A stretch of 64,000 nucleotides of DNA, taken from the NCBI GenBank assembly GCA_020536535.1, contig JAHLWZ010000672.1, positions 1-64,000 of the forward strand, in the 5' to 3' direction. The notes under the pieces were generated by a model. That model was not told where the DNA came from. It made no database searches and worked only from the letters and a program-made list of their open reading frames with translations. Of the stretch, positions 1 to 64,000 are shown in pieces; the first letter of the stretch is position 1; every line of letters begins with the position of its first letter. The position numbers were made by a program, and so were the translations under genes. This stretch comes from Pelomyxa schiedti (lineage: Eukaryota > Protista > Evosea).

Positions 1-898
1 ATGAGTACCTTCCATTCTCGGCCCAGTGCTCTCTTCTGTGCACATGCAAGCGATTTTATGCCTTTTACACACACAAGAGAGATTTCATGATTGCAAGAGC
101 ATGCAAGCAGATTCGCAATATGCAGAATGTGAATGAGATGCTCAATGTACTAGATCACCATATGGGAGACACAATGGCGATGGCGCCCAATGACTATTTA
201 TTTTTTCCTGCCATGTGTAAGCTCGCTCTACTTCAAACGACGAATCGTCTCACACTTACACAGTGGCTTGTGGAGGGTTGGCCGGTTTTGCTGCCTATGT
301 TTGCACTTATTTGGTAGCTATTCCAGCATCAGAAGCACTTACTGGACCCACTGAGGATGAGGAAGTACCATTATTTTTTATAACAGCTGGTAAAAGGACC
401 ATCATGGTTGTCATTCACTGACCGTTATATCCAGGCTCCCTTGCATTATTTGCAGTCCTATTTGGTCTTCCACTGTACCTGGTTCCAATATTTTTGGCAA
501 ATTGCGCCCTAGTTTGAGCTTGGAATGGCTTGGTGGGTTGGATTCAGCCACTGGCAAGGAACAACAAAAAGAAGGAAGTCTTGGGTGGTCACTGGGAGAA
601 AAGTGCGGCATCGTGCCGCGGCTGCGGCTCCGCATTTGGCATTTTTTCGAATCGGAATCACCACTGCAGATTCTGCCTGTTGACATTCTGTTCCGAGTGC
701 AGTGACCAAACGTATTTATCGTTCACCCATTGTCCATTCACATTTTCCTCACACATTCAAATCACCAACAGATACAATGGAGAGAGGGTATGCAAACATT
801 GCCACTTCTTCCTTAAAAGAGGAATTCCACCAGTTCTCTTTCTTCCCTCCACTCCATCCCCTCCTTCACATCCTGACCCTGATGATTTTACACTGTAA
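1..898 (+). pseudogene. 3' part of an F-box-like/TM/FYVE gene (paralog of 1113-4057) with an in-frame TGA at 515-517 before the FYVE domain
   Basis: 1-120 is identical to 2959-3078. FYVE motif W..CRGC..F..RNHHCRFC..FC..CS..RVC..C at 590-810. TGA aligns to GGA (3664-3666) in the paralog. Confidence 0.65.
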
Positions 899-1112
899 AC
901 ATGTTGTAAACAACCTAAGATAATTTTGGCTCCTCTTTCTTAAAAGAGGGATTCGACCAGTTTTTCCTCTTTCCTCAACTCCATCCAAAACAGTGTTGTT
1001 GGAGGTATCTCCGCAGCTTTTTGTCTCACTTACCCAACTGCCAACTTGGTGGGTCGAAACTTAAAAGCGAAAACTGCGGTTTGTACACAACCCACAAAAT
1101 CCAACCAAGTAG

Positions 1113-4057
1113 ATGTCGGCGCGAGTGCCAGCTGCAGCAGACTCGATTCGAGCTGTGCTCAGTGACCAGATAGAGCTGGAGGAGGACGAGTTCGTCGTCT
1201 TATTGACCGAAAACTGGGAGCTGGTTTCGGCCGAACTCAACACACGCAACGTTCGTTCGCAGGTCACCGTGCGCGTGATACTGCACCAGATCCGCAAGTT
1301 TGGCGGCAGGCACCACCAGGACCTGTCCGACGACTTCGTGCCGCCCGTAGTCGACGGCGGCGACGGCGACCCCTTCCGCCTCTCGGCGGTCCTCAACGAC
1401 CTGCCCGGGCACTGCTGGGTGGGTTCCTCGGACGACATGGCCCTCCACGTCTGCGTGCTGTGCCTGGCGCTGTGCAGGATAACCGGGAGCGCGGCGCCGT
1501 GGGTCACCCAGGACGAGATGAGGGGAGTCACGTCCCTGCGCCGGCTTATAGTCGCGAACTATGCGCCGCCGAGGGTGTTGGCGCAAGCTCGCGTCGCGTT
1601 GGCTGGGTGGCTGCTTTACCGCGCAAAGATGTCAAAATTGAAGCGTGGTCTTGCTTCAATTCCAACCCTTCCCCCACGAGGTGATTTATTGAGAAGCATT
1701 GTAGATAAGGCAGCTCTCAGGAAATCACCCAACACAACCACCACCACCAACACCAACACATCCACCAGTTCCCCCACATCCACACCAACCAAACCAACAA
1801 CACCAACAACACCATCCACAACAACAACAATGCAAAGCTCCACTCTGGCGAGTTCCACACTGACAAGGTCCGGAACCGTAACATCATCATCAACAACAAC
1901 CGCACCAAGGCCCAGGAGCCCACCAACAGTCACCCCGACGTCATCGCTCAGACCAACAACAACACCAACTGCGTCGTCAACTGAAACGAACAGTTCCACA
2001 CTGCTGTATCCAGTTTTCAGTCCTGCAAAGTCATCTTGTGCAACAACTGCAGAACCCACTTTCGAAAGGTATCTCTCCCTCAAAAAAAAAAAGACTTCAC
2101 ATCTCACACTATCACAAGTGGCACACTCAAGAACACTGTCGGACCGAAACCAGTTGTTGAAGTGGATCACAGCGACACAGCAGTTGCCTTGTTGTATCGT
2201 GCCNNNNNNNNNNNNNNNNNNNNNNNNNNNNNNNNNNNNNNNNNNNNNNNNNNNNNNNNNNNNNNNNNNNNNNNNNNNNNNNNNNNNNNNNNNNNNNNNN
2301 NNNTTGCCTTGTTGTATCGTGCCGTCCTTTGCGCGGGCAGTTCCACCAAATTCAACGACGAGATGGTCTGGCCCGAACTGGCCGATGCTCATTACATCCT
2401 CGCTTTGTGCTGGCGAATGGGTGTTGGTGTCCCAGTTGTTGACAAAGCTCGATCTCGGTTCCACACTTCAATGGCAGCGATGATTTCCGAGCTTGCACCG
2501 CCAGATCAAACTCGTGTTGTTGGTGGAATTTCATTCAGCATCTCCGCTCTTTCTCCAAATCGAGGGGCAGTTTCAAGCATGCCAATAAATGCACCTTGGC
2601 AAAATCCGAACTCGAGCAAAGTCACAATCTTGGCCAGCCAAGTGGAACCAACCAGTGACAAAGTGTTGGCACTCGTTGTGATGTTCTTGCAAGATGACAA
2701 AGAGAGTTTGTTGAAATTGAGATTGTGCAACAAATCGTGTGGTTTCCATTTCCTTCTCTTGGTTCATTCCATTGACAACTTTTTTTGTCAGGCTTTGTCG
2801 GATCGCCACTTGGGTGCTTCTGTCAAAGAGGACTCCCATTCCACAACCACTCCCTCCCGTTGTTGCCTCATCTTCAACACTTGAAATGCTACCATGCAAT
2901 GGTATTCTTCCGCATTCTTATCCAGTTACCTAATCAAGAAAAGTTATCGAGACCATTGATGAGTACCTTCCATTCTCGGCCCAGTGCTCTCTTCTGTGCA
3001 CATGCAAGCGATTTTATGCCTTTTACACACACAAGAGAGATTTCATGATTGCAAGAGCATGCAAGCAGATTCGCAATATNNNNNNNNNNNNNNNNNNNNN
3101 NNNNNNNNNNNNNNNNNNNNNNNNNNNNNNNNNNNNNNNNNNNNNNNNNNNNNNNNNNNNNNNNNNNNNNNNNNNNNNNATGAGTACCTTCCATTCTCGG
3201 CCCAGTGCTCTCTTCTGTGCACATGCAAGCGATTTTATGCCTTTTACACACACAAGAGAGATTTCATGATTGCAAGAGCATGCAAGCAGATTCGCAATAT
3301 TCAGAATTTGAATAACATGCTCAGTGTAGTAAACACGCCCACAACGATGAACAATGGTGCAGTTAATGTCCTGAGTAAGCTCGGTTCCACTTGAAACGAA
3401 GTCATCTCACATTATTGCACAGTGGATTTCATCGGAGGGCTGTCTGGTGAGGCCATCATGGTGTTGATATGTTTGCTTGCTGCTCCGGCATGGGGAATAG
3501 TTGGTGGACCTATTGAGGGTTATGAAGTATTATATCCTGTTCAAGTAGTTGGTAAGGGAACGTACTTATTGTAAGTCACTGAACTCCTTTTGCAGGTGGC
3601 CTTGCCTTCTATTCGGTTATATTAGGGATCATTCCAATATTTGCAGCCGGTTGTGGACTGTATGGAGCTTGGAATGGCTTGGTGAGTTGGCTTCAACCTC
3701 GGCCACTTTCAGTGGGTGAGAAAAAGAAGGAAGTCTTGAGTGGGATCTGGGAAAAAAATGCTGCATCGTGCCGCGGGTGCGGCTCCGCATTTGGCATTTT
3801 TTCGAATCGGTGTCACCACTGCAGATTCTGCCTGTTGACATTCTGTTCCGTGTGCAGCGACCAAACGTATTTATCGTTCACCCATTGCCCCATTCACATT
3901 TTCCTCACACATTCAAATCACCAACAGATACGATGGAGAGAGGGTATGCAAGCATTGTCACTTCTTCCTCCAACGAGGAATTCCACCAGTTCTCTTTCTT
4001 CCCTCCACTCCATCCCCTCCATCGCATCCTGACCCTGATGATTTCACCCACCCATAG
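1113..4057 (+). CDS. Multi-exon protein: Thr/Ser-rich linker, possible Sel1-like repeat, F-box-like motif(s), two hydrophobic segments, C-terminal FYVE zinc finger
   Basis: ORF from 1113 splices at ~2069-2118. EYLPFSAQCSLLCTCKRFY is F-box-like. GGLAFYSVILGIIPIFAAGCGLYGAW is hydrophobic. FYVE at ~3745-3960; stop TAG 4055-4057. Two N-gaps are overlap artefacts. Confidence 0.7.
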
Positions 4058-4263
4058 CATGTACCCTCCACCACAGAGGGGCCTTCCCAGTGACTGGGCC
4101 CTCACCTGAGATCTACTGTGCAGAATACCTAAACTTGAACTTTTTTGAGCCCAAGTTTGCTGGTAACCCAACTTAGTGTGGTTGTCACTACTTGATCTCG
4201 GGTGTTGGTTAGTGGGACAAAAAAGCACTGCGGCTCAAATACAGTTTGTACAAAAAAAAAAAA

Positions 4264-5726
4264 ATGCAACCCATTTTGAACCAAGAAGTATCGTTTGTTT
4301 TGTCTCACAGTGGCAAGGTACTCGACGTTGCAGGCGCTTCAACCAACCAGTGCGCACCCATCATTCAGTACTCCTATCATGGCGGAAGCAACCAGCGCTT
4401 CGTAGTCGAGCTGCTTCCTGGGGACCCCTGTTCCCCCTTTGCTCACATTCGCTGCGTCGGGTCCGGGCTCTACCTGGACGTGGAAGGCGGGTCCCTGTCC
4501 CCGTGTGCAAACGTCATACAGTACCCCTACCACTGCGGAGACAACCAGCTGTGGAAGCTGGAGGAGGCGTCTTCAGTCCCCGGCGCGGTGGTTATTCGAT
4601 CGAAGAAATCAGGGCTTGTGCTGGACATTGAGGGCGCTAGCCTGTGCGACGGAGCGAAGCTGCTGCAGTATCCCGCACACGGCGGGAGGAACCAAGCCTT
4701 TTTCCTCAGGAATCCCGACCAGAAGTTCCGCTTGTTTGTGCTGTCCGACCCACAGTACCCGTGGTATGACAACGTCTACCCTTCTGGTGGTGTTGGGGAT
4801 CAATGCGGGAACAGTGCCCGCCAGATCACGCAGCAGTTCCAGTTCATCAACGCTGCTGCACGCGGGGATGCCCAGCTGCTGGGAGAACCCCTTACAGTTC
4901 GTGCCGCGTTGATCAATGGCGACCTCACTGCCTTTGGTCATGACTGGCAGTATAACAAATTCTGCGAGTTGTTGTCTGTTCTCAAAGTTCCAACGTATCA
5001 AGGTCTTTTTTCTTTGTATTTCTGTCTTTCTTTCTTTTTATTTTAATTCATCCTCAACAACGCACAGGCCTTGGAAACCATGACATACAGAACAACGTGA
5101 ATGATTCCTTTGAAAACAACTGCGCACACAGAATGGTTTACCACATTGTAAACCACGCACGCAGCATCGGCGCCTGCTGCGACGTCAGCGAGGACGCGGG
5201 ATACCAGTTCCCATCACTGAGGCACTGGTTCCGCGGCAGCCTCGCCTACTCCCTGAAGCTCGCAGTATCCGGCGGCAGGTACGCGGCACTGAGGCTGATC
5301 CAGCTGCACAACTTCCCAGGCTACACCTCAGACTGGAGTGGCTGGAACTTCCCCCAAGCGCGTCGCGACTACGTCGAGCTGCACAAGTCGGAGGACTGGC
5401 TGGCCAAGCAGGTCGCGGAGGTGGAGTCCCGCGGCGAGATAGCCATCGTCTGCGTCCACGACTGGGACCAGTCCAGCGCGGTGCTGGAGCCTCTGCTCCG
5501 GAACCACCCGTGCGTGGTCGCCGTGTTCGCCGGGCACCTGCACAGCACCTGCGGCAAGTACTCGGCCAGCTTCCCAGTGTTCCTGTCTGGTGCGGCTGCC
5601 ACGCAGCAGTGCCTCGTCGCGGACTTTGACATTCCAGGGCGCAGGCTGACTGTGCGTGTGGTTCGAGATACTGGCCTGGAGGGTGTGTACTCCCCTGTTC
5701 AGCAGTGGGTGATCCAGCTGCCATAG
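4264..5726 (+). CDS. Ricin-B lectin (3 QxW/F repeats) fused to a calcineurin-like metallophosphoesterase
   Basis: SGKVLDV..NQRF, SGLYLDV..NQLW, SGLVLDI..NQAF. Metallophos motifs SDPQ, NGDLT, GLGNHD (joined across intron 5003-5067), HDW, FAGHLH. Confidence 0.9.
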
Positions 5727-5849
5727 TTGTATTGTAATCCTTGTAACAAGGATACAACTTTCCTTGTGCAGGGTGCAGCCCAGACTGGGAGTTGTTTTGT
5801 AATGTAGGAAAAAAAAATGGTGTGTGAAAAAACCCAAAATTGTTTTAGG

Positions 5850-7870
5850 ATTTCCTCTTTCTTCCTGCCGGTTTTTTAGCTGCTGGCTTCTGCACAGAAG
5901 GGTTATTTTACTTACACCAAGAGGGAATGTACACACCGAAGAATTCTTGGGTGGAGGTGCAGGCTTCTTTGAGCTTGAGGCCGTGGAGGAAGATGGTGTT
6001 GTTGTGCTCGAGGGTGGAGGGGAGGCAGTGGGAACCTTGCCATGCAAAAATTCATATGCCTTGGTGGAAATGGCGGCGTTCCATGACCACTTGGTCTTAA
6101 TATCATCAGCAAGTGAGGCACGTTTTTCAGTGCTCCAGGACTCAGTAAGCCTGTGAAGGGGATAATCAGTCCAAAGTAGGCCGAAAAAGAGAGAACTTGG
6201 TGAAAAAGGTTTCCAGGGCAGGACTCCATGCAGAAGGGTCCTGACTCAGACTGATTCTTTTTAGGAATAGAAGGGCCTAATTGAAGGTTATTTCAGGCTT
6301 CAAGACCGTGGCAACCTGCTCAAATGACCAAGGCGTGATCAAGTTTCGCAATATTATAGGGAAAGCGGGATCCTCAACTGTCATTCCCCATTGTTCAAAA
6401 ATAGACTCCAAATTACCACTGGCTTCTGCAAAACTCCAAGATTCCGTCTCCCTAGTTAGAATTGTTGGCAAACGAAATGGAAGGAAACTTATCACATGAC
6501 AATAAGTATCAGTTTGGCTACTTTCTCCAACGCGGTTGGCGTTGATCCAAATATTGATACAAAGTGCTTTCCTTTACTCTTAGCTTAAGGTTGTGAGGAA
6601 CAGTAGTCAAAGTCCAAAACATACTTGCAGTGCTGGAATTGATCATACTAGCAAATTTATTAGTACTATGATTAGCCAACTCATAAATGAGCTTGGCAGT
6701 ATCTTCGTTGCTCATAGACTGTGTAATGATCGGAAGTAATTTGGGTGTATACTCCGCTGAAAGATGTGTAAGGACTTGTAACTTGGTAAGAAGGGTGGTA
6801 ACCTTGCCCAATCTGCTTGACAAATTTAATTGCCTTAGTATAATTCCAGTCTTTCGTTTTCCGTGCTTGACTTTCTGCTTGTTCCAAGGTCATTTTTCCT
6901 TTGCGGCTATGACTTGCGTCATTTTCGTCCTCACTCCCTTCATTGTCATCCTCGCCTTCACCATAATTTTCAGAGCCTGAATCCAAGAAACCAAAATCAC
7001 CCTCCGACCCAGACCCTAAAAATAGGTCAGGAACCCGTCACCAATCCCATTAATTTGATTGAGTATCTGATAATATGTTGTTTTGTACACAACAAAAGAA
7101 AAGCTACCTTCAAGGTCTTCCTCAAACTCGTCAAAATCCTGGCCAAAGAACATTTCCGCGAAATTCTTCGGCCTTCCGCCCGAACTCTGCCGGCTCCTTG
7201 GCTTCTCGTCGTCGCTGTCCCCATCGCCGCCATCGCCGTCCTCGTCGCCGTCGCCGTCGCCGTCGTCCTCGTCGTCGTCGCCACCACCACCACCAGCGCC
7301 GGTCCTCCTGCTCCTCCCGCCTTTATTGGCGCCGCCGCCCTGGTTGGCCACGGCGTAGTCGTTGCGCACGGTGTCGGACACAATCTCGACGATCGCGTCG
7401 CCGTTCTCGGACGCAGCCGCGGCCGCCTTTGTAAAGTCCACCACGGGGCAGCCGTCGCGGCTCCGCGGGTGCGTGTCCTTCTCGATCAGGGCCCTGAGCC
7501 TGTCCCCGCGAAGGGGCTGCGGGGCCGATGCCGAGGCCGAGCCACTCGCCTTGTTGCCCGCGCTGGCGGCGGGGGTGTGGTCTATGTCTGGCATGTTGTC
7601 GTCGTCGATGGGCGACACGGAGGGCGGCGGGTGGGGCTTGTCCGCGCCCGGGGAGGCGGCGGGGGCGGCCGCGGCCGCCGATGGGGCATTCTGCTGCCTC
7701 CTGTGGGGCTTGTGGGGAGCTCGCTGGGGATCCGCGGCGGCCGCGGGGGATGTGGGCGTGGGCGCGGGGGAGGGTGTGGGCTTGGCTGCGGGCTTTGAAG
7801 AAGTACTCGCAGAGGCTGTGGTTTTGGATGAGTTGTTCTTCTTCTTGTTCTGGTTGCCTTTTTTCTTCAT
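5850..7870 (-). CDS. Hypothetical multi-exon protein with basic/Pro-rich N-terminus and acidic tracts; 3' end approximate
   Basis: ATG at 7870 opens a long GC-rich exon. Further exon-like ORF fragments at 6681-6986, 6518-6823, 6277-6495 and ~5930-6150 are separated by GT..AG introns. Confidence 0.6.
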
Positions 7871-8143
7871 CTTGAATTATAGGGCCGACGCTACAGCGAC
7901 CGGACTATCTGCGGCAGCTGCTCTTTCAAATCACCAAATTGAAGGTACCGAAAGTGATTGCTGCGAGAACTCTCCGTCCCCTCTCTATCTCAGAAAACAC
8001 TCGCCAACAGCACGGTTCCTGACACCAGCAGGACGCTCAGAGTCCCAAGGCCCCAGACCCATCACCCATCACAAAGCATAAGCAGAAGGTTACGAAAAAA
8101 AAAAACCGATCGAACAGTCGTGGGCCACCGAAAACAAAAAGGA

Positions 8144-8534
8144 ATGTCTGCCGACTTCAGACCTGCTAACAGGGCGACATACAACAACGCACCACCGGAG
8201 GCAGATGACGACGATTGGGACACTGATCCCGACTCCACGTCGGTGGTTCCCCCTCCGCCGCCGACTCAATTCGTTACCATGACACAGCTCCGAGACCAGG
8301 TAGACAACTAAGAGTGATTGGCGGGGGAAAAAAAAAAAACCCCACGCTCACTCCTTCTTGTCTTGTCTCTATCCTGTGCGTCGTTGTGTGTTTGTTTCCA
8401 TGTGAGGTTGATTATGTTACTCTCTCATTGTAACATAGGTGCTGCAAGAAGATAAAAGTGCCAAAGCTAATAGTTCTGTTGGTAAACAAGCCTCTGATAG
8501 AAAGGCCCAGTACCAGAAGCCCCTCAATTGCTGA
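8144..8534 (+). CDS. 83-aa cortactin/HS1 N-terminal-acidic (NTA)-like microprotein (2 exons)
   Basis: Exon 8144-8299, intron 8300-8438, exon 8439-8534. ADDDDWDTDPD...MTQLRDQVLQED resembles cortactin ADDWETDPD...IHKLRENVFQEH. Confidence 0.7.
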
Positions 8535-8714
8535 GAAACTGCTGAACCCAAAAAAAAGAACTGATCGATGTGGCAGCTCACAAAAACGAAACAAGGGTTG
8601 TGTGTTGTGTGTGATCATCGGCGAAACACATCGCCGAATTCACTACTTCCCAAAAACAAACTCTGTTTCTCGAAATCGTTGTTCCGAAACAAACAAAGAA
8701 AAAATAAAAACTCG

Positions 8715-11700
8715 ATGACGGACGACGGTACCACGGTTGCCCTCATTCTCTTTTTTTTTCTCCCCCGTTTCACACAGAGAAACGTCTAACGATGTTGGTT
8801 TTTTTTAAAGAAAACGGATCAAGATGACCCACAACAAGGAGGTTTTTTCCCCCTTGTATTACAGCATTATTGATATTTTTATAATAGAGGAGAATAGTAT
8901 AGTAGAAAACCAGGTGCCCTTGAGCGCAGAAGTTACCGCGGATCCTGATGTTTCTATTCCTACAAACGGCACTGCGTTCCAAGGACGGATGCGCAGTTGC
9001 AGTCAGGGCCTAATTAATCTTAAATCGGTGCCAATCCACAGCAGCAATTCATCATCATCGTTATTACTGCCAGTGGCTTCCTCACACGCACATCCTCACT
9101 CACACCACCGCCACTCTCGCCATGTTCACTCTTCGCATTCTCACTCCCACCGCCCGCACCTTCCCAGTGATACAACTTCATTACCTCCACCTTCGTCTCC
9201 AGCACACGAGCCAGGGGCTGAAAGCTCTGCTACATCCGGCAGGTCCTCATTTCCATATCCATACATTTTCTTCTGCTCCGCCGACTAACTCTCTCGAACA
9301 GTGCCACAACCTCCGATGCTCTCCCGTCAAGCTCTTCTACCACAAATACAGCCTCAACTAGTAGCGTTTGCGTTGAGACTACTCAGACTCCCCTTGTTAC
9401 TAGCCCTGAGGGGGTGCAGCCTATGACGTCTCCCATCCCTTCCCCAGCATATTCCGCTGCAATTCAAGCTAGAATGGCTAGCCGCCCTCGTAGTATCACA
9501 ACAGATGGCTACTCCAGGACAAGGTAAGTGTATATTTTTTATTCTGATAAGTCACATTTGCAGCTGTGACATGTCGGCACCATTTCGCTCAAAAGCCAAT
9601 AAACTACTGGGCGCCGATGTGTCACTTATCAATTTGAATTTGCCTTTGAAGGCAGAACCAAAGGTGGGTTCCCCCCTTTCTCTATTCCGCTTTATCGTAA
9701 TACTCTAATTAGAAAAATTCAGAACCTCTCATTCTGCACCCTGTTCCTAGCAACGCCGAGGAACCTATTGTTGTATGTAAATCGCTTAATTCATCTAACT
9801 AAGCTCACTCAATCAGTACGAAAATGAGCCCAATGAACCTCCTATAGATTGGGTTACTCAGTGTACAAAACATTACCCACATTTCGAACACCCAGACTGT
9901 GAGGAAAATGTAAGATGGATGCGTGTTCCAATCGAACTGGCAACACAGGTATTATTTTCCTACCCCAGGAGAGTGATGCCCACCAAAAAAGCTTGGCCCA
10001 GGATCCCGTGACATAATGATTCGTGGTGGTACAATTTATAAGATCATTCAGTATCTCACTCACCCTGAGGAAAGTGGTATGCGTTTTATCGTTTTCTTCT
10101 GGATTTAATGCTCTGTTTCAGACATGGATTTTATGCATTCTTTCCTTATTTGTTACTCCGCCTTCACTACTGGGCCAGAACTCCTTGAAATTTTAGTATC
10201 TAGGTATCATCCATCTAAGCATTCTTTTTTTTTTTTTTAACGGAAAGAAGATATTTCCTGAGAAAGCCATCTTGGATGGATATCACAATTTTCAATGACA
10301 CAAAGCAAAGAATCAGATTAAAGTTGCAAAATGAATTTCACCAACATTTAATCCCACTTCCCACAAAAGGGTTGTGAATCTCTTAAAAACGTGGACATCT
10401 ATGTATCAGTACGACTTCAAAGAAAACATGGACCTCATCAAGCTAGCTTCCCAAATTTTGAGTGTATTTGCAGAAACATGTAAAGCTGCCATAATTGTTC
10501 TCAAAAATTTGGAGCGGGTAACTTAAATAATGTTTATCCACCTAGTCACCAACCTATAGGTGCGAGATTGGGTGTCAAATCCTATTGGAGACCCCCCTCC
10601 AAGTATCCTTCTCAATGACCATGGTATCATCTCCTCCATGCTCGATATGCACCCAGAAGAAGTAGCAAGGCAAATAACCCTCTTGGAGTGGGACTTGTGG
10701 TCAAAAATTCGCCCAAAAGGTTTTCTTGGGTTTTTTGGTTTTTCCCTACTACAAATAACAAATTCCAAGAGTTCATTGGACAAGCTTGGAATAAACAAAA
10801 TCTAAAGGAAAAACTAGCTCCCAACATTTCCAGAATGGTTCTTGAATCTAATAGGGTACACAAAGAACATAAATCACTTTAATTGACTGGAGTCAGAGAA
10901 CAATGTGGGCTATCACGGAAGTTGTCCGTCAGGAGAACCTCCGAGATCGGGCTGCTATATTACATAGACTGATTCTAACAGCTGATGTCAGTTCCTTTTT
11001 TGTTTTGTTTCGTATTCATCTTTTTTAGGCCTGTTTCCATCTAAGAAACTATAATGCTGTCATGGAGATCATGTCGGCACTACATAATTCGGCACTTCAC
11101 AGATTGAAGTCGTCTTGGGAGGTTGGAATTCTATTTACACAACTTCCTCACAATTTAATCAGCTTCTTCCTGGGACTACATGGGATCTTTATGACAAATA
11201 TACTCAACTCTTTGATCCCAAAGGCAACTTCCAGCCCTATCGAGATACCTTGAAGTTTGCAGTACCACCGTGTATACCGTACTTAGGTACCCAATCCCGG
11301 TTTTTTTCCAATCCTTATAACTCTTCTATGTAGGTGTCTTTCTCACTGACGTTGTTTTTGTTTGTGACGGAAATCCAAATTTCGTACCTGACACAACGTT
11401 AATCAATTTTGTGAAATACCGAAACCTCTCCAATGTCATCAAGTAGGCAACCCATCAAGCAAAACGAAAAAGCTTATCTTACGATATGATAAGGGCAATT
11501 CAACAATTCCAGATGCAACCCCATTCCTTCACTCTCGTTCCACACTATATGAAATACCTCCACGACTCTATCCGTTTTACCTCCGACCAGGCATATGACA
11601 GAAGTATAGCTGTTGAGCCCACCAACAGACCGTAAGTACTCCTATTGGTTTCTCCTAACATCGTGTCAGTGCGGAGCCACCCACTCCAAAGGAGTTAGAG

Positions 11701-11837
11701 GCTAAACGAAAGGCAGTCGAGAAACATTCCAAGGTATTCATTCCCAGTACCGCATCGAAATACCTAAAAGACCAAAGGAAATTTTCAGTAAGGAAGACAC
11801 TATTTTGTTAAAAGCAAAGAAGGCAGCCAGAAGCTGA
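8715..11837 (+). CDS. RasGEF (REM + CDC25 domain)
   Basis: GGTIYKIIQYLT/FMHSFLICYSAFTT (REM). PEEVARQITLLEW, LRNYNAVMEIMSAL, PPCIPYLG, DGNPN, INFVK (CDC25). Confidence 0.93.
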
Positions 11838-11983
11838 ACTCACAACCGAATATTCATCTGTTGTTTTGCATTTTTTTTGTTTATTATCTCTTCCACGAAT
11901 TTCCCCACCTTTTTTTTTTCAAACTCAAGTCAACAAAAGACAAACAAAGAATGGATTTGTATTGTTATTCTTGATAACTAATA

Positions 11984-13129
11984 TCAAGACAAATTGCTGG
12001 AGGTGGTGGTGTTGTACAGAAATGAGGATACACTGCTTCCACTAGAACTGGGGTCGTCACCTCCCCCAATCAAAGGTTTAACAAACTTCATAAACAGTAT
12101 GAACAGAATAGTTAAAACTAATGCGGCGGCAATGGAGCCCATAAGAAGTTTGTTGGCAATAGCTTTTCTTGCCATCATGCGCATTGTTCTGAATCCTTTT
12201 GCTAAACTTCCATTCACGTCACCAAGCTGTGAGCAAGTGAGTGTGTGGATAAGTGGAGGAAACATACTCTTCTCAGGGAGTGAAGGATGGTTTCGCGTTG
12301 CTTGTCAAGGTCTTCCATCGCCCCAGAGAGCGTAGTTACAGTCCTTTCAGCATCTTGAATAGCTTGCTGGTAGTTGGTAAAGACAAACACAGAAAAATAG
12401 AAGAGGGCAACCTCAATGACAGGATTTGCATCGGCGTACTTTCTAGTTACATCACTCATTTTGTCCTGATGATCCTTGGAGGTTACCTAGGGGGGAAGTG
12501 AATGTTATATCCTCCCTTCTTCAATTAATGAGAGTTGTTTGTTTGAAGGAGGAGAGGTGGACTTGCAGGTCGCGAATATTTGCAGAACCAAGCAGAGATG
12601 AGTGCTCAATGTCATACTTAACTGCACTTTCCAATTTCCTTTTGTTTGTTGGTTTAATTGATTCTTTTGTGTGGTCGTTACTTCAAGGAAATTGATATTT
12701 CTTTTATTTCTCTCCTGTGCATTTCGACTTTTTGTTGTTTCTTTGGGTCGCCAGCAGCAATAAGGTCCATTTGACCAAGCTTTTTTTATTTTATTTGTAT
12801 TTTTTGTTTTGCAACAACAATCAGTAACCATATGCAAAAAGAAAGCACATTGAAGCATACCACTTCCTCTGCTGTTGTTAATTCTTCATTTGCCTTGTCC
12901 AAATCAGCCCTCCTTTCTTCTTTGCAAGTACAAAAGGGAAAAAAAAAAAGGGAGAGTACAGTACATCACAAGATAAGGAAAAAGAGGAAAAAAATGAGTG
13001 TTAATGCAAACCGGTTTTGGACTCCTGAATCAACCTAAGTCGATCTCTTATCACCGTCTTGATTTCATTCAACTCGCCGTCATAGTTTTGATACGTAAGA
13101 TCGTTACTCGCACCACCTCGGGCCGCCAT
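11984..13129 (-). CDS. VTI1: Vti1-like Qb-SNARE
   Basis: N-terminal YQNYDGEL..ERRADLDKANEELTTAEEV helices. SNARE motif TLSGAMEDLDKQRETIL..LGDVNGSLAKGFRTMRMMARK followed by a TM helix. Confidence 0.85.
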
Positions 13130-13347
13130 CACTTGTTATTATTATTTCGTTTTCTAGTGTTTTGTTTGTTTCCTTTTTGCGTGATCTTCGAGATGTGGGG
13201 GGATTTTTGTCGAACGCTCTTGGTTGCGTCCGGGGCATCAGATCAATCAAACGGGGTGATTGACTCGGTCGTTCTTCAGGGGCTCCGTTCTCTCAGAACT
13301 GTGTCTTGTGAACCTTTGATCTATAGTTGAGGTTTGGTAACCAGGAT

Positions 13348-14361
13348 TTTGGGATGGGAGATCAGGAGTCGAAATTGCGGGAGCACAGCGACTTGAACTT
13401 GCAGGACGTGGTCGGGAAGGGGAACAACATCTCGTCGATTAAGAAAATTGTGTTGCCAACATGTGCTGCCTTTTCGTTTGCTGGACAGGGCGAGGACTCC
13501 TCGGGCGCAAGTGACGGCAAAATACACATTGAACTTGTCAAAACTGTGGCGTACAGGGGTGACAAAACAATCAAATCCGCGACTGTGCACAAGTAATTCA
13601 CTCTTTATCCCAATTTTTTTTTTTTTTTTTTTTAACTTACCCTCTCACAAATGCACTCCAAATTTTGTTACTGAAATGCTAATTGAATTCGCTTTCATAA
13701 TTACAGCAGTATGGGTGTAGCATATAAACTGATTGGAGATGAACTTCAGATAGGAACATGGGGAGAATGGGAAGGGAATAGCGACGGCAGTGCACTCATC
13801 AATCTAACTTGCACCAACATTCCAAAGAAAATAAACGTGCGGCTGAGTGCTGCTCACTGCGGAGAACACAGCGTGGCATGCGGAGTAATTGTGGCAATTG
13901 GTATGTATCGTTCTTCTATCATTCATTATTCCTTACAAATTCCCAACACAAAGACTATGGTGATACATGGTTTGGCTGCAGACAACCCGGACCCGATTGG
14001 CTTGACATCCCTCGCGTGTACTGATATTATACTAACAACTATGTGGATAAACCACCACAATTCTTGTATTAAAAGAAAGCCACATTAACATGTTCTTTGT
14101 CTGTTTATGATTCTGATCACAACAGGTGGCATATGGATTGTAGTGTGTGGATGAAGGAGCAAGAGTTTGTGTGACGTTGTGCCAGTGGGTGATGGTCCTA
14201 TGATGCTGAAAGGAGTGCTGTGTGGCACCAAACCCATAGCTGGAGCACGAAAGGGAAGAAGACTTGTGAGCTCTCCTGGTATTGTGTTGCCCAATCGGAA
14301 AGCAACAAGCAATAAATCGCCGGCAGAAAAACTACGAAATAAACATCATTTCCAAGAATAA
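13348..14361 (+). pseudogene. Unknown exon-intron structured gene, apparently disrupted next to the duplication
   Basis: Exon-like ORFs at 13348-13592, 13711-13900 and 13955-14040 with GT..AG introns. The next exon (~14125) has stops in all frames. Confidence 0.35.
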
Positions 14362-14644
14362 AAAATGTTCTTCTATTTTAGGAAACCCGTTGATTTCGTG
14401 CTTTGCTTGTCGTGTGCGCCGAACAACCTTGATTGATATCTGTGACTCTCAGCCCATAGAGCCCAGCGTGATTGCACCTACGAGTTGTTAGTACAGGTGA
14501 TACGGGGAAAATTGGGTGCCTCTCCTTGAAGGGTGTGCTCGCTGTAATCCAAATGCAAATCCAATATCCAGCAGCTCTCTTTTGTCTCTGCAAGTCGATA
14601 TCAGAATACCAGATAGAAAACTTATATAAAACCTTGGGTGGTCA

Positions 14645-17600
14645 CAGATAAAGATAGACAGGGAGAGCTTGCTTTGCTTGGCGAGGTGCGGTTCTGTGCG
14701 CGAGCCGCACCTCGCCATCTCGTCAGGTTGTCGTGTGCGCCGAACAACTATTATGTTGTTTGTGTATTGGCGTTCTCCACACTCAAGAATCCGATGCACT
14801 TCGAATACGTACTCCAAGTTAGCCCCAACGTTGTACTACGCAACAGAAAACAAACAGAGTAAAAAAAACATGGGGAAGGAAAAACGAGACTTTGGTGGTA
14901 TTAGAAGTACCGTTGTAGACAAATGGTACAACAAACGAGCGTGAAATTGTTGGTTCGTGTCGTGTTTTAGGGGTTTGGTTGTTGTGTTTTTTTGTTTTGT
15001 TTTGTTTTTTATTTGTTTGTATTGAGTCTGTTCCCCGGCCAGAAACTAGCAACTGTACGTTAAGAAAACAGGCACAGGATTAGAAAATAAGATAGATACG
15101 GGGAAGATCTCTAAGTCTAAGTCAAAGTCAAAGTCTATGTACGAGGTACGGGAGCGGTGCCGACTGTGCCCTCGTATGCAGTGATGTCACTGCAGCAGAA
15201 GGAAACCCAACGGGCGTTGCCAATGGGCGAAGTTTGATCGTTCGGTGAACATCGATGTTTGTCTCCAAATGGCCGTAGTCGTGTTTGGACAACGTGCGTA
15301 GTGGTACACGCAGGCAAATCGTAATGTCAATATGTCATTCATGCCACAATTTTGATTGGTCCAACAAGCAAACAAATCAATGGAGAAGGGATCTGCGTCC
15401 TGTGGTGGCGATGTGTCGCGGGTTTGGTACGCTCCGTTGGATTGCGGTGTTGGAGAAAAGGAACGAAGAAAAGTTTAGAGATCTACTGAAACCGAGGCTT
15501 CGAAGCCAAGACTGTCAGAAAAGTGTCTAAAAATAAATGCCATGAGGATTTCTGATTCCACTGCCACTCTCTCCCTCTTTTTCTCCCACATGGCAATAGT
15601 GCTCAACCACAGCAGAATTTTCCACTCAAGGTCTCAACCTCGGGGAACGGGGCGGGCGTGTGGTGAAAGTGCTTTCATCACAACAAATACCGCTGCTTGT
15701 CTGGTGGTGTCAATGACATTCGTGCGACTTGGTAATTCTACAGTCACATCCAACTCCCACTCTACGTTTGGTGGTTACCTTCTCTGACCCTCCTCCAAGC
15801 CACATTCATCCACTGAGAAGTTTTAGTGACGGTGTGGGAAGCGACACTCTCACCAAAGAGAATGAGCCCGCAGAAAAAACCAGACCAGGAATGAGTTGAT
15901 TTATCTCGAGAACGGTTATTTGCGGCATCAGTTCAAAGGTATGCATATGGATTGTCTAATCCTTAGTGGTATTAATACTCATTCTCTTGGAGGACCTGTG
16001 GTAATTTTTGCCTGAACATCGAGTACTGCATCCATCCTTGGCTATCTTTTCTTTCATGCACGTTCGCATCAATCCTTCATTATAGGATCAGAGACGATTA
16101 CCTGTCTACAAGTGTTTTTGCTTGTATGATACCAAAGGAAGGGAAAGGCATTACCTCTCTAGTGCCTTTGGAAGGTTCACTACTAAGTCTAATTTCCGAA
16201 CTGGGACAAGTTTGAGTGGCACCGCTTACACTTTTTCTTACCACTAATTTTTTGTTATGCAAGGCCAAAATTCTTCAGCACACTACTGAAGTGATTGATG
16301 AGCGCGAGGGTCACTTCTTCAAAGTTCCTCATCAACCGTTATGTTTCACTACTTAATAGTTCCTGACAAACCTGCAGTGTTTACTTTTGCACAGCAACAC
16401 GAGAATACATCACTTGAAAGCTATCGATTAACTTTGTAAAAAATGCAACAAACTGTAAGGAACCAGGATAGCCATCAGGAAAAAATGTGGGCCGCAGTTG
16501 CGTCGCGGCGGCACTTCATCAGCACCTCCCACACCCCTCCTCACTTGAACAACAAACAAAAAAATTGATTTAGGCCAATGTTTGTTTTGTTACTTGTTCG
16601 AAGTTTTTTGTCGAGGGAGAAAAAATTTTCCCCTTTAGAAAGGCGTCCACACCCCCTGAGGCACAACTCTCGGGTTGTGCCTGTGTTGTGGGGATTAATG
16701 GCTTGTTGAGGTGAATTCTTGATGGATGCATGAGGACTGCTTTGCTGTGGTTATTGCAGCAAGGACTGCTGTGGTTGCATTTGCTGGGAACCGAGGAGTA
16801 TTGGGTGATCGACTCTGTTTTGGGCTCTGTGGTTGATTTGCTCTTCTTAATAACCATGGGAATGGCTTTGTGTACGGGGCACCTGTTGTATCGCGTGAGT
16901 GAATCTGTTCCAGGGAGAGTGATAGTCACACACTTCCAAATGCATTGAACAACAGCCGGAGCGGTGCCGCGTCCATCGTAGTATGCAAGAACACTGTCAC
17001 CAACTTGGAGGTCTTTCATTGGGCACTGCTGTCCAGCTGATGACATCAGAATTGTGGCATTCGGCCCAAAGCAAACAAAATGATCCCGGACATACTTTGA
17101 AATGAATATGTAAGTCAACAAAAACCAAAAAAAAAAAAAAAAGTAAAGTAAACCTGTTCATGTTGAATTTCAGCCGTCGTAATTCCGAGTCTCTTTGTTG
17201 TTACGCGGATGTGAAGTGGTGACGCTTCAATGAAGTGAAAGAAATTACCCAAAACCTGCGCCCTGGTCATCTCAGGATAAACACACATGAGCATTTTCCA
17301 TATTCGGAGGTGGCGTGGAGGTGTAGTTCTGGAATCGGGGCGAATCTGTGTAAAAATGCAATGAGTGAATGTTGAAAGAGGCCAACAAAACTGCACACAT
17401 CGGAAATTGGAAGGTGGTATTTACGGATAAGCCACTCGGCACATTTAGCCTTTCCACTTAGAATCAAGGAGTTCAGTGGGGTGTTTTCTAAAAAAATGTG
17501 TTCTACTGATCTCACCTGATGTGCACTCAAGTGAAATTTCTGAAGGAGCCACTTGACAACTTTTCCAGAATTAGCTGAAGCAGCCATTTTCAAGCCTTTT

Positions 17601-18576
17601 GCAACGTCTTCTGAAGATAAACTGCAATGCGAAAAAAGGAGCTTTGCCTATGAAATATCCCGCAGCAAGCAGTATGCCAGACATCATTTATAGTGACTGG
17701 AACTGTGAATTTTTTCAGCAAAGCCGACGCAGCCTTGGTGTGCTGACGATGTATTCCGCATCTTTGAAATGCTTGATTCAAGGTTTTTTCACTGATGTTG
17801 ATTAATGTGGAACGGGAAAGGAACCACTGGAGACCACGCAGACAGCGACAGTAAGACTCCGAGATTTTCTTCAAGGTTGAATCAGCCATGCCGGGGGTTG
17901 TGTTGACATGATCCATCACGTGGAATGTCCCATCCAACCACTCTGCAATTGATATGTTGTTATGGCCCAGAGACTCCACAAGGCACTGGAGAATGTATTT
18001 TGTTGCAAGTGGCATGGTTCTTGGGAACAGGCTCCTCACCACTGGCACGCTATTCGCGCATGCTGCAATGAATGTCTCAGGGGTGACAGGTCCAATGCTG
18101 ACACTAAAGTTTGTCAACAACCACTCAACGAGTTCGTCATCGGTTGAAATCTAACAGGCCCGAGAGAAGTCTTTCTGAGTCAGTTGGATGGACAAGTTAC
18201 CTAAATGCTCTTGGACTGAAGATATTGCCGAGAGATCCCGAATGGCCTTCCACTGTAAATGTCTTCTTGATCCACTGGCACCCTTCTTCCAATTCTGGTG
18301 GTGAATGCCGAATGAACTGATGCAAAATGTCATAGGAATATCTCTGACGGCATCACTACCGACGCTGAACCATTCAGTGCAAAGCTTCAGAAGTTCCAAA
18401 CTTGGGGTGTCAAAGAAGTCGACGATGTTACGGGGGAGCCATCCACGTCTGTACTGTACTGTTGATGCTGCCTTGCAAGCACCAACAGCACCAGTTGAAT
18501 ATGCCAGCCACTTCACAACATCAGCATGTCCTTTATTCAGTGCAACTTCAAATGGATCAACCAGCTCCCAGGGCTC
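14645..18576. repeat. Segmental duplication, copy A (runs into N-gap)
   Basis: Colinear high-identity match to ~19529-24075 over both coding and non-coding sequence. Confidence 0.95.
16570..18576 (-). pseudogene. Degenerate copy of the ankyrin-like/Hint gene
   Basis: Frameshifts near 18350, 18198 and 17660. TCG->TAG at 18151-18153. ~20-bp deletion removing the ITPD codons at ~16810. ~0.5-kb deletion of the Hint C-terminal half at ~16660. Confidence 0.9.
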
Positions 18577-19010
18577 NNNNNNNNNNNNNNNNNNNNNNNN
18601 NNNNNNNNNNNNNNNNNNNNNNNNNNNNNNNNNNNNNNNNNNNNNNNNNNNNNNNNNNNNNNNNNNNNNNNNNNNNCACGCATGCACAACAAACATACAG
18701 TTTCTCAGAGTAGGGCATCAGCATCTTGATCACCCCCTTTTTTCGGTGGCGAGTCGGTACCGACAACACATACTGGTACTCTGGCTCCATGGGTTTTGTT
18801 TAAAATTTTAAAATGTCAGATCTACATAAACACAACGATCTCAGTAGAGAAATCTGGAAATTGTAAGGATATATTTACCGTTATCATTCATAATTCCCGG
18901 TAAACTACCACGACCGACCCCGAAACATAAACAAACCAAAGAAAAAAAGTTTTTTGAGAAACACTGTTTGTCTGTTTCGTACAGTAAAAAACACAACACC
19001 GTACGAAGAA

Positions 19011-19528
19011 CTCTCGAACTCCACACAGTCACTCACTCGCGTCGCGGCGGCAGCGCGCTGTGTACGAGTAAGTGTAAAGTGTATGTATTAAGAAGTTGTT
19101 TACCTGCAGTGTGCCAGCTCTGGCAGCAAACCAACAACGAACTCTCGCGGCCTGATTCCGAGAACTGAAGATAGGCTGTGACACCAGCCATATCCATCCA
19201 CCCACCACAAGCTGACTCCGAGAACTGAAGATAGGCTGTGACACCAGCCATATCCATCCATCCACCACAAGCTGATATTCCGCTGAGAACTGAAGATAGG
19301 CTGTGACACCAGCCATATCCATCCATCCACCCACCCACGAATTCTCTCTAACAACCAGAGTAAGTAAAGATGGAGAGAAATGAACTTGTAAAATACATAA
19401 CTTTTTTGGTAGGTACTCGAAGGAAGAACTCTCTCGAACTCCACACAGTCACTCACTCGCGTCGCGGCGGCAGCGCGCTGTGTACGAGTAAGTGTAAAGT
19501 GTATGTATTAAGAAGTTGTTTACCTGCA
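19011..19528. repeat. 98-bp perfect direct repeats (19011-19108, 19431-19528) flanking a minisatellite; possible non-autonomous mobile element
   Basis: Identical ctctcgaact...tacctgca blocks 420 bp apart, at the junction of duplication copy B. Confidence 0.85.
19152..19338. repeat. Minisatellite, 3 x ~60-65 bp with a hairpin core
   Basis: Identical 40-bp core agaactgaagataggctgtgacaccagccatatccatcca at 19161, 19221 and 19286. Confidence 0.95.
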
Positions 19529-22500
19529 ACAGATAGACAGGGAGAGCTTGCTTTGCTTTGCTTGGCAAGGTGCGGTTATGTGCGCGAGCAGCACCTCGCC
19601 ATCTCGTCATCTCGTAAGGTTGTAGTGTGCGCCGAACAGCCGTTACGCTGTTTGTGTATTGGCGATTCTCCCCATAGACAAACACTCAAGATACGATGTT
19701 CTATGAATACGTTACTCAGAGTTGCAACCAACGTGGTACTACGCAACAACAAAAAACAGAGTTAAAAAAAACATGGGGAAAAACGGGACTTTGGTAGTAT
19801 TAAAAATACCATTGTAGACAAATGGTACCACAAACAAGCGTGAAATTGTTGGTTCGTGTCGTGTTTTCGGGGTTTGGTTGTTGTGTTTTTTTTTTGTTTT
19901 GTTTTGTTTTGTTTGTTTTGTTTTTTATTTGCTTGTATCGAGTCTTTTCCCCGGAGTCTTTTCCCTGGCCAGAAAATAGCAACTGTACGTTAAGAAAACA
20001 GGCACAGGATTAGAAAAAAAAGGTAGCACAGGGGAAGATCTCTAAGTCTAAGTCTATGTACGAGGTACGTGAGCGGTGCGAACTGTGTCCTCGTATGCAG
20101 CGATGTCACTGCAGCAGAAGGAAACCCAACTGGCGTTGCCAATGGGCGAAGTTTGATCGTTCCGTTAACATCGGTTTTTTTCTCCAAATGGCCGTAGTCG
20201 TGCTTGGACACCATGCGTAGAGGAAAACGCAGGCAAATCGTAATGTCAATATGTCATTCATGCCACAATTTTGATTTGTCCAACAAGCAAACGAAACAAA
20301 CAAATCAAGGGAGAAGGGATCTGAGTCCTGCGGTGGCGATGTGTCGCGGGTTTGGGGTACGCTCTGTTGGTTTGTGGTTGGGTGCGGTTGGAGAAAAGGA
20401 ACGAAAAGGAAAGGAAGGAAACTGTAAAAATCTCCTGCAACCGAGGCTTCGAAGCCAAGACAGTAAGAAGAGTGTCTAAAAATAAATGCTGTGAGGATTT
20501 CTGATTCCACTCTCACTCTCTCCCTCTTTTTCTCCCACATCGCTGCCAATGGGGCTCAACCACAGTAGAATTTTCCACTCAAGGTACCAACCTGAGGGAA
20601 ACCAAACAAGCGTTTGATGAAAGTGCCAACACACAAACACTGCTTGTCTTGGTGTTTCTGACATTCGGGTGACTTGGTAATTCTACAGTCACATCCAACT
20701 CCACTCTACGTTTGAGAGGGTGGTTACCCTCTCAGACCCTCCAAGGGAGCCACATTCATCCACTGAGAAGTTTTAGTGAGTTGGGAGACGTTGTGGGAAG
20801 CGACACTCTCACCAAAGAGAATGAGCCCGCAGAAAAAACCGGACCAGGAATGAGTTGATTTATGTCGAGAACGCATCAGTTCAAAGGTATGCATATGGAT
20901 TGTCTGATCCTTAGTGGTATTAATACTCATTCTCTTGGAGGACTTGTGGTAATTTTTGCCTGAACATCGAGTAATACATCCATCATTGGCTATCTTTTCT
21001 TTCATGCACTTTCGCATCAATCCTTCATTATAGGATCAGTACCTGTCTACAAGTGTTTTTGCTTGTATGATACCAAGAAGGAAGGGGAAGGCATTACCTC
21101 TAGTGTCTTTGGAAGGTTCACCACTAAGTCTAATTTCCGGTTCCAAGTTTGAGTGGAACCGCTTACACTTTTTCTTACCACTAATTTTTTTGTTATTCAA
21201 GGCCAAAATTCTTCAGCACACTACTGAAGTGATTGATGAGCGAGAGGGCACTTCTTCAAAGTTCCTTATCAACCGTTATGTTTCACAACTTAATAGTCAC
21301 TGACAAACCTGCAGTGTTTACTTTTGTAACAGCAAAACGAGAATGCATCACTTGAAAGCTATCGCTTAACTTTGCAAAACATGCAACAAACTGTAAGGAG
21401 CCAGGATAACCATGAGGAAAGGATGTGTGGGCCGCAGTTGCGTTGCGGCGGCACTTCATCAGCACCTCCCACATCCCTCCTCGCTTGAACAACAAACAAA
21501 AAAATGATTTCGGCCAAAATCCCTTGTTTTTTTTTGTTACTCAAAGCTCAAAACTTTTTGCTCGGCGGAAAAAAAAAATTTCCTGTAGAAAGGCGTCCAC
21601 ATACCAACCAGTCAGGGAAAATCACTGCCCCCCACTCCTGAGGACTTGGATGGGGGAGGAGGTACGGTGCAGACGTAAGGGAAGCAGCAGTCCGAATGCA
21701 ACCAATGGACTACCCTGTCGGTGCCCCACCAGTCATCAGGGTAGCCTGGCACGCTCATCCCAAGGGTGCAGCATGCAACGCCAACTGGTTGTGGTGGAGA
21801 TATCCTTGTTTCTGGTTGTGATCCACACCAACTAGGCTCATAACCGGAATCGGCTGATGGAGAGTTGTTGTAGGGGGAGGAAGGGTCAGAACATGTTGCC
21901 ATTATGATGACGGCACCTCGCTGCTGCTGTTGTTGATTGCCGCTGTGATTGCTGCTCGTGGTCGCTGTTGATGTGGCAACACCACTACTGGGTGACAGGA
22001 ATTCGTTCTTTGCTGTTTGTTGTTGTTGGAGGTCTGGAATTTGAGGTTGCCAGAGGTGTTGTGGTTCCAGTACAAGGTTATAGACATATTCCACGTGAGT
22101 GATGTGTGGCTCACAAAGAGTGGTTGGGAGGCACCACTCTCGGGTTGTGCCGGTTTTGTGGGGAGTAATGGCTTGTTGAGGTGTATTCTTGATGGATGAA
22201 TGAGGACTGCTTTGCTGTGGTGATTGCAGCAAGGACTGCTGTGGTTGTATTTGCTGGGAACTGAGAAGGAGTATTGGGTGATCGGGCGTGATTTCGAGAA
22301 CCGACTCTGTTTTGGGCTCTGTGGGTGATTTGCTCTTCTTAATAACCATGGGAATGGCTTTGTGTACGGGGCACCTGTTGTATCGCGTGAGTGAATCTAT
22401 TCCAGGGAGAGTGACGGTCACACACTTCCAAATGCATTGAACAACAGCCGGAGCGGTGCCGCGTCCATCGTAGTATGCAAGGACACTGTCACCAACTCGG

Positions 22501-24075
22501 AGGTCTTTCATTGGGCACTGCTGTCCAGCTGATGACATCAGAATTGTGGCATTCGGCCCAAAGCAAACAAAATGATCCCGGACATACTTTGAAATGAATA
22601 GATATAAGTCAACAAAAACAAAAAAAAAAATCAAGTAAACCTGTTCGTGTTGGATTTCAGCCGCCGTAATTCCGAGCCTCTTTGTTGTCACGCGGATGTG
22701 AAGTGGTGACGCTTCAATGAAGTGAAAGAAATCACCCAAAGCCTGCGCTGTGGTCATCTCAGGATAAACACGCATGAGCATTTTCCATATTCGGAGGTGG
22801 CGTGGTGGTGTAGTTCTGGAATCGGGGCGAATCTGTGTAAAAATGCAATGAGTGGATGTTGAAAGAGACAACAAAAATGCACACATCGGAAATTGGAAGG
22901 CGGTATTTGCGGATAAGCCACTCCGCACATTTAGCCTTTCCACTTAGAATCAAGGAGTTCAGCGGGGTGTTTACTAAAGAAATGCGTTCTACTGATCTCA
23001 CCTGAAGTGCACTCAAGTGAAATTTCTGAATGAGCCACCTGACAACTTTTCCAGAATTAGTTGAATCAGCCATTTTCAAGCCTTTTGCGACGTCTTCTGA
23101 AGATAAACTGCAATGCGAAAAAAGTAGCTTTGCCTCTGAAATATCCCCGCAGCTAGCAGTATGCCAGACATCATTTATAGTGACTGGAACTGTGAATTTT
23201 TTCAGCAAAGCCGACGCAGCCTTGGTGTGCTGATGATGTATTCTGCATCTTTGAAATGCTTGATTCAAGGTTTGCTCACTGATGTTGATTAATGTGGCAC
23301 GGGAAAGGAACCACTGGAGACCACGCAGACAGCGACAGTACGACTCCGAGATTTTCTTCAATGTTGAATCAGCCATGCCGGGGGTTTCGTTGACATGATC
23401 CATCACGTGGAATGTCCCGTCCAACCACTCTGCAATTGATATGTTGCTATGGCCCAGAGACTCCACAAGGCACTTGAGAATGTGTTTTGTTGCAAGTGGC
23501 ATGGTTCTTGGGAACAGGCATCTCACCACTGCCACGCTATTCGCGCATGCCGCAATGAAAGTCTCAGGGGTGACAGGTCCAATGCTGCCACTGAAGTTTG
23601 TCAATAACCACTCAACGAGTTCGTCATCGGTTGAAATCGAACAGGCCCGAGAGAAGTCTTTCTGTGTCGGTTGGATGGACAAGTTGATTATCATCCACCT
23701 AAATGCTCTTGGACTGAAGATATTGTCGAGAGATCCCGAATAGCCTTCCACTGCAAATGTCTTCTTGATCCACTGGCACCCTTCTTCTAATTCTGGTGGG
23801 GAATGCCGAACGAACTGACGCAAAATGTCATAGGAATATCTCTGACGGGCATCACTGCTGACGCTGAACCATTCAGTGCAAAGCTTCAGAAGTTCCAAAC
23901 TTGGGGTGCCAAAGAAGTGGACGATGTTACGGGGGTGCCATCCACGTCTGTACCGTACTGTTGATGCTGCCTTGCAAGCACCAACAGCACCAGTTGAATA
24001 TGCCAGCCACTTCACAACATCAGCATGTCCTTTATTCAGTGCAACTTCAAATGGATCAACCAGCTCCCAGGGCTC
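19529..24075. repeat. Segmental duplication, copy B
   Basis: Matches 14645-18576. Confidence 0.95.
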
Positions 24076-24844
24076 AGTTCCCACGCCACCGTCAACGCTC
24101 CCTGACATCACCCACTTCACGGATTCGAGGTGCCCTCCCTTGCACGCACAATACAGCAGGCTCTGAACCCTCGTATCTCGCAAGTCATCAAACAGGTCGG
24201 GGTCATCGCAGGGCCACCTCAATAAGGCACAACTACGCCATGGTCTGTTGCCGCTATTCACAAGCTCCTGCGCCATTCCAACATGTCCCCCTGCCAATTC
24301 AAGTGAATCAAACATCAACAACAATCATCATCACACACACACAACACACAACACACACACAACACACACAAAGCCATCGAGGACCACACATACCAGCACA
24401 GAGGCCCTTGATCACAGCCGCGCACTCCCTCGTGTTGTTCCTCGTCGCCTTCGATCTCAGCACCCAGTCGATGCACCTCGCGCTGCCCGCCTCCCCCGCG
24501 CGCTCGAGCACAAAGTACCGCGACGCGTGCCTGCCGTCCCCGCACGAGCCGGGCACGATGCCGCCCGCGACGGCGCGGCAGGCGCGGGGCACCAGCGGGA
24601 ACAGCGCGTCGGCGAGGCCCAGCAGCCACGCGCACTCGCCCTCGGCCAGGAAGCACCGCTCGCGCGCGTCGTCCGCGTCGTAGGCGAGCACCAAGGGCGC
24701 GACGACGTGGTCCCACACCACGCGCGAGATCCGCAGCACGCGCCCCACGCAGGCGGCTCGCGTGCCCCCGCTGGCGACCTCGTCCCACTGCGCAGCGTGG
24801 CGTGGACGAGGCTCCTCCCCGCCTGCACGTCTGCTCATCATCAT
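21612..24844 (-). CDS. Ankyrin-repeat-like protein with C-terminal Vint-type Hint (autoprocessing) domain
   Basis: Inferred exons 24844-24394, 24290-22885, 22832-22641, 22586-22426, 22374-21612. Ankyrin-like CAGGHVGMAQEL, ACKGGHLESVKWV, ALNKGHADVVKWL. Hint block A CFGPNATILMSS..DLRVGDSV, block B ITPDHPI, EWCLP, VYNLVL, CCTLG..WGTDRV. Confidence 0.85.
24312..24370. repeat. (CA)-rich microsatellite in intron 1 of the ankyrin-Hint gene
   Basis: cacacacacacaacacacaacacacacacaacacacac. Confidence 0.8.
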
Positions 24845-25161
24845 ATGTAGTCGTTGTGCCCAATGACAGACATTTTTTGGAGGGCTCAGCACGGGGGATT
24901 CCACTCTGGGCTTTGCATAATCCTCAAAGTTTTTTTCGGAGAAGGAAAACTTCGCCTGAACAGAACAATCATGCAGCCAACTCCCGCTCGCACTCCCACT
25001 CCATTCCCAACTCTTTGTTTTCGTGGGCATGTCGTGCTGACAAAAGCCACTACAGGGAATATGAACTCATTCTCTTTTTTGTACTGAAAAGGGGAAGCCC
25101 TAATTCTATTCTATCGTTTGTTTGAAAGCAGGGAGCACTATACTTTACAAGTGAGAAGGTA

Positions 25162-26555
25162 TCAGCTCCACTCAAAAGTGCTGACAATCTCCTCCCGGGA
25201 AGAAAATGACTGCCTGGAGTCTCGAGTTCTTTCTTGCATCAAAGTGAGCTTCTCGAGTGCTGAACTCAGCACGTCTGTGCTGTATGCCGTTTTGTTCAAC
25301 CAAGGGTGCTGTTTTGGTGTTTTGATTTTTTGTTTTGGGGGCACCAAGCAGAACCGGTCAGACACGTTCTCGACGAGTTTTGGAGAATGGAAAATACCGC
25401 CAAAGCTTGGGAAGCACTCATTCGCGAATCACATCTCACAAGTAATTGGCGCACAAAGTCTCTGGCCTCGCTGGATACATGACACCAATCTTCATCCTCC
25501 ATCTGATAGTCACAATTCTGGATCCGCTCTAACAGTTCGGGAAGGCTGTCAGCATAGAACGGTGGGTAGCCGCATAATAAAATATAGGAGATAACCTAGA
25601 AAGGAAAAGGATGTTTGAGACATTACATTTCCAAAGTCAGCAAAGCCCACTTACTCCAATTGACCACATGTCAACTAGCGGACCGTAGCCAGTTCCATCC
25701 AGAACTTCTGGTGCCTTGAAGAGTAAATGTGGATTCCACTTTCCGCAGATAACTTACGACATAGGCGGGACTACCACAGGCAGTTGTAACCATGAGGGTT
25801 TCAGGAATGAGTCTGGCAAGACCAAAATCCGCTATACACACGTCAGTATCTGAGCGTTCTGATCGAAGCAAGATATTTTCGGGTTTCTAAAAGTAAAAAA
25901 AATGGGCTTCTGAATAAGTGGAAACAACAAACCAAGTCTCTATGAATGACGTTTCTTTGGTGAAGAAACAGTATTGCTTGTGTGACTTTTCTGACCACTT
26001 CCGCTGCGTCACATTCACTGTAGTATTTTCTTTCAACAATTCTTTCAAATAACTCACCCCCACGAGCAAGTTCCAGGACAATAAATACCTTTGGAAAGGT
26101 CACAAAGAAAACACTGGCAGTCTCTGGCCATACTTTTGTAGGGGATTCATACGAACGAATTAACTTGATTATCTGTGTGGCAAATGAACAAAAAAAGGTA
26201 CGAGAAACAAACCGAATGAACACACATTGGGATGTTGCATGGTCCCAAGTAGTTCCAGCTCTTTTTCCAACTTTGCAGTACAGCATGAACTTTTATGCAA
26301 CATTTTCACAGCTTTAAAGTGGTGAGGAAAAAAAAAATAAAAAATTGTTTGAAAATAAGTGCGAACACTACCATAACTTTCACCAGTGAATTTGTCTATA
26401 GCCCTGGCAACCACAGAGAATGTACCCCTGCCCAATTCCTCCATCACTTCATAACGGTCAAAAAACACCTCTGTCACATTCTTCGTGGGTCCTCTGTCCT
26501 CCTCCTGAACCACCCCTCCGTCATTATGGGATCCCTTCCCTTCTGTTGCTGCCAT
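25162..26555 (-). CDS. CaMK-family Ser/Thr protein kinase
   Basis: GRGTFS, AVK, HRDLKPEN, DFG, CGSPAYVAPE, DMWSIG, GYPPF and HPWL, distributed across short introns. Confidence 0.95.
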
Positions 26556-26769
26556 GTGTTGGGTAATAAACGGAAAACCAAAAACCCAGACTACGCGAGG
26601 GTTTGCGTTAATTTCTTGTGTGGTTAGTGTAACAAGCCACTTACTAAGTTACGCCCTTGTCAAAAAAAAAGGAAAAAATACAGGTACAGCTTTTTGGTTT
26701 GTGGAAATTCGGGGTTTCTGTAAAAAAGAAAATGTGCCTGCCTATCATGTACATGGGGTGATTTACATA

Positions 26770-29700
26770 CTAGGGTGCATCAAGACTTCGACTATATACG
26801 GTATTTGTGTTAGTACTGTAAGTGATGAAAAGTGCAAAGTGCATTTGAGTGTTTGATTGTTTGATTGGTTGTTGGATCATGTGCAGTGGGAGGGGGGGAA
26901 TGCATACACGAGCACTGGACAGAATGGACATCATTTGTGAAAACTGTTGCTGTAGGAATTTTGAGTGGAATGCCAAAAAAGAGTGGCTGAAAAACCTTGA
27001 GAACTTTCTTCTCACTCTTGGGGAAGTTGGCTTGCTGGAGCCGCTCTTTATATTTGCTTTCGAGGAGCACTCTTTTGGGTTGCTCAAGATAAACCATTTT
27101 ATTTACCTTTTGTGTGTTGGAGGTAATCCCGGTTGCTATTACATACAAGTACTGCAAGTAACTTGACATAATCTTCTGACGTAAGTACACTATGAGGCTG
27201 TTTTACGAATAAGATAGGAGGAGGAAAGAAGTGAATAGAATAACCTGATCAGGAGGTCCAAGACTGGAGTCCTAAGTTTTGTTTTGCTTGTGGTTACCAA
27301 GGTCGAAAGAATCGTGATGTAACTACCAATAATTTCGAGATAAAAACCTCAAGAAGACTTCTCAAGGGTAGGTTGAAAAATGGCTTTACCACCGAAAATA
27401 CTTTATCCTCCGTTGCCCTTGGTGTGTTTGTCAGGAGTGGCAAATATAAACGAGAGGAAGGCACAAACCCTTCAGCTTTTAGGTTGACCAGCCATTGAAA
27501 AACCCTGCCAACAAGAGCTAATGCCCGTCTTGTTTCTGGTTTGACCTCATCCACTGAAAGGCAATCAGGAAATAAGGAAGAATTTGATTTGTGACCTGAG
27601 GCTAGATAATACTGCTCAGGATTGATTACTGCTGGGACAACAAACCGCAGGAAGAATAGGGCAATCACGGATATGTTGGGTGCATGCTTTAGTTCATCAA
27701 GTCTAAGCTTGACTTGCCGTAAAACGGTCTTTATGTTACTTGTTTTCGATTATTTTTGGCAAGGAGTTTGAAAATTTCTAACCCGGGAATATTATCTGCA
27801 GAATTACACACAGCCACAACTAGATTTTGAATTACGGAAGCTAATCTCCGTGCGTTATCCTCTAAGTTCTCATCTGGGCTACAATTTGATGAGTAAATAA
27901 TCTCTATTTGAAGAGCTGAACCTTGCTTTTTCCGGTTCAACTTCATAATGGGAGGGATCAGCAACCAGGTTCCTTGTAAGTGGTTGGAGCGTTTGTACAA
28001 GGTACTGATACCCAATGAGTTTGAAGTAATGCGCAAGAAGTTTGGTCGCGGGTGTGTTCGCTCGGAAAAGTATATTTTGGGTTTCTTAGAAATTTCAGTT
28101 GACTCGGAAAGTAATTGGGTGTTATTGGTATTTATTAAGGAATTGTTGTTGACACCAACGTTGGGTGGCTGAGCCGATATCTTCTCTGAGAAACTTGAGG
28201 ACAAGCATCATTGAGCTGCCGTCTCTATTCAGTAAGCGAGTCATGGTTACTGCAACACTATCGTCAGAAATCATAGCATCACAGATAGCCGAGGGCAGAA
28301 TCAATCCAGGATGAGACATGAACTATATAAACTATTGAGAAAAGTGTATGTGTAGTATTGGAGGGAAAAAATACACTAATTAGGTGGCTCTCATACTCTT
28401 TGGCAATGCGGTAGTTTCGGTTTCTGTCATTTGCGGGAACATATTGGTATGAAATAGAAAGGCTCCCAGGTGTAGGCGAGCCTTCGTTCTCCAATAGTTG
28501 TTTCCCTTCAAAAGCTCTAGGTGATGTTGAGTTTTCTCCATCTTCACCTCAACAGTACTCACTTTACACGGCGAACGTCTACCAGTATAACCTTGCCAAT
28601 AAATTCGTCTGACGAGAAAAATCTATTGTGCGAAAATACATCTATTTGAATATCTGGATCAGAGGAATTTGGCATCTCAATTTGAAACTCCTCTTCCCTG
28701 AGCAACTTGAGTGGAATGGCGATTTCCTTTGTGTACACACCAAACAGGGTCTGATTCTTGATACAAACTCTTTGTTTTGAGCCGTTTGCTTGTGTTTGAA
28801 GGTTCACTGGCCTTATGGATAACGCAAAACGGGTTTGGCTTGCGTGTGCCTCCTAGGCGGAGATCGAACCCTCTGATGACTTGTGTTGTGGTAATGTAAG
28901 GAAAGTTACTGTGTTGGATTAAGGTGACACCTTTCAATTGGAGAAGACCACAGGAGTAAGGATTTTCAAAATAGCGAACAATTGTCGATGATGAAGATGC
29001 TGGGGTAGTATGTAAGTTAATTACATTGAAGTCTGGTGAAGGAAACATACCATCATAAACGGGATGTGCTGGTTTAGAAGCGGAAGCTGATGTTGGTGTT
29101 GATGCTGTTGTTGTGGCGGGTGTTGGGGTAACTACTGGGGTGGAGTTTGGTGGTGTAGGTCTCGAGTTGGTAGGAGGTAATCCATTTGGCGGTGCTGGCG
29201 TAGTTGGGGAATTTGTTGCTATTGGAGAGGGAAATGATGGTGGTGCTGGAGCTGGTGTCTGGGGTGTCAGAGCATTTTGGTTCTGAGCTGGAGAGGAGGA
29301 TGAAGTGGTGGACGCCTGAGCTGATTGTTGGGTGTGATTTGCCTGTTGGGTGTGTGTGTGAGCTGGCCCTGAGCCAGGTGGGTGGGCGAAGAATGCTGGG
29401 ATCGAATTCGCGTGTGATGTAAAAGAAAACGAATGCGAGTGAGAGTGTGTAGGTACAAAAGTGGAACCTGATGATGAGGACGACGGCGCCTGAGGTGGAG
29501 GTCGAGGTGGAAGCTGAGCAGAAGGCGGCAAAGGTGCATGTGTGGGAGGAAGCTGCGAAGGAGACGTAGAAGGAGGAGAGGGAGACGGCAGTGAAGGCAA
29601 CGGCTGAGGTGGGTGTGACTGCGACGGCGACTGTGATTGAGATTGAGATTGTGATTGTGATGGCGACTGTGACTGAGGCGGGAGCGGGCCCGTTCCGCCG

Positions 29701-30314
29701 AGAATTATCATGGAGGGGGGAAGAGGCGTTTGTGGTGATGATGATTTAGCGGAAGCGCCAGAGGGAGGCGGAGTAGGGGTGAACAACGGGGGCACCGTCG
29801 GCCCGCTGGTCCGAAGGGCCGCCGCCGGGGTGACAGTGACCTGCACGGGAGGCCGCGGCGCCACGGCGGCGGCGGCGGCGCAGGCCCGCGACGGCGCCGG
29901 CCTCCTAGCAGGCGGGGGCGGCGGCGGGGCCGCGGGAGGCAGGCTGCTGCCACCACTGCCACTGCCACTGCCGCTGCCGCTGCTGCCTGTGCTGGTGCTG
30001 GCGCCGATGCTATTCGCCGTGGTGGTCGTGGGGGATTCGGGGACCTCGGAGGGGGGAGACGGCGCATGGGGGGGAAGTTGCGTGGCAGGAACGATTGAGG
30101 AGGGAAACGGGGGCGGGGTGTTGGACTTGGGCACCGGGGCCTGGGGGGAGAGGACGGAGGCGAAGGACGGCGGGGAGGAAGTAGAGGGCGTGGGCGTGGG
30201 CGAGGGCGACGGGGACTCGCTTGGGGACTCGGGGGCGAGGGACGCGGGGGACCCGTCCGCTGAGAACAGCCTGTCCCAGACCGCGAGGACCGCTGATTTG
30301 AAGGTGCCATCCAA
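26770..30314 (-). CDS. C2-domain RasGAP with long Pro/Ser-rich N-terminus; 3' end approximate
   Basis: C2: KPNPFCVI..KTK..DPVW.EEF..DVFSHNRFFSSDEFIG. RasGAP signature FFLRFVVPAVINPE..RRALAL. Confidence 0.88.
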
Positions 30315-30697
30315 TACATCTGCGAGTTCCTGTGCAGTGGGTTTTTGTTGTTGTTATTACACATACCCTCGAATAGCCGTTGTTCGAAGGTGTGGGCGAG
30401 GACGGTACCTTACGGGATTGCACATCGCGAGGGAGACCTAGGGTCGAGAGGAGGGTGCAAAACTGATCCCACTTGTGGTACTCCATTGAAAAGCCGTACC
30501 GATTCTTTTTTTTTTTGTTGTTTTTTCTTTTACGAAAAGATGTGGCAGGAATCCCGAGCCTGATGACACCACCTATTCTTCGTTGAGCACGATTTCACCT
30601 TAGCCTTCTTGTGTTTAACGTCCACCAGCCTGAACCTCCAAGTTGGAGCAGTACCCGCAGAGTCTCCAAAATCACAAACCATCACATTTCGGTAACC

Positions 30698-33600
30698 ATG
30701 GACAGCCGTCGGGCCCTGTCTAGTGGCAGCATACCCACCCCACGTAGCCCCCAACAACAACAACAGCTGACAACAGTCAGCACCCAGCCACCCATAACTC
30801 CAACACAGCAGCAGACATCCTCACCATCAGCCGCGTCGGCAGCAACTGCAACGACGTCGTCGACCGGTGCCCCGCCGCGGCTGCACCGCATGACGCGGCA
30901 CCCCTCGTGGCACCGGTCTCGCAGCACGAGCTCGGTGAGCGACACGACGCCCACGCCGCCCCTCACGCCTCGTGCTCCGCGCGGGTCCCTGGCCCTGGAC
31001 TTGCTGCCAAACGCCGCCTCGGCTTGCATGGGCGGCAACCTCCTGGCTCTATCTATTGGGTGTGGGTTACGGGGGATTATGGGAATCATACCACATATAG
31101 TGTTGTGGGTTGAAATAGTGGGTAAAAATAGAAGTAAATTATCAAGGCAAGAGTGTGTTGTTAACAGAATACCTGTAGAGGGAAGGGAATTGATATTGTT
31201 GGTATGAGCTGGAAGCAACAAGGTTGTAATCTTTTTTTTAATTGTTGTTTCTTTGTTTGTTCCCCCTCTTTCCCTTTAAAGTCTCATATCATATGTATGA
31301 CCTAGAAAACAAAAGTATATTGGAGGGAATGCAAGTCACCAGATCTCTACCACTTCCTAACCAACCAAAGTCACGTGATACCGTGTTGCAGTGGTGCCCA
31401 CATCCCCAGTATTGCCATCTACTCCTTTCATCTGTACTCCCTTCCTTGGTGTGTGTGATGGGTAATTGATTTAACAGGTGACTGGAAAATTAAACCTGTG
31501 GAACACAAGTTTGCCTGAACCCTCTCCTTGTGTCATTCAGGTATTTCAGGGTTTTGATGAAACTTAATTGTTGTGTAAGAGTTCACGAGTAGGGAGTTAT
31601 GATGCGGATTGGCATCCCTTAGAGCCACACATTATAGCCACATGTGCTGGACAAGGATCAGTTCTTCAAGTATGTGACCTTAACAACCCTGAAAAACCAA
31701 TTCTAAAATTGCCTGGAAATATAGCAAAAGCTTGTATGTTTACCACAACTACTATCTGCTCTAAAATATTAAGGGGGCCATTGCCACCAGGTTAAATGGA
31801 ATAAATTCAACCCTGATTGTTTGGCAACTTCTCTTGAGAGCAATGTGTATGTGTATGATATAAGAGTATGTCTTCATAACTTGTGCTGCTACATAATGTT
31901 AGTTAGGCAGAGAAACGAACCAATTTCATCAATGCCTCACGTACAAAAATTCTGAGCCTTGATTGGTCACCAACTGACCCAAATTTGATTCTTGTTGATA
32001 GCCACGATAAGTCAATGAAGGTCATTTTCTTTCATTTTCTTTTGTAATAATACACTCACAGCTGTGGGATATAAGAAGTCCGCTACATCCTCTAGTTACT
32101 TTTGTTCTCTGTAGCTCTGTTCTCAGGGCAAGGTTTGCGGTAATACTGCCCCTGCAATAAATCATAATGGTTAACCAATACCTAAAGCCAGCAACTGATC
32201 CTGGATTGATTGCTGTTGTGTGTTATGAGGACCCGATTGTTCAAATATGGAATAGTTCTTCACCCACAACACCAGACCAGCTTTTGCATGCACATACAGA
32301 CTCTATTGTAACATTTGATTGGGTGCCCCCACATAACAACGCCCGTCCTCCTGCACAGCTCATAACTTGTGCAAAAGATAAAACGTTGTGTGTGTGGTCT
32401 ATAGACCCCCTACCTGAGCTGCGGACTCCAGCAATGGTGTGTGTAGTCTCACCAAGTCCGTAACACAACTCACTTGAATTTATATCCAAGGTTCACAAGA
32501 TGGAGGATGCAAATTTTGATGTCATTCATGAGGATTTAGACTCTGAGTTCCAATGTCTGGAATGTGGCGAGATTCAAATACCTGCTTCAATGACAGTGCA
32601 GGTGATTGTTTATACCGTTTACATAAATTTTTTGCTGATCTTTACTTACAAGGTGGATAGGGTTAAGAGGTCTTGCATCATCACGTCTCGTGCTGAACAA
32701 CCATCTTTATTGGTCCAGGTAGCCATTTTGACTTACAATTTTTTTGTGTTTTAATGCTCGAAGATCAAAGTTACATTCCCTCCCGAGTATCCAAATAAAA
32801 TAGGCAAACCTGTCTTTGAGCTTCTCAGCCAACCAACACTTATTCAACAAAATATACTCAATGTTTGTGAGCAGAGTGGTCTATAATTTACTTATACATC
32901 CCTAGTCAATACAACAAGCAGCAAACCGCTGTGTTTCCCAAAATTCTTGGTGTCTTTCTGAGTGCCTACCTTTACTGAATACACTTCTTGCCAAGGAAGC
33001 TGAGAGATCTGCCTTAGAGCAACAAAATCCATTTCCTTGCCCAAGGACCTGTGGGTGCGCTTTCAATGCTCATGGTACTCCTTTTAATTGATTACTATTC
33101 AAATTGTACTTATATTCTTGTAGGACACCTAGCTGTCTTCCTTTACAAAAACAAACCCCTCCTTCATTCAGCCAGTTTTCCAAGAACTCTGGATGAATTG
33201 AGGAAAATTCCAACTTTGCCAACAACCCCAACAAAGCACACCAATGCAGAAATGCCACCTCTTGTAACGTCTGGATACTTTTTACGGGTAAAAATTCTAG
33301 CGTAGTACTAAATTGGTTATCACTTTAATATAGTTTCCAGGAACTCCAGATATTACCCCAAAGTCGCCCCAAGTATCCAACACAATATCAATTTTTGACT
33401 ACCATGAATATGATATTGTTAACAGTCAGCTTGCAAAACACTACACGTATTATTAATTGAAACGTTAAGTTCACTCACTGTTCTTTAGACTCAATGAACC
33501 TAAAGTTTCCAAAATCTGCTCCAAAAATCTCGAAGTGGCACGTGATTTAGGGAGAAATGATCTTGTGAGAACATGGGAAATTACAAGAATTCTCAGTAAA

Positions 33601-34749
33601 AGCAGGCTGGTATCCAACATACTCGAATATTGAGAGCACGAACCAATTCTGAAAGAAACTTCTTCTTAGGGTTGCAATCAGCCGGACCAAGTCATACCCT
33701 GGATTTCTCACCCAATGGGAAGACAACTTGTTTCTTCGATGTGAAGATCCTCAAACTCCGATTCTGTATAACTTTCTACAGATTCAATCATTATGTAAAA
33801 GTTCATGACGTACAAACTTTGGCTATGCTGAGCTGTGTGTTCCTCATGATTGATAACCCATCATGGCTAGCACAAAGTCGTGGAGAAGACGTCGGCTCAC
33901 CTGAAAGAGAGGACTTCCACCGACCTAAGAATAATTTATTTCTGGATATTAGCTGTATATCCCACTATGTTTCTTTCATGTAGTCATTCGTGGTGAATAT
34001 GTCACTCTATTTACTCTTGTTTAGGTATACATATGCCAGTTTACTTCACCAGTGGGGTTTATTTACGAAAATGAATGAATTACTCAATTTGCTGCCACAA
34101 ACAGCTCTGCCCAATGACCCCCCAAGAGGTTTTCCTTATCTCTCACTTGCACAATCTCTAACAGTTTGAAGTATTTCTCACAAGATGCCGAAAGTGTGGC
34201 AAGCCGAGTTCTTCCTACATTTGCCCCAGCTGTCATATCTTCACTTTTCGTTGCGCTTTGTGCGGCGCAGTAGTTAAAGGTACAAGTCCCACTCACATCG
34301 AGATTTCGCATTCCACTCACACCCAAACCCAAGGTTTGACCCTCGCATGCCTGACTTGTTTCCATGGAGGGCACCGACACCACATGGAAACATGGTTTAC
34401 AACAAACACAATGTGCCCCACTGGTTGTGGCTGTGAGTGTGTATTCCCAGTCATGAATCCAATTACTCCAGAAACTCCAAACACTACCCCGCCACCAACA
34501 GCAGCATCCACACCGACACCGACATCAACACCAACACCGGCACCTACACCAATTCCCATTCCAGTTGGAATACCCACAACACCAGCACCAATTCCGATTC
34601 CGATTCCGAATCCCATTCCCATTTCCATTCCCATTCCAATGCCCCCACCATCGACATCAACAACACAAACAGCCGAAAACAATGGCAAGGGAATTAATTA
34701 CACGTGGCGAACCAGCCCAACAACCCTATTCTCCTTTTTCTTGTCCTAA
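30698..34749 (+). CDS. WDR59: GATOR2/SEA complex subunit WDR59 (SEA3)
   Basis: WD40 exons, RWD-like FPPEYP, PCPRTCGARF, DVQTLAMLSCVF, and C-terminal CALC..CFHGGH..W..CPTGCGCEC. Confidence 0.88.
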
Positions 34750-35013
34750 TCACAGACAGTTCGAAATTTCGTTTCACCATTTTTTCCACTTCTTTGGATT
34801 TCCCGGAATTCCACGAAACGAAATGGGAAACGATCAGTCAAACGACGCCGGGCGGTCGACGGCGTCGTCGTTGCATTTGGGCAACAGGAAGCTGAAAGAG
34901 TAGATCCCCGGCCCATTTCCCCCCTGTTTCTCCTCGGATTTTCCATTGTTTTTTTTCACTCCATTTGGTTCGCCACGTGTAATTAATTCCCTTGCCATTG
35001 TTTTCGGCTGTTT
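34667..35013. repeat. Perfect 48-bp inverted repeat (34667-34714 / 34966-35013)
   Basis: aaacagccgaaaacaatggcaagggaattaattacacgtggcgaacca and its exact reverse complement, 251 bp apart. Confidence 0.95.
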
Positions 35014-38000
35014 CTTTTTTGTGGAATAGGATACCACCAGATGTGTACCAGCACGCGGCTACATTGAGTATAATTAATCTGAGCTGCAATGATATTGTTT
35101 CGCTGGTGGGGATTTCGAGATTGAAGTGCTTGACGTCGATAGATGTGAGTGAGAACAAGATCTCAGAGTTGCCGACCGAGTTCTTCCAGCTGAGGTTTTT
35201 TCTTTCTCCTTCCGTTCATTGTCATTGACTCCTTTTTCTGTTCTGGTGGTGCTTTTGAACGTTAGAGATCTTCTCTTCTTAAAGTTATCCCGGAATGTGC
35301 TGTCATCACTTGGGCCAATTGGGAATTTCCGGCAAATGACCGAACTCAATGCAAGCAATAATGCATTGACTGCAATTCCTTCTTCTATTATGGCTTGTGA
35401 AGCGTTGCGTGTACTTAATCTGTCCTACAACTCGGTATTTAGTCTTCTTTCATAATGTCCTGTATACAAACTTTGTGCCAGATAAAGCAAATTCCTATGC
35501 AACTTTGTGCATTACCTTCTTTGACCCACTTAATCCTAAACAACAATGTCATTGAGCAACTTCCAGCTGAAATCAGTGTTCTCACTACATTAACGCTCTT
35601 AAACCTTGCAGAGGTTAGCTAGTCCTATGCCTTCCAATTCCTTAACATTACTCCTAAGAATGAACTCAACGAAATACCTCCAGCTATTGGAAAGCTCACT
35701 CTTCTCGGAAAATTGTATTTGGACAATAACAACCTTGAAGTAGTTCCTCCAGACATTGGCAACCTGGTCTCTCTAAAGGAAATTAACCTTAGATCTAACC
35801 AGCTTGCCTCTTTGCCTCTCAGTTGGTTATCAGCTTGCTTATTTACCATTGATGTGTTTTTGCAGAATTTACTAACTTGGCACGCCTTGAGATTTGTGAT
35901 CTCGGTGTTAATGCATGGTGTAACCCAGCATACCAAAGTGAAAATGTGGCAGACCTATTTTCCTTCCTACAGAGTATGTCTCTAAGTATTAGAGCCCTCT
36001 AAACTAGTCCACAGATCAAAGTGATGCTCCTGCTCCTATACCACCAAATAAAACATTGGAGTCGAAGTCAAAATCGCACAGGAGAAGGGAAAGTCTTGCC
36101 TCAGTGAAGATTATTGCTGAGAGGTTTCCTAGAAGGGGTGTATGACAAAATTAACAACTTTTAGTGTCATTCCTCAAGATTTTCAAATAGTAGAACGTAA
36201 GAAGAGATTAATTCGCTTGAGAGGGGATAAAAACATTCTCCTCCATCATGTATGTACAATGCATTGGCATTGTAATCCAACCACAGATAGGTTGATCCAA
36301 CATACGAATCTTTGCATAACAGCAGTGTATTTATTTTCAATGTTGGATTCAAAATTTTTGTGTGGATTGGCTCACAGTCCCCTGAGAGACAGAGAATGAA
36401 AGCAGCATACTTTGCACATCAACTAGCAGCAGAAATATCACCAAAAACTACAATTTCCATAATTGGTGTGTAGAGTTAGAGATGGAATATTTCTAATAGC
36501 TGCAGACAATACACAGAAAGGAGTTGATGATACAGATTTTTGGAACGAACTAGGATCCAAAGGGCCAGTCAATGACGCAATAGAAAATGAAGAAGAAATA
36601 CTTTCTGATTTAACATCACAGACCAAACTTTTCACGTACCTTCCAACCACCACCCTGCTCACCTTAAATTCTCCCTCTCCACATATACTTAACATAACCT
36701 GATGCAGATTTCAGGAACGTGATGACAGGCTTGAAATCTCGGCAATATCTGGACAATCTCTATATAAAGATGCATTACGCTCTGAATGCTGCTTTGTTCT
36801 GGATGATTGTATTGATGTATATGTGTGGGCTGGCGTGTTTTCTTCTCGAACTGAACGCTCTTGGGCAATGCTTAAGGCAGAAGTATCTTTTTTCCTCATT
36901 CTCACATTTCCCGTCATTACAGTAATCAACCGTGACAGGAGTTACTTGAGCACGGAAAACGCCCTCACTGTGCAGAAGTTTATTTGATTGTTGAGGGAGA
37001 CGATGGCGAACATCTTATGTTCAAGGAACACTTCCTTGACTGGGTTGATAACACCTGGCAGTTATCAAGTAAATGGAATATTGCCCAATCTTGTTGTTCT
37101 TACCACTACATCAGAGAAAGAGCTTGATAATTTGAGAAAAGAACAAGAGGCTCAACAGAAAACCTCAGCAGGTCAAGATGAACTTACAATCAGCTCACGA
37201 CATGTTGACACCAAGCCTGAGCCAACATCTTCCCAAACCCCCATACCACAAGTTGCTTTTATATCATCTTTTTTTGCCCTATACCTAAACAATTTCCCAG
37301 ATTTCTGAGCCTTCAGTTCATTCTGTGGTATGATTTATAGCCGAAACCTGTAACTCTAACTCTTTCCCACTCACAGAAATCAGTTCCTCCGCAGGGCTCT
37401 AAAGATGTCACACAATTATCCTCTCCTTCAACAGAAACAAGTCTTCCACTCAGTGTTTCTATACCTACACTGTCAATTTCCCTTCCTCCAAATTCCAGTA
37501 CCACTACAGTATCCATTTCATCACCTACCACTTCTACATCTGAAACACCATCGCCCCCGATGCCTACCCAAGACCTTGCTGGCGATGCCGAGATGACAGA
37601 TTCCAGTGACGCAGGAACTGAGTCTGAAGAAGATACAGACTCTCTTGGCTCTGTCTCCCCGGCGGAGACTGATGACGATTCTGAGGGTCTAGGCTCATCA
37701 ACAGTAATTTCTTTCTCGCTTTTTTAACCATTAATCTTAGTGGCAGGAACCCTCTTCATCTGATGAGGAGTCCACAACTGAACTGCACCGAGCACAGATG
37801 TCCCTCCAATCCCTTGCATGGCTTAAAGAACGAGAGGAGAAACGGCTACGGGATGAAGAGGAGAGAAAGAAGATAGAACTCGAGGAGACACAGCTGGAGA
37901 GTACTATTCTTATGGAGCAGAAAGCTACTGATATGTTTATTCATCAACTCACTGAAATCCGTTCTACACCAAATGCCAGTGACCTGTCTCCAGAAACTGC

Positions 38001-41000
38001 CTCCTCAACAAGTAAAACAGATCTGGTTGCACCAGAGGGACCACAGGAACTACCGAAATCCCCCCAAGTTTTAAGACAAGAAGCAGAAGAGAAGACAAAA
38101 AAAGAGATCGAGGAATCAGAGCAAAAAGCTGAGTCCCTTGAGCACCAGCGGCAATCGTTGTTACGAAAAAGTCAGGAAGATATTAGTAGAATACATGAAG
38201 AAGCTAAAATAAAGATACAAGAAGCAGAAGCAGCAGCAGGAATCCTTGAAAAAGAAATTACTGCTGAACAAAAAATACGTGCAGATGCCTTGTGGGAAAA
38301 AATCAAGCACCGAATGCAGGTTGATATTAAAAAACAAGAAGCAGATGAAAGAAAAAAGCGTGCTGCAGAGCGAAGACAAAGCAAACTTGCTGAGGCGACT
38401 CACGGAAGTACCACATCAAGTACAAAGCAGCCTGAAAATCAACTGGTTGATGAAAGAACTCAACGTGAAATTCTTGCAAAAGAACGAGCTCGTGCCTCAA
38501 TGGAGCAAGAAAGCAGAGAAGCGGAGCAACGTGAGAAAGAACTTGCTAACACTCGTGTAAATGTCGTTATCAAACCTTCTCCTGGTTCGCATACCGGGAA
38601 AACTGGTGGATCTATAAATAAAATGGGTATGGAACAAAAATTTGCTGCCATTTTGAAGGTACCACTATCAAAAAAAACTCCTCTCCACCACATTTAAAGT
38701 TGCCAGAAACCTGGTTCATCTCCGAAAGCAACAAGAGTGTCTGAAAAGAGTGCAACAACTTCCGTAGCATCTTCAGTTTCTAATTCCGCAACGCCTTCCT
38801 CTTCTAATTCAGCAAGCATCCTTTCGGGGGTTACTTCTGTTAAGTCTGACTATAAGATCGCTTCATCGACGAAAGCACGAGCTCGAGGGCCATCCAAGAG
38901 GTCGGCTCCTTCACACAATATCGTTCGTGAGGTAAGCTCGTTTTATTTGAAATATTATCAACAGTTCAAAGAGTCATGGTTCTGTGGAATCAACATCGAA
39001 ATCTACGTCAACCCCTTCACAACCAGCCACAAAGCCTGCTGGCAGTGCTCAGTTGCTTGGTGCTTATGGAATACTGTATAGCTTGAAAGCTGCTGATGCT
39101 CTTTTCCAAAAAGTTTTTTTTTTCTCCCTCTTCACTCAGTCTAACTTCGTTACAGCGAAAAGCCAGTGCTGATACTCCAAAAAATCCTGATCAACCAAAT
39201 CTTTTGGTATAAAATACTTTCAAGTTCTCTCTAATGCAATTAGCCAAAAGATCTCCCAAGATTAATTCAAGTTAAAGGACGAAGAAGGCCATTTGCGCGG
39301 CAAGTGGAGCTTACATGGAGAAGCCTTAATAGCGGTGACTGCTTCATTCTAGATAGTGGAAAGCATGCTAAAGTAACTATAAATTTGATAGACATTTCTA
39401 CTTACTCACACAGGTACTGTACCAATGGAACGGGAAAGAATCCAATCGAATAGAAAAAGGCAAAGCAATGGACCTTGCTAAAAATATCAAAGACAAAGAG
39501 CGCTTTGGGGCAACATTGTGTGTAGTTGAAGAAGGGCGAGAACCACCCGAATTTTGGGAGATCCTGGGTGGTTCACCCAATGGACCTCTTACTTCTTCCG
39601 ACAACTCTGGGGATGATATCGAGGCAGAGCAGAATATCTCACAATGCATCATTCTATATAAGTAGTTATATTATTGGTTTTATCATGCCCTTTCAGTACT
39701 TTTCTAATGGTTGCACACAGGATTTGTTTTGTTGAAGGAGATAACATTGAACTGGAGCGAATATCTTCAACTGGTTCTCCCATTACGAAGTCAATGATTC
39801 AACCCACTCAGAACTACATCCTTGACTGTTTATCTGGTAACACATTTGTATATTTTTTCTTTGGTTCACTTGGGGAAAAAAAACCAGAAATCTTTATTTG
39901 GACTAATTTGAAAACACCAACTAAAGTTAAAAAGCAAATACAGGCCTTCGTCGAAGTAACAGCTCACAATTAATAGTCTCCTTTCTCACTATTACAGAAA
40001 ATACATGCTGAAAGAAGTGCAAATATCTGGGTAGCTCCCATTCACAATGAATGGGCTGGCTCTGAGCAAGTGTGTAAGCTGCTATATTAATTTATCCCTA
40101 CTACTTAACAGGTAATGTTCAAAGAACGTTTTTACGACTGGCTTTCTGTTTCCATTCAGGGGGGCACTGTCACTCCAGGAAATATCGCAGGTCCTTTACT
40201 TTGTCATTTAGCTCGACTAAAGTAAAATTCAGCTTCCCGGGCTATTGACAATAAAACTGATGTTATTCAAATGTACCAGCGCAAGACGGAACGAGAACAA
40301 GTTATGATAGATGACGGAACTGGAAAAGTCAAAGTAACTATTCTGGTTTAACAAACGCCTTTTTAAAAATCGTAAGATCTGGAGAATAGAGGAATTCAAA
40401 CAGGTACCAATACCTCCTGACAAACATGGCGAGTTTTATAGTGCTGAGAGCTATGTAATACTTTATTCTTATATTTGGAAAAATAAGGACTGTTTCTTGA
40501 TCTATTTTTGGTACGTCTCAGAATCCACAAAAAACGAGGAAAAACGAAAACTAAAATAATAAATTCCCACAAAAAGGCAAGGAAGAAATAGTTCAGTTGT
40601 ATGTCTCACTTTGTTTTCCACCTTGGATCATTTAAATATAGCTGGGGAAAGGGACATCAGCATATATGGCTGTTGAATTAGATGATAAACTTAAATCAAG
40701 TGGAATGACCAAAGAGGTCCGTGTTGTACAAGGAAAAGAACCAAAACACTTTTTGCTTGTCTTTTCTGGGAAACTCATTGTCCACCAAGTACGAATCAGT
40801 CCTGTAATTTTGGCTCAATTTTTCAGGGAAAAGATCCAGCAGCTAAAGAAGATGATACCCACCCAATTCAACTTCAACGTGGTAACTCCGGGAAGACAAA
40901 AATGGAGAAGTCTTCTACTGGTGCTATTCTTTATCACATTCAGGGTATCACACCTCCATATGTCACTGCCGTCCAAACAGCACCAGTATGGCTGTCATTA

Positions 41001-42087
41001 GTTAGAGAAAACTTACTCACATGTACAGTGTGCTTCTTCACTCAACAGTGGTAGTGCAGCCTTGGTTGTAACAGATGATGTTTGCTTCATCTGGTTTCTT
41101 CTCAATCCTTCTTCCTTTTTGATTTAATATTCCCTACCTCTACCAGGAGAGGCCGATTTTCCAATACTCATGAACAAACCTTTGCTGCTGCCATGGCAAG
41201 AAGAGGTGGACTCACAAGACCGGTTTAAAGACAGTTTACTCTATATTTCTTATTGCACAAGGTAACCACGGAAGTTCTTGAAGGGGAAGAACCTTCTGCC
41301 TTCTGGGTGGCTTTGGATGGAAAATCCCGCTATCCAACTGCAACACACGTAGGGAGAATTGATGCGCGGCTTTTCCAGTGTTCCATTGGATCTGGAAACT
41401 TTACTGTGTGGACTCACATTTTCTTTTGTTTTACTTCTCATTGGGCACAGGTTGACGAAATCCTACAATTTTCCCAGGATGATCTTGTAAGGGATGATGT
41501 GATGATCCTGGATGCCATCAACACTGTTTTCCTCTGGATTGGAAAAGAAAGTCACCACACAGAGCAAAAATTCGCAGGCGAAGTTGCATTGGTTGACAAG
41601 CATTAATGCCTTGTAAATTTAATTCTCTTGTAGGAGTATACCAATGCCACAACTAACCTAGCGAATCGAGCGGAAGGAACGCCCGTTCTCCGGGTTCTGG
41701 ATGGAAAAGAACCTTCTGTATTCACTACGTACTTTCATGGGTTTGTGCTAATTCACTGAGTTACCTCCAACTAACCAACAAAAGTTGGGATGGCCGAGGC
41801 CCCCAAACTTATGACGAAGGGCTTGTATCTGTGGAGTCCATTCTCCAAGAGTACAACAGAACATACACTTACGAGGAATTAGTTGCCAAGAAATTTCCTA
41901 AAGGTCTTGACGAGTCAAAACTGGAGGTAACTAAATGTCCTAACAACACTGAACTTCTCACCCATACCTCCAGCAATACTTGTCAGATGAAGAATTCCGA
42001 CGGTATCTCACAGTGCCACGAGCAGAGTGGTCAAGGGTACCAACTTGGAAAAAGGATAAACTAAAGAAGGAAGCTCGCCTGTTCTAG
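34823..42087 (+). CDS. LRR + gelsolin repeats + coiled coil + villin headpiece protein (flightless/villin-like)
   Basis: MGNDQS start; LRRs (LNLSYN, LYLDNNNL). Gelsolin motifs LNSGDCFILD, EEGREPPEFW, QGKEPKHF, DDVMILD. Headpiece YLSDEEF..PTWKKDKLKKEARLF*. Confidence 0.92.
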
Positions 42088-42127
42088 TGTATAATTGTGA
42101 AAAAAAAAAAACAAACATTTCTGTTCT

Positions 42128-42926
42128 CTAAACGAATTTGTTTACAAATTTCTCTTGTTGCCAACTTTGAATAGTACCAGGACGAGTTCTTCTCACCAAC
42201 TCTATTGCTTGTTTTGCCGGCATTCCCAGCATTCTGATCAACAAGCAACTACACATGAAGGGTGTTGTTAGTTCACATTATAGTGTCTCATACAACAGGA
42301 ACAGCATACGCAACAAAAGTTCCTGTTCTCCCTTTTCCTGCCTGACAGTGCACTGCTACTTTATGTTCCCTGGATTCCTTGAGGTGAGCAATCACCTGCT
42401 CAATGGCTGCTGAAAATTTGGCTGTTGATGTCGCATCAGGTGCACACATATCTGGGAGAGGCATCCAAATCCACGTAATACCTGAGTGTGTCATGTTTGC
42501 TTACAAGTTGTGATACAGTGTCCCAACCGTGTGAGGTGACACATTCCCCTAGTCCTGGGTTCTGCATCCTCTTCATTTCTTCTTCCTCTTGTAGTGTCAC
42601 AATCGCACTCACTGAAAGGCTCTTGAGCCTAGTTATGTCCTGGTCTGATCTGTGAGGGATAAAACAATGACTTTTAGGTGTGGAGCTACTTGGTTGAGGT
42701 CTCTATCTACATTTCCAGCCATAAGACTGTGGGCTTTCCAGCCTGGAGCCTCACACATCCCAATCAAAGGTGCAGCTACCAGATGCAACGGCGGTAGAGC
42801 CACTTTCACCCAATCTACAACTCTACATTTACATTGAGCAGGTAACAAAGAAAGTGAGATCTCATTTCATATTCTAGTGCAGGAGGCACACAGGGGCATA
42901 CTATCCGACGTGACTGTAGCCGACAT
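42128..42926 (-). CDS. Dual-specificity protein phosphatase (CDKN3/Cdc14-like)
   Basis: HCQAGKGRTG P-loop, WMPLPDMCAP, AIELVRRTRPGTIQSWQQEKFV. Confidence 0.9.
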
Positions 42927-43102
42927 TTGGCGGAATAAAATAATCAACAGACCGGAACGCTGTACTTTTCGTTATCGTCGCTCAGGATCGGTGGTCTGGT
43001 GTTTTTTTTAATCAGCCATTTGTTACTCACAACAGAAAATAGTTCCGAGAAGCGGGCAAGATTCCTTCACCCTCCATCCAACAGGCCAAGCACAAGGCCG
43101 CG

Positions 43103-44479
43103 ATGGTGCCGGCGCGGTTAACCAAGCTGTGTGCTTTTGAAAGGGAAGCTCCCGTGCTCGTCAATGGCTTAGATTTCGAAAATTCCAAGGATCGACATCA
43201 GGGATCTGAGTTGGCCCTGTGGTTGAAAGCAAGCGGTATCATCGGCAAAGAGTCCTCTGCATCCATGGAGGGAAACTGCCCAACAACACAAAGAAGAAGG
43301 ATACTGTATGATGAACAATAGTTTTCGCGAAAGGACGAAAAAAAGAGTATTCAAGACATGACGAGCGAAGGTCATACGGGCTGCGAAATGTGCAGCAGGT
43401 GCAGCGTTATGGGAGAGCAGAACGATGAGCTTTTGCGGATGGTGGGGTGGCGCGACGAGCAGATCAAACTAGCTCACATCAAGATAAACCAATTGCTCTC
43501 TCAATTGATCAGTTCCAGTGCTTCTGTAAGTTCATTCTTCGATTTTTTAAAACATTGAAATTATCTATTCTTTTGAGTTCAGTTTTATCTCTTATTTTTT
43601 TTGTTTGGTGTGGCTCCATTCATTCTTTGAGCGTTATTGATTCTTTTACAGGAGTGGAACCATCTCTTTGACCCACATGTGCCTAGTTCACTTTCTGGTT
43701 GTTACTTATAGTCTTAGTTTTTTCGCTCAGAACTTCTGAAATTTGACACTGCCCAGGAATGGAGGAAGTTTGTACTCTCCCATATGTTCCGGAAATTTCT
43801 ACAACGGTGTTGATACGAATTCGAGCACCATGTGAATAAAAGTTCACTGTTTAAAACAGAAAGTGAAGATACAAGAATTCGAAAATGTAAGAGTGAAGGA
43901 CACTGCTGAATTAGCTGAAAGGAATCATGTAACGGAGTCAGGTACTGGAGTTAATAATATACTGTGCACACTTCTCATTACCTGGATCCCTTTCTATTAA
44001 ATTGCAGAGCAGTGCGACTTAGACGAGGAAATCAAGTCCCTCAACTCTCGACTGTTGTGTGAAATAGCATCACTCAAAGAATCTCTCTGTGCAACAGAGA
44101 AAAAATTGACACTTTCTCAAGTACTTCACTGACATATAAATGTTTTTTCTTAACTTTTGGGATCTCCTAGGAGAACGTCACTGCATTGAAAAAACAGCTC
44201 AAGGAGCAGGCCGACAAAAATGAAAGTGAACGCAAAAATCTCCACAAGGAACTTGCCACTATAAAAACCGCATATGAAGATATCTCTGTAAAGTACAAAT
44301 TCTTGCAAAGAGACTTCTTGTGTTCACAGAGCTCCGAACAACCCTCTGAAGAAGAACTGTCTTGTGCAGTACCGGAATTCAAGAGAGAACATCACAACGC
44401 ACTCCCACCAGAATATCCCACCAACACAACCATGGACAACAGAACAAGTCCCGACAGAACAGAGGCAATTCCTTTATAA
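43103..44479 (+). CDS. Hypothetical coiled-coil protein; start uncertain (43103 or 43358)
   Basis: Exon-like heptad-rich ORF pieces (LDEEIKSLNSRL.., LKKQLKEQADKNESERKNLHKEL) with GT..AG introns. Confidence 0.55.
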
Positions 44480-44628
44480 TCCTTATTGCTTCTCACTGCC
44501 CGTAGGATCACAGAACTGTGCCCCCTTCTACTGGCAGTGTTCCTTTCACACCACCCAACAAACGGTGTAGAAAAATACACTCCTTTCAACAAACCCCAAC
44601 AAGTACAGAGAAGACTGAGTAGTATCTT

Positions 44629-47600
44629 CTAGCAATTCCAGCCACCAAAGGCAACTGAAAACCAGACCATAACACCAAAAGCAGAGTGTGATGTAAATAA
44701 CAAAACGGCAAAGAAAAAAGTTACATTTCAAATTCACAGACTCAAAATTCTGGCCACTTGTTGGGCCTGGAAGGTGAACTCGGCTGGCACACTGACCACC
44801 CACTGTGCATTAATAACACGAAGTGCTGCTTTCTTGTTCTCCTCTGTGGGTGGGTGAGAAACAAGCCCTTAGCAAGCGGGGAACAAACCAAAGTAGAGCA
44901 AGTCGTGCAGACAATCGAGGGCTGAGTAGGCGGCGTATTTGTTGCTTGCACACCATGCGGGGATTCTTTGAATAATGGCTTCCTGCACGCCTCTCTCAAG
45001 CAGTGTTGCGGCAGTTGTGGAGCCACCCAGGATAACAAGCGAGTGCATAATTTTCATAATACAGTGGATTACAAGTGGATGAACGGTGTTGCTTGAAATG
45101 AGTGGGGCTAGTTGAACAATCAAGGAGTTGTTCAACAACCACTCCCTGGATTTCTCTAAAGGGAAAATTAAAAATGGTGTTCACTTTGGAAGGAAAAAAA
45201 AAAACCTTCAGCTAGCAGGCAATTAACTGCGTTTAAGGCATGGATAAGAGTTGTGCCCTCTTGACTTAATACAGCTGCAGAGAGGAAAGCAAAGCCATCC
45301 GCGGCATGGAAGGCTTCTCTGCCTTTCTCTAAGGGGATTGTTAGGGAAGAAGCTTGTTAGATGCGGGAGTTTACCTGAAACGCAAAGCTCTGCAATGACG
45401 TGAACGCTGTGTTCCATTATGGGACCAGACGTAACATCTTTCACACCACTCAGAAGGAAGGGCATCCAACCGCCATCAAGGAAGATTTCTCTTCCACGAG
45501 AAATATACACAAGATAGGAAATGATCTAGTAAGTCCACATTTGAGTCTTCATTTAAAAAAAAAGTGTGAACCACTCACCTCTATGAGTATAGCAGGGGGA
45601 AGAGATGCACCAGAGGAAAGAGACTTCAGCTCTGCTAAAAGAGGATCCATAAACTCGTGCACAGCCAATGCATCTCTATTTTTTGGCATTTTGCACAAAA
45701 TGCAAAGCATTTCCAGAATCTAGGAACTCATTACAAATTAACTTGACCTTAACTTAATCGTACTCTTTCTCGGTCTTCAACATATTCTGTTGTCCGAGAA
45801 AAGACAACCACGAGAGGGTCGAGAGCATTTGATCGCTCAACGGCAGATGGGAACTGTGGTTCCTTAGCTACTAAGTGAAGTATTTCAACGGCTCTATGTA
45901 TCATGGCGTCATCGTTTTGTTGAATCAATTTGACTATTGGCGCTGCAAAAACAATTAAAATCATGTAATGCTAAAGTGCATGTTTTACCAAAGAAGTCAT
46001 CTGAAAGAACAGTGTTTTTAATTGCGGGATTGGAAGCAATTATTCCAACAGCAAAGACAGATATCCCACGTACACTTCAGAAGGGTCAGTATCAGGAAGA
46101 GTGATTTGAAGACAGAAGGCACCTTGGGTCAGTGGATGATAGAAGCAACGCAAGTGCCAAGCTTCCACCATTAGCTAGCACTGCAGTTGCAAACTCCGTA
46201 TTTTGTAGCATGTTGGTTAGTGTCTTCAACGCTCCCTTGTATCGCAGTAAATATCTTGAAAGGGAGGGTACCAAAGCATACAAGACGAATTTCAACATTG
46301 GGAGAAGAAAGTTCCCCAACCAGTTTGGGTAGACCACCAGCTTCAACAACGGTCCTGGAAGAAGTTTAATGGAAAAGAGGAAAAAATAAAATAAATACTT
46401 ATGGCAAACAGTTGCACGCGTAAGCTGAGCGAGGGCTGTTACAGCACTGAGTGATTTGGTGGCAAACTTCGGTCCAATCATAGATACCAGGGGATTTACT
46501 TTCGGGTATTACTAAAAACCAGAGAAGAACATGCAATACCTCCTCCGAAATCAATTATTTGACCCCATGTGGATTCTGAGGCACTAAAGTGCGCAACAGC
46601 ACTGACCGCACTTTCTTGTATGGACTCGTTTGGAGAGGCAAGCAAATTAACAATGAGGGGTATTGCGTTTGCCGCGATAAGTCTTTCCCTAGTGTGAAAT
46701 GAGAAGGTGTCTTAAATAAGACAAAGCATTACATCTCTTCCGGGTTTTCAGACAGTTTTGACAACATTTCGATGGCTTTCTTTTGGGCTTCCAAGTTACT
46801 GGAAACGAAATTTAGATGATTCTATTGCACAACCAAAGCGTCTGACATACGATGATGACAAAAAAGACAGAAGCCCCTTGACACCTACAGCTGCTGACAT
46901 GAGAGGCCAGTTGGATTCATTGGACAAAACAGTCGCCAGTTTAAGAGCGTTCTCCCTGAATGAAATAATTAAAATAAAGGTAGTCATGGCGCTGACAATA
47001 AATTATTTACCGTAGGCGTTGATCTGTAGAGCTAATGAGTTCTGTGAGTTGGTTGAAGCCATTGGCTTTTCCAAAGTCATCAGCCACTGCTGGATGGGCC
47101 GCCAGTGATGTAAGAAGATACAGTGCTTGTTGGACGACTTGTGGATTCGACGAATGAAGTAACCTTTAAGGAGTTTTTTAGTTCCAATTGATTTTCAATT
47201 CATTTTCTTTGTCTACAAACCCTATAGCAAAGCCAAGGCCGCCTTCTGAATATATTGCATTGCGACACCCTTCATCAGCACACAGATTACCCAAAGCAAA
47301 TGCCGAAATAGCTCTAACTTCGTCCTTCTCTGCTTTAAGAGTTGTTGTAGCTTCGACGGTTTCCGGGGTCTCAGGTTGTTCACCTTTGTCAGTCTCACTG
47401 GCATCACCACCAAGAAGACCAACGAGTGTGAGAACTGCTCCAAGCTTTAAGACTTCTCCACAATCTTGAGTACCAGCAAAGGCAAAATTTGCAATAGCAG
47501 TAGCAGCATGTTTCTTGGGAAAGGTTGGTTTTTAACAAAAGAGAGTAATGTTTCATCATGCCTGCAGTTTCAGGTCGTTAGTAAAAAGAAGCTCTACAAA

Positions 47601-50600
47601 AGCAGCTATTCCATGTGCCGCCCGTAGGTAGGCTCTGTCGTTGTCATCAACTGTGAACAATGATAGAGCTTTGGCAACTCGTTCCTAGATGTTGGTTACG
47701 AAAAATCAACAAGAATGCTGAAGTGGTTGGAACCTTGATGTTTGCGTCAGGTACTGACAACAGGCCAATTAGAGGTTGCAGATTGCCCGTTTTTATTATT
47801 ACGGTTCTCACTGCTAACGATTGCACTAAATGAGACCTGCAAAGGGTAAGGCGGGAAAAAGGCATGACTTGTCACTTACAAAGCAGCAGAACAACGGAAT
47901 GTGACTGCTGGATTCTTGGAGTTGAGCATTGTAAAGATCATAGTGATAAGACCAGACTTCGAAACCATATCGCGAACTCGCTCATCAACACTCATTACTT
48001 CCAAAACCCTTTAGGTTTGTGAGATGGGGAAAAATATATTCTCTGTTTCTACCTTAGGAGTTGGACCTGGAGATCTTCAACTTGTGTAGTCAAGCTACTT
48101 GCAAGCATGTTGACTAGGTTTAGTTCTATTGCTTTGTCTAGGCACTGTCGTTCTACCAGAACATTTGAGAGAACACCACAAAGGTAAATTCTAGTATTTG
48201 TCAGAAAATAGAAAATTGGAGGAGAATAAACTTTAGTTCGGTGTTCATTGAGGACATAAGTTGAACGACAATCTTTAGTCCTATTTCTTCCTGTGCGAAT
48301 GCTTTCCTTAATGTGACATGGGCTGTGACACACCACAACGCTTGAATAGCTTCCAACTGAGAGTGTTATGAGGGGGATAAGGGGGAAGTAGTGCGAACTT
48401 GATAAGCGGGATCAGGTGAGTTTGCAATGCTCAAAAGAATCTCAAGGAAGTGGTTACTGGTAACAATTTCGGCATTCTTTTCTGTATAACATAAGAAAAG
48501 AAAAGTGAGGGGTGAAAGGGAAGACCATTATTCTGTGTTGACATGGCAAGAAGTCTAATGGCAGTGAGCTTAACAGCGGTTTGACCTCGCGCAATGTTGA
48601 ACAAAAGAGGAAATGCATTCACGTCACGCAAGGTGTCCCCAAAGATTTCTTGCCTTCACGTTAAAAAAAAATAAAAAGAAGTAGTCTTCACCTGAGTGAG
48701 ACTGATGCACAGAAACTAGAAGTTCCAAGCTATAATGTTGTGTGGAAGGATCTCTGCTGGAAAGAAGACCAACCAAAATCCCCATATGATCTAGAACAAG
48801 TGCTTGGTTCACGTTCTGTTGAGTTGCTGGGACCGGTTAGGCTTGCACAAAGAGCAAACATTCACACCATCGGCACGGGAAAGGTTCAATATAACGGAAA
48901 GACACAGGTGTTGTACGTTTCCCGTGGCATGTGCAATTATAGGAAAGAGTGCGGGCATAGTTTCCATAAGTGAATGCAGGCACTGATCTGCACCAAGGAA
49001 ACAATATGAATGTGGAAATGGAAGAATTGTGACTCACCATACTGAGAAAGATGAACAAGAATGAGCAACGCATTGCACAAATTATTGTCAATGAGTTTGG
49101 GCATTTGCTCAGATAATATTTTGATTCCACCAGCTTGATCGAATGCCACTTTGCAGCGATCTATTTTCCTGTCAGAAAAAAGATAAACTAGCCTGTTTTA
49201 GGAAACACCATTCCGTCTGACATAGTTTTTCAACACAGAAAGCGAATAGGACACAGTCATGGGGAATTTGGCACCCAGGAAAGGAACAATTGTGAACACA
49301 AGAATAGACTCCAAGTCTTCAGGGACAGCAGCTTTACCTTTCCCATCAACTGTATCAATGGAAGTTAAAGGAAAGATGAAATCAATCTTCGAAATACCTT
49401 CCGAAATCTTCTCTAAAATTTGAAGAGCAAGCTGTACTGTTTGCTCGTCACTAATTTCAAGCATCTTGGAGCACGCTTTTGTACACTCGACAGCATTGAT
49501 GGAGGCCACTCCCTTTTCGATCTCGGCCACACGTAGGACAAGTGTTCCAAGGCTCGTGAGGTAGTCAAGATTTTCGGCAGTTACTGCTGCATTTATGGCA
49601 TCAAATAGAGCATTGGTAAATGTTGGTTCACAGAGGCTAGCCATAACAGGAGAGTCTTGGAGTTGGGTAACTCGAGGTTTTTAAGTTTTTTGGAAAGACC
49701 TTTCTTTGCAAAGGACAGGAGAATTTTAACCACTGTGGTCCCTTGCGGCGAATTCAGCATTGTTTTAAGGTGATTGAGGAGGCCTATTCCGACGATATCC
49801 TCTGCTGGTACCAGACCTTAAGTGGCACCAGAAATTGTCAATGTCGGGCATTATCGTTGTTGGGGTACCATTGACTTGAATGAGTTCCGCAATTTCTTGT
49901 ATTGCCTGTGGTCTGGTGTCTTTTTCTTCTGCAAGGTAAGGAACAAGCCGGGAAACACAGCGAGGGTCATTTTCTAGGAACTTTCATTAAAATGGAGATA
50001 AAGAATACTGAAGACAACTGGTCAAGTGAGTACTGCATGAATCACACACACGAGATGGTTGGGCACTAAGTGATCCTATCCGAGCCTTTTTGGAACAACA
50101 CCCATCACAAAAGGCTCTGGTGCAGCAGCTGCATGGATACTGGTAATAAAGTGTTAAAAAATGGAGCTCAACTTGGGAAAATCATACCTTTCTTTTCCAG
50201 ATACCAAATGCGGCTTTACATTTCACACAAGTAGGTTGGTCTGTGACGGTCCATGTTGGTTTTGAAGAGCTTAACGTCGGAGGACCCACAGGGAACTGGG
50301 GCTACAGTAGACTAAATTGTGGAAATATAAAACTCACGGTTACCTGAATTACATTCTCGGATGCTGTGGTGGCTATTTGCAGTTAGTCCAAAAAGAACCC
50401 AAAGAGAAATGGAAACTTACAATAGAAAGGAAATGTAGCTACTGTAGAAGTTGAAGGATTTGTTGAGGGTGTGGAAGGGAGAAAATTGGTACTGGTATTA
50501 AAAGTAGTAGTTGAGGTAGGAATGCCACTGGAGAAAGGCATATTTAGAAGTAAGTTCCCACCTACTTGGGAGGATACGAGTGGGGTCTGTAAATAATGAA

Positions 50601-51317
50601 CTTCATGTCACTGTAAAAAGGAAAATAACCTTGGTTCCCAAGGGAGTAGCAGAAGGAGTAGGAGTAGAAAATGGTGATGGCACTGGTGTGCCAGGGGCCA
50701 CCCAGGAAGCTGAAAGAGGCTGCTACATTCGAAGTCAAACAGGGTAAAAGGACAACAAAGAAACATACCGATGGAAAGGAAGTTGGACCACCAAATAGAG
50801 ACTGGGAAATACCCGTTGACTAAAACGGTTACTGGTAATTAGAAGAAATACGTCGTACATGACTTGGGGTCTGTGGAGGTCGCACCGAAGCAGACACAGG
50901 AGGTGTCCATGAAGTTATCTTGTTATTGTGATCAATATAGAAAACTCTTCCACTCGATGGGTCAAAGCCTTCCTCCCAACCAGGTGGTAGAGCTACAATA
51001 CGTATTAATGAGATAGTGTTAAAACTAGCTAAAAAAAAAGCACTACAACAACAAACCTGTTTTAGAGGCTGGCTGAGACTGTGACACTGGTTGGGATGCC
51101 GGTGGTGTAGGAGTCACCGGTTGTGGGGGTGGTGTGGGAATAGTCCAAGATGTCTCATTTGTGATAGTGTTGTAATAATACGGTCTCCCAGATGTCGGAT
51201 CGCGGGCCTCGCTCCAACTGGCTATGGAGGGAAAAAAAAAAAAAAAAACAAACAGTGGGTTCGCCGTCTCGGTGGTTGGTATATGAAGATCTTACGTGGC
51301 AGCGGTACCGCTGACAT
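44629..51317 (-). CDS. Large protein: two WW domains, degenerate FYVE finger, long ARM-repeat array; 3' end approximate
   Basis: MSAVPLP|PSWSEARDPTSGRPYYYNTITNETSWT, LPPGWEEGFDPSSGRVFYIDHNNKITSW, CVKCKAAFGIWKRKYPCSCC..FCDGC..RVCDSC. ARM-like GAVLTLVGLL, AIPLIVNLL, GNLQPLIGLL. Confidence 0.85.
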
Positions 51318-51762
51318 GCCTCTTGATGGTCGAGTTTTTTTTTTTGTTTCTTTTTTCTTTTCTTTCGTGGTTTTTCTTTCGTTCTTTTAATCCCTCTTCA
51401 GGGGTGAGCCGTCGGATGAGAATGATGGCAAAAAACCAAAACGAACGGTCCCTGATAGCTTTTCTTTTCGTCAATGGGCAACAACTGGAGTCATGTGAGA
51501 GTCCCCAGATCAACATCTGGTGCCTGCCCCAATTCTCATCAGACCAATTCCGTCGCTGTTTAGAAATAGAACCTTTCACCAGATAACATCGAGGCAGTCA
51601 CGTTCTCTCAGAAAACATGAGTATCTCCCTCACTCACATTCAATCAATGGAGCATTTTTCGAGTTGCACAGCGAGTGAGGGTCTGATCAAAACAGCCGAG
51701 TCAGTGGAGAGACGAAAAACAGAGGCGAAAAAAAACAAAGTGGAACAACAAACAAAAGTTTG

Positions 51763-54700
51763 ATGCAGCCAACCAGCGACAGCCTCACTACGAGCGCGGC
51801 TCCTGCCCCCAACCACCCTCTCTCGTCCGCGACGTCCCATAATGGCAGCAGCAACGGCACCCCTCCGCCCCCGCTGATGCCCGCCCCTTCCACCTCAACA
51901 TCACCCCCTCTCAATCACAACACCACCAACAACAATAACGGCCAACAGCAGCACCAGACGGCACAACCACAACAACAACCACTCCCACTGTTTTTGGCTC
52001 CCTTGGGATCTGTGGGATACACAGCACCCACTTTGGTACCTGTTTCGGTTCCGCCGTTGATGCCCCCGGGCCTGGCAATCCCAACCTCCACCCCATCGAA
52101 TCCCACAATTGCAACAACCGCCGCCGCCACCAACGTGCTATCGCAGTCCGCTCCCATAATCCACCCCCCGGCGCCACTTCCCGCCAACACCACCACGCCG
52201 ACTACGCCACTTCTCTCGGTCTCGGTGCTCCCCACGCCCCCCGCCCATAATAAACCACCGCCGCCGCCGCTCGTCACGTCGTCGATGGCTGCCGCCGCAA
52301 TTGCTTCGGCCCACGCCATGGGGCACACTGTGGGCACATCCTCGATTATGGGAGGCAGAATGGCCGACGTGTGTGGTGACAAAGGAGGATACACGAGGAC
52401 TCCTGCCTTTTTTGGAAGGCTCTCATGTGTGCCTGGGGTTCTGGTTTTGACTTCTGTTGAAGTCAAGGCTGTTGTCAACAGGGTATTTGGTTCTGAGACC
52501 TCTTTGGCTGACCTTTTGACATCTGTTTATCTGGAAGGTTGGTTTGACTTTTTTTTTGTATCACTCACATTTGGATTCCTTACTGTGGTTATATTTTTGT
52601 GCAGAAGTATTTTCCAGGCAAGACCCAAAGTTTGAGTCACAGCCTCTGTACTTCTACTCCGAGCAAGGAGTTATTGGGTATAGAGGAGATCAACAACCTT
52701 TATTAAGTCAAGCTATGGCCGCCTTTTCTCAGCAAGAGAGAATGGCACAAAGTTATGGCCTTTCTGCACTTGCTACTCCTGACGACGTTGCACAATTTAA
52801 AAGGAGTGAGTGCCTTCTCCTTCTCTGGAAACATGTTTTCCCCCACTTATCCTCGTTTTTTCACAGATTTCCCTAATGCCACTCCATGGTATGCATTTTA
52901 CCGGTGGATTCACACAAAAGTCCAAGGCTGTAGTCCATATGATTTTGTGTCACACCCTGTTGCTTGTAAGATGCCTTTGGAATTTTCTTTTATGTCACAC
53001 ATTCTTTTAGGTGTGCTCGTTTGCTCTGCTCATGCACACACGACAGCTAATGTTGTATCTGCATTCAACACACTTTGGCCTCCAGAACAGTGTGCTTCCT
53101 CTGATTTTTTTCTCCTCCCACTTTTCTTAGCTTGTTGACTAACATGGGTACCTTCCCAATAGTGGTCCAGCACTGTTTCGTGATAGATCATTTCTAGATC
53201 CAAAAATTGAAAAGTACTACCTTCTATTGCAGCACCAAGGTTGTCAATGCCCTTTTTTTACGAAAAATAGTTCCTTACATCCAAATTTCAGATGCTCCTC
53301 CAAAGTTCGCGGAACCTCTCCTTGAAGAGATGAGGGGGAAATTATCTCAAACCAACTGCTCTCTTCTAAAATTACTCTCACTGGCAACGCCTCCAATAGT
53401 TACACCAGAACCTCGGTTTCCATTTTCTCTATTCACTCCACTTTTCCCTGGAATGCCCGTAAGTCATCCTTCTTGGTCGATTTTGTTAACCAATCCAATC
53501 AGGTTCCACCTCCCGACAAGCTTGCCATTGATGATTTTGTAAAGCAACACTTGCATCCAAAAATCTTGGCCTGGATACATAGAATAATAAATAACTATTC
53601 TCAGCAGGTTTACTATAAAATTCCAATGAAATTATTTTATATTTTTAAGGTCACCTATGCAAGAAAAACTTTGACAAATCAAATGAGTCGCTGGTTTGGC
53701 AGGAAACAACCTTGTCCACACCCTGACTTGTAAGTCTATTTTGTAATTGGAATACTTGGGAGAAATCAACTCACCTAACAATTTCACAATACAGAGCATC
53801 CCTTCCCCTTGATTATCTGACAAGAAGGCTGGCTGATTTTTACATGCTAGATCAAGACTTTGATAAAGCTGTAAAGAGCTATGAAATTTTTCTGAAAGAT
53901 AATGATGGGAACGTAAATTTAAAGAAGTGCTTAGCCGCAGCAACGGTATTCACTCGTACCCTCCCCTTTTCTGAACCGTCTTAGGAACACATTGCTCTTG
54001 CACATTTCCTTATTGGGAACAATATGTATGATAGCGACTACTATTATAAGGCAGCTCGAGAACTATACAAGCAAAGGTTTGAAATAGAAATGTAATTCTT
54101 TTCCTAACAGAATAAAGTGGTGACTCGAAAAATGCCTTAAGAGTGTCAATGATGCACGGCAGTATTTTGTGGTATAGAAAAGACTTCAGGAATACTGACG
54201 ATTTATACAGTGCTCTCTCTGAACAAGTAATTTCTCCCTCATTTCAGCCATCCTTAGCATTCCTTTCTCAGCCAGAAAGTGACGAACTTGCTTCAGCAAT
54301 TCTTGCTGAACAGTCAGCTTTTTGTGCCATGTGGGGGCAACATGTAACATCTCCAAAGAAAATTTGCTTAAGGTTGCATAACATGTTTTCCTCCTTTTTT
54401 TCATTGTTTGTGTAGAATCCTTTCAGCTGGAGCAAAATATGGAACAGCAAGACAGGTTTTTAAGAAATTCCCACTCAGTTGTCCTGACGAAAAACAAAAA
54501 AAAATTACAACTTAAAGCCTGTTCACGCAATGAGATGTTATAAGCTTGTATATTCATCATTCATAAATAGAAGATGGTACTCTCTGGAAAACCATCTCAA
54601 TTTCGCAATGGTTCGATTTTCATATGATCTAAAAAAAATCGATGAAGCTGTGGAGTTTTCTACAAGACTTCTACGTGGGGCACCAAACCTCCCATTGCAC

Positions 54701-57477
54701 ATCCAAAATACAGTCCTGCGTCAATTCGTGTTCCTACTTAAGGTAGTTTTCATTCTATAAGATTCAGGTTTTTACCTTATCCATGGCATTAGGCACGAGC
54801 AGAGTTTCATGCCCATGACATCCCTGAACTGCCACTGCCAGTCATTAAAAAGAAATCTTTGTCTATTTATTTAAATGATGACCCTCTTTTATGTGCTTCA
54901 AATAAGTGCCCAATGCCAACAAATTTTATGTAGCTCCCCGTTTTTGGGAAATCAATGTTTCTAAAACTAATTTAGGACCTTGAAAAGCATGGGAGATCAT
55001 GTGGCTATCATCGGTGAGACAATGAAAGTTGAACTTGAAGTCATAAACCCGATGCTGATGCCACTCCAATTTGATTCTGTACAACTTGTTGCCCTGCATT
55101 CTCATTCAGGTCACACTTTAGCTTTTAGTGCCTGTGTTTATGTGTACTTAGGTTTTGAAGAACAACCTTGTTTCGACGTGTCCCCCATCGATCTTGTTCT
55201 TGCTCCTTGTGAAAGCAAAAAGGTTTTTTATCTTGTAATGGATGAAGAATCATGTCGCAGGTGATAAATTGCCATTTTTTAGATAGAACTGTCTCTCACT
55301 CCCCGCACTATTGGGAATCTGACATTGCTGGGTGTTTCATTCCAGCTTTGCCGGGCAATCCTTGGACAAGTTCACTTCCTCCCAGAACACTTTTCTATCC
55401 TCCCTTCACCAGCGACTCCACAAAGCAAGCCAGAATTACCAAAGATAGCCATATTTAATGAAATGCCTCACTTGACCTTGGAGGCTGATGTTTCACCCAA
55501 TGTTCTGGAAGGTGAGGTTTGTGGTGTTGCATTGCTACTGAGAAATGAATCTGCGAACATGCCAATTTATCATGTTGACGGAGTCATCACAAGACCAGAA
55601 TTTTTTTGCTCAATGACAGATTCCCCTACACCAATTTCAGTACAGCCACCCTCACCATCAACACCACCCCTTGGGAATGCAGACCCACAGCTTTCTGACA
55701 CTATCAGTACCACTGACCCAAAAAAAGAGAACAGTATCCCATGTCCTTGTCCAGAATATTTAATGCCAATTGATCCAATCGAACAAATCCCACCTGGTGG
55801 GGAAGCCAAAATCAACTACTTCATGAGGTAATCTTATTTTTCTCAGTGTACCTTGAGTTTGATTTTCTCTCCCGTTTCCAATATAAAACACAAATTTCTC
55901 AGACCACCGAAAACTGGATTACAGCAGCGTTATGTAACACTTCTTCATTTATTGGCAGAAAAACTCACTCACTTTTACATAAATAACACCCAAGACTTTT
56001 CATATTGCTCTTCGGTATGAAAGTTCCCCAACAAGCCCTCCTGTTCCTTCTCCTCCCCCCCCACCACCCCCCCCGGCATCTCCCCCTTCGGTTTCTCAAC
56101 GACAATCAATGCCACCTCTATATTCCGGCCTTCTCTCTCCTTCAGAACTCTCACCCTCTCTTCTATCTTCAACTCCAATCACGCAATCCCCTAACGGTCC
56201 AGCACTAACAGTTGGAGGAATGCCTTTAAACACATCTTTATTGTCGTCAACACCAGTAGTGTTGACACGTCACCATAGCCAACCACAAATACAGTCTCCA
56301 CAGATTCACACTTCACAGTTAGCACCCCCAACAGAACCACCACTCACCTGCCGATATGTGCATAAACATTACGAGATCAACGTGTTCCCATCTGTACACA
56401 TAGTCCAATATCTGCATCCATCCACATGCTCATCGCAAACACGAATTTTGCAGCTTAAGGTAGTTGGTTATTCTTTGTTGGTATCCCCCTTACCCATATG
56501 CAATAGGTTACAAATCTTCACACGCAATTCAATTTATGGCCATTCCAAGTGAGTTGTATCAGCAGTAACTGGTCTTTATCAATGTTATGTGAACAGTCTT
56601 GCAAACAATGCCTAATACCACCAAAGGTTTTTTCCTTTTCTTGTTTCAGTATTCTAATTCTGGTGTTTCAACATTAGTCAACAGCAAACATACTACTTAA
56701 AGTAACCCCCAACACTACCCACAATCCAACATCATCAGTCATCCTTTCTCAAGCACCAAAACGTGATGTCATTGACGTTACACAACCACCTTACTCAAAA
56801 TTTGCAGCAGTACAAGGCAAAGGCACTTCCAAACCATTACAATTCAAGACTTATTTTAGCTTTGCCAGAAAAAATAAAAACAAAAGGATCACCATCAGTT
56901 TTACAAGATTCCCAGCTTATTGTACTGTGGGAGTTCACTCACAGTGGACGAGTCATGCGAGGACAGTACAACACTCCTCTCTGTCCGATTGACCTCACAG
57001 TCGCTGGGGTATGTGCAACCGTGGAGCCTGCTGCTATTCCCACAAACCACAACTTTGTCACAGAAAGGTCCTTTTCCCCACATATGTGTTATTTTAATAC
57101 CCTGCCTGGTATTCCCTCCCCTTAATTGTAACTCCACAAAGATGCTGCACCACCCCTGTCAGTTTCACACTACGGAACAATAGCACCGTAAAAAAAACGG
57201 TATCCATTGACACATGCCTGGATGCCCAGAGGTATGAAAACACATTACTCCTCCTCTTATCCTAATATCACACTCCAGTACACCCACTCTATTCTGGTCC
57301 GGTCTCTGCTCCACCAAGATGGATGTGGAGCCTAACTGTATCGGCACAATGACCACCAATGCGTGCTTCCTGCACAGGGGCATGTATGACCTGAACTTAG
57401 TGAAGGTAACTCCAACACTTCCAAATTCACAACCAACAATCTACCTCCACATCCATGTAATAAATAATAATATTTAA
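51763..57477 (+). CDS. TRAPPC8: TRAPPIII subunit TRAPPC8/Trs85
   Basis: TPWYAFYRW..YDFVSHPVACVLV, RRLADFYML.QDFDKA, ASAILAEQSAFC, AIIGETMKVELEVINPM. Confidence 0.82.
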
Positions 57478-57639
57478 ATATCACCCAGAACATTACATAA
57501 CTCAACTGTCAAAGGTGAGTGTTGCCGATTCTGATAAGAGGACCACAACAACAGTCAATGTTCCTCACCACCTCGTTACTCTTTCATGATGGGAAAAAAA
57601 GTGGAAGAAAAGGAAAGAAATTTTTTCTTGTGTTTATCA

Positions 57640-60600
57640 TTCACTTGTTCTTGGCTTCTTGTTGTATCTGAATCCTTCCATTTGGTTTTGTGCATTCTTT
57701 GTGGCTGTTTCCATGTGGAACACCGGGATATCTATCTCTTCCTCCCTGTCATCTAGAGTCCCATCATCTACAGGCTGTGTGAGTCAATGAAAAGTACGAA
57801 AGCAAACAAACCGATTGGGATTGGCCTTGCAGAGGGTCGTTTCACCTACTTGGAAGTCAGCTGAGAGGGACATAGTTCTAGAGAGATTACTGGTGGACTG
57901 GTGGTTTCTTCTGTGGCCTCGTCATCCCCCTGACTCTCGGAATTTCCTGATTTGCGTCTCCGGGTCCTGGACTTAGTCTCCCGGTAATTGGCCATGCGTT
58001 CTGCATAGGTATCCACTACCTCCATGATATCATGGAGAAATTGCGTAACAACCTCTTCAGCATCCTTTCCCTGTTTGCCTTCAAAGTCAGCTGTACCCAG
58101 ACTATCTGTGTGCCCATCAAGGGCTTGGCCAACAACATCCAATTTGCGCTCAATCAGCTCCCTAATCGCTATGGTGGTTAAATAGCGGAGAGTTAAGGAA
58201 TAAAACCAGATCATTTCATCAACTGTGTTCCGGGCAATGAGGTATTGTATAGTAACTGCATTCCTCTGTCCAATCCTATGGATACGATCTTCTGCTTGCC
58301 TGAGTGCCTACATCATCAAAAAGTGTCACTTCCAAACACAAAGGTCGCAGTGAAAAGGGAGCAGACCCCTGGATTCCAAAACAACTCGGCAAATATTGCT
58401 TGGGAAGCAGCAGTAAGGGACAGTCCTACACCGCATGCTGTTATGCTTAGTAACGCAACTCTACAAGACGAGTCCTCTTGAAAGACTTGCACAAGGCCGT
58501 GCCTTTGTTGAGCAGGAGTCTTCCCATCAATACGTATAAATGAAACTCCTTTTGTCTGTAACATCTAAGATGGGGAAAAGCACGGAAGATGAAATACCTT
58601 CAGGCAGTTGGAAAGACCATCTAGGACATCTTGGTGGTGTGCAAAGACCAAGAATTTCTCGGAGCAACCCTCCAACTTATCGGTAATAAAATCGGTTACG
58701 AGAGGGAGTTTGGCAGCCCCTGAATAATACAAATAAATGAGGATGTAAATAATGCTCGGTCAATGCCAACCGGAGTTTCTGTAGAGTTCATAAAGGAGTC
58801 TCTTAGCTTCAGATCGTGAGCTTTGCTCATCTTCCGCAGTGTCACCTGGTTCAGCCCATCGTTGGTTCGAAATTAGATGAAAAAAGTGAAGCTTACCCTT
58901 CCTAGCATGACGTAAATCAGAAAAAATCTGGTGTATGATTTCGACATGAGATTCCACAATGCCAATGTAAATCTAACCAAAGAATCCAAGAATAAGCTTA
59001 TCTTGGATTCAACAGAATTACCCTTTCTCTTCTTTTCTCAGGGAGTTCGGTGAGAACCTCTTGTTTTAGTCGACGGATCATACAAGTACCGAGTAGAACA
59101 TTAAGCTCCTGCAAGTTGGTGGCTCCATCAAAATTCCAACCAAATCTGGTCTTTTCCAAAATTAGAATATAAGCTGAGGAAAAGTTAACATGCCCGCTGT
59201 CCGCCACAGTATCTCAGACCAAACTCCATAAAATTGGGAAACATTCTTGGGTCAATTGCGTCTATTTGCGTGTACAGTTCTTGTGGACGGGAAAGAGCTG
59301 GAGTTCCTGAAAGAAGTATTGCATGCCTTGCTTGCTTTCCGTTTGTTTTTTGAGTTGCGACATAGGAAATCTGGTTCAAGACATACCTTCAAAAGTTGAG
59401 TTACGCTTCTTGTCCTTTTTGCTACACGGTTTTTCAAGAAATGACTCTCATCGGCAATTACAATCTGGGCACAGAATTGGAAATGAAAAGAATGCAACAG
59501 AAATGCCTTAAAGTTTCTCTTTTGTAGCATGGGGAGCAACTTGCAGACAAGATCGTAAGACATTATTACAATTTGACCGGTCTCCACAGAGGTCTTTCCT
59601 GTCATGATCACGTTTATGTCATCGCCACCAACTCCCAGCCAATCTTCAAACATCTTCATACTGTCGGAAAAACCACCATAAGAAAAGAGAGGATTACTGT
59701 TGCCCATTGCAGTCTCAACGAAGAAGGCGCTATAACCAGCAAAGGCCAATCAATTTTATAATAAGCTGCTATTCCCATTGCTTGAATTGTCTGAAATGTA
59801 CAATTTGATAAACGAAATTTTAAAGAGTCGTTATACTTTCCCCAGTCCCATGTCATCAGCTATCAGACAACGTCCTTTGTGTTGAATTCCAAAACTAAGG
59901 AGGGTAAGAGACATCTCAGCCGACTGTGCATGGAATAACCTAATTCCCAGTCTCTGAAAAGGAAACAAAGCGTTTCTCATCTTGCCTGGAAATACTGACA
60001 TGTCAACAGTCACCTTACTGAGGTAAGAGCGTTTTCAGTGTAAAGTGGATGGTGATAAGACCTCAGGAGTTGTTTCAACAGTGCGGATAGCATTTAAAAC
60101 GGTTGTTGGTATCCGTTTAATTGTCACTGAGGAAGACAGAGTTTCAAGATTGGATAAAAGTGCCCTGTAGGAAGCAAGAGGAAAACTCCACCACTTGCTG
60201 GCAGAATCTATGTGAGTTGAGTTGCAGAATAAAACGAAGAACTCCAAAAGCACCATAAAAGCTGCCGGAAATGGTTTGAAAAATCGCAGCAGGCGTCCCT
60301 TGTGGATTACAGCCTGTGCCAAAGGTTTTTGCTGACATAAGGCTAAACTCAATGACAATTGGAACAAGTGTTGTGAGCTTTTGGACTGAGGAGGAGTGGG
60401 AAGGCTGTGAATTAGATGGTTGAACAACAGGCTTTTGTACAGTGCCAGAGTGTGGTAATGGTAGTTGTGACTGTGGTGTCTTGGGTGGTTGATTTGGGGG
60501 TTGGCTCAGGGACAACGGCTTCAATGCTCCAGGAGGTGAAACATTATGGTGTTGTGTTATGCTTTGCTGTGGTGATGTGCGGTTGCACTGTGCAGGAAGA

Positions 60601-61349
60601 GGCTTTGCAGTGGGTGACGTGGAGCTACGATATTGTGCACTGATCATCACATTTGGTTGCTGGCTACCAGTTGGTATGGACTGGGGAGAAGAGACTGGTG
60701 ATTTACGTGCATTGGGCTGTGATGAACAAGGAAACTGGCTTTGCATGAAGGCGGCTTGGTTTCGAAAGTGCTCCGTAGGCGTAACTGTCCTCCGTGCCAA
60801 AGGCGAACACAATTGCACTGGGGGAGGCGGTGACTGAGACTGAGACCGGGGCTGGGGCTGACACTGCAAGCCCCGTCTCTGAGAAAACGACGACAAAGGA
60901 GTACCGCTGCCCTTGCCACTGGAATTAGCAGAATTTCGCAGAGAGCCACTATTAATGACAGAGTTTGACTGCTGAACACTCGTATTGTGAAAATGTCCAC
61001 ACAAAGAGTTCTGAGATGTGCTACTCCCAGGCGATCGATTGTTCACACCCGAAGACATCGATACAGAAGAAGAAGACGTTGTCGTGGTGGTAGTAGCAGA
61101 CGTACACCCAGGTCCAGATCCAGAGTTGTCGTAGACCGTCGTCGTAATCTTATTCCCGGTGGTGGTTGTATCAGATCCGGTAGTAGGTTGATGCAGGGCG
61201 AGTTTCAACGCTGTTTCTTGTTCGAACTCGTCCAGATCTGCCGCGGACACCCAGTCGAATGCCGCATCCACCGAATCTAGATCTTCCGCTGATGGCACCC
61301 AGTCGTACGACGCCGCACTGTCGTCGTTTCCGTTGTTCGCGTCACCCAT
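57640..61349 (-). CDS. SMARCAL1: SMARCAL1/ZRANB3-like SNF2 annealing helicase with HARP-like domain; 3' end approximate
   Basis: WWSFPLASY (HARP), [60 protein letters not shown]. Confidence 0.9.
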
Positions 61350-61467
61350 TTTTAAAAAAAAAAATGATTAAAACCTGCCAAACGTGGGATTTTGATTTTT
61401 TTCCTGAGGGGTGGGAGCAAGAAGAGCGCCAGGGTTATTATGGGTGGTGAATGGTAGGATTCGGGAA

Positions 61468-63745
61468 TCAGAGCCAGTGAAAGGGAGAAAGAAATGAAAG
61501 GATATGGTGCACAGCGTGTTGTGGCAACCTTCCAATGGCATGTGGTTGTTGTTGTTGTTGTTGTTGTTCTTGTTGAGGCCTGGCTTTTGATGATGGGTTG
61601 TTGTGCAACCAGCAGAGCAACACGGTCTTGAGGACGTGGACCTTGAACCACCACGGGAAGAGGTTCTGCCTCTCCGGGTCCCACAATTGCGCTGCCACGA
61701 AGAAGCGGTCCATACTTGGGCTCTGCGGGTTCGCCCCCTCTCCCTTCACTGTGAACTGCTCCATCACGTTGCGTTCGCCGCTCCTTTCACGCTCCGGCAC
61801 AGCCAGGCCATGGCACATCAGTACCTCCGTGACTTCCAGGTATCCCCCCTTAATAGCACTCAGAACGAGGTCCGGGGAGTTCGGGATGTCGCGAGGCCGG
61901 CACAGCGGCAGGAGCCCGCGGACCAGGTCGGCTTTGCCGTGCGAGGCTGCCCAGGCCAATACGTTGGTGCGGTAGTCTGTGTGGTTGAAGAACGGCAGGC
62001 GGATCCCCATGTCGAAGGCCTCTTGGATTTCCGGGGGGATGGGGCCCGGGTCCGCCCAAAAGTGCAGCTGCTTAGGCTCCAATCGGCTCAGCACCGCGAG
62101 CTTCGTGACTTGTTGGGCGGAGGATTTCTTTTCCAGCAGCCACTTGATTACAATCTCGAGGCTTTGGGCGGCCGCGTTGCTGAGCCGCTGTATCGGGGCT
62201 TGTTCTTCGGCCTGAAGTACTGGGAGTGAGAAGGGTGCCTTTCTTGGCTCGCGGGGTGGTGGAGGGAATTGGCTGATAAGGATGGCTTTGAGAAGGTGGA
62301 TTAGGCGTTCTCCAGCTTTTCCGGCCAAATGAGTCTTTAGGGTTTTTTGAAGGAATTCTTCTAAGTTAGGCACCTGCTTTAAGAGTACCAGTACAAGCTC
62401 TTCATTCTTCTCAGTCAAGGGTAGCATTTCTGGGAGATAACATGACTCAATGAACCGGTTCAAGGAGGAACCGCCAAAAACGCGTGCTTCCAACAACTGT
62501 GCCACCGCGCTTTTCCTCACTGATGTCGATGCTGCCAAAAGTAACGCTCTAATCATGCACTGCGGGTCGATGGTTCCAAATTGCTGACACATTCCAAATT
62601 GGGAGATGTGGTTTTCCATGCCACTTTCCACTTGAGTTGCGTGAATTATAAGTTCTCTTACTCTATTCGCACTGGTTTCCATTGAACGTTTGTTTTGTGG
62701 TTTGGATTGATTGAGCTTCTTCATCAAACCAGCAATCACGGACCCAAACTGAGGAAGATCTTTGATTGTGGTGCTGCAGAACTTCAACATCTGGAACAGG
62801 AGTCCATTGTAACCTGTACTGTGCCTTGCCAACGCTTGTTCAAACAAGCACTCAACTGAACTTTGACTCAACCTTGCAAACACTTGCTCCACAGAGAAAA
62901 GGATTTCCAGGATTTGTGGCGAACCTTCTGCGGCGGCAATCGTGACAGCTTTCACAACGAGTTTTTCTTCAACAGTTCCTCCAGAAATGATTACAGGGAT
63001 GATGAGCAACGGTGCTTGAAGACACTCGCTACTTTCACTTCCAATGTGATTCTCAACGAATTCTAGGATGGTTTTCATATTCCGAGGATCAACAAAACAC
63101 AGCATTGTCAACTTTGAAAGGAGCTGTGTGATGAACTTGGGGGACATAGAGGCGAAGGCGCAAGGGCCCTTCACAGTGAACATTTCCCAAAGTTGCATCA
63201 GAGCAGTAAGAATACGGGCACTGGTGTTGTTGCCCGGTTGTCTTAGGAATTCCACAGCAAGCTTTGAAGCGTGATCGGGCAAAGTGTCCCAGCCATTCAA
63301 CCAACCAAGTAAGTTTAGTGCGGATTCGGATTCCCTTTCAATTCCAGCAACTGCAAGCTCGAATATCTCGCAGACGTCGAGAACCAGCCGCGGCAGGACA
63401 GGAGCCAGGTTGACGCAGCACGTGAGTAGCTCGTCGCACGCGGAGCCAAGCAGCGCCTGGCCCCGCGCGACCGCGGCCAGCTGGGCAGCGAACGGCGCGA
63501 ACAAGTGCTGGCACCCGCGGGCCCACGCCAGCCGCTTCAGCACGGCGGCCGCGGCGGACCTCTCCGTGCGGTCGTCGGGCCTGCCGGCCACGCGGAAGGC
63601 CATGCCCAGCGGGACGGGCCCCAGGCAGCCGCGCACCTCGTCGTTCCATATGTCGAACCCAGAGATCATCTTGCGGAGCGCCTCGTCCATGCACAGCAGC
63701 AGAACCAACTCGTAGTGGTGCCTGGTGCCCCGCGCCTGCGCCTGC

Positions 63746-63800
<55 letters not shown>

Positions 63801-64000
63801 GCCGGCCCTTGCCGCGGCCGCGGGCACGAGAAGGAGGGGCGGGGGTGGGGGCAGGGAGGGGCTCGAGAAGGGCGTCGGGATCGCCGCGGGCCACGCGGGA
63901 GAGCTTGGGGTTGCGGGCGAGAATATCGCCCATGGAGATGTGGGAGCTGACGTCGGCGTGGCGGGCGAATCTGGCGGCCTGCTGCCGGGCCCGCGGCAGG
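61468..64000 (-). CDS. Large intronless helical-repeat protein with C-terminal ankyrin repeats and terminal F-box-like motif; ORF open to the window edge
   Basis: Uninterrupted ORF of 821+ aa. VLAWAASHGKADLVRGLL, SAIKGGYLEVTEVL; terminal LPQHAVHHILSFL. Confidence 0.75.
63734..63800. repeat. (CCTGAG)n coding microsatellite encoding (QA)n
   Basis: Tandem cctgag/cctgcg hexamers. Confidence 0.9.

Follow-up and report, generated by a model that had tools for sequence, protein, structure and literature searches.

The window analysed here, a stretch of 64,000 nucleotides from the anaerobic amoeba Pelomyxa schiedti, contains a real cytosolic protein-coding gene (21612–24844, minus strand) that combines a known domain with a new partner: a Vint-type Hint domain (residues 684–990) follows an ankyrin-like protein (residues 1–683). 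We are highly confident of the domain identities and of this architecture. Our account as a whole, in which the Vint domain frees the ankyrin fragment by cleavage at a predicted site, is somewhat better than an even proposition. The Vint exons appear to have been acquired from a paralog in the same genome.

The gene has five exons, which translate into exactly the 990 residues of the public model KAH3759625.1 (P0001), annotated as "hypothetical protein". All four introns are bounded by GT..AG, and the frame is intact through the 990 codons. No signal peptide was found in the 990-residue protein, indicating that it is not secreted. The features are as follows.

24394..24844, minus strand: exon 1, residues 1–150 plus 1 nt; GC-rich N-terminal module of the ankyrin-like paralog family, joined in frame to exon 2
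24291..24393, minus strand: intron 1, 103 nt, GT..AG
22885..24290, minus strand: exon 2, residues 151–619; divergent ankyrin-like repeat array
22833..22884, minus strand: intron 2, 52 nt, GT..AG
22641..22832, minus strand: exon 3, residues 620–683; final module conserved in the ankyrin-like family (WKMLMRVYPEMT...KRLGITAAEIQHEQ), with homology to the C-terminal region of family members L023–L026
22587..22640, minus strand: intron 3, 54 nt, GT..AG, phase 0; junction of ankyrin module and Vint cassette
22426..22586, minus strand: exon 4, residues 684–737; start of the Vint domain with motif A, pLDDT >90
22568–22551, minus strand: VCFGPN, motif A, holding Cys691
22511–22482, minus strand: MKDLRVGDSV, Vint motif
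22375..22425, minus strand: intron 4, 51 nt, GT..AG; excision yields CIWKCPVHK, as in all paralogs
21612..22374, minus strand: exon 5, residues 738–990 and stop codon (21614–21612); rest of the Vint domain
22292–22275, minus strand: ITPDHP, block B (T766-P-D-H769)
22136–22125, minus strand: WCLP, Vint motif
22085–22068, minus strand: VYNLVL, Vint motif
21650..21780, minus strand: conserved C-terminal tail of the Vint domain (GVACCTLGMSVPGYPDDWWGTDRVVHWLHS..FPYV), counterpart of the tail in the Tetrahymena Vint structure
21773–21759, minus strand: CCTLG, tail motif
21728–21711, minus strand: WGTDRV, tail motif
16463..18576, minus strand: Pelo_8522 (P0005), a decayed tandem partial copy, 93.4% identical in nucleotides over 1956 bp to 22128–24075, with a matching 3′ flank

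Translation starts with ATGATGATG at 24844, and intron 1 contains a (TG)n microsatellite (~24309–24375). Intron 3 is in frame and stop-free, such that an open reading frame also reads through it. All of the motifs named in a preliminary description of this DNA are present, no more than a few bases from the positions stated there. That description had also proposed the 22641/22586 splice, which is canonical (GT..AG), keeps the frame and forms the same junction in KAH3759625.1. Its reading of the C-terminal protein was correct in the motifs but ran through intron 4 (22425–22375); VTVTLPGIDSLTRYNR is thus intron and not protein.

Residues 1–683 make up one full-length member of an ankyrin-like family that is specific to this lineage and whose paralogs number more than 150 in the genome. 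The Pfam Ank_2 family is matched at 33–36 bits (cut-off 27.3), and 20 of the 21 paralogs aligned also match it. Only about two canonical repeats can be recognized by sequence, the others being divergent, in agreement with the ∼670 residues of divergent ankyrin-like repeats originally described. The AF2 model of this part is all-helical (mean pLDDT 85.6), and its top Foldseek matches in the PDB are a DARPin, ankyrin-1 and AnkB (E 5e-4 to 2e-3, prob 1.00), with a global TM of only ~0.3. Exon 1 has at least 154 matches in the genome, each located just upstream of exon-2-like modules, and exon 2 has at least 95 paralog matches. Ordinary family members (L023–L026) end 10–15 codons beyond the module homologous to exon 3.

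The remainder of the protein is a Vint domain by motif and fold. Exon 5 carries block B, WCLP and VYNLVL, together with three long Q/S/T-rich loop inserts that break up the domain. T83, D85, H86 and P87 are invariant in all 17 aligned sequences, and all 14 rows that reach the Cys1 position have the cysteine. Alignment A1 shows little or no variation at tail residues C255, C256, L258, G259, P263, W270, G271 and P286. In the profile alignment, the tail is matched to ECICLG...LGSQAVVEDL of 8r2c; the crystallized Tetrahymena Vint domain has the CxxLG and G(T/S) signature in common with it. The match to the Pfam Vint family PF14623 reaches 25.1 bits (E 1.8e-5), with the loop inserts holding it just under the cut-off of 27; compact paralogs free of inserts score 50–58 bits over profile positions 1–144, and the database's precomputed list assigns PF14623.12 to the protein. 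Pfam Hint (PF01079) reaches 17.1 bits over profile positions 12–61 only, below its cut-off of 29.7. Only Ank families and Vint were matched in Pfam, with no VWA or Vwaint, consistent with the earlier proposal that ankyrin-like repeats stand in place of the VWA and Vwaint domains.

Structural comparisons lead to the same assignment. A profile search with the cassette retrieves the Tetrahymena Vint structure (8r2c_A) at E 2.6e-13, followed by hedgehog (1AT0/6TYY) at ~1e-5, while inteins score >0.1. In the AF2 model of the cassette, the core is mostly at pLDDT 84–95 and confident in every strand, and the three inserts fall to ~50. The top Foldseek match is again 8r2c (E 3e-5, TM 0.72 by target). 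VIA-align superimposes 156 of 169 residues (model residues 5–299) on 8R2C with an rmsd of 2.4 Å and Z of 19.5, about 8 Z units ahead of every other Hint structure, including BIL2 (Z 11.3), inteins (~10) and hedgehog (10.1). The ESM-Atlas neighbours of the cassette are Vint clusters. The subtype suggested by the preliminary description thus holds, with Cys1 and TxxH intact.

The Vint domain of the window gene is sister to that of a Ras–F-box–Vint protein (P0002; KAH3767300.1, Pelo_829), with which it shares 70% identity (tree support 92/93). The window gene and 10 paralog loci all have an intron 7–8 codons ahead of Cys1. In the window gene, this phase-0 intron precedes the Vint exons, which begin 7 codons short of Cys1 and stand where the ankyrin family usually has its last ∼12 residues. 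The shared intron, the replaced C-terminus and the sister relationship together point to exon shuffling, at the conserved phase-0 intron, as the means by which the Vint exons were derived from the Ras–F-box–Vint paralog. Ankyrin–Vint is one recent fusion, specific to this lineage: among the more than 150 ankyrin-family members and ∼60 Vint loci, there is just one intact copy. Pelo_8522 retains the ankyrin/Vint junction, which places the fusion before the tandem duplication. This copy lacks ∼770 bp at its 5′ end, contains in-frame stops and has lost the C-terminal half of the Vint domain through a deletion of ∼526 bp.

In the proposed mechanism, the folded Vint domain would bring the thiol of Cys691 (Cys1 codon TGC, 22565–22563) to the carbonyl of Val690, and an N-to-S acyl shift, aided by Thr766 and His769 of the T-P-D-H motif, would break the predicted scissile bond Val690/Cys691. 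A nucleophile would then resolve the thioester, giving an ankyrin fragment of ∼690 residues and a Vint fragment of ∼300 residues. The block G position reads GVACCTLG where inteins would have His-Asn and a +1 nucleophile, and the protein ends ∼50 residues later with no further domain. As the C-extein is absent in addition to the His-Asn noted previously, cleavage is expected and splicing is not possible. Counting against cleavage, the valine at −1 is beta-branched, and such residues tend to slow the first step in inteins. Strong conservation of the Vint tail suggests that it binds a ligand or has a regulatory role when the thioester is resolved. On balance, the domain probably does cleave itself.

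A less probable reading, which we nevertheless take seriously, is that the chimera is young and its Vint domain no longer cleaves, or never did so in this context, serving passively as an appendage at the C-terminus or as a binding module, or drifting towards a pseudogene as Pelo_8522 has. The isolation of the intact gene and the decay of its neighbour would fit such a course, as would a Pfam Vint score slightly below the cut-off. RNA-library contigs match 21637–22370 at 99–100% identity, a stretch largely missing from Pelo_8522; they are a weak sign of transcription, as they cover the last exon only, with none across any exon junction, and single-cell RNA libraries may contain DNA. Against inactivity, the 990-codon frame with its four canonical introns is undamaged, none of Cys1, T-x-x-H and the conserved tail has been lost, and every core strand is confidently modelled. 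Moreover, comparison with the closest paralog (P0002 cassette, dS 0.56) gives a dN/dS of 0.21 for the Vint core, where ~0.6 would be expected had one lineage been unconstrained since the split, although the long low-complexity inserts are near-neutral at 0.67. The Vint domain is, by this pairwise measure, under purifying selection, a constraint that could stem from the lineage of the window gene or from that of the paralog.

A further possibility, which we regard as improbable, accepts cleavage but has the thioester passed to a membrane lipid or to another protein as a defined acceptor; the ankyrin scaffold would thereby become covalently anchored, by analogy with hedgehog cholesteroylation or the BIL–ubiquitin-like conjugation of Tetrahymena. 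The tail past the Hint core is among the best-conserved parts of the cassette and is matched in 8R2C up to model residue 299; this conservation would be explained equally well by folding or by regulation of cleavage. Among the structural matches, BIL2 of the BUBL locus ranks second, but the hedgehog general base (Asp46, PDB 6TYY numbering) has no identified counterpart here. The cassette also occurs behind Ras GTPase–F-box modules and downstream of Kelch repeats, modules that normally need localization or attachment to partners. In its broadest and equally speculative form, the Pelomyxa Vint cassette would be a portable C-terminal thioester generator, exon-shuffled onto an ankyrin array, Ras plus F-box, Kelch, an orphan helical domain and RING-VWA, coupling each adaptor covalently to a lipid or protein acceptor. 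If so, it would constitute a Hint-based conjugation or anchoring system beside prenylation or ubiquitin-like chemistry, with ankyrin–Vint as its newest recruit.

It is very improbable that the fusion is an artefact of assembly (a single-cell amplification chimera) or of gene prediction, with separate ankyrin and Hint genes: the genome does derive from single-cell data, and none of the contigs listed for the deposited runs spans the whole gene, but exons 3 and 4 share one open frame (21612–22943) even unspliced, the same junction recurs 5 kb away in the tandem remnant, which is 93% identical, a stand-alone Hint gene would have neither start codon context nor upstream exon, and the public annotation gives the same model.

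Returning to the self-cleaving fusion that we favour, the ∼60 Vint loci of the genome carry at least five kinds of N-terminal partner, at least eight of the genes having the canonical ADK-RING-VWA-Vwaint-Vint organization (PF14623 at 95–138 bits). The original description was right about the fusion but lacked this context: the gene does not stand alone, being one instance of a wider phenomenon in Pelomyxa. The window gene places a Vint cassette on a wholly different cargo and, together with its paralogs, reveals an exon-shuffling route. By itself, it is one young fusion whose cleavage is a prediction, and the decayed duplicate indicates that long-term retention is not implied. One genome nevertheless provides Vint domains on a range of cargoes, a natural set that helps to ask what purpose Vint processing serves and that could also be mined in protein engineering for self-cleaving modules that tolerate foreign N-terminal partners.

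The canonical architecture has VWA and Vwaint upstream of Vint (Burglin 2008, PMC2362128). In the literature searched, Vint occurs solely behind VWA modules (PMC2362128), and no test of Vint action on an N-terminal partner was found. The combination of Ank and Vint was encountered in no paper and in no database protein other than KAH3759625.1, in accordance with the earlier view that it is uncharacterized. VWA–Vwaint–Vint proteins (PF14623; 8R2C, Tetrahymena thermophila) share with the window protein the Cys1 of motif A, T-P-x-H-P, the C-x-x-L-G and G-(S/T) tail, the lack of His-Asn and a predicted intracellular location. The window protein differs in having a 683-residue ankyrin-like array instead of VWA, Vwaint and RING/U-box, in its three low-complexity loop inserts, and in belonging to a diverged subfamily (CCTLG..VPG.PD.WGT) that scores 25–58 bits against PF14623, compared to 95–138 for the canonical Pelomyxa copies.

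More distant Hint proteins share the fold. Inteins and BIL domains, including BIL2 of the Tetrahymena BUBL locus (PDB 6Y75), have the N-terminal Cys and block B in common with the cassette (Z 10–11), whereas their C-terminal His-Asn, +1 nucleophile and C-extein have no equivalent in it and sequence matches have E >0.1. Hedgehog/Hog proteins (1AT0, 6TYY) have Cys1 and T-P-x-H, and hedgehog cleaves through a thioester without splicing; the structural match is much lower than for Vint (Z 10.1 versus 19.5), and the tail of the window protein is not a sterol-recognition region by sequence. Hint domains of the hedgehog type can follow varied N-terminal domains (PMC2362128). The Ras GTPase–F-box–Vint paralogs of Pelomyxa (e.g. 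KAH3767300.1), themselves uncharacterized, have Ras and F-box rather than ankyrin-like repeats as the N-terminal partner, and agree with the window cassette in both intron positions and in the loop inserts.

The C-terminal domain of the 990-aa protein KAH3759625.1 (P0001), encoded on the minus strand of the window, is almost certainly a Vint-type Hint domain (residues 684–990), joined here to an ankyrin-like array (residues 1–683). The contig belongs to a 52-Mb assembly of 5337 contigs from P. schiedti, an anaerobic archamoeba whose genome was obtained from single-cell data and whose genes contain on average 7.4 introns, 98.4% of introns being GT-AG (PMC8887013). A search of the whole protein library with the Hint exon retrieved the 990-aa P0001 at 100% identity, under the public name "hypothetical protein Pelo_8523 [Pelomyxa schiedti]".

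Features in the window
24844–24394, minus strand: exon 1
24290–22885, minus strand: exon 2
22832–22641, minus strand: exon 3
22586–22426, minus strand: exon 4
22374–21612, minus strand: exon 5, including the stop codon
16463–18576, minus strand: tandem remnant, annotated as the 487-aa Pelo_8522 (P0005), whose N-terminus looks artefactual
About 25300–26300, minus strand: ordinary multi-exon neighbor gene with protein-kinase motifs (HRDL, DFGLA) and an EF-hand-like tail

The translation of the five joined exons is identical to P0001 at each residue; this identity was checked by joining the exons, while the searches were run with single exons or with the database protein. Introns 1–4 measure 103, 52, 54 and 51 nt, and all four have GT..AG ends. 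Intron 1 is mostly a (TG)n microsatellite (24309–24375). The splice 22641/22586 named in the preliminary description is correct and forms part of this model; the stretch 22425–22375, read there as protein, is the overlooked 51-nt intron. Contigs of one single-cell RNA library from the same study match the gene at 21637–21875, 21942–22092 and 22065–22370 with 0–1 mismatches, where DNA carry-over is possible. They derive from this gene, since most of the covered stretch is missing from the tandem remnant. That RNA run contains only 16% of the sampled words, and within their coverage (21637–22370) the contigs span none of the exon junctions. Joints listed in other runs were rejected as splice evidence, as their short sides (18–61 nt, most 21–33) resemble cross-matches between paralogs. 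The predicted splicing is based on the GT..AG ends, the reading frame, comparison with paralogs and the public model. A reading as two genes or as a chimera is rejected because exon 3 and the start of the Vint domain lie in one open frame and the junction is repeated in the tandem remnant.

The motifs of the C-terminal module lie where first described: Cys1 (Cys691, TGC at 22565–22563), ITPDHP (22292–22275), WCLP, VYNLVL, CCTLG (21773–21759) and WGTDRV (21728–21711). The Vint-type Hint assignment made from them is borne out by Pfam matches of compact homologues, by a profile of the 17-sequence cassette alignment (A1), by an AlphaFold2 model and by fold comparison. For P0001 itself, the Pfam Vint score is 25.1 bits, with a cut-off of 27, and the Pfam Hint score is 17 bits; three Q/S/T-rich loop inserts lower the Vint score. 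Insert-free homologues are all well over the cut-off across profile positions 1–144 (P0009, 54 bits; P0012, 50; P0021, 58; P0022, 57). A1 shows no variation at the T, D, H and P of block B or at W134, N153 and G271, and hardly any at the tail residues C255, C256, L258, G259, P263, W270 and P286; Cys1 is kept in all 14 rows that cover its position.

Among solved structures, the A1 profile matches the Vint domain of Tetrahymena thermophila (PDB 8R2C) at E 2.6e-13 (profile positions 11–163), the aligned part including the 8R2C segments ITPKHP, ECICLG and LGSQAVV. The AlphaFold2 model of residues 684–990 has a mean pLDDT of 73, with most core blocks at 84–95 and the inserts near 50. Foldseek places 8R2C first, and VIA-align superimposes the two with a Z score of 19.5 and an rmsd of 2.4 Å over 156/169 residues, up to model residue 299. 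The clusters closest to the query in the ESM Atlas are also Vint clusters; their labels are mostly Nucleocytoviricota. A Hog domain is ruled out by both measures, hedgehog reaching about 1e-5 with the profile and a Z score of 10.1. Inteins and BIL sequences lie above 0.1 with the profile, and their Z scores are about 10 for inteins and 11.3 for BIL2. An intein is ruled out, as P0001 indeed has neither the C-terminal His-Asn nor a C-extein; GVACCTLG stands at the block-G position, about 50 residues before the end of the protein.

By homology with Hint domains, Cys691 would attack the carbonyl of Val690, aided by Thr766 and His769, to form a thioester, whose resolution would release an ankyrin fragment of ∼690 residues. 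Cleavage chemistry of this kind is established for hedgehog and inteins. The same chemistry may be expected in Vint, given this homology and the 8R2C paper, which was reportedly published in FEBS Letters in 2024 by the Iwai and Wlodawer groups and is said to propose ligand-regulated cleavage. Strong conservation of the tail suggests that it matters for resolution of the thioester, by water or a specific acceptor. We lean towards active self-cleavage of P0001, while transfer of an adduct to an acceptor appears improbable. Processing would be cytosolic, since no signal peptide is apparent in the N-terminal sequence; a cytosolic location was also proposed for the processing of Vint proteins by Burglin (PMC2362128).

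The N-terminal part (residues 1–683) belongs, as a complete member, to a very large ankyrin-like family. On Ank_2, exon 2 (468 aa) scores 36 bits; 20 of 21 aligned paralogs also match Ank_2, and a Pfam search of the family gave no match other than Ank. The AlphaFold2 model of exon 2 is all-helical (mean pLDDT 85.6), with DARPin fusions, ankyrin-1 and AnkB as top PDB matches. In the P. schiedti genome, 450 first-look candidates for exon 2 yielded 95 or more scored matches, and exon 1 has at least 154 matches, directly upstream of exon-2-like modules. Exon 3 (WKMLMRVYPEMT...KRLGITAAEIQHEQ) is homologous to the last conserved module of the family. Ordinary members end 10–15 codons past this module (e.g. 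...DSSLWTHVWIM and stop); this short tail is absent in the window gene, and intron 3 and the Vint exons stand in its place. The family is lineage-specific, with well over 150 copies (366–450 first-look candidates; e.g. loci L023–L026 and L047–L066), and its members are built alike: an exon-1 module rich in GC is followed by a repeat array of ∼470 aa, and the C-terminus reads WKMLLRVYPEMT...LGLTDADL...LW.HVWI before the stop.

The tandem remnant matches the gene at 93.4% nucleotide identity (16658–18576 versus 22128–24075), and 16463–16651 also matches its 3′ flank. Its 5′ end is gone, a deletion of about 526 bp has removed the Vint domain's C-terminal half, and it carries in-frame stops; one of the two Ank-Vint copies has already decayed. 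The remnant retains the ankyrin/Vint junction, and the fusion is therefore older than the duplication and not an assembly chimera.

The Vint sequence nearest to that of the window gene (70% identity) is in P0002 (KAH3767300.1), a protein with a Ras GTPase, an F-box and a Vint domain. The two are sisters (92/93) in a maximum-likelihood tree, computed without two partial rows (P0013 and P0019), in which the rest of their Pelomyxa clade consists of Ras-F-box-Vint proteins and Vint proteins with orphan N-termini; outside it lie algal Vint-only proteins (Rhodomonas, environmental sequences). The window gene and ten paralog loci have a phase-0 acceptor AG exactly 7–8 codons ahead of Cys1. The 3′ parts of the introns in the window gene and P0002 are similar (TGTTGACTTATAT versus TGTTAACTTATAT), a short match that is only suggestive. 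The position of the internal 51-nt intron is shared as well. Taken together, these observations point to exon shuffling of a Vint cassette. Between the two Vint coding sequences, the Nei-Gojobori dN/dS is 0.38 overall; the 174 codons of the structured core give 0.21 and the loop inserts 0.67, with dS at about 0.56. This argues for constraint on the core, although a pairwise value covers both lineages jointly.

Of 53 matches to PF14623 in the genome, 45 exceed the cut-off; a cassette search contributed more contigs, which brings the total to roughly 60 Vint loci when fragments are counted. Canonical (ADK-RING-)VWA-Vwaint-Vint genes make up the eight strongest. Kelch repeats lie 0.6–1.3 kb upstream on the same strand at six of ten mid-scoring loci examined, which are probably Kelch-Vint fusion genes (putative models).

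Vint-containing groups in P. schiedti
Canonical loci: L031–L034 (contigs C185, C496, C579, C1059); proteins P0042–P0044, of about 1055 aa with adenylate-kinase-like, RING, VWA, Vwaint and Vint domains
Kelch-Vint candidates: L036, L037, L038, L040, L041, L042 (contigs C590, C455, C563, C886, C427, C239)
Ras-F-box-Vint group: P0002–P0004, P0007, P0009–P0012, P0015, P0025, P0026

Two canonical proteins are publicly named 'Voltage-dependent calcium channel subunit alpha-2/delta-2', which seems to be misleading and to have been transferred from their VWA domain. A Ras-family GTPase and an F-box precede the same Vint cassette in at least ten proteins, an architecture for which the literature searched holds no description. 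In P0007 only the F-box is kept; P0011 (844 aa) has no Vint call in the precomputed Pfam list and extends beyond a truncated Vint domain into a further region.

Among the Vint loci found in the genome, only the window gene and its remnant have ankyrin repeats upstream. The P0001 Vint region matched only three proteins of 545–1732 aa, all from Pelomyxa; with the Vint region of a canonical Pelomyxa protein as query, only eight matches emerged, all RING/U-box-VWA-Vint. Ank-Vint proteins might still occur elsewhere. Vint is an already described family (Burglin 2008, PMC2362128), also covered by Pfam PF14623 and the 2024 structure 8R2C. Hog domains are known with varied N-termini, whereas no Vint partner other than VWA is described in the literature searched, and ankyrin-Vint is therefore a new combination of a known self-processing domain, not a new class, and one of several new Vint combinations in this genome. 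The diverged Vint subfamily (CCTLG..VPG.P..WGT tail) also occurs in the cryptophyte Rhodomonas (MMETSP), the haptophyte Pavlovales CCMP2436 and environmental sequences; these proteins outside Pelomyxa (P0018, P0020–P0023, P0027–P0038) are 160–470 aa long, with Vint as the sole Pfam domain.
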